From a virus (taxonomy: Duplodnaviria; Heunggongvirae; Uroviricota; Caudoviricetes): a DNA stretch of 42,021 nucleotides. Where the stretch lies: the IMG/VR virus record IMGVR_UViG_2703718855_000003, positions 1 through 42,021 of that record; one strand, written 5' to 3'. Of the stretch, positions 1-42,021 are shown one piece after another (the stretch's first letter is position 1; each line of letters opens with the position of its first letter). The position numbers and the translations under genes are program-made. The notes below the pieces were generated by a model. That model was not told where the DNA came from and searched no databases. It saw only the letters and a program-made list of their open reading frames with translations.

Positions 1-8294: not shown

Positions 8295-9301
8295 TACACC
8301 CTCGCCCAGTTCTCAGCATATGCCTCAAATACCGTCACCCAGGCATCGCCATCGGCTGTCAGATACGAACCAATGTGTCTGACTGATTTCACAAGAAATT
8401 TCCCGGTGAACGTGGTCGAATTTTTTGCGATAACGCTGGGTACCGTTGTATTAGCCATCACAATCGACGCAGCGCCAGAATATAGCCCCTCCGGCAGTTT
8501 AACCACATCACCACATCTGATATCGCCTCTCATAGGGCATTTGAAACTGACGGTAAACGGCGCTATCCATGTCGGCTGCCCGACCAGTTCATGGGCATGA
8601 ATTGTTTTTGGCTCACCCCACTTTGCCGATGCGTTATCGTAGATTCGTATTCTGTCGGAAAGAATACTGATGGCGATTCCGCTATACCTTTCATTACGCA
8701 TCATCGCAATAGAGGCGTTTTTTACGACCATAGCCAGCGAACCAATCTCCGTATATTTGCCCGTCCACGGCTCTGGCAAAACCAGGTTGTCGCTGACTGT
8801 GCAATCAATAAGTTTATTGGGATATGCTTTTTGCAAAGCGCGGACTAAAACATCGCCCACCCTTTCCCCTGCTTCCCCCTGCCCCTCAATTGAAAAAGGT
8901 TTACCGTCATCGGTTTTGCGTATGCTTGGATTTATTACCAGGTTTAAAGTCTGGTTCGTGCCGATCCAGTTGGCATAGGCCAGATAAATTTCACCATAGA
9001 TTACCTCCCCCTGTTGATCCTTATTTGCCAGTGGTAACCCCTGAACAAAGCCTGCTTTCATACGTACCAGACAACCCTGCAAACTTACGCTTTGCTTCAG
9101 CATGTCAATTGGTAATCCATAGATCGTCAGCATCGTACCCGAACAGACTACATCCAGGCCGGTTACTTCAAAGTCAAATTCAACATGCAACCCACATCCT
9201 GGTGTTTCATTGGTATCAAAAGGTCCAATGGGTTTTCCATTGCTATCCACTGGCGGCTTGCCTGTTTTAGGATTAATAATTTCCAGTCGGTAATAACGCA
9301 T
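8294..9301 (-). CDS. Baseplate hub / tail protein (P2 gpD or Mu gpP position)
   Basis: 335 aa; start overlaps the stop of the upstream gene; assigned by position. Confidence 0.45.
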   Translation of the reverse strand: MRYYRLEIINPKTGKPPVDSNGKPIGPFDTNETPGCGLHVEFDFEVTGLDVVCSGTMLTIYGLPIDMLKQSVSLQGCLVRMKAGFVQGLPLANKDQQGEVIYGEIYLAYANWIGTNQTLNLVINPSIRKTDDGKPFSIEGQGEAGERVGDVLVRALQKAYPNKLIDCTVSDNLVLPEPWTGKYTEIGSLAMVVKNASIAMMRNERYSGIAISILSDRIRIYDNASAKWGEPKTIHAHELVGQPTWIAPFTVSFKCPMRGDIRCGDVVKLPEGLYSGAASIVMANTTVPSVIAKNSTTFTGKFLVKSVRHIGSYLTADGDAWVTVFEAYAENWARV

Positions 9302-9567
9302 TACGAAACCTCAAACTGATTCGTACTTTTGCGAAAAACAAGTTTCCCCGGTGAGCAAGGCAGCGCCAGATTGATGTCGTAACTGTCAGGTGACGCGATC
9401 AAAGGCATGTATACAATCACGTCGCCTGAACTGTCTTTCAGTTCCAGGTAGTAACGATTTGCATACAGATTAAACGGAACGCGGGCGAATGTTTCATATT
9501 CTCCGATTCTGGCCGTGAACTGAAATGGTCCTCGCCCGTCAGGTTTGAAAGGAATTAACGTTGTCAT
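9301..9567 (-). CDS. Tail protein (small)
   Basis: 88 aa, start/stop coupled to neighbours, in the tape-measure to hub interval. Confidence 0.4.
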   Translation of the reverse strand: MTTLIPFKPDGRGPFQFTARIGEYETFARVPFNLYANRYYLELKDSSGDVIVYMPLIASPDSYDINLALPCSPGKLVFRKSTNQFEVS

Positions 9568-10232
9568 AAGCCAAAACCAAACTCCTGCACGACCTGGTTC
9601 TTAATACCTGACCACGATAGCGCCCCGTCTGACGGCATCCCTTTATCAAATTTATCCAGAACGCTCGCCAGCGTTTTTACCGTTTGTTCGACAGACGACA
9701 ATGGTTGCTCAAACTCAATCTGCCAGGTGTGCTGAACCTGCTTGTTCTGCTCAGAGAAACCGGATGTATCGATAAACGACCGCATCAGACAGCGCGTGTA
9801 GATGAAAGATGGCGTCATTACGGTGTAACAACCGCCATACTGGTTATGCATATCGAGCGCCATTTTCAGCGCCGTGAATGTCATCCCCTTAGTGATGTAG
9901 CCACCGTCCTCCGTTGATGCCGGACGGATCATCTGCATGACTACCCGGTTAGGCTTCTTGACGGTCGCATTCGCTGCCGTTACCTGGTTATAGAAATTCA
10001 GGTTGCAAATATCCTGCTGAACCAACGTTGTCCCCGCCATCGGGGTAAATGCCGCCATCGAGCGTGTACGAATCTCGCCATGCAGCAGACCGTTCACAAT
10101 GCTTAGGCCTTCGGTCAAAACAGCAATCGGCATCACCCCGCCGGGAATTTTCGACGCTATGCCATCAACTAAAAGAATGGGCGATACTTCAAACGCCAGT
10201 TTGAAAGCTTGTCCAAAGTAATTAAGTGACAT
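9564..10232 (-). CDS. Tail protein (post-tape-measure)
   Basis: 222 aa, directly downstream of the tape measure gene. Confidence 0.4.
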   Translation of the reverse strand: MSLNYFGQAFKLAFEVSPILLVDGIASKIPGGVMPIAVLTEGLSIVNGLLHGEIRTRSMAAFTPMAGTTLVQQDICNLNFYNQVTAANATVKKPNRVVMQMIRPASTEDGGYITKGMTFTALKMALDMHNQYGGCYTVMTPSFIYTRCLMRSFIDTSGFSEQNKQVQHTWQIEFEQPLSSVEQTVKTLASVLDKFDKGMPSDGALSWSGIKNQVVQEFGFGL

Positions 10233-10235
10233 GGT

Positions 10236-12314
10236 TTACCCCGGTATTTGTTGCATTCCGGCGAGTTGTGCCAGTATGTCGGAACCTGGTTTTTGTTGAA
10301 CGTCGAGCCTGATTACCTGAGAAGTATTATTTGGTGAATATACGTTTCCCCGGTTCATTGCCAGCGCCCGCATCACATCATCGCCACTTACTGCACGAGC
10401 GGCGTCCCCATTTTCATGGTTAATAATGCCCTGAATTAGCTTTCTCATTATCTCAAAATTAGAACCATCGATTTTCTCCTTAACACCTAATCCGGTGTAC
10501 TGAGAGAGATAGCTTTTATAGGACGATGTGTTATTTCCATCAGATGAAGGGGCATAAATATCAATAATCTGATCAATCGTATTTTTGCCGCGTTTCAGGT
10601 ATAGCATTACCTGCCGATCTAAGGCAACAATGCCTTCCAGCATCGTCGGGAAGCTGGCAAAACGGGCATTTGGCCCCGATTCCAGGGTAGCCCCTTTTTG
10701 TCCTGCGAAATTAAGATTTCCGGGATTGTTATTCCTGATCCCTCTGGATAAATATGCAGATCTGTTTACTTGATTTGAAAATCCCTGCAATCCTCCAGGC
10801 CAGACCTTACCCGGATTGTTTTTTTGCCACTCCTGCACTTCGTTAAAATAATCAAAGTTGAAACGCCCCTCCAGCCCTTTCATTTCCTCACTGGTGGTAG
10901 GTGTGTCATTTGTAGGAATAGCCAATCCAGCTACTGTTCCGGCTGTAGCCCCAAGAAGACTTCCACCAACAACACGGGCGGCAACTCCGGTCGTTGTGGC
11001 TGCCACAGCACCAACTCTCGATGGTCCAGCAAGTACTGCGGCCCCAAAAAGCCAGGGATGTTCAACCGCAAAACCAACAAACCCGCTAAGTGCCTTAACA
11101 ACCTTTGCAACATTTTCGGCAAAATTATTCAGGTCGTTATTAAAATCCGGGCCATTTACATACTTACCAAGTTTATCCAGACCTGTTTCAACATCAGTCA
11201 AAATTCTTTTAAAGTTCTCACCGTTAAGGAAATTTAGACCAGCATTCTTTACACCATTAGATATTCTAATTAGCTGTACAGAGTTACCCGACATTACCCC
11301 CTGAAATCCGCTGGTAAGTTGATCCCAGTTATTTTCTAAGTTGCTGGTAAGATTCTGATACTGGCTTGTATGTCCAGAGGTGAGCAACGAGTCATTCTGA
11401 GAAGCTCGCGATAAAAACTCTTTGTTGAGTTCAGGTATTTTGTCCTGATATTTGACTAACTGGTTAGCAATACCAAAATTTACCCATCCAAGGCCACGAC
11501 CTCTGAGCATGCTCTGAGTAAGTCCAGTTCCCTCATACTCCTTTGCAAGAGCAGCAACTCTTTCTAACAATACAGGAAGATTTTCTGCTGCCCCTTTTTT
11601 AGGATTTATCCCTAATCCAATTAGCCCGTTGTAGGCAGGATGCTGAGTGTCATTTTGCGCGGCTGCCAGTGTATTGAGCAAATTACCAACACCGGAAAAA
11701 TAAGGCGAATAAGTGCTTTCTGCCGCCTTTAACTCTCCTGGCGTTGCCTGCAATTCATCAGCATTTTTCTGTTTCTCTACAACATTACGAGCCATCATGC
11801 CAAAGCCAAACGGCCCGGCAACACCCATAACCGCAAGTTTTGTCCCCCACGATACGGTGGTTTTAAACAGGTTGTTTAATCTCGAAGTCGTCGTCCGTAG
11901 CGTAGAATTGATCTGCTTGTAAGTTTTCAGCGTCTGTTTGGCGTTTTTCCCCAGCCCGCTGAGGTACTTATCAAACATCGTTTCGCCGCGACCTTTATAG
12001 TTGCTCACCAGCGAATCAGGTGTTTTCCCGCTGCCAACAAAGCGCCATTTTTCATCCCTTAAACGTCCATCAGTGGAAGCAGCCAGAACTGGCGCGGGTG
12101 AAGATGGTTTCCTGGGAGCCTGATTGGCTTCTCCGCCTGTGGTTGTCTGCCAAGAGCCACCTCCCGGACCGGTATTTGAAGGTATTTTAAGCGGCGTACC
12201 GGCAGGGCCAATCATCAGTCCGTTGCGATACTTTTCAAATATCGCCTCAAGCCGCCTGAGGTGTTCTTCATTAACATCCAGCGTCAGAACTGGCATCTGG
12301 TTACCAGCCATCAC
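10236..12314 (-). CDS. Tail tape measure protein
   Basis: 692 aa, largest tail ORF, Gly/Ala-rich hydrophobic central block, directly after the frameshifted chaperone pair. Confidence 0.7.
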   Translation of the reverse strand: MMAGNQMPVLTLDVNEEHLRRLEAIFEKYRNGLMIGPAGTPLKIPSNTGPGGGSWQTTTGGEANQAPRKPSSPAPVLAASTDGRLRDEKWRFVGSGKTPDSLVSNYKGRGETMFDKYLSGLGKNAKQTLKTYKQINSTLRTTTSRLNNLFKTTVSWGTKLAVMGVAGPFGFGMMARNVVEKQKNADELQATPGELKAAESTYSPYFSGVGNLLNTLAAAQNDTQHPAYNGLIGLGINPKKGAAENLPVLLERVAALAKEYEGTGLTQSMLRGRGLGWVNFGIANQLVKYQDKIPELNKEFLSRASQNDSLLTSGHTSQYQNLTSNLENNWDQLTSGFQGVMSGNSVQLIRISNGVKNAGLNFLNGENFKRILTDVETGLDKLGKYVNGPDFNNDLNNFAENVAKVVKALSGFVGFAVEHPWLFGAAVLAGPSRVGAVAATTTGVAARVVGGSLLGATAGTVAGLAIPTNDTPTTSEEMKGLEGRFNFDYFNEVQEWQKNNPGKVWPGGLQGFSNQVNRSAYLSRGIRNNNPGNLNFAGQKGATLESGPNARFASFPTMLEGIVALDRQVMLYLKRGKNTIDQIIDIYAPSSDGNNTSSYKSYLSQYTGLGVKEKIDGSNFEIMRKLIQGIINHENGDAARAVSGDDVMRALAMNRGNVYSPNNTSQVIRLDVQQKPGSDILAQLAGMQQIPG

Positions 12315-12604
12315 AATACTCCTGCGGGATTTTTGAATTTGAGCAGCTCACGAAACTGAGCTGCTGTTTTTACATTTAGGCCGGAATCTGCACAGATGTC
12401 TCTGAATCCGGCTCCGGCTGAGTAGTCGAGGATGTCGCTGATGACGTGTTCGCCGTCGCGCCAGAACTGGCGGCTGATTTCAATGTCGGCAATGAAGCGA
12501 TCCATTCCGTAAGATTCAATAACGAGCATTGAGTGCTCCATACTCCATTGACCACATCCATAGTCCCCTTCGCCTGCTCCGGTGAATTTATCGACGAGAC
12601 GCAT
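12311..12604 (-). CDS. Tail assembly chaperone, frameshift-extension ORF (T-like part)
   Basis: 97-aa ORF in the -1 frame relative to the upstream chaperone; its ATG lies 2 nt after a T8 slippery run. Confidence 0.55.
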   Translation of the reverse strand: MRLVDKFTGAGEGDYGCGQWSMEHSMLVIESYGMDRFIADIEISRQFWRDGEHVISDILDYSAGAGFRDICADSGLNVKTAAQFRELLKFKNPAGVL

Positions 12605-13005
12605 GTAAAAAAAATGAGCTCACCCGCCACTTCATCCAAATCAATGATTTCACGCTCCAGCGCCATATCGAGAGGGATTGTGTCGTAGCCTTTACCCTCC
12701 ACTGGGTAAACAAGATTTGCCAGGCGAATGACCTCATTAACAAGTGTATTACGGACCCCTTTATCACCTTCCCAGATATTAGAATCACGCGAGATCCGCT
12801 CCAGCATCAAAAAAGCGATACGCGGACCCGCAACGACGCCAAGACCTTCTGAAAAAATGGCAGAAAAAGTTTTACTCAGAATGAAGAAATGCTCTTTAAA
12901 CACCTCTTTGCTAATCGGCGTGGCATGGATCCAGCCATTATCCTTTTCTGTCCGGACAGGAATAATCAGGTTTAAATTTCGCGCGATTTTCATACCAGAT
13001 CCCAC
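12376..13005 (-). CDS. Tail assembly chaperone (G-like part)
   Basis: 209 aa between tube and tape measure; contains the slippery T TTT TTT heptamer near codon 130. Confidence 0.55.
   Translation of the reverse strand: MGSGMKIARNLNLIIPVRTEKDNGWIHATPISKEVFKEHFFILSKTFSAIFSEGLGVVAGPRIAFLMLERISRDSNIWEGDKGVRNTLVNEVIRLANLVYPVEGKGYDTIPLDMALEREIIDLDEVAGELIFFTCVSSINSPEQAKGTMDVVNGVWSTQCSLLNLTEWIASLPTLKSAASSGATANTSSATSSTTQPEPDSETSVQIPA
12607..12614 (-). other. Candidate -1 programmed ribosomal frameshift slippery site
   Basis: Plus-strand A8 (minus-sense TTTTTTTT) read in the chaperone frame as ...CTC ATT TTT TTT ACA...; a -1 slip gives TTT TTT TAC ATG CGT..., fusing into the 12311..12604 ORF. Confidence 0.5.
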
Positions 13006-13433
13006 ATTTCAGAGTTGATGTAATACGTACCAGTAATGGTGATGGCCACACCCGGCTCGCCCCCGGCGAAGGTCATATCCTGCACGTTGGTGATCGCCGT
13101 GTTATAGATATCGAAGTCACCGAACACCGTGCTGTCGCTATACACTTTTGCGTCGCCGATCGTGGCATTCTTTTCCCATTGCGTCTTGAATTGTTTTCCC
13201 AGCGCCTGGCTACGCAGCAGATGAACACGCGCCTGTAAAATCATGTATGGCTGCGGCGACTGCACGGCTCCCGTCATAGCGGGTAAAAACTCCGTGATAT
13301 TGCCCTGAAAGGACAATTCGACGCCTTCTTTTGCCAGAAAAGAGGCGGACACATTCAGTTCAGAATGGGAGGTAAATTTAACGCTGGCGCGAACCCGGTT
13401 AAGGGTGCCAACGGGGATCATTGGATTAGGCAC
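12990..13433 (-). CDS. Tail tube protein
   Basis: 147 aa immediately after the sheath gene. Confidence 0.6.
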   Translation of the reverse strand: MPNPMIPVGTLNRVRASVKFTSHSELNVSASFLAKEGVELSFQGNITEFLPAMTGAVQSPQPYMILQARVHLLRSQALGKQFKTQWEKNATIGDAKVYSDSTVFGDFDIYNTAITNVQDMTFAGGEPGVAITITGTYYINSEMWDLV

Positions 13434-13444
13434 GGTTCAGTCCC

Positions 13445-14782
13445 TCACGAAAGCTGCATTGTCACATTGATGTTAAAAATGATTTCGACAAATCCGCGCA
13501 TCGGCGTATAGGAGGCCGAAAGGCCTGCATAACGCCCGATACCGTAATCATTGGGATTAGTGTTGATATACTGGCGGAAAGGCACTGCATCGACGACAGG
13601 CTGACCGTTGACCAGGCCGTAAGATACGCCCGTATTGAACACCGCCTGTGCGACCTGCTGCAGACGGTCGATCCCGTCCTGGTTGTAGTAAAGCGGGTTA
13701 ATTGGGTTATTGCTACCGTTGATCACCGTGTTGGCGAGCTGCATATCGACATTAATCTGCACCCAGTCCACGGAATACCAGTACGTCATATCGTTACCGT
13801 CACTGGTAACGCCTTTCACCAGAATCGTGTTGGAAATTCCCCCCTCAGCCCCCGTGTCGACGTAGTTAATATTCTGCTTCGTCATCGTGACCAGAATTGA
13901 ATTTTTGCCCTTGTGGGCGTTTACCGCCTGTAGATAACGAAATGCCATCGGCGGCACCTTGTTGATTTCTGAAGGTGATGCGGAAACATAGTTCCACATT
14001 ACGGCTGCTGCCGCGTTTGTCGCCGGGTACGTATCATCCGCCGTTGCAATAACCGACTTAATACCGGCATAAGGCGAAACGTAATTCGTGTCGTCCGGCG
14101 TTTTCGTCAGCACGAAGAAATACTGCATCGCTTCGTTGGCGGTGTGGAGTTTTGCCAGACTGATAAATTCTGCGTCACCATCCCACCGCTGCGGCACCAG
14201 ATACGCATAAAACCGCAGGAGCGGATCTTCCATATAAGCTTTCAGTGCAGCGATTTCCTTACTGACCCCGCCTTTCTGTACTCCCAGCTCCAGCAGGTAA
14301 ATCCCAACTGAATTTCCCTGGGCAAAAAACGTGTTTACTGCCGTCACCAGATTTTCACTGCCGACAATGGAAAACTGCCCCAGTGTCACTGGCGAACCGG
14401 AAAGCTGAGAATCAGCAATCGTCCAGGTCAGTGTTTTTTCATCCGTGACGGTAGCAGTATATTCGCCATTCCACGCGTCGGGCGAACACCCGGAAACAAC
14501 AATTTTCACCTCAGAACTGTTTTCGCGTCGGATGTTGCTCCCTTCCGGAAGCGTCATCGTAACGGTGACGTTTGCCGCAGATTTTCCTGCGGCAGCCGCC
14601 GACAACGCAGCAATCGGATTTTTAACCAGATCGTTAATATCCTGATTGCTGGTGAGTAATACAGGCTTCCCCGGCTCATGAGTCGTGGAGCCAAACGAGA
14701 GAACCGCAGACATCTGCTGCAGATTCGAGGGTATGGCCCCGATGGTCTGGGACACATTCACCGTGACGATATTAAACCCCAT
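13445..14782 (-). CDS. Contractile tail sheath protein
   Basis: 445 aa; N-terminal region (...KPVLLTSNQDINDLVKNPIAALSAAAAGKSAANVTVTMTL...) resembles the P2 FI-type sheath N-terminus as I recall it. Confidence 0.7.
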   Translation of the reverse strand: MGFNIVTVNVSQTIGAIPSNLQQMSAVLSFGSTTHEPGKPVLLTSNQDINDLVKNPIAALSAAAAGKSAANVTVTMTLPEGSNIRRENSSEVKIVVSGCSPDAWNGEYTATVTDEKTLTWTIADSQLSGSPVTLGQFSIVGSENLVTAVNTFFAQGNSVGIYLLELGVQKGGVSKEIAALKAYMEDPLLRFYAYLVPQRWDGDAEFISLAKLHTANEAMQYFFVLTKTPDDTNYVSPYAGIKSVIATADDTYPATNAAAAVMWNYVSASPSEINKVPPMAFRYLQAVNAHKGKNSILVTMTKQNINYVDTGAEGGISNTILVKGVTSDGNDMTYWYSVDWVQINVDMQLANTVINGSNNPINPLYYNQDGIDRLQQVAQAVFNTGVSYGLVNGQPVVDAVPFRQYINTNPNDYGIGRYAGLSASYTPMRGFVEIIFNINVTMQLS

Positions 14783-15726
14783 TATTTAACCTCATATTTA
14801 CAAATGACTTTTTCAATCAACTGCCGGGATATTTCCCGGGCGGTGCTCTGGTAGTAATTCACGTCAAAATCGACAATCTTTTTCTTCGCCAGAGCGTTGA
14901 TTTCAACCTGTCCCGACTTTGCGTCCTGAACCACCGGAATATTGGTTACACCAAACTTTTCCTCCTCCAGCGCCCTGTTCACCACCGAGTCGACAAGATC
15001 CAGCGCCATTTTGTTGCTGAATCCGTAAAGCGTCAGGCGAACCGAATCCTGGACGAGCTGGAATCGCTCACCACCGAAAACAACGGGAGCCATCTGCAAA
15101 GGAATACTGTTGCGAACATCCACCGCGATATACGGAGGGCGAAGGTTCTGCGGTACCAGGTAAGACGGATACACGGTCGCGGCATCTTTCATTTGCAGCC
15201 AGATCGGGATGCTGTTGGATATGATCTGCTCGTCGCTGATATCCTCCTCGCAGTCGATAATCTGGGAACGCATGGTTGGCAAAATCGCCATGCCGCGATA
15301 ATGAAAAATACCCGACTGCTGATAGCGGCTCTCCATTCGAGAAAAAGCGAACTGGACGCCGCCGTACTCACCGAGATAGATCGCATCGGGATTTTCCACA
15401 TTAAAATCATCAACCTGCTGAACAGGCGTGAAAATAATGTTGTTCACATCCTTCGAGACAGACTCGTCCTGAATCGCAATAACCTGACGATGCAGGCTGC
15501 CTTTGATTTTCAGACGAGTTGGTGACTCAATATTCAGACGACACAGTTCATCGCAACTGATGATTTCCGCATTAACCCAATAGACAAAACCATCCAGCGG
15601 CAGAACCTGCCGGACATAGAGCCTGAACGTGATTTCCTGGTCTGACGAGATGGTTTCAACTGCGGATTTAAGAACGGACGAGAGCTGCGAACTGTGCTGT
15701 CCGGCTAATTCTTCAAGACTCGGCAT
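14782..15726 (-). CDS. Phage structural protein (head or neck; family not recognised)
   Basis: 314 aa in the head-to-tail interval; coupled to neighbours. Confidence 0.4.
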   Translation of the reverse strand: MPSLEELAGQHSSQLSSVLKSAVETISSDQEITFRLYVRQVLPLDGFVYWVNAEIISCDELCRLNIESPTRLKIKGSLHRQVIAIQDESVSKDVNNIIFTPVQQVDDFNVENPDAIYLGEYGGVQFAFSRMESRYQQSGIFHYRGMAILPTMRSQIIDCEEDISDEQIISNSIPIWLQMKDAATVYPSYLVPQNLRPPYIAVDVRNSIPLQMAPVVFGGERFQLVQDSVRLTLYGFSNKMALDLVDSVVNRALEEEKFGVTNIPVVQDAKSGQVEINALAKKKIVDFDVNYYQSTAREISRQLIEKVICKYEVK

Positions 15727-16168
15727 TGTTATCTATCCACGCTATAAAGCTGCCCTTAAACAGGCCGCCATCTATGAATGACGGGCGCCGCTCCCCGGTA
15801 TATTTGTCCTTAAGCCTTGAGTTAACACCCTGTAACGCAGCCTGGGTTGGGACCTGATTTCCGTTGATCGTCATTCCGGCCATTTCTTCGGTTTCAAGAA
15901 ATATATGGAAAATCTTCCCGGTCCCTTCCAGAAAATGCTCGCCAGGTAGCGGAGCCTTATACTTGAAGTGATTGACCAACTGGTACGCCAGTTCAGTACC
16001 TGCCTCCTGGATAATCTCGTCCTTATGCATTTCCCAGAAGTGCGTAAAAATTTCGTATCGCTCCTCGAGGTCACAGGCCACGTCAAACGTGGTTTTTCCC
16101 GGTTCGTCGCCGTAGTCATACGGCTGGTCGATAACCCCAAAACAAAGTTTCATGGCGTGTAACCCCAT
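15713..16168 (-). CDS. Phage structural protein (head completion / connector candidate)
   Basis: 151 aa, overlapping stops/starts with neighbours. Confidence 0.4.
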   Translation of the reverse strand: MGLHAMKLCFGVIDQPYDYGDEPGKTTFDVACDLEERYEIFTHFWEMHKDEIIQEAGTELAYQLVNHFKYKAPLPGEHFLEGTGKIFHIFLETEEMAGMTINGNQVPTQAALQGVNSRLKDKYTGERRPSFIDGGLFKGSFIAWIDNNAES

Positions 16169-16590
16169 ACCGTGCCCATCTGCATCAGCACCGCAACAAC
16201 CTGTCGTCCATACGGATCCTGTAACATCTGCAAATCCAGCAAAGACAGATTACTCAGCGCGTCGCTGATGGTGATCGAACCCGATGTCCCCTGGTCTGCT
16301 GCCGCGCTGACAAGCCCGGTAGCCAGTTTCCCAAGGTTGAGTTTTTTTCTCAGGTCGGCAAACCACGAGCCGGGAGCGAAATTCAGGAGAAATGAGGCGG
16401 CAGCGTTATAAACCGTTCGCACATAGATGATGGGTAAACGCTCCAGCCCCTGATCGTGAGGGATTAGCTCCATCGCAGACTGAAAGCAACATTCCAGTGT
16501 CGGATCATCGTCAGCAATAGCGTGAACCGGTACTTTCATGTCGTCACGAACAAAGCGAATAAACCCCTCCAGTGACGGACGCAGGGTCAT
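16150..16590 (-). CDS. Phage structural protein (head completion / connector candidate)
   Basis: 146 aa in late operon. Confidence 0.4.
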   Translation of the reverse strand: MTLRPSLEGFIRFVRDDMKVPVHAIADDDPTLECCFQSAMELIPHDQGLERLPIIYVRTVYNAAASFLLNFAPGSWFADLRKKLNLGKLATGLVSAAADQGTSGSITISDALSNLSLLDLQMLQDPYGRQVVAVLMQMGTVWGYTP

Positions 16591-17060
16591 TATTTTTTAA
16601 CCTTAATATTTCGCTTTGTGCTGGGCGGATTTTCCTGTTCGGTGTTAACCGCTTCCCCGGTGATTTCCATTTCAATACCACCTGGTTGAGGTTTTTCGCC
16701 ACTCTGAATCACTGCCTGATCCACTGCGTTATTCAGCGATACGGCGCTGGCTGCGAGAATTTCTTCTGACAGGGATTCCAGATTTTCCGTTTTCTGCTCC
16801 GCGCAATCCTCAATGCGACCAACGCTCACAGGTTTATCGATGGAATAGCAGATACCAGAAAAATTCTTGTCCACCTTGTCACAACGCTGGAATCCGTAAG
16901 GCTCATGCTGTCGGATGATGTGGTCGATAATATCGGACTGATTTTCGATCATATGCTGACGTCCGGACGGAATTGTCACACCGAACGACTGCGTTTTTTC
17001 GGGGAGTTTGTAGTTGAACGTGTGCGGCTGACGTGAGCAGTTAGCGATGTAGAGCTTCAT
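16590..17060 (-). CDS. Phage head-associated protein
   Basis: Track ORF 16590..17075 begins with TTG; first ATG at 17060 (MKLYIANCSRQ...). Confidence 0.4.
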   Translation of the reverse strand: MKLYIANCSRQPHTFNYKLPEKTQSFGVTIPSGRQHMIENQSDIIDHIIRQHEPYGFQRCDKVDKNFSGICYSIDKPVSVGRIEDCAEQKTENLESLSEEILAASAVSLNNAVDQAVIQSGEKPQPGGIEMEITGEAVNTEQENPPSTKRNIKVKK

Positions 17061-17071
17061 AAATTTTTCCC

Positions 17072-17098
17072 ACAAAAAAGGGGAGCATTTAGCTCCCC
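17072..17098 (-). terminator. Intrinsic terminator-like hairpin after the 398-aa head gene
   Basis: Minus-sense GGGGAGC-TAAAT-GCTCCCC followed by TTTTTTGT. Confidence 0.4.
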
Positions 17099-17117
17099 GC
17101 GTTATCAGGTTGAACGT

Positions 17118-18314
17118 TTATGCGTATTCCCGGCGTTTGTCCGGCGACTCCTCCACCAGCTCCTGCCATGTCGCGGTAAATTCACGTCGCCACTGGTAAA
17201 ACGTGGTTTTATAGTCATCAGTTATGATGTCCGGGTAATCATTTTTCAGCGACTGATAAAATTCCTCGTTCCAGGCGATGTACTGCACCAGGCGTTCGAA
17301 ATAATCCATCACAGGTTCAATCTGCTGGCGTACACCATCGATATACTGGCTGATAGCTTTCGAATCCTCAGTTCCTTCACCGAAACCATTCGAGAAAGCC
17401 TCCTCCTTGATGAGAATCGCGGGAACATCGCTACCTGATGCAATATCGGAAATAATGTTGTCGCGGGCGGCATTTAGCGCGCCATCGATGTTTTGTAAAT
17501 TCAGCGAGGTAACGTCCTCATCCTTCCCGATACTAAGCACACCTTTATTTTTTGCCTCTTTAACATTTTCCCTTTTTCGTCCCGTGGCGGCAGCCATGAT
17601 CCCGTCAAGTTTCGAACCATACTGCACAACTTTAGCCACCAGTACGCCTGCCTTCTGGCTGACGAGATCATTCGCCTCCATCGTATTGATATAGGATTTC
17701 AGGGAATAAAGAACGCGCTGAAACACGCTTCGCCCGGTGAATCCGAACGATGAACTCTGAAACTCCAGATAAATCGGTGTGCCATTGAAAATTTTCAGTG
17801 TGCGTGACGGATGCCAGTCTTTTCCGCCAATCTTCAGCTTTTTATTGGCTTCCTGGAAAAACGGGCTGTTTGGGTTCTGGTCAGTCACCATCGAACCAGA
17901 AGCGTTCAACGGGTCCCACGCGTTGATATACACATCATCTTCTGTCAGTCCGAATGTCGGAAGCGGCTCACGACATGGAACACTGTCGGTGCCCACGCCG
18001 ATCGCTGCGGCACCGTAGCAACGAGACAGAAAAAACAGATTTTTAATCTTCTCGTTAACCTTCATACGTTCCCATACCTCCTGGAAACGCCGCACAACCC
18101 GCTCGTCAGGGTCTGTCTCCACGTTGTACTGACGCGGCTTACACATCGCCATAAGTATGGGTTTTTCGACAAGTTTTCCGCCCAGAGGATGGAATTGCCA
18201 CAGCTGCTTACACAATTCATAGCCAATGTCGGTTCCCGGCTGAATTTCTTCAGCCTCAAGAATATGCATCAGTGCTGAACCGAGGCCGCCAGTAATCTCG
18301 ATCTCTGCCATCAA
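17118..18314 (-). CDS. Major head-module protein (portal or major capsid; not resolved)
   Basis: 398 aa directly downstream of the large terminase; followed by a terminator-like hairpin. Confidence 0.45.
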   Translation of the reverse strand: MMAEIEITGGLGSALMHILEAEEIQPGTDIGYELCKQLWQFHPLGGKLVEKPILMAMCKPRQYNVETDPDERVVRRFQEVWERMKVNEKIKNLFFLSRCYGAAAIGVGTDSVPCREPLPTFGLTEDDVYINAWDPLNASGSMVTDQNPNSPFFQEANKKLKIGGKDWHPSRTLKIFNGTPIYLEFQSSSFGFTGRSVFQRVLYSLKSYINTMEANDLVSQKAGVLVAKVVQYGSKLDGIMAAATGRKRENVKEAKNKGVLSIGKDEDVTSLNLQNIDGALNAARDNIISDIASGSDVPAILIKEEAFSNGFGEGTEDSKAISQYIDGVRQQIEPVMDYFERLVQYIAWNEEFYQSLKNDYPDIITDDYKTTFYQWRREFTATWQELVEESPDKRREYA

Positions 18315-18329
18315 AAATATCCTGATTTT

Positions 18330-19658
18330 TTACAACGCCGCGTAATTACCGTGCGCGATAATCAATCCATAGGTATAACAATCGAAAAGGTCATCAGCAC
18401 GTTTATGTGCGTCTTTGTCTGCCAGGTGGAACCCGGCGATTTGTTTAATGAGGTGGTTTGCGGTGGTACGTTTGAATGAAACGGTCTTGTCGTAAGCCTC
18501 CCGGGCGATTTTGCACATCCCCTGATAGTGGTAGCTGGATGCCATCACCGCCCGTTCGTCTTTACCTTTGCTGGTTAGTGCCGATTTAATCGGCGTCATA
18601 TCCCAGCCTTCGGTTTCCGCCTTCTGGTTGAGGATTGCCCCCATCGCGGCGTCTTCCATAAAAATTCCCTGGCAGCCCAAACGCGGACGGCATAATTTCG
18701 CGAGGCGCTCGAGGTTTTCATAAACGCCGGGGATATATTCAGGAAGCAATGACGCTTTAATTTGCGTCACATCCCAGTCAATAATCGTCAGTTTTGGCTC
18801 GTCCGAATACGTTGACTCATAAGCGAAATACACCACGCCAGTACCATCATTTTCGGTCCCGCCTTTCAGCGCCGTATCCATCACTGCGAAAATCATGTCG
18901 CAGTACGGCGGCATCTCAATTGGCTGACCGTCCACCAGCAGCTTATCGACATCGAGTAACGCGTCTTTGGACCAGTCCACGAACTCGGCAAGATATTCCT
19001 GCTGCCAAACGCGCGGATCGGATTTCTTCTCCGTTTCCTCCAGTTCTTCTTTCGGAATGTACGGATTCGATGAAGTTGGCGCATGGTGCATGACAAATCC
19101 CAGGGATTCATCGTGGCATATCGCGTAGAAAAAATTGCTCTCGTCGATACCGTTTGGTGTGGAAAATACCCACGCACAGCCACGGTAATCAACAAGCGTC
19201 GGGCGTATAGCGCGGGGCCAGATTTCCTCGAGCATTTCCGGCGATTTAGTGAATGCGGCCTCATCAATCAGCACAGCGTGATATTTACGCCCACGCCCGG
19301 CCAGTTTGTTATTGTCCGTTACCCAAAAGTCGATGCGCCCCCCATTACGGAGAATAATGCGCTTTTCATTTTTTGACTGGCTGAGGATCAGCGGTTGCAG
19401 AACGGCGCTAATTTCATCCCAGATTTCCTGGTACTGTCGGTATTGTGCGGTAAAAATCCCCACCCTACCCGCGATAAGCTGCCCGGTGGTAGGAACGGCA
19501 AATTTCCGCGTCGCGAAACTGGTAGCGATGTTCACCAGCATCACCGTTTTACCCCAGCGACGACCACAGCATACCGCGTGGAAGCGTTCCTCTATTGCCG
19601 CCGTCCATGCAGCTATTTGCCCCTCATGAGGTTTTGGGAGGTAGATTTCAATCGACAT
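18330..19658 (-). CDS. Terminase large subunit
   Basis: 442 aa; Walker A-like CCGRRWGKT, Walker B-like HAVLIDEAAF, then FSTPNG and acidic residues in the C-terminal half consistent with the nuclease domain. Confidence 0.8.
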   Translation of the reverse strand: MSIEIYLPKPHEGQIAAWTAAIEERFHAVCCGRRWGKTVMLVNIATSFATRKFAVPTTGQLIAGRVGIFTAQYRQYQEIWDEISAVLQPLILSQSKNEKRIILRNGGRIDFWVTDNNKLAGRGRKYHAVLIDEAAFTKSPEMLEEIWPRAIRPTLVDYRGCAWVFSTPNGIDESNFFYAICHDESLGFVMHHAPTSSNPYIPKEELEETEKKSDPRVWQQEYLAEFVDWSKDALLDVDKLLVDGQPIEMPPYCDMIFAVMDTALKGGTENDGTGVVYFAYESTYSDEPKLTIIDWDVTQIKASLLPEYIPGVYENLERLAKLCRPRLGCQGIFMEDAAMGAILNQKAETEGWDMTPIKSALTSKGKDERAVMASSYHYQGMCKIAREAYDKTVSFKRTTANHLIKQIAGFHLADKDAHKRADDLFDCYTYGLIIAHGNYAAL

Positions 19659-20739
19659 TATCCACTCCCGGCATCGGCAGAGAGTTGTGGATAATTATTT
19701 CGTTATTCTCACCACCCACACCTTTTTTGAGGTTTTCAATCTCAGTGCGCAGCTTTTCGTTGCGAAGCCTCAGTCCTTCAAGCTCCAGATCATTGCGACT
19801 GTCAGTTGCACCACCAGCAGAACTTCCTTTCGTCGCCGTTATCAGCTTGATAAGTTCGCGCCGGGCGGCAGCCTTATCCTCCAGCAGGATCTCAACGCCG
19901 AATTTTCCGAGCTTTGCCCCTGCATATAATTGCCGCGCATCCCCATCAAGCAGAGCGGTATCAGCCATATAAAGCTGTCCCATTCCCTCACCGCAGCACT
20001 TCGGGCAGTCCAGATTGGGTATGGCGTTATCAACAAAGCCAAGGCCTCCATATTCCGGCTCGGGTTTGCCATCTCTGGAGGCCTGTGCCGCTGCCTTATC
20101 GAATTCTGCAATATCACGCCACTGGTAGAGGTGATTCTCGCCCCAGCAATAACGGCAGTTAACACGGCGAAATTGTGCCAACTGATTGGGGTCGGCCTGG
20201 ACAATGGCCATCAACTGACTCACCAGTAAATCCAGGTCTGCGGTATAGCGTTTCTGATACTGATTGCGGAAGTAGCTGATAGCACGATAAACCCTGGCAT
20301 TTCTAAGCATACGGCTGGCGTTGCTGTTAGCTGTCGCACCTTGCCCCTCATAACCAGCCAGTCGGTATGCCTCTGTCGGCTTTTTCCCCTGAGCAACAAG
20401 CATCGCAAACTTAGCCTGCTGGTCAGAAATGCCGAATTCATCGGGGCAGAACGAAAATTCCTCCGCGTCGCCCTCATTCAGGCACGCATCGGATACTGGC
20501 TTTTTTTTCTGAGATTTTCCGTTCCGCTTTTGCGCAGTCTGCGCAGATTTTTTCTGCGCACTTTGTTGCGCAGTTTTGCGCATTTCTGTCTGCGCATTTT
20601 TCGGAGGTTTTTTGATGTAACGACGGGCTGTTGCGTAATTCAGTCCCCTTGCCTCACACCATGCCACCGGGGATACACCGGAGCGGGTGTATTCAGCAAT
20701 ATATTCCTGCTGCAACGCCCCCCAGTCCGGTCTGCTCAT
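19648..20739 (-). CDS. Terminase small subunit-like DNA-binding protein
   Basis: 363 aa; N-terminal helix-turn-helix-like region, long Lys/Gln/Ala-rich linker, Cys-rich C-terminal region (CRYCWGE...CPKCCGEG); overlaps the large terminase start. Confidence 0.5.
   Translation of the reverse strand: MSRPDWGALQQEYIAEYTRSGVSPVAWCEARGLNYATARRYIKKPPKNAQTEMRKTAQQSAQKKSAQTAQKRNGKSQKKKPVSDACLNEGDAEEFSFCPDEFGISDQQAKFAMLVAQGKKPTEAYRLAGYEGQGATANSNASRMLRNARVYRAISYFRNQYQKRYTADLDLLVSQLMAIVQADPNQLAQFRRVNCRYCWGENHLYQWRDIAEFDKAAAQASRDGKPEPEYGGLGFVDNAIPNLDCPKCCGEGMGQLYMADTALLDGDARQLYAGAKLGKFGVEILLEDKAAARRELIKLITATKGSSAGGATDSRNDLELEGLRLRNEKLRTEIENLKKGVGGENNEIIIHNSLPMPGVDNVD
20531..20596. repeat. Array of six TGCGCA hexamers (candidate terminase recognition / pac-type site) inside the small-terminase gene
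   Basis: TGCGCA at 20531, 20540, 20555, 20567, 20577, 20591, each flanked by T-runs. Confidence 0.5.
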
Positions 20740-20742
20740 TAG

Positions 20743-20994
20743 TTAGTCCTGATTTTTATCCACCCTGAGTAGTTCACGCAGGGCAAAGGCATCCCCTTTT
20801 CTGGCAAGCTTAAACAATGCCGCCCGTAGTTCGGCTTCACCTTTCGCTCTGCCCTTACGGATGGATGCGTAAAAATCTGTCATTGCTTCCCGATTTTCTT
20901 TCAGTCGGTTCAGATCAACATCCAGAACGTCAGCGATTTGTTGTGCAGTCATCCGGCACGCTGCCAGAGACTCTACTTTCGAATACGGAATCAT
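20743..20994 (-). CDS. Small helix-turn-helix protein upstream of terminase
   Basis: 83 aa; ATG at 20994 preceded by GGGGGTGA; overlaps the 3' end of the upstream gene by 65 nt. Confidence 0.4.
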   Translation of the reverse strand: MIPYSKVESLAACRMTAQQIADVLDVDLNRLKENREAMTDFYASIRKGRAKGEAELRAALFKLARKGDAFALRELLRVDKNQD

Positions 20995-21862
20995 TTGTCA
21001 CCCCCATTGATATGCAGGGTGTCTTCTTCCTGTATTTTTCGTGAAGGATTTTTACTGCAGCGTTGTTCCAGGTGACCTGATGGTGAATGCGTTTATGGCT
21101 GGCACCCATCAGTGAGATTTTTACGCACGACGGCGCATACATGACGGAGTAAAAACTTTTAACGTAGGTTCCGGAGTCCAGATACAGCTCGGTCATTCCG
21201 CCGCTGTTTTTCTGCGTCTGTTTCTGCCCTAACTGGACAGCACCGATCGTCATAAACAATTCACCACAGCGACCAAGATTCGTATACGTATTCACATCCT
21301 CGTTAATGCGCCCCATGAATGAGAACGGTCGATCAACGGAACAGATAAAACTGTTCATTGCCTTGCGTTTCACCCACGAAGCATGGCCGCCATTGTCACC
21401 AAGAAAATCTCCGCCCTGCGACATAGCGATGGAAAGCGCAGGTATTGATTCGTAGTACGCCAGCATTTCAGAAAGGATCGCATCCAGTTTTCTTATCGGG
21501 AAATAGGCCTGGTCATAGTTGCGATCCACCCGAAACTGGAACTCGTGATAATCATCATCGAGCTGAATGAAGTATTTACACCCGACCAGTTTTGCCAGGT
21601 CGAAACAGGCATTACGGGCGTAAAAAATTGATCGGCGGTCACCGAAATTATCGGCTTCGTCAAAACGACTGGCGATATCGGCTTTGGAAAACACCAGCAC
21701 CTGTTCACTAAATTCAGCTATGTAGTGATGCCGTGTATTATCTTCATCATCAACAACGATAAAAATTTTCCCGGTATAGCCAGCACGACGCAACGTCCGG
21801 TAAGTCAGAACTTTGTCCGGTCGCCCGTGAGTCAGAATAAAGGCGCAAAAATCATCACGCAT
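20930..21862 (-). CDS. GT-A-fold glycosyltransferase-like protein (function unknown; candidate modification enzyme)
   Basis: Track ORF 20930..21883; the ATG at 21862 has a GGAGGAGGAGG Shine-Dalgarno and overlaps the ParB-like stop (ATGCGTGA). N-terminus FILTHGRPDKV...KIFIVVDDEDNT and later QLDDDY resemble the GT-A/GT2 pattern. No transmembrane segment. Confidence 0.5.
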   Translation of the reverse strand: MRDDFCAFILTHGRPDKVLTYRTLRRAGYTGKIFIVVDDEDNTRHHYIAEFSEQVLVFSKADIASRFDEADNFGDRRSIFYARNACFDLAKLVGCKYFIQLDDDYHEFQFRVDRNYDQAYFPIRKLDAILSEMLAYYESIPALSIAMSQGGDFLGDNGGHASWVKRKAMNSFICSVDRPFSFMGRINEDVNTYTNLGRCGELFMTIGAVQLGQKQTQKNSGGMTELYLDSGTYVKSFYSVMYAPSCVKISLMGASHKRIHHQVTWNNAAVKILHEKYRKKTPCISMGVTNDSVFESRVSGSVPDDCTTNR

Positions 21863-22646
21863 ATTCCTCCTCCTCCCCGCCATGCATGATCTCCACCATA
21901 CGCTGCGTCATCCGGACAAATCCATTTTCAATAGCCTGCTGATAATCAATGATCACCAGCGCCGATTCCTCGAAAAAGCACTGAATTTCAGCGGGGGCGT
22001 GAGCGTAATAGTCCGCAATTCTGCTGAAATTAAACACCGTATGACGTTCTGCCGCACACAGGAGGAATTTCTCAATATCAGGATCAAGGGACGCCGAACG
22101 TATCCGGCTGATCAACTCCTGAGTTTTCGTATCGTCGTACAGTTCACTGATATCTGGTTTATCGCCCGACGGCTCATAAACAGGCGTATCAATTTTCGTC
22201 GTGTACGGTTCCTCCTCATTTCCTGTACCGGGCAAAACATCCGTCAACAGTTCATCAATTTCTGTCGGGCTGAATCCTGTCAGGGAGATATCAAAATCAG
22301 CATTGATTAGGTCCGACAGCTCCATCCGTAACAGATCTTCATCCCAGCCAGCATTCATCGGCAGGCGATTATCTGCCAGGCGGTACGCCTTTTTCTGATC
22401 ATCCGTCAGACCAGACAGAACAATAACCGGAACCGAATCCATTTTGAGCGCCTCAGCCGCCATAACGCGACCGTGACCAGCAATAATTTCGCCCTTTTCA
22501 TCAATCAGCACTGGATTAGTCCAGCCGAATTGCTTAATGCTTTCTACCAGTTGTGCCACCTGCTCAGGGCTGTGTGTCCTGGCATTGTGTGCATACGGAG
22601 ACAGTTCTTGTAACGGGCGATAGACGATCTTCAATTTCTCGCTCAT
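21855..22646 (-). CDS. ParB-like nuclease domain protein
   Basis: 263 aa; ...NPVLIDEKGEIIAGHGRVMAAEALKMDSVPVIV... matches the ParB/Srx N-terminal domain core; GAGG ribosome-binding site. Confidence 0.7.
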   Translation of the reverse strand: MSEKLKIVYRPLQELSPYAHNARTHSPEQVAQLVESIKQFGWTNPVLIDEKGEIIAGHGRVMAAEALKMDSVPVIVLSGLTDDQKKAYRLADNRLPMNAGWDEDLLRMELSDLINADFDISLTGFSPTEIDELLTDVLPGTGNEEEPYTTKIDTPVYEPSGDKPDISELYDDTKTQELISRIRSASLDPDIEKFLLCAAERHTVFNFSRIADYYAHAPAEIQCFFEESALVIIDYQQAIENGFVRMTQRMVEIMHGGEEEEYA

Positions 22647-22769
22647 ACAGCCTCGCTTTATGAATAAAAAAGCCCGCTATCGGCCAGTACGCTGGGTGCG
22701 CGGCGGGTGCCGATGACGAGCTTTGGCATTATCGCAACCCCTCACCATGAAGGGCTGCTGTAATGCCTG

Positions 22770-22877
22770 TTACTCACGAATCAAACGAGCATGCTGACCA
22801 CTCATTTCAATGCGTAAGTATTGTGGCTTGCCGTCAATCAACGCGGTGATTAACTTGTCACCTGTAGGTTTCCACAT
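22770..22877 (-). CDS. Small ORF (35 aa) with strong ribosome-binding site
   Basis: AGGAGA 5-6 nt upstream of ATG at 22877; encodes MWKPTGDKLITALIDGKPQYLRIEMSGQHARLIRE; below the ORF-track size cutoff. Confidence 0.3.
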   Translation of the reverse strand: MWKPTGDKLITALIDGKPQYLRIEMSGQHARLIRE

Positions 22878-23050
22878 AATTTTCTCCTGTTTTAATGCCC
22901 CTTGCCGCCAGGCAGTTGATCAAAGTTCATCTTGATTCGGCAAGATTTAGAATGAATAAGATAAAATTGGCACACGCAGCAGAATTTCATGCTTTCCGGA
23001 CGCTGGCGCACCCTTCATTTTTCAGCAAAATATTCTGCTATTACAGGCGA

Positions 23051-23233
23051 TCAGTTCTGCATACACTGCCGAACACCATCAATAAGCTGACAGACCTGAG
23101 ACGCGGTATCGAAAAGCTGGCGCGCCTTATCCAGGCTAACGCATCCCACCAATAAAAAAGGCACCAGTATCGCTACCAGTGCCCATTTCGCCGCTGTTCG
23201 CGGCGTTCTGTGTGTCCAGTGTTTTCTGCTCAT
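23051..23233 (-). CDS. Lipoprotein, possible outer-membrane spanin component
   Basis: ATG at 23233 with AGGTG upstream; 60 aa MSRKHWTHRTPRTAAKWALVAILVPFLLVGCVSL... with basic N-region, hydrophobic core and LVGC lipobox; directly follows the endolysin. Confidence 0.45.
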   Translation of the reverse strand: MSRKHWTHRTPRTAAKWALVAILVPFLLVGCVSLDKARQLFDTASQVCQLIDGVRQCMQN

Positions 23234-23247
23234 AACACACCTGGTTA

Positions 23248-23625
23248 TCAGCGTTTCAACTGAAAGTGAGGTCCGTCTTTCAGTGTTTTCCAGTCCCCGC
23301 CCCATTCGATGGCAGTTCCCAGCTCTGCGGCAGCCTGCTTAAATGCCTGCGCGATTTTCTCGTACAGAGGCCAGTCCCATGACACCTGGCTACCAATGTA
23401 GGCAACAACATCCACCGCATCACCTGTCAGGTGGCGGCTGTTCATGGTCTGGCTCTTGCCTTCTGCAACCAGCTGTTTCTGGCGATACTTACTGCGCAGG
23501 CCTTCCGTAATACCGAAATCAACCTCCGTCAGCTCCAGCGCACGGCGAACGACAGCAACCAGCTGTGGTTTGACGCCCTCCAGATTTTTTTCACTGCGAC
23601 GGCTGAATCTGAATTTACCCGACAT
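23248..23625 (-). CDS. Endolysin, peptidase M15-type (L-alanyl-D-glutamate peptidase family)
   Basis: ATG at 23625 with GAGGTGA upstream; pattern FRFSRRSEKNLEGVKPQLVAVVRRALEL...SRHLTGDAVD...WGGDW matches T5-type endolysins as I recall them. Confidence 0.8.
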   Translation of the reverse strand: MSGKFRFSRRSEKNLEGVKPQLVAVVRRALELTEVDFGITEGLRSKYRQKQLVAEGKSQTMNSRHLTGDAVDVVAYIGSQVSWDWPLYEKIAQAFKQAAAELGTAIEWGGDWKTLKDGPHFQLKR

Positions 23626-23627
23626 AT

Positions 23628-23903
23628 TCACCTCAACAATGGAAAGATTTTTGTGACGTTCCCGCGTGCGCGTATTACCAGCACACAGAACAACAGATTA
23701 AAAAACACTTCCAGCCAGCCCATTGCTAACGGACGACCACACAGATAGCTGAGTGGCGCAAAGGCATAAAGCAGCATCAACAGCCAGGCCAGCCATGACA
23801 TCAGCGGTTTATGTCTGGAATCACGACGACGGTAAAAAAAGAGCGTCAGTACGATAACCGTGCATAACGCCACATTCAGCAATCCGGGAAGGTTACCTGA
23901 CAT
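23628..23903 (-). CDS. Small polytopic membrane protein (holin/antiholin candidate)
   Basis: ATG at 23903 with GGAGGAGG upstream (alternative in-frame ATG at 23918); about 3 hydrophobic segments; coupled to endolysin start. Confidence 0.45.
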   Translation of the reverse strand: MSGNLPGLLNVALCTVIVLTLFFYRRRDSRHKPLMSWLAWLLMLLYAFAPLSYLCGRPLAMGWLEVFFNLLFCVLVIRARGNVTKIFPLLR

Positions 23904-24285
23904 TGCCGCCTCCTCCATCCCGCAGGCGGGAGAACAGGCCGGATACCAGTGATGCAATATCCTGCTGGTGGATGAACGACAGAATCTTCACCGAAATCAC
24001 CGATACCAGTACCGCGCAAAGCGCGTCGAGAGATGTGCTGTGTAGCCCCAGTTTTTCGACCAGATAAGACGCCATGACATCCGCCCCCAGCACGCCAACG
24101 ATAAACGACACCAGAAAATGCGCCGCCACACGCCAGACAGAAATCTGCTGGGGTATCGTCGCCACAAACAACGCCCCGGCGAATGCACCAAACACAATCC
24201 CGAAATCCGTTCCGGTAAACAGTCCAAATACCGTCGCCCCACCGAGCGCCGCAGCCGTACCGGAACCGGATAAGGGTTCAGACAT
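23893..24285 (-). CDS. Holin-like membrane protein
   Basis: ATG at 24285 with GGGAGG upstream; 131 aa with several Gly/Ala-rich hydrophobic helices; first gene after the upstream terminator. Confidence 0.5.
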   Translation of the reverse strand: MSEPLSGSGTAAALGGATVFGLFTGTDFGIVFGAFAGALFVATIPQQISVWRVAAHFLVSFIVGVLGADVMASYLVEKLGLHSTSLDALCAVLVSVISVKILSFIHQQDIASLVSGLFSRLRDGGGGNVR

Positions 24286-24300
24286 GCTTTTTCCTCCCAC

Positions 24301-24326
24301 AAATAAAAAAGGGCCGCCAGCGGCCC
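24301..24326 (-). terminator. Intrinsic terminator immediately upstream of the lysis genes (tR'-like)
   Basis: Minus-sense GGGCCGCTGGCGGCCC hairpin followed by TTTTTTATTT, about 16 nt before the holin ribosome-binding site. Confidence 0.45.
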
Positions 24327-24409
24327 GTAAAAACACCCTGTCAAAGGCACCCGCAGATGCCTTTTGTGTGGTGTTATCTGATGTGATGTGCGCCGGGCGT
24401 GGCGCGGAT

Positions 24410-24476
24410 ATGAAAAAGGCCCGCCGGAGCGAGCCATAAAAAACTGAATAAAAAAAAACCGCCAGGTGCGGCGGTT
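24410..24476 (-). repeat. Copy 1 of a 65-bp direct repeat ending in a terminator hairpin (downstream of tRNA-Gly)
   Basis: ATGAAAAAGGCCCGCCGGAGCGAGCCATAAAAAACTGAATAAAAAAAAACCGCCAGGTGCGGCGG; minus-sense CCGCCGCACCTGGCGG followed by a T-run. Near-identical copy at 25091-25153. Confidence 0.6.
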
Positions 24477-24728
24477 AAGGATGTATTTCCGGGCTTGGCT
24501 TAGTATATGACCAATCACAGTTTTGTTTTTGTCGATGTTTACAACATCAGAATAATGCATTTAAAGTAGTAAAAATATTTGCTAATAATGCATTATTCCG
24601 ATGGTGTAAAAAATGGCACTGGAACCGCAACGAATATCACTCATTACAGAACAGGGGGCGCAAGGAACCATAAAAAACACCCTACATATATTATGTCAGT
24701 GCCTAACACAATCTCGCCTTAGTTACTG

Positions 24729-24803
<75 letters not shown>

Positions 24804-25090
24804 ATACTGTGCTGGCCCCCGGAATAACACGAATTACCAAGAGAGCCCGCACTGGTCTTTCCGGTGGCAAACAGCACCCCTGCTAACATAAAAGATAAAC
24901 ACCTTCCAGACGCAAAAATACTAACAACTGTTTTTCAGATATCCAAAATATATTTGGTTTTTATTTTTGAAAATATGTATACATATGTATCATAAATATA
25001 CAAGCCATATCATAACCGAATTAAAAATCTTTAGTTATCTCTTTTGCCGTCTGATCACCACCCACCGGCAGCTGAGAATTCCGGCACACA

Positions 25091-25153
25091 ATGAAAAAGG
25101 CCCGCCAGGGCGAGCCATAAAAACTGAATAAAAAAACCGCCCGGGGCGGCGGC
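25091..25153 (-). repeat. Copy 2 of the 65-bp direct repeat / terminator (downstream of the degenerate tRNA-like sequence)
   Basis: ATGAAAAAGGCCCGCCAGGGCGAGCCATAAAAACTGAATAAAAAAACCGCCCGGGGCGGCGG; minus-sense hairpin followed by a T-run. Confidence 0.6.
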
Positions 25154-25519
25154 TAAAACGATAAAAGGACACAATATTATAATGATTATTGGGTTTGGGG
25201 CATCGGGTGCCTCCCGAAGTATTCCACTTTACGTGGATACTGTGGTTTCCCGCTAAACCGACTCTATAAACCACCCTCGCACTGAGGAACGCCCCAATTC
25301 ATGTTTTCCGACACAGAGATGGCGCATCACTGGTTACTCCACGCTAAATCCTGCTTCCTTTCGTGGGCAATGCGCCATTTCTGTGTCATAAAAAATACAG
25401 CACTGAGTCTGTAACCGATCTCCATTACAGAATGAGGGACGATAAAGGTATTAAAGAGATCTGTTCCTCACGAAAACCGCCAGTGCTGTAAAAACTTGTC
25501 CAAAAAACAATGAAGTTGC

Positions 25520-25590
25520 GGAGAACAGGAATCGAACCGGCATTACCAACCTAAGGCTGATGTAATAACCACTATACGATACCTGCATAT
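25520..25590 (-). pseudogene. Degenerate tRNA-like sequence (decayed copy sharing the D-arm and T-loop of the tRNA-Gly scaffold)
   Basis: Reverse complement GCAGGTATCGTATAGTGGTTATTACATCAGCCTTAGGTTGGTAATGCCGGTTCGATTCCTG... shares the D-arm and T-loop with the tRNA-Gly at 24729-24803, but acceptor and anticodon stems do not pair. Confidence 0.4.
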
Positions 25591-26107
25591 AGAGCAGGCC
25601 TCCGTAACCACAATAATGACACTGATACCGATAACAGCCCTTCATTATGATTAAACGGATGCCAGCAATGACCCGCAAGACAGCGGGTAACACCCCTGTG
25701 AACAGAAACTTGCTGCCTTTCGGGTCGAGAGTAATATTACCGATAATTTATATGACATCAAAAACTAATTAGTTTTCATATTTAAACATATGTATAAATA
25801 TGTATCAGACGCATACAATTTATGTTATTTCATCCAGACTTCTGATTTCTCACAGGAAATTGCGAAAAAAAACAACATAAAAATGAACAAATTGGGAGTA
25901 CGCTAACTCCGTTGTCGCAATAAATCACAGTAAGCTCTTCAGAAATAACAGTTCACAAGACTTACATCAACAGTAGTTTTTGTAATGATTAATGTTAACT
26001 GTAGCGTTGAAAAGAAAAGTTTTGACGAAATATGGTGAACTAACAGAGCCTAACGAATAGCCCTATTACGCCGAGCTAATAGCGCTGCCAGCTAAACTTG
26101 CATGGAA

Positions 26108-26184
26108 TGGTCCGCCACCGAGGACTCGAACCTCGCACAATCAACTTAGAAGGTTGATGCTCTATCCCGATGAGCTAGTGGCGG
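26108..26184 (-). tRNA. tRNA-Arg (anticodon UCU)
   Basis: 77-nt cloverleaf: acceptor CCGCCAC/GTGGCGG, D-arm GCTC-ATCGGGATA-GAGC, anticodon arm TCAAC-CTTCTAA-GTTGA, T-arm CGAGG-TTCGAGT-CCTCG, encoded CCA. Confidence 0.85.
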
Positions 26185-26186
26185 AA

Positions 26187-26262
26187 TGGTGGCCCTTGCT
26201 GGATTTGAACCAGCGACCTGGCGATTATGAGTCGCTCGCTCTCACCACTGAGCTAAAGGGCC
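26187..26262 (-). tRNA. tRNA with CAU anticodon (tRNA-Ile2/ileX-like; Met not excluded)
   Basis: 76-nt cloverleaf GGCCCTT...AAGGGCC-A-CCA, anticodon loop CTCATAA; closely resembles E. coli ileX as recalled; 2 nt upstream of the tRNA-Arg. Confidence 0.85.
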
Positions 26263-26402
26263 GATTGAAAAATATTGACTGAATCAGTTTAGCGCTGTAA
26301 TCCACCCAACACAACCGTTTAAATCTTGTATGTCAGCTACAATCAAGTAAAAATATCTGAACAACAAGCAGAAAAGTCTATATCCCGGTTACTCATAATG
26401 TT

Positions 26403-27116
26403 TTAGCGCACTTTGACTATATTAATTTCAAATTCATCTGTATGTGCGCTATTAAGTATAACGAAATTCGTACTACCGTGCCTGTACGATTTTGATAAAA
26501 CCAAGCGATCACCATAGCGAGCAAGAACGTAATACCAAACGCTCTCATAGTGAAGTGTCTGATACTCCTTCTTAAACTGAGGTTTGTACCATCCAGCAAT
26601 AAGCGAAAACAACCAGAAATAGAGCATGAATCCGGCCATAACACACTCAATCTTGTGATGCCGAATAAAAGACACTTCAGAAATACATTTAACGTAAATA
26701 AACTTCCTGCCCGTTCTGACGAACATGGTAATTATTAATGCCACAATAGCGCATAAAACCAATGCATCTGGTACAAAGTGCTGATGAATTACCGAAAACT
26801 CCAGAGCCGGAGGAACAAAAAGCAACAATATCGCAAGAAAAAGCCTGACAGCACTCAAATCCTTCATATTATTTTTTTGTTTGATCCCCAGAAAGAAGAC
26901 AATACCGATCCCCCATCCAGCCAAGAATATAACGATAACTGTGACAGCATAAAACAGGCTTCTGGCCACATCATCAACACCGGCCCCGACAACCCACCAT
27001 GGAAAGCCATAGTAAAAGGAAGTACCCCAGCCATAGAAATAAGCACTTCCCCACCCAAGACACCCCATGTAAGCAACAAAAAGTGAAGAATTCCTGAGCA
27101 GAGTACTGTCACTCAT
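26403..27116 (-). CDS. AT-rich polytopic membrane protein (lysogenic-conversion / exclusion candidate)
   Basis: Track ORF 26403..27122; ATG at 27116 has an AGAGGA Shine-Dalgarno. About 5 Trp/Tyr/Gly-rich hydrophobic segments in the first 190 aa, then a charged tail; AT-rich codon usage. Confidence 0.55.
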   Translation of the reverse strand: MSDSTLLRNSSLFVAYMGCLGWGSAYFYGWGTSFYYGFPWWVVGAGVDDVARSLFYAVTVIVIFLAGWGIGIVFFLGIKQKNNMKDLSAVRLFLAILLLFVPPALEFSVIHQHFVPDALVLCAIVALIITMFVRTGRKFIYVKCISEVSFIRHHKIECVMAGFMLYFWLFSLIAGWYKPQFKKEYQTLHYESVWYYVLARYGDRLVLSKSYRHGSTNFVILNSAHTDEFEINIVKVR

Positions 27117-27734
27117 AATCATCCTCTAACAACTTAACAACATTAACTCGCTTTACATAACAAAGAAAATTCCATGTAGTCAAGAGGGTTCAGGAAAGGA
27201 GAAACTAAAATTGCATAGCCATCATAAAGTTTAACGTACCAACCTGCTTTTTCAGGTATAAAAAAACCAACCTCAAGGAAAGGCTGGCATAAGAAAAGTA
27301 AATAATGATTCCACTAAAACTTCGTCGCAGGAGGAATCCTGTGCCGCTTAACATACATAAAATTTAGACAACTAACAATCACAATATAAAATATTTAAGA
27401 TTTCGTTATCAAAATACCAGTCAGTAGAGCGCCAGCTCTCCCGTAGATGGTTAAACATAACAACAAAACCCGCTCAATGGCGGGTTCTGGTGAAGTTCAT
27501 GCGATTAATTCGCCACGCGATACAGCTTTGCGAAGCGTATCGGAATTGAAGCAGTTTATGCGTAAGAAATCAAGCCATTTTTTGAGCAAATGATTCTCGC
27601 ATGGGAATGTATAGCGCACACTCAGCAACAGCCAACCAATTAGCAATTCGCTTTGACCAGTTGTATATGCGCCATTGCTGTCTCCAATGGCGCTGTAGGT
27701 TGCCAGTTGTTCAGGCTGGCTTACGAATTATAAC

Positions 27735-27908
27735 TCATTCCCGAATCACCTTGAAACCGAGCCTTTCAAGATATTCAATGAATGCCTCGATAGATAAAAT
27801 TACATGATTATCAGGGATTAACGTTGCGTAGATAACTTCCCCATTCTCAACGCGCACAGCAAAGAGGCCATTTTCACTAAAAATTTCACGTAATTCTTCA
27901 ATTTTCAT
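27735..27908 (-). CDS. Small hypothetical protein (57 aa)
   Basis: ATG at 27908; MKIEELREIFSENGLFAVRVENGEVIYATLIPDNHVILSIEAFIEYLERLGFKVIRE; below track cutoff; AAGGA about 10 nt upstream. Confidence 0.3.
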   Translation of the reverse strand: MKIEELREIFSENGLFAVRVENGEVIYATLIPDNHVILSIEAFIEYLERLGFKVIRE

Positions 27909-28030
27909 CAACAGAATCCTTCCAGATAAATAGCACCCCCCTGTTCGGGGTCCATCCCTCTTCTCCCTGCGCGCTACTTAAGTATTTTTGATTCTATTCC
28001 GGCATCGTCCATAACTTCAAACGTATTGAA

Positions 28031-28058
28031 AATAAAAACAAAAACCCGCCGAAGCGGG
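28031..28058 (-). terminator. Intrinsic terminator downstream of hok
   Basis: Minus-sense AACCCGCTTCGGCGGG followed by TTTTTGTTTTTATTTT. Confidence 0.45.
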
Positions 28059-28128
28059 TTAAGTGCGGGTGCGTTGAAGATGCCTGACACATCATAGGCG
28101 GCGAGGGATTTCTCCCTCGCCTGGTCTC

Positions 28129-28284
28129 TTACTCCTCAGGTTCGTAAGCTGTGAAGACAGCGACCTCCGTCTGGCCGGTTCGGATTCGTACCTCGCAGAG
28201 GTCTTTCCTCGTTACCAGTGCCGTCACTATGACGGTTAAACAGATGACGATCAGGGCGATTAACATCGCCTTTTGCTGCTTCAT
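28129..28284 (-). CDS. hokD: Hok-family type I toxin (small membrane peptide); overlapping upstream mok-like frame extends to 28341
   Basis: 51 aa MKQQKAMLIALIVICLTVIVTALVTRKDLCEVRIRTGQTEVAVFTAYEPEE: Hok signature (hydrophobic helix, LCE(V/I)R, periplasmic tail). The track ORF 28129..28341 is the mok-type overlapping frame. Confidence 0.85.
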   Translation of the reverse strand: MKQQKAMLIALIVICLTVIVTALVTRKDLCEVRIRTGQTEVAVFTAYEPEE

Positions 28285-28574
28285 AGCCTGCTTCTCCTTG
28301 CCTTTCGGCACGTAAGAGGCTAACCTACATTTGTGAGACATAGATTGGGCCTCAGATTAATGTTAAGCGTCTTGCAGGACGCGTAATGTTAACTGGGGCT
28401 TTTCTCTATCTGCCTTTGGTGTTCATGCCCGAGGCAGATAGCCTCAAGCACCCGCAGCAATTCTACTTAACTCTCCTTTTCCCGCAAACCGTTTTTATCC
28501 CCAGCGGCAAATCGAATACACCACCAGCGCCACCGCCATCGCAATTCCTACCGTGGTGAATGCCTCAGGCCGGG

Positions 28575-29279
28575 TCATTGATTCACCTCCTGCGGCGGTT
28601 CTGGTAGCGGCATCCAGTGAGTTGAGCTCTCTACTTCGACGCCGTCTTTGTCTACAAAAGCCATCTTATTCCCGCCACGAGTGGGGCAAAAAACCTTATC
28701 CCAGGAACCGGGGAATACATTCCCGAGATCATCGAGAAGAATCACATCGCAATATTCAGCAGGAACTGCATCACTACAGCTTATCCAGCCAGCCGGAGTT
28801 CCCGGAGAGCTGGTTGACGTTTCCGAGATTTCCCGAAAATTGTTGGTTGACGAATTCTTACTTTCCCGAAAGTTTTCGGCCTGAAGCATGGCGACACGGC
28901 AGGCGTTCCAGCCATCAGCATATGTTTCAGTTACACCGTCGAGATGGCAGGTAAGCAAATCCATTTCATCAGGCACTACCATCGCTGGCGGCGCTGCGTA
29001 AAGCGGTGTTATTTCTGCCCGAAAATCACCTACTTTATGCAGTCGCACCCACCGTTCGATTTCTGCTTTGTCAGAATTCATAAGGGTGAACGTATTACAT
29101 TCATGGTTAATTTGCGTGAAGGTTGCCTTCCACGCCACCGGCTCTGCTTCCAGTGATGCCAGTGCAATTTTGAATAACTCGCCCTCTACCTGCGCCATCC
29201 CTGAATTTGAGTGGCATTTCGCAATCGCTATTTTTAATTTGGCTTCTTCGATTAATTGCTCTTTGGTTAATTCAGTCAT
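28575..29279 (-). CDS. Hypothetical phage protein, C-terminus ...THWMPLPEPPQ (DUF551-like as I recall)
   Basis: 234 aa; conserved-looking W-x-PLPEPP C-terminal motif typical of an enterobacterial prophage family of unknown function. Confidence 0.45.
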   Translation of the reverse strand: MTELTKEQLIEEAKLKIAIAKCHSNSGMAQVEGELFKIALASLEAEPVAWKATFTQINHECNTFTLMNSDKAEIERWVRLHKVGDFRAEITPLYAAPPAMVVPDEMDLLTCHLDGVTETYADGWNACRVAMLQAENFRESKNSSTNNFREISETSTSSPGTPAGWISCSDAVPAEYCDVILLDDLGNVFPGSWDKVFCPTRGGNKMAFVDKDGVEVESSTHWMPLPEPPQEVNQ

Positions 29280-29409
29280 TTTTCATTACCGCCCTTTCAG
29301 GCGGCCTCCTGATGTTCTGAGGGTGCAGAAATCCCTCCGGTTAAGGATTTAATAAAATTCACTTCTGATTTAAATTTTCAGTATTTTGTTGTCAGGTGGT
29401 TTATCGCCT

Positions 29410-29721
29410 TTATGCTTCAGTCTTATTTCTCAGCCATACACAAACAGGACCATCTTCAGTGTCATGAATGGAACCAATGAACCAGCCTTCACCTTCCGGG
29501 CGCTCCGGTTTCCAAGAGGCAATATCGGGACCATCTGCGTCCAGATTAAAATCATCTTCATCCATAGTTCTGATGGTCCATTGAAGATTATTTTCCTCCA
29601 TCCATGCGTTAAACTCTTCCGTTGAAATATGTTCTCTACCATCACAGAATTTTTCATATTCAGGATGCGTCCAGCAGCCATATTCATCACGTACTACTGG
29701 TATTTCTTTAATTTCATTCAT
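29410..29721 (-). CDS. Hypothetical protein
   Basis: 103 aa, acidic; coupled to upstream ORF. Confidence 0.35.
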   Translation of the reverse strand: MNEIKEIPVVRDEYGCWTHPEYEKFCDGREHISTEEFNAWMEENNLQWTIRTMDEDDFNLDADGPDIASWKPERPEGEGWFIGSIHDTEDGPVCVWLRNKTEA

Positions 29722-29968
29722 TTCTGTTCTCCCACGTTTTCAGACTTTCACCACAGAACGGACAAAATGAAACCCGCACTGGTAATTTAGAAAATTCACC
29801 GGAACGCAACATCACCAAATCATGGTCGCGAGTTAAATTCTCATTCCAGATTTTGTATATCAGCAGACCTTTTCGCGTCGTGTATTCAGCATCATGCTCA
29901 AGGGCTTTTGCCAGTACCGCACATGGTTCTATCTGATTGCTATTAACCTGACATTTTGATTCGCTCAC
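29714..29968 (-). CDS. Hypothetical Cys-containing small protein (possible zinc ribbon)
   Basis: 84 aa with C6, C16 and C-terminal CPFCGES motif. Confidence 0.35.
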   Translation of the reverse strand: MSESKCQVNSNQIEPCAVLAKALEHDAEYTTRKGLLIYKIWNENLTRDHDLVMLRSGEFSKLPVRVSFCPFCGESLKTWENRNE

Positions 29969-30402
29969 AGCATCACCTCCTGAAATTCCCCCTGATAAAA
30001 CGCCAGCACTCGCTGCATAACCTCACTCTTCCGGCACTCGCGACAGATTATGTTCTGACGCCTGTCGTAGCGGCGTATTTCTCCGTCAGGTAATGACCTG
30101 ATAAGGTCCGGATCAACCACAGCCGTTTTCTTCACCTTTGCCCTCGATAGTTTTTTGCGGGCGTTTTGCCAGTCCTTACGAGCCTGTTCAGAGGGAAATA
30201 GCCCGTAGCCGGAGTTATATACATCGCCACTGGCAACCAGCTCTCTGGCGAGAACGCTCATTAAATATCTTGTCGCACCTGTCTTAGCTTCAAGTTGTCG
30301 TAACGTCTCGCGCCCATTCTGGCGCACGAGTTCAACAACCTGCCCCTTAATTTTTTCCCGCTCTTCTTGTGTAAATACTTTTGCCATAAGCGCCTCCGGC
30401 AA
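29965..30402 (-). CDS. Hypothetical protein (nin-region position)
   Basis: 145 aa, basic C-terminal half with CRECRK; start abuts stop of upstream gene. Confidence 0.4.
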   Translation of the reverse strand: MPEALMAKVFTQEEREKIKGQVVELVRQNGRETLRQLEAKTGATRYLMSVLARELVASGDVYNSGYGLFPSEQARKDWQNARKKLSRAKVKKTAVVDPDLIRSLPDGEIRRYDRRQNIICRECRKSEVMQRVLAFYQGEFQEVML

Positions 30403-31164
30403 TCACTTTTCCGATACAACACAGCGGGAAGAATCAGTAATCTGGCGAACAATATCCCGGTGCTTGTTCAACTCCCGCAGCGCGGCGCAGACACGCTCCC
30501 ACTTCTGGACATGGCTTTTCGCCCGACGCAGTTTGCGGTTTGCCAGATGCAGCGATGGCAAAATCAAATCATCCGCCCGCGTTTCGGTAAACGATGGCAA
30601 CGACTGCACAATGTCCGCTACAGTATCTGTTTTAATTTCTTCCTGTGTTGCAGCCTCCTGTACTGGTAACGCAACACCTGCGGGCTGAGGAAAAGCCTTA
30701 CCATCAGTTTCCGCTACCGATGCTGCTTTCGGCTCTGCTGGTAAATTATCGCCCGGTATGCAGTAACGAAATTTACCGCCCTGATTTACGCGAATCAGAC
30801 GACCTTTGCTGATTGCCATTGCCAGCGTTGAAGCCACTTTGCGTGATGTGGTACCAAACAATGTAGCCAGTTCATCCGCCGTTTGTGGTCCGCGTTGTTC
30901 AATCGTCGCGGTTAAATCGCACTCTGAGATTTTCGCTACTGTCGCCGTGCTGGTTTCTTCCGGCTGTTCTTCTGGCGCTGGCTGTTCCTGCTGAACGTTG
31001 TTATCAGCCACACGCCAGGTGTATGCGCTTTTATCAACGAAGCCAGCCTTTTTCAGTTCCCACAGCTCGTTCAGTACTTCTTCACGACTGATATCAAGTC
31101 GCGCAGCCAGCTCTACCGACGTGGCTTTTCCCATCGCTTTCAGTGCGTCAAAAACAGTCTCCAT
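30403..31164 (-). CDS. Tandem winged-helix DNA-binding protein (downstream of replication genes)
   Basis: 253 aa with two HTH-like segments (…[30 protein letters not shown]… and …[31 protein letters not shown]…). Confidence 0.5.
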
Positions 31165-31184
31165 AAATTTCCTCCCGGTAAAAA

Positions 31185-31931
31185 TTACTTTTCAATACCT
31201 GGCTGACCAACATTCGGGCGCCAGCTCTCCCAGTTAAAATTCACCCAGCGCCCGCCGTTCATGGTCATGCGATCCATAATCCGCTCGCCGAGCAATGTTT
31301 TCATGGCCTCATAGTTCAGGTTTGTCAGCATTCCCACGCTACGCATCGACGCTGTCCGTCGATCAATAATCTGGTGCAGTACCACCTGCTCGTTTTTCGT
31401 CTCGCGCTGAATGCCAATTTCATCAAGAACCAGCAGATCCACTTCGCACAGTTCCCGCAAAAATTTTTCGCCTGACTGCCCGTCGTCATAGCTGGCGTGC
31501 AGGGCGCTCATAACATCAGCCACGGTAACCACAATCACTGTCTGACCGTCTTTCAGCAGGCGATTCCCGATAGCTGCCGCTAAGTGATTCTTCCCGGTAC
31601 CAGGTTTTCCGCTGAACGCAAAATTTGTACACCCGGTCATCAGTTCATCGGCGATGGATTTCGCCTGGCTTAACGCGTATCGCTGGCCGTCGTTCTGCAC
31701 CTGGTAATTCGCAAACGAGCATTTACGGTGCAACGGCTGGATGCCTGAGCGATTCAGAATTTTTTCCACCCGCAACTGGCGATTCAGGCGGTTGATCTCC
31801 TCGCTACGTTTCTGGCCTTCAGCAAGTTGCCACTCGCGCCACTCCGCAACCGTTCTGAATGGGGCGGTTACATGTGGTGGGGTCAGTCTGCGGATACGCT
31901 CCAGAACGCCTCCTGTCGCAATATTTTTCAT
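31185..31931 (-). CDS. ydaV: DnaC-like replicative helicase loader (AAA+)
   Basis: 248 aa; ...[21 protein letters not shown]... (Walker A) and ...[12 protein letters not shown]... (Walker B); alignable by eye to E. coli DnaC as recalled. Confidence 0.85.
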
Positions 31932-31937
31932 GGTCTG

Positions 31938-32727
31938 TTACCCCCTGAAGCCTGGCGGGATCGCACTGTCCGGCAACGAGACGGTGTTAACCTGTCGGAG
32001 CAACGTCTCAGGCCGAACACCTTTCGGCGCGAACAGGCCCTGGTATTCATTGGCGATGCTGTGTCGAATCACCTGCTCAGGTGTAAACCCCTGCTGACGG
32101 AATTTTTCCAGTTCCCGTATCGCCCCGTTAGCGCCCTGCTCCGTTCGAATCGGTTTTCGCAATGCCTGTCTGAACCGGACCCACTCATGCCAGAGTGTTT
32201 CCGGCAACCAATCGGGCAGCTCAATAGCCTCCGGCTCGAATTTTTTAGACGCTCGTTTTTGGCGAGGGGGATTTAGGGGGAGATCAGTATTTAGATCTTC
32301 CTCTTCCTCTTCCTCTGGTAGCGCTTTTTGATCCGTTTGTGTAACGCCGGCAGCGTTACCTTTTCGTTTCAGTTCACGTATTTTTGTAACTCGCTCGTTT
32401 GTAACCGCCCGTTTTTTTAGAGCTTTTTCCGTTATGGCGTTCAAAGTTAGGTAGAGAAAGCCCAACGTCATTTTCGACCAGCCATCCAACCTGAATTAAC
32501 GCATCAGCAAAACCAGCCATAAAAGTGATGCGATCTATTGCACTTTTTGTAACGCCGCGAGCGTTACAATCTGCATTACCGTCTATCATTTGTTGATCCG
32601 CCCATGCCCAGAAGCGAATAACCTTCCCTAATGCGGCATCTGGATCAATATTCAGAATCTCAGCAAGCCTGAATATTTCCGGCTTATCCGGCGTAATAAC
32701 CTCGAGCTTTATCCAGTTTGAAGCCAT
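31938..32727 (-). pseudogene. ydaU: Lambda O-like replication initiator, split by a frameshift in an A7 homopolymer (or sequencing error)
   Basis: Track ORFs 32374..32727 and 31938..32489 are the N- and C-terminal halves in frames offset by 1; the break maps to the T7/A7 run at 32412-32418 (removing one A restores ...HNGKSSKKRAVTNERVTKIRELKRKG...). Confidence 0.5.
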
Positions 32728-32760
32728 TTGTTTTCACCTTGTAACGCTCGCAGCGTTACA
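32341..32760. repeat. Four copies of a GTAAC-containing 19-20 bp element (three palindromic TGTAACGC-N5-GCGTTACA, one direct-repeat variant) in and just upstream of the O-like gene
   Basis: GTAACGCCGGCAGCGTTAC (32341-32359), TTGTAACTCGCTCGTTTGTAAC (32385-32406), GTAACGCCGCGAGCGTTAC (32549-32567), GTAACGCTCGCAGCGTTAC (32741-32759). Confidence 0.5.
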
Positions 32761-32804
32761 TTTAACTGATACCGAACAAAACAATCCGGCACGATTAATT
32801 TCAA

Positions 32805-33227
32805 TCAATGCACTACGACAGAATCACCGGGCGACCCACCACCGCTGAAATGTGCTTTCCGGTAAACGGCCTGGACTGCATCATCATGCGCATCAATTGC
32901 CGTACTCAACGCTTCCTGCGCCGCCAGTAATGCACGGCGTTCCAGGGTATCGAAGATGCAGAGTCGGTGACGCAGCTCGCGCGGAAGAATTGCCAGAACC
33001 GCAGGGATCAGTGTCTGAATTTTTTCCCTTTGCGCTTTCGTTTCACCTTTTAACCAACGGTGATAGATGTTCTGCTGATTATTCCAGTCCTTGCCTGGTA
33101 CCAGGGGCAATTCGCCGCCCCCCTGGCGCAGATATTCTTCAGTAATTGCATTGGCTACCCATGCCTGCCCTTTTTCAGCGGCCAGGGCTAACAGCACTGA
33201 TTCGATGTGCTCATGCCTGATTTTCAT
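32805..33227 (-). CDS. ydaT: YdaT-like protein (Rac-type toxic/regulatory protein)
   Basis: 140 aa, same size and position as Rac ydaT (after the Cro-like gene, before the O-like gene); overlaps ydaS-like stop. Confidence 0.6.
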   Translation of the reverse strand: MKIRHEHIESVLLALAAEKGQAWVANAITEEYLRQGGGELPLVPGKDWNNQQNIYHRWLKGETKAQREKIQTLIPAVLAILPRELRHRLCIFDTLERRALLAAQEALSTAIDAHDDAVQAVYRKAHFSGGGSPGDSVVVH

Positions 33228-33486
33228 GAATCAACTCCTGTGCATTTTGTGTGTTAGCCTTACATCCAACAGGTAAACCATCGGTCGGATTCGGGTAGAT
33301 ATCAGGCCGGAGTTCATGAGGTGTAACCTCGAAATTCGTAGCCTCTGCGATACGCAATACCTTTTCAGGGCTTAACTGACTACGTCCAGTAGCAACGAGG
33401 CTAATCATTGATTGCGAACAACCAGCCAGCGCGGCCAAACAAGACTGTCGTACACGATTTTTTTTCAAATATTCATCTAATGTCAT
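33211..33486 (-). CDS. ydaS: Cro-type HTH protein (YdaS-like)
   Basis: ATG at 33486 with AAGGTGA upstream (track ORF starts at TTG 33513); HTH ...QSCLAALAGCSQSMISLVATGRSQLSPEKVLRIAEAT...; divergent from the repressor gene. Confidence 0.65.
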   Translation of the reverse strand: MTLDEYLKKNRVRQSCLAALAGCSQSMISLVATGRSQLSPEKVLRIAEATNFEVTPHELRPDIYPNPTDGLPVGCKANTQNAQELIHENQA

Positions 33487-33590
33487 AAGGGTCACCTTAG
33501 TAATGTTCGCCAAAATATTAACTATACTAATTTAAATGATCAATACTTATATCAGTTTGAGATTATGAGCTGTGTTCATAAGATGGTGGT

Positions 33591-34055
33591 ATGAGAAGAA
33601 AACGCGAAGAAATCGCATCGCCAGAAGCTACGCAGCGTCTACGCGGAATCTGGGATGCAAAAAAAAGAGAGCTCAAATTGACTCAGGAGCTTGCTGCCGA
33701 GCTAATGGGCTTTGAGACGCAATCTACGGTTAGCCACTATCTCAACGGAAAGGCTCCACTTAACACTGATGCGGCATTAAAATTCGCAGTATTGCTAAGA
33801 GTTAAGCCTGAAGACTTGAGGCCTGATTTAGCTGATCTGATGAATTACGTCCGTTCCTCTGGAACTTATGACGAAAGTTTCGAAGGCGAAGGGTGGCGGA
33901 TGGTTAACAAGCAACAAGCTGATTTACTGGATCTTTTTGATATCCTCCCCGAATCAGAAAAAGCAAAACTAATCGAAAGGCTTAAAGGCCAGAATGAACT
34001 CTACAAAGAAGCGTTTGAAAATATGCTGGCAGCTCAGAAACGCATAAAGAAATAG
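33591..34055 (+). CDS. racR: Prophage repressor, RacR-like (XRE HTH, no peptidase domain)
   Basis: 154 aa; HTH ...LTQELAAELMGFETQSTVSHYLNGKAPLN...; divergently arranged with ydaS/ydaT; followed by a terminator. Confidence 0.65.
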   Translation: MRRKREEIASPEATQRLRGIWDAKKRELKLTQELAAELMGFETQSTVSHYLNGKAPLNTDAALKFAVLLRVKPEDLRPDLADLMNYVRSSGTYDESFEGEGWRMVNKQQADLLDLFDILPESEKAKLIERLKGQNELYKEAFENMLAAQKRIKK

Positions 34056-34075
34056 CCCCCACTACCTCGTAACTA

Positions 34076-34100
34076 AACCGCCATCCCTGGCGGTTTTTTT
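34076..34100 (+). terminator. Intrinsic terminator after the repressor gene
   Basis: AAACCGCCATCCCTGGCGGTTTTTTT. Confidence 0.55.
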
Positions 34101-34291
34101 GTCCCCTGCGCCCCCATCGCCTTACTTTTTTATCAAAAAAAACACTAAAATTTTCATTAGGATAGTACATTTTTATCAACAAAATGCATATTTATGTTGA
34201 TCATCAATATGAATATAACTAATATTATTGCAGAAGCAGCACGGCGCTGTAGGTTTTAGTTCCGCCACCCGGCGTTAAGGGGAGAGATAAG

Positions 34292-34426
34292 ATGGTGCAT
34301 TACGAAGTAGTTCAGTATTTGATGGATTGTTGCGGTATCACTTACAACCAGGCTGTGCAGGCTTTACGCAGCAACGACTGGGATCTCTGGCAGGCAGAAG
34401 CCTCTATCCGCAACAACAAAATGTGA
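34292..34426 (+). CDS. ydaG: Small early protein (YdaG-like, 44 aa)
   Basis: GGGGAGAG upstream of ATG; MVHYEVVQYLMDCCGITYNQAVQALRSNDWDLWQAEASIRNNKM; below track cutoff. Confidence 0.55.
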   Translation: MVHYEVVQYLMDCCGITYNQAVQALRSNDWDLWQAEASIRNNKM

Positions 34427-34436
34427 GGTGCGAAAA

Positions 34437-34589
34437 ATGCAAAAAATCGACCTCGGCAATAACGAATCCCTGGGGTGCGGCGTGTTCCCCAACCAGGATG
34501 GAACGTTCACTGCCATGACTTATACCAAAAGCAAGACATTCAAAACTGAAACGGGCGCACGTCGCTGGCTTGCCAGAAATACTTGCTAA
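34437..34589 (+). CDS. ydaF: Small early protein (YdaF-like, 50 aa)
   Basis: GAGGTG upstream; MQKIDLGNNESLGCGVFPNQDGTFTAMTYTKSKTFKTETGARRWLARNTC. Confidence 0.55.
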   Translation: MQKIDLGNNESLGCGVFPNQDGTFTAMTYTKSKTFKTETGARRWLARNTC

Positions 34590-35009
34590 TCCATTATTTG
34601 GATTAATTCAATATTCTCGCTGTAGGGGTATAGCAGAAACCACCAAAGCCCGGAGGTGGTGAAATAAAACCGGGCACAACACGAAGTCGCATTTCCGATA
34701 TCCATAAAGAGTCGGTCTTGTCTGTTAAATTTAAATGGTGGGAGTGCGCCTCCGGTTGTGGATAACAACACTGCTGTGTGTAGTCTTGGCGGCATCAGTT
34801 TTTTCTTGAAGTTCGACTGATGTCCGCCCTTTTTAAAGTGAATTTTGTGATGCGGTGAATGCGGCTAAGCGCACGCGGCACAGTTAAAAGTCATGTTAGT
34901 CCTTATTGGTTTGGGTGGGAAAGCCGACTGTAATTGTTAACTGGTTGCAGTCACCTGGAGGCACTAGGCACCGCATCAACAAAGTTCATTTGTAAAAATG
35001 GAGATAATT

Positions 35010-35231
35010 ATGATTGCACATCACTTCGGAACTGATGAAATACCACGTCAGTGTGTGACTCCTGGTGACTATATTCTTCATGAAGGCCGGACATATATTG
35101 CCTCGGCAAACAATATTAAAAAGCGAAAACTTTATATTCGTAACCTGACTACAAAAACATGCATTACTGACTGCATGATTAAAGTCTTCCTCGGTCGTGA
35201 TGGTTTACCTGTAAAGGCGGAGTCATGGTGA
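35010..35231 (+). CDS. kilR: KilR-like cell-division inhibitor
   Basis: 73 aa [46 protein letters not shown]...; GGAGA upstream; matches Rac KilR as I recall it. Confidence 0.65.
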
Positions 35232-35401
35232 TGACTAAGAAAATAAAATGTGCTTACCACCTTTGCAATAAAGAAATTGAAGAAAGCAAAAGTATTAAAA
35301 GACCACTTCATTTCATGCGTGGAGTTATCCCAACGACGGAAATGAAAAAATATTGTAGTGAAAGTTGTGCCGAAAAAGACCAGATGGCACACGAACTTTA
35401 A
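35231..35401 (+). CDS. ydaE: YdaE-like small Cys-rich protein (56 aa)
   Basis: ATG overlaps kilR stop (TGATG); [56 protein letters not shown]; below track cutoff. Confidence 0.5.
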   Translation: MTKKIKCAYHLCNKEIEESKSIKRPLHFMRGVIPTTEMKKYCSESCAEKDQMAHEL

Positions 35402-35475
35402 TTAACTGACTATTCGAAACTGAATTTATGCCAGCAATGGCAGGGATTCGCTCAACCTTAATTAAGGAGAAAAAC

Positions 35476-35751
35476 ATGATTACCAATTATGAAGCCACTG
35501 TTGTAACTACCGATGACATTGTTCACGAGGTTAATCTGGAAGGAAAGCGTATTGGCTACGTGATTAAAACAGAAAATAAAGAAACCCCATTCACTGTGGT
35601 TGATATCGACGGTCCATCAGGCAACGTAAAAACACTTGATGAAGGTGTCACAAAAATGTGCCTGGTTCACATCGGAAAGAATCTGCCCGCAGAAAAAAAA
35701 GCCGGATTTCTGGCAACTCTGATTGCAATGAAATTAGGCGGTGAAATCTGA
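35476..35751 (+). CDS. racC: RacC-like protein (91 aa)
   Basis: AAGGAG upstream of ATG at 35476; size and position immediately upstream of recE as in Rac. Confidence 0.55.
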   Translation: MITNYEATVVTTDDIVHEVNLEGKRIGYVIKTENKETPFTVVDIDGPSGNVKTLDEGVTKMCLVHIGKNLPAEKKAGFLATLIAMKLGGEI

Positions 35752-35852
35752 AAGAAATAGCCTGCGCCATACGCAGGCTATGAACAGTGTGTATCCGGCA
35801 AGATCATTCACTGAACAAAACGAATTTTAATCTGAGTTGAGGTTAAAAAACA

Positions 35853-38800
35853 ATGAGCACAAAACCACTCTTCCTGTTACGGAAAGCGAAAAAATCATCC
35901 GGTGAACCTGACGTCGTCCTGTGGGCAAGCGACGATTTTGAATCGACCTGTGCCACTCTGGACTACCTGATCGTTAAGTCAGGTAAAAAACTGAGCAGCT
36001 ATTTTAAAGCTGTTGCCACGAATTTTCCTGTCGTTAATGACCTGCCCGCTGAAGGTGAGATCGATTTTACCTGGAGTGAACGCTATCAACTCAGCAAAGA
36101 CTCCATGACATGGGAACTAAAACCGGGAGCAGCACCAGACAACGCTCACTATCAAGGCAATACCAACGTCAACGGCGAAGACATGACTGAGATTGAGGAG
36201 AATATGCTACTCCCAATTTCTGGCCAGGAACTGCCCATTCGTTGGCTTGCTCAACACGGCAGCGAAAAACCGGTAACGCACGTTTCACGCGACGGACTCC
36301 AGGCATTACACATTGCTCGGGCTGAAGAACTACCGGCTGTTACTGCCCTGGCTGTTTCCCACAAAACCAGCCTGCTCGACCCGCTGGAAATTCGCGATCT
36401 CCACAAACTGGTTCGTGACACTGACAAAGTTTTCCCTAATCCTGGTAATTCAAACCTGGGACTGATAACTGCTTTTTTCGAAGCATACCTGAACGCTGAC
36501 TACACCGATCGAGGACTGCTGACAAAAGAGTGGATGAAGGGTAATCGTGTTTCACACATCACTCGCACGGCTTCCGGTGCTAATGCTGGCGGCGGAAACC
36601 TCACCGATCGCGGCGAAGGTTTCGTACACGATCTGACGTCACTGGCGCGCGACGTAGCCACTGGCGTACTGGCCCGTTCAATGGATCTGGACATCTATAA
36701 CCTTCATCCGGCACACGCTAAACGCATTGAGGAAATTATCGCTGAAAATAAACCGCCCTTTTCTGTTTTCCGCGACAAATTCATCACCATGCCTGGCGGG
36801 CTGGATTATTCCCGCGCCATCGTGGTTGCGTCCGTAAAAGAAGCACCAATTGGGATCGAGGTCATCCCCGCGCACGTCACTGAATATCTGAACAAAGTAC
36901 TGACTGAAACCGATCATGCCAACCCTGATCCGGAAATCGTGGATATTGCCTGCGGTCGCTCCTCTGCCCCGATGCCGCAGCGAGTAACAGAAGAAGGAAA
37001 ACAGGATGATGAAGAAAAACCGCAACCATCTGGAACAACGGCAGTTGAACAGGGAGAGGCTGAAACAATGGAACCGGACGCAACTGAACATCATCAGGAC
37101 ACGCAGCCGCTGGATGCTCAGTCACAGGTAAATTCTGTTGATGCGAAATATCAGGAACTGCGGGCAGAACTCCATGAAGCCCGGAAAAACATTCCATCAA
37201 AAAATCCTGTCGATGCCGATAAATTGCTTGCTGCATCACGTGGTGAATTTGTTGACGGAATTAGCGACCCGAACGATCCGAAATGGGTTAAGGGGATCCA
37301 GACTCGCGATTCTGTGTACCAGAACCAGCCAGAAACGGAAAAAACCAGCCCGGATGTGAAACAACCTGAGGCAGTAGTGCAACAGGAACCGGAAATAGTC
37401 TGCAATGCCTGCGGTCAGACTGGCGGAGATAACTGCCCTGACTGTGGGGCGGTGACGGGCGACGCAACATACCAGGAAACATTCGATGAAGAGAATCAGG
37501 TTGAAGCTAAGGAAAAAGATCCGGTGGAAATGGAAGGCGCTGAACATCCGCACAATGAGAATGCTGGCAGCGATCCGCATCGTGATTGCAGTGATGAAAC
37601 TGGTGAAGCGTCAGCTCCTGTAGCAACTGAAATCATGTGGCCGTCATATTTCGAGCCTGGCCGCTATGAAAACCTCCCGAACGAGGTTTATCACTCCGCC
37701 AACGGAATAAGCAGCACGATGCTGAAGGATGCCCGTATCAGCCTGATGTATTACCACGGGCGGCACATTGCCGGAACTATTCCGAACGAGGAAAGTGATG
37801 CACTGCTGCGTGGGCGGATCATTCACAGCTATGTTCTGGAAACGGATAAATTCGCTGATGAATATGCCATTCCGGTACCGGTTCCTGAATATGTGGTTAC
37901 TACTTCTAACGAACTGATCGCCATCATTAAAAAACACAATGCCAGTCTGCCAGCACTGATGACACCAGAGCAGATGAAAGAGTGGATCGAAAGCTACAAC
38001 AGCACTCTTATACAGCCACTGTCTGTAAGTGCTGGGGCCGAAGAAACAGGCATCCTTTACGGTTCGCTTCCGGTGGAATTTCGGCGTATTCCTGAGGGGG
38101 AAAAACATACAGCATCAGCAATGAAAGCCTGTATTAAAGAATACAACGCAAGCCTCCCTCCTCTGTTGAAAACCAGTGGAGCACGGGAGCAGCTTCTGGA
38201 TCAAATTGAAACTGTAGACCCAGAACTGGCAAAAAAAGAACGTGCTAAATCTTTGCCTTACAACATCAGTGGCACAAAAGAGCAATTAACCGAAATCGCA
38301 CGGAAAATTCGCCCGGAACTGGTGACACTGGAGGACTGGCAAAAACGCCAGCAAGAAGAAAACGCCGGGAAAACGTTTATCAGTCCGGATATGTATGAAC
38401 AGGCAAAAAATATTCACGCTGCAATGCAAAACAATACTGATGCAGCAAGGCTACTCAACCACCCGGATCGCAAATCTGAAATCAGCTATTTCGGGTTTGA
38501 TGAAGAAACCGGGCTGGAAATCAGGGTCCGTCCTGATATCGAAATCCGGCTGCCATACGAAAGCATTTGCGCTGACGTGAAGTCAGTCAGCCTCGGTTAT
38601 GTGCGGCAGGAACGACTTAAAGATCGCCTGCACCGTGAAATTATTGAGCGTGATTATCACCTCAGCGCCGCAATGTATTGCGATGTGGCAAACCTGGACA
38701 AATTTTTCTGGATCTTCGTCAACAAAGATGCTGGCTATCACTGGGTGGCTGTCGTGGAAGCCTCGCAGGAACTCCTGGAACTTGGTCGACAGGAATATCG

Positions 38801-38927
38801 CCGGACGCTACGCCAGATAAACGAAGCCCTAGAGACAAACAACTGGCCAGCACCGATTACCGAAAGTTATACCGACGAATTAAACGACTTTGATCTTCGT
38901 CGTCTTGAAGCACTGCATCTGGCTTAA
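35853..38927 (+). CDS. recE: Exodeoxyribonuclease VIII (RecE), full-length form
   Basis: 1024 aa; acidic middle region; C-terminal nuclease domain (...[46 protein letters not shown]...[11 protein letters not shown]...). Confidence 0.8.
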
Positions 38928-40030
38928 TGGAGAACCTGACCATGCAAAATACCAATATCATCACGACAGAGCAGACACCAAATACCATTTCTGCCAGTAA
39001 CACTATTTTTAACGTTCAGGCGTTGACGCAACTTCAGGCAGTAGCCGGGTTGATGTCACAGGCCACCGTCACAGTTCCCGATCACCTTCGCGGAAATCCT
39101 GCCGACTGCATGGCAATCATCATGCAAGCCATGCAATGGGGCATGAACCCCTACGCTGTGGCTCAGAAAACACACCTGGTAAACGGAGTTCTGGGTTATG
39201 AAGCACAACTGGTTAACGCTGTGATCTCTAGCTCAAGTGCAATTGTAGGCCGCTTCCATTACAAGTACGAGGGAGACTGGGAGAAATGCTCTCGCACCCG
39301 AGTGGAGACCGTTAAGAAAACGGCCAAAGGAGGCGGAATCTATGAGAAAAAAGAAACGCTCCCATGTTGGACCAGTGAAGATGAGTATGGTCTCTCAGTT
39401 CGAGTTGGTGCAGTTCTTCGCGGTGAAAGTGAGATTACCTGGGGAGAACCGGTGTTTCTTTCCAGCGTGATTACGCGTAATTCTCCTTTATGGACCTCAA
39501 ACCCGAAACAACAGCTCGCCTATCTGGCGTTGAAATACTGGGCTCGCCTTTATTGTCCTGACGTCATCCTGGGCGTGTATACCCCGGACGAACTGGAAGA
39601 GCCACAGGAAAAAATCATCAATCCTGTGCCGGTACAGAATTATAGCGAGGTAAGCGAGCAGCGAACAGAAACCATCGAACAGCGTATTGACGAAGCGTGG
39701 ATTGATGAATTCCGGCAGCGTGTCGAAAGCGCGGCCACGACTGAGGAAACCACTGCATTACGCCAAGAGATAGAGGATCAGAAAAACCAGATCGGCGAAT
39801 TCTTTGCCGAGCTTAAAGGAAAAGTGGTTCGGCGTCATCACCGTCTCAATGCTATTGCCAGTATCGAGAAGATGATAAATGACCTTCCTTCATCAGGTGA
39901 TCCAGAAGCAGAACAAAAATTTACTGCTCTGGAAAATACGCTGAATGCTGCCCGGCCACATCTGGGTGAATTATATGAGGCGTATAAAACGACACTGACA
40001 GATATGAAACCAGAATATATCGGCTCCTGA
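38927..40030 (+). CDS. RecT/Redbeta-family single-strand annealing protein with C-terminal extension
   Basis: 367 aa, start overlaps recE stop (TAATGG coupling); core resembles the RecT family but is not the canonical 269-aa Rac RecT. Confidence 0.55.
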   Translation: MENLTMQNTNIITTEQTPNTISASNTIFNVQALTQLQAVAGLMSQATVTVPDHLRGNPADCMAIIMQAMQWGMNPYAVAQKTHLVNGVLGYEAQLVNAVISSSSAIVGRFHYKYEGDWEKCSRTRVETVKKTAKGGGIYEKKETLPCWTSEDEYGLSVRVGAVLRGESEITWGEPVFLSSVITRNSPLWTSNPKQQLAYLALKYWARLYCPDVILGVYTPDELEEPQEKIINPVPVQNYSEVSEQRTETIEQRIDEAWIDEFRQRVESAATTEETTALRQEIEDQKNQIGEFFAELKGKVVRRHHRLNAIASIEKMINDLPSSGDPEAEQKFTALENTLNAARPHLGELYEAYKTTLTDMKPEYIGS

Positions 40031-40078
40031 TATTGACTTTGGCGGTGTAGCCTCACCGCCATCACAAAATTTTATTAT

Positions 40079-40288
40079 ATGAGAGAAAAAACAATGCGGT
40101 ATGAAAAAGTCAAACCATGCCCTTTTTGTGGTTGTCCATCAGTAACGGTGAAAGCCATTTCAGGATATTACCGCGCGAAGTGTAACGGATGCGAATCCCG
40201 AACCGGCTATGGTGGAAGTGAAAAAGAAGCACTCGAACGATGGAATAAACGAACCACTGGAAATAATAATGGAGGTGTTCATGTATAA
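40079..40288 (+). CDS. ralR: Restriction alleviation protein (Lar/RalR family)
   Basis: 69 aa with KPCPFCGCPSVTVKAISGYYRAKCNGCESRTGYGGSEKEALERWNKR, the Lar zinc-ribbon signature. Confidence 0.75.
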   Translation: MREKTMRYEKVKPCPFCGCPSVTVKAISGYYRAKCNGCESRTGYGGSEKEALERWNKRTTGNNNGGVHV

Positions 40289-40469
40289 AATTACCGCCAC
40301 TATTGAAAAGGAAGGTGGCACTCCTACTAACTGGACAAGGTACTCAAAAACAAAGTTAACCAAATCGGAATGCGAAAAAATGCTCTCAGGGAAAAAAGAA
40401 GCAGGCGTTTCCAGAGAGCAGAAAGTAAAACTGATAAATTTTAATTGCGAGAAACTTCAGTCCTCGTGA
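40281..40469 (+). CDS. ydaC: YdaC-like small protein
   Basis: ATG at 40281 with GGAGGTG upstream (track ORF 40209..40469 starts inside ralR); 62 aa. Confidence 0.5.
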   Translation: MYKITATIEKEGGTPTNWTRYSKTKLTKSECEKMLSGKKEAGVSREQKVKLINFNCEKLQSS

Positions 40470-40568
40470 ATTGCATTGTATTCAAATTAAAACTTCATAG
40501 CTGATTATTAATAATCAACATCGGGCGTCAATTTCAGTCTAACATTGGCGCCTGCCAGAGGTGATGCG

Positions 40569-40784
40569 ATGGCACAAGTGATCTTTAATGAAGAGTGGAT
40601 GGTTGAATACGGTCTGATGCTTCGTACTGGTCTGGGGGCCAGACAAATTGAAGCATACCGCCAGAACTGTTGGGTGGAAGGCTTCCACTTCAAACGAGTA
40701 TCTCCTTTAGGTAAGCCAGACAGCAAGCGAGGGATTATCTGGTACAACTATCCGAAGATAAATCAGTTTATCAAAGACTCATGA
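40569..40784 (+). CDS. ydaQ: Excisionase-like protein (YdaQ/Xis)
   Basis: ATG at 40569 with GAGGTGA upstream; 71 aa [21 protein letters not shown]...; stop overlaps the integrase start (TGATATG). Confidence 0.6.
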
Positions 40785-40785
40785 T

Positions 40786-42021
40786 ATGTCTAAATTACCA
40801 ACAGGTGTCGAGATTCGGGGAAAATACATTCGCATCTGGTTCATGTTTCGAGGAAAACGATGTCGGGAAACATTGAAAGGCTGGGAGGTTACTAACAGTA
40901 ATATTAAAAAGGCCGGGAATTTAAGAGCGTTGATAGTTCACGAAATCAATTCCGGCGAATTCGAGTATTTAAGACGTTTTCCCCAGTCCAGCACTGGGGC
41001 AAAAATGGTGACAACGAAGGTCATAAAAACATTCGGGGAGCTTTGTGATATCTGGACAAAAATTAAAGAGACAGAGTTAACAACAAACACAATGAAGAAA
41101 ACGAAATCACAATTAAAAACACTCAGGATAATAATTTGTGAGAGTACCCCAATATCACATATTCGTTATAGCGATATCTTAAACTACCGGAATGAACTGC
41201 TGCATGGAGAAACGCTTTACCTGGATAATCCAAGATCCAACAAAAAAGGAAGAACCGTGCGCACAGTTGATAACTATATCGCCCTGCTCTGTTCATTGTT
41301 ACGTTTTGCGTATCAGTCGGGATTTATATCAACCAAACCATTTGAAGGAGTAAAAAAATTACAGCGAAACAGAATAAAGCCTGATCCGTTATCTAAAACA
41401 GAATTCAATGCATTAATGGAAAGTGAAAAAGGACAGAGCCAGAACTTGTGGAAATTTGCCGTTTACTCCGGGCTTCGTCACGGGGAACTGGCTGCTCTGG
41501 CATGGGAGGATGTGGATTTCGAGAAGGGAATTGTGAATGTCAGAAGAAACCTGACGATACTTGATATGTTCGGTCCCCCAAAAACAAATGCCGGGATCCG
41601 GACGGTAACATTACTGCAGCCGGCTCTTGAAGCACTGAAGGAGCAATACAAACTGACCGGGCATCATCGCAAAAGTGAAATCACTTTTTATCATCGGGAG
41701 TACGGCAGAACTGAAAAGCAAAAACTGCATTTTGTTTTCATGCCCAGGGTGTGTAACGGAAAACAGAAACCTTATTACTCGGTAAGCAGTTTGGGAGCGA
41801 GATGGAATGCAGCTGTAAAACGTGCTGGTATTCGCCGCCGTAATCCGTACCATACGCGACATACTTTTGCCTGCTGGCTGTTGACGGCAGGAGCGAACCC
41901 GGCATTTATAGCCAGCCAGATGGGGCATGAAACTGCGCAGATGGTGTATGAAATTTACGGTATGTGGATTGATGACATGAACGACGAACAGGTAGCTATG
42001 TTGAATGCGCGGTTACCGTAG
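40786..42021 (+). CDS. intR: Tyrosine site-specific integrase (Rac IntR-like)
   Basis: 411 aa; C-terminal catalytic region ...RHGELAALAWEDVDF...RTVTLL...YHTRHTFACWLLTAGANPAFIASQMGHETAQMVYEIYG... with the conserved Arg/His/Tyr residues; stop codon is the last triplet of the window. Confidence 0.85.
   Translation: MSKLPTGVEIRGKYIRIWFMFRGKRCRETLKGWEVTNSNIKKAGNLRALIVHEINSGEFEYLRRFPQSSTGAKMVTTKVIKTFGELCDIWTKIKETELTTNTMKKTKSQLKTLRIIICESTPISHIRYSDILNYRNELLHGETLYLDNPRSNKKGRTVRTVDNYIALLCSLLRFAYQSGFISTKPFEGVKKLQRNRIKPDPLSKTEFNALMESEKGQSQNLWKFAVYSGLRHGELAALAWEDVDFEKGIVNVRRNLTILDMFGPPKTNAGIRTVTLLQPALEALKEQYKLTGHHRKSEITFYHREYGRTEKQKLHFVFMPRVCNGKQKPYYSVSSLGARWNAAVKRAGIRRRNPYHTRHTFACWLLTAGANPAFIASQMGHETAQMVYEIYGMWIDDMNDEQVAMLNARLP

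Follow-up and report, generated by a model that had tools for sequence, protein, structure and literature searches.

A RecE–RecT gene pair of Salmonella Gifsy type in a probable Rac-like prophage of Escherichia coli

We analyzed a window of 42,021 nucleotides of viral DNA (IMG/VR record IMGVR_UViG_2703718855_000003, positions 1 to 42,021) and found in it a pair of intact genes, for an exonuclease and a strand-annealing protein. The original prediction had described these genes as an alternative recombination pair, in which an exonuclease is joined by a non-Rac annealing protein. Sequence, fold and context agree in supporting that reading, but the type is already known from Salmonella Gifsy prophages. 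We are confident that the locus is the recombination module of the early left operon of a Rac-like prophage integrated beside ttcA, with the cassette exchange and the mechanism proposed below as parts of that explanation. At the DNA level the 4.2-kb stretch is 100% identical to the RefSeq genomes of E. coli RM11911, RM13745 and RM13752, where it is annotated as recE and “RecT family recombinase” and is flanked by kilR, ydaE, ralR, xisR, intR and ttcA. Comparison of the window with RM11911 also shows one 1320-bp block that differs. The two open reading frames lie exactly where they had been placed (35853..38927, 1024 aa, and 38927..40030, 367 aa), and both peptide strings originally quoted are present in the 367-aa translation. 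We define the two genes as follows:

35853..38927, + strand: recE, 1024 aa, chimeric exodeoxyribonuclease VIII (open reading frame; NCBIfam; recE in the identical RefSeq locus)
38942..40030, + strand: recT-like gene, 362 aa when read from the probable start (PGAP start; homologue N-termini; 362-aa cluster representative 99% identical)
38929..38932, + strand: Shine-Dalgarno GGAG, 9 nt before the ATG at 38942 (direct sequence reading)

The second start departs from the translational coupling first proposed. The TAATGG sequence is present at 38925-38930, but its ATG at 38927, which overlaps the recE stop, has no Shine-Dalgarno sequence and is probably not used. The ATG at 38942 is the likely start: it is the one chosen by PGAP, and most homologue N-termini align there. 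In HK225 and Gifsy-2, 8-10 nt separate recE from recT, with no overlap. On this evidence the two genes are closely packed and probably do not overlap. Residue numbers of the annealing protein below follow the 367-aa frame.

Pfam identifies two regions in RecE, Exonuc_VIII at aa 2-178 and the PDDEXK-like DUF3799 at aa 836-1000, the latter corresponding to the C-terminal nuclease core that had been recognized from the sequence. The protein also matches the equivalog model for exodeoxyribonuclease VIII (NCBIfam NF007259/PRK09709) with 1525.9 bits (cut-off 1269), most of the score coming from its N-terminal 590 residues. RecE had been treated as ordinary, which its nuclease domain is not. The protein hardly differs from K-12 RecE as far as about aa 587, and window positions 34615-37622 are 97% identical to K-12 Rac DNA by blastn. 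From 37623 to 40039, blastn found no DNA homology to K-12 Rac, whose own block at this place measures 1640 bp. The breakpoints against K-12 fall at 37622/37623 and 40039/40040 and delimit these parts:

35853..37622, + strand: N-terminal RecE region of Rac K-12 type, aa 1-590, including Exonuc_VIII (blastn and protein comparison with K-12)
37623..38924, + strand: Gifsy/HK225-type PD-(D/E)XK nuclease domain, RecE aa 591-1024
37623..40039, + strand: replaced cassette, comprising the RecE nuclease domain and the entire recT-like gene (blastn breakpoints against K-12)

RecE is thus a chimera of a Rac K-12-type N-terminus and a foreign nuclease domain. The nuclease domain is as foreign as RecT, and both came in one DNA block. 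We propose that the functional part of the module, comprising the RecE nuclease domain and the annealase, was replaced in one 2.4-kb piece (37623-40039) by its counterpart of the type seen in Gifsy-1/-2, HK225 and mEp237. On the left, the breakpoint coincides with the N-terminal border of the nuclease domain at aa ~590. The exchange left in place the long N-terminal stretch of RecE, of Rac type, and, further downstream, ralR-xis-int. Among 5426 complete E. coli genomes, 196 carry the foreign block and 1751 the K-12-type block.

Comparison with known systems is consistent with this origin. The RecT proteins of Gifsy-1/-2 of Salmonella Typhimurium and of HK225 and mEp237 are 61-64% identical to ours over the full length (HK225 and mEp237 64%, Gifsy-1/-2 61.5%), including a helical C-terminal domain and its DMKPEY end; the core is 80-100% identical and the C-terminal domain 26-48%. 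Their RecE nuclease domains share 45-52% identity with ours and contain both the helical insertion and the DELNDFDxRRLEAL tail; gene order and close spacing are also shared. Besides the C-terminal domain of RecT, a difference lies in the N-terminal ~590 residues of RecE, which are of Rac K-12 type here and nearly the same as in K-12: BLASTP segments covering aa 3-366 show 27-41% identity to the Gifsy/HK225 proteins. Another relative is Escherichia phage Rac-SA53 (KU052037), of the same prophage type and with the same ttcA attachment site, whose RecT is 99.7% identical and whose DNA is 98% identical from 36507 to the window end. Its RecE has 1048 aa with a different N-terminal segment, and DNA homology is missing at window positions 36150-36506; a literature search found no descriptive paper on this phage.

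The recombineering RecET of E. coli K-12 Rac belongs to the same prophage family, at the same integration site, and holds the same place in the operon. K-12 RecE has the same PD-DxK catalytic residues and RecE fold, and K-12 RecT also matches Pfam RecT, but the proteins differ in several respects. Our nuclease domain is 29% identical to that of K-12 RecE over 133 BLASTP-alignable residues and ~155 aa longer; the annealase exceeds K-12 RecT by ~95 aa and, unlike it, possesses a folded C-terminal domain; and the exonuclease tail reads DFDxRRLEAL in place of LPRWAKEYAND. Compared with lambda Red (Exo/Redbeta), the partner nuclease is of RecE type, not lambda Exo type, and the annealase C-terminal domain is larger (~110 aa) and unmatched to that of Redbeta.

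In the nuclease domain, H658, D895, D908 and K910 are conserved and by alignment correspond to K-12 H652, D748, D759 and K761, so that the PD-DxK active site with its RecE-specific histidine, as defined in PMC11611040, is present in the 1024-aa protein. The domain is likewise predicted to adopt the RecE nuclease fold. Two further features distinguish it:

37896..38363, + strand: helical insertion of ~155 aa within the nuclease domain, RecE aa 682-837 (AF2; homologue alignment)
38868..38924, + strand: acidic C-terminal tail of RecE, conserved (homologue alignment)

The insertion is predicted to be wholly helical (AF2 pLDDT 85-95), is built of repeated “xxNASLP” helix-loop-helix units and is kept in homologues. 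Its place corresponds roughly to that of the disordered loops by which K-12 RecE binds DNA (residues 665-698; PMC11611040), and it may have a role in the nuclease. We considered the “NASLP” repeats as HeH/SAP-like DNA-binding motifs and dropped the idea when a Pfam scan gave it no support; run on the insertion and the annealase C-terminal domain alone, the scan returned sub-threshold matches only (spectrin repeat, E=0.007; Ish1, E=0.16). The acidic tail hardly varies in an alignment in which the domains otherwise share ~50% identity, and has low pLDDT in the isolated AF2 model. Both AF2 models are built on shallow alignments, of 43 and 17 sequences, with pTM of 0.37 and 0.54.

The 367-aa protein matches Pfam RecT (PF03837) at aa 41-227 with 126.6 bits (cut-off 24; E=1.2e-36), compared with 188.9 bits for K-12 RecT and 115.6 for lambda Bet, and matches PHROG 561 (“RecT-like ssDNA annealing protein”) with E=3.8e-153. 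These matches place it in the RecT/Redbeta superfamily, as its originally noted RecT/Redbeta-like core had suggested, and its N-terminal annealing domain is predicted to have the Redbeta/RecT (Rad52-like) fold. The gene lies directly 3' of recE, an order shared by 74 of 78 related loci with a readable recT open reading frame. We divide the protein as follows:

39014..39568, + strand: N-terminal annealing core, aa 30-214 (367-aa numbering), basic, pI 8.3
39569..39691, + strand: linker, acidic, variable and predicted to be disordered, aa 215-255, net charge -7 (pLDDT; alignment)
39692..40027, + strand: C-terminal helical domain, aa 256-367, with the conserved end DMKPEY

That the protein differs from the 269-aa RecT of K-12 Rac holds, since BLASTP found no similarity between them (best E=38). 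An hhalign comparison of the family profile with the single K-12 RecT sequence was not significant (E=0.6), and did align the common helix motif CxxMxxxxxQxxxxG(L/M)xP. NCBIfam returned no RecT or Bet model, only a far-sub-threshold match to RqcH_arch, so the protein has no Bet/RecT equivalog there; by all three methods it falls outside canonical Rac RecT. Of the two results that would have spoken against the original reading, high identity to canonical RecT and absence of an annealing-protein fold, neither was obtained. Against PDB, neither phmmer of the protein nor hmmsearch of its family profile found an annealase sequence, and Foldseek found no significant match to the whole model. Its 61.5% identity to Gifsy-1/-2 RecT, over 98% of the length, assigns it to the Gifsy or “enterohemolysin” subfamily, which is widespread and already annotated. 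The term “non-canonical” is therefore apt in the sense of not being Rac RecT, but the protein is not new. The EHAP1 protein is said to have given its name to a subgroup in the 2002 work of Iyer et al. (Iyer, Koonin and Aravind). Our protein probably belongs to this group, judging from the “enterohemolysin” names of its homologues and from the part of PMC8093625 that cites, within the RecT/Redbeta superfamily, an EHAP1-like subgroup from E. coli/Salmonella.

The C-terminal extension was originally put at ~100 aa and called acidic. It is acidic (net charge -10, pI 4.8) and somewhat longer, with 140 residues past the Pfam core. The linker has pLDDT <50 at aa 214-252 and many indels in the alignment, and the ~110-aa helical domain that follows is predicted confidently. 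In the DMKPEY tail, all 43 aligned members share D359, P362, E363 and Y364, and conservation of M360 and K361 is 90% or more. The extension is a conserved domain of the entire Gifsy-type RecT family and not a peculiarity of this protein. In the matched proteins the domain occurs at the C-terminus only, and all 10 scanned are RecT-family cores, RecE-RecT fusions or unassigned.

We then compared annealase and exonuclease termini across 80 loci from different species. Wherever a recT with the C-terminal-domain tail has a recognizable upstream nuclease, that nuclease ends in DFDxRRLEAL (58 of 58), and each of 15 short recT genes without the domain is preceded by a short nuclease ending in RPxWAK. 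The only exception to this pairing is one truncated recT. The co-occurrence fits partner docking and does not prove it; shared ancestry alone could produce it, since the genes are adjacent and fall into two clades. Annealases bind partner proteins through their C-terminal regions, and the nuclease to which RecT binds is RecE, not lambda Exo (PMC11611040; PMC11783212). By homology, we propose that the RecE nuclease domain would resect the 5' strand at a DNA end, and that the annealase would load on the 3' overhang via its basic N-terminal core and pair complementary single-stranded DNA. The C-terminal helical domain, held on its flexible acidic linker, would be a docking module for the cognate exonuclease, possibly via the acidic tail DELNDFDxRRLEAL, and/or for host SSB, as with the Redbeta C-terminal domain.

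The C-terminal tail of SSB reads ...DFDDDIPF, and the “DFD” core of the RecE tail peptide resembles it. Tentatively, and with rather less than even expectation, we suggest that the lineage-specific ~110-aa domain binds the RecE-type tail, with exonuclease and SSB competing for one site in a Redbeta-like “hand-off” by peptide mimicry; Gifsy-type annealases may then be coupled to their exonuclease by a mode not yet described. The pair could instead be functional with a C-terminal domain that serves only SSB binding, oligomer control or another partner, the link to the exonuclease tail being co-inheritance, and we hold this to be somewhat unlikely. Annealase activity depends on host SSB (PMC11611040), the DMKPEY tail is conserved across hosts with similar SSB tails, the association of domain and exonuclease tail is confounded by phylogeny, and recT-internal recombinants show that parts of the gene are exchangeable. 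Such recombinants occur in EC11- and E9-type prophages, in which RecT aa 1-293 is replaced within flanking DNA that is ~99% identical. They show recombination inside recT without proving functional pairing; we rejected them as proof of an obligatory link between the C-terminus of RecT and its own RecE, since the DNA profile is that of a simple recent double crossover between prophages otherwise ~99% identical. Against co-inheritance, the pN of the C-terminal domain (0.36-0.40) is close to that of the RecE nuclease domain (0.33), both above that of the annealing core (0.09-0.19), the loci that lack the domain are precisely those with the other exonuclease type, and there is a precedent in Redbeta, whose C-terminal domain binds lambda Exo and SSB at overlapping sites (PMC11611040).

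Two other readings deny the pair a recombination function. It is quite improbable that the genes are non-functional and decaying, left over from a cryptic prophage: K-12 Rac is annotated as cryptic, the annotation of the identical RM11911 locus marks the adjoining racC-like gene as frameshifted, the same recE is broken by IS100 in some strains, and RecE-RecT fusion or deletion debris is found in databases, but here both reading frames are intact, all catalytic residues are conserved, and a near-identical pair occurs in Rac-SA53, deposited as a complete phage genome. Moreover, the window also contains terminase, lysis and tail genes, and the proteins are under purifying selection, with pN of 0.09-0.40 far below a saturated pS of about 0.7-0.8. 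Several NCBI/UniRef homologues at 60-65% identity bear the name “enterohemolysin”, yet the 367-aa protein is almost certainly not a haemolytic factor, given its RecT Pfam domain and predicted Redbeta-like fold, the place of its gene immediately after a RecE-type nuclease gene in the early operons of phages, the renaming of the same clusters as “RecT family recombinase” in newer records, and the RecT/Redbeta superfamily subgroup in the cited part of PMC8093625. A literature search for enterohemolysin together with RecT returned unrelated STEC epidemiology only.

As a discovery the recombination pair carries little weight: its genes are already rightly named in RefSeq/GenBank, and the family has been known for two decades. 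Salmonella genetics has already shown that the Gifsy version promotes recombination; in the study of recB suppressors in which the Gifsy prophages were found, their recET orthologues suppressed recombination defects once de-repressed by mutation (PMC3121763). The practical value is modest: in E. coli, one and the same N-terminal scaffold of RecE bears either of two widely differing RecET “business ends”. Our literature search found no paper testing the Gifsy-type RecT subfamily in recombineering, where the pair could be benchmarked as a further one. A recent review lists as unknown whether RecT-type annealases bind their exonuclease through the C-terminal domain (PMC11611040), and for this question the allele and its natural recombinants offer a clean, host-matched system. 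If the mimicry is true, the natural chimeras, which combine the same RecE N-terminus with two nuclease/annealase cassettes or the same nuclease with two annealase cores, would be ready-made specificity-swap experiments.

The original prediction described a full-length recE followed by a gene for a non-canonical, extended RecT-family annealing protein. Both ORFs lie exactly where it placed them, and the peptides it quoted are found in the translation. The pair is organized as follows, with the recT-like product termed the annealase and its residues numbered in the 367-aa version:

35853-38927, plus strand: recE ORF, 1024 aa (ORF reading)
RecE aa 2-178, plus strand: Exonuc_VIII N-terminal domain (Pfam)
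RecE aa 836-1000, plus strand: PDDEXK-like DUF3799 domain (Pfam)
38927-40030, plus strand: recT-like ORF as originally read, 367 aa (ORF reading)
Annealase aa 30-214, plus strand: mixed alpha/beta core (AF2 model)
Annealase aa 214-252, plus strand: disordered acidic linker (AF2, pLDDT below 50)
Annealase aa 256-364, plus strand: well-predicted helical domain (AF2, pLDDT about 89)

The DUF3799 match bears out the C-terminal nuclease core ascribed to RecE, and the protein also scores above the cut-off of the NCBIfam exodeoxyribonuclease VIII equivalog (1525.9 against 1269 bits). RecE is a chimera: residues 1-587 are nearly identical to K-12 RecE, and the nuclease domain, much longer than that of K-12, shows 29% identity to it and is alignable over only 133 residues. 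Compared with the K-12 Rac prophage, window positions 34615-37622 and 40040-42021 share 97% and 95.5% DNA identity, respectively, and no DNA homology is detectable across 37623-40039. This 2417-bp block, which stands in place of 1640 bp of K-12 sequence, contains RecE residues 591-1024 and the entire annealase gene, and the exchange took place as one cassette. Its left breakpoint coincides with the point where the RecE nuclease domain begins; in K-12 this domain spans approximately residues 564-866 (PMC11611040). Separately, the N-terminal part of RecE is itself mosaic: phage Rac-SA53, 96-98% identical elsewhere, has no DNA homology to positions 36150-36506 (aa ~100-218), and this segment shows only 18-25% protein identity to RecE of strain E9.

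For the window's nuclease domain, identity is 51% with the HK225 RecE C-terminus, 52% with Gifsy-1 RecE and ~45% with Gifsy-2 RecE. By alignment, the domain keeps catalytic residues H658, D895, D908 and K910 (K-12 H652, D748, D759 and K761). Its extra length is an all-helical insertion (aa ~682-837, predicted at pLDDT 85-95) that is conserved in homologues, matches no family in a Pfam scan, and takes up approximately the position of the disordered loops with which K-12 RecE binds DNA at its channel rim (residues 665-698; PMC11611040).

The predicted RecT/Redbeta-like core of the annealase is recovered by Pfam RecT (PF03837; E=1.2e-36, aa 41-227) and by PHROG 561, “RecT-like ssDNA annealing protein” (E=3.8e-153). 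BLASTP finds no similarity to the 269-aa K-12 RecT (best E=38), in agreement with the proposed difference between the two. Neither of the two findings that would have counted against the prediction, high identity to RecT or a missing annealase fold, was obtained. Scores against the Pfam RecT model (annealase, 126.6 bits; K-12 RecT, 188.9; lambda Bet, 115.6) put the annealase at roughly the same distance from the RecT centroid as Redbeta. No NCBIfam RecT or Bet model matches the protein; the sole return, RqcH_arch, is far below threshold (E=0.0099; 14.7 bits, cut-off 400). The core is basic (pI 8.3), and the acidic C-terminal extension noted originally comprises 140 residues past the Pfam core, with a net charge of -10.

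Reading the two genes as an exonuclease/annealase pair was essentially right, and the family was already known. A homologue search with the annealase returned 6535 matches; the best 120 of these are 336-386 aa long (mostly 360-386), with 95-99% query coverage in nearly all, and come from E. coli, Salmonella, Citrobacter, Klebsiella, Erwinia and relatives. Names among these 120 include “RecT family recombinase”, “Gifsy-2 prophage RecT” and, in older records, “enterohemolysin”. Because homologues bear the last name, the annealase likely belongs to the EHAP1-like E. coli/Salmonella subgroup that a passage in PMC8093625 cites within the RecT/Redbeta superfamily. Its nearest counterparts in sequenced phages are the RecT of Rac-SA53 (99.7% identity), of HK225 and mEp237 (64%), and of Gifsy-1/-2 and SPN3UB (61.5%). 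The pair is a member of the Gifsy-type RecET family, sequenced and correctly annotated before; functional genetics exist for Gifsy recET, which, according to a passage in PMC3121763, suppresses recombination defects after de-repression by mutation.

The proposed translational coupling through TAATGG stands as far as the junction sequence, which is present, but not for the overlapping ATG as start: inspection of the sequence revealed no ribosome-binding site at that ATG. The ATG at 38942 has GGAG 9 nt upstream and is the start in the PGAP annotation; most homologue N-termini align with it, and in HK225 and Gifsy-2 recE and recT are separated by short gaps without overlap. The annealase therefore probably starts at 38942 and is 362 aa long.

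The pair lies in a Rac-like prophage occupying the Rac attachment site, with gene order kilR-ydaE-(racC)-recE-recT-ralR-DUF1187-xisR-intR-ttcA in E. coli RM11911, the same as in K-12 Rac, and repressor, replication, lysis and terminase genes upstream. Three complete E. coli genomes (RM11911, RM13745 and RM13752) contain the 4.2-kb recE-recT stretch at 100% identity, annotated as “recE: exodeoxyribonuclease VIII” and “RecT family recombinase”. Compared with RM11911, the window shows 99.9% identity and lacks, at 27652-27654, a 1320-bp RM11911 block with DUF1133, DUF1364 and DUF1367 genes, so its source is a close relative of RM11911, not RM11911 itself. Since 196 of 5426 complete E. coli genomes carry this cassette versus 1751 with the K-12 type, the window allele is a minority form, annotated before.

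Several neighboring features were also recorded. Just 5' of recE, a racC-like gene (~35477-35751, plus strand; a 107-aa ORF at 35428-35751 in the ORF list) is called frameshifted by PGAP in the identical RM11911 locus. At 40079-40469 (plus strand), 3' of recT, a RalR/Lar-type restriction-alleviation or toxin gene (Pfam Lar_restr_allev) overlaps a DUF1187 gene; K-12 has the same two genes (ralR, rcbA), with an antisense RalA sRNA annotated there. Three prophage tRNA genes lie at 24731-26262 (minus strand): Gly-tcc, Arg-tct and one with a CAT anticodon, Met according to ARAGORN and Ile according to PGAP. A terminase neighbor at ~17175-18311 (minus strand) is named “anti-CBASS protein Acb1 family protein” in the PGAP annotation of the matching RM11911 region.

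The whole family shares the annealase's C-terminal “extension”. Its helices are conserved in the 43-sequence alignment used for the AF2 model, where D359, P362, E363 and Y364 are invariant and conservation reaches at least 90% at M360 and K361. When aa 255-367 alone were searched exhaustively against 1.84 billion proteins, no more than 47 representative clusters matched, at the C-terminus in every case; of ten matches scanned against Pfam, seven had RecT-family cores only, two looked like remnants of RecE-RecT fusions and one gave no match. The RecE tail, with the motif DELNDFDxRRLEAL, is nearly invariant in nuclease domains otherwise about 50% identical. We surveyed 80 related loci, one per species: wherever recT with the C-terminal-domain tail had a recognizable upstream nuclease, that nuclease ended DFDxRRLEAL (58/58), and shorter recT genes without the domain followed a short (~275 aa) nuclease ending RPxWAK (15/15), resembling the K-12 RecE tail LPRWAKEYAND. 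The sole apparent exception was a truncated recT. A sister RecT group (Pantoea, Erwinia, Proteus, Photorhabdus and Xenorhabdus) has a core 48-61% identical to the annealase; its ~280-aa proteins lack the helical domain, end ...TDVYxIRKxEL..., and partner single-domain ~275-aa exonucleases with the K-12 RecE-like RPxWAK tail.

Against saturated synonymous divergence, the non-synonymous values are 0.09-0.19 for the annealing core, 0.36-0.40 for the C-terminal domain and 0.33 for the nuclease domain. Purifying selection acts on all parts, and the putative partners, C-terminal and nuclease domains, evolve at similar rates and faster than the core. Strains EC11 and E9 have a RecE nuclease domain ~100% identical to the window's and a 350-aa RecT whose identity is 23-90% across aa 1-293 but 96-100% in the final ~65 residues; DNA identity is ~99% to ~38900, 27-83% in 38920-39820 and ~99% after. 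This pattern is a double crossover within the module, which makes recT itself modular; it is no proof of any pairing constraint. Rac-like prophages of EC11, E9 and ETEC1718 combine this nuclease domain with the 350-aa RecT (WP_001004422/WP_001004419), through a recombination event within recT.

A passage in PMC11783212 describes partner-protein binding by annealase C-terminal regions. According to passages in PMC11611040, RecT binds RecE and not lambda Exo, overlapping sites on the Redbeta C-terminal domain bind lambda Exo and SSB, and it is unknown whether a C-terminal domain plays this part in RecT-type proteins. Based on these precedents, the tail co-occurrence and the similar divergence rates, we infer that annealase aa 256-367 serves to dock the cognate exonuclease and/or SSB, although co-inheritance of the adjacent genes could by itself produce the co-occurrence. 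To the known family, our analysis adds exact cassette boundaries, which fall at the border of the RecE domain, the division of the annealase into two domains, the nuclease-domain helical insertion, and the strict co-occurrence of the annealase C-terminal domain and the conserved exonuclease tail.
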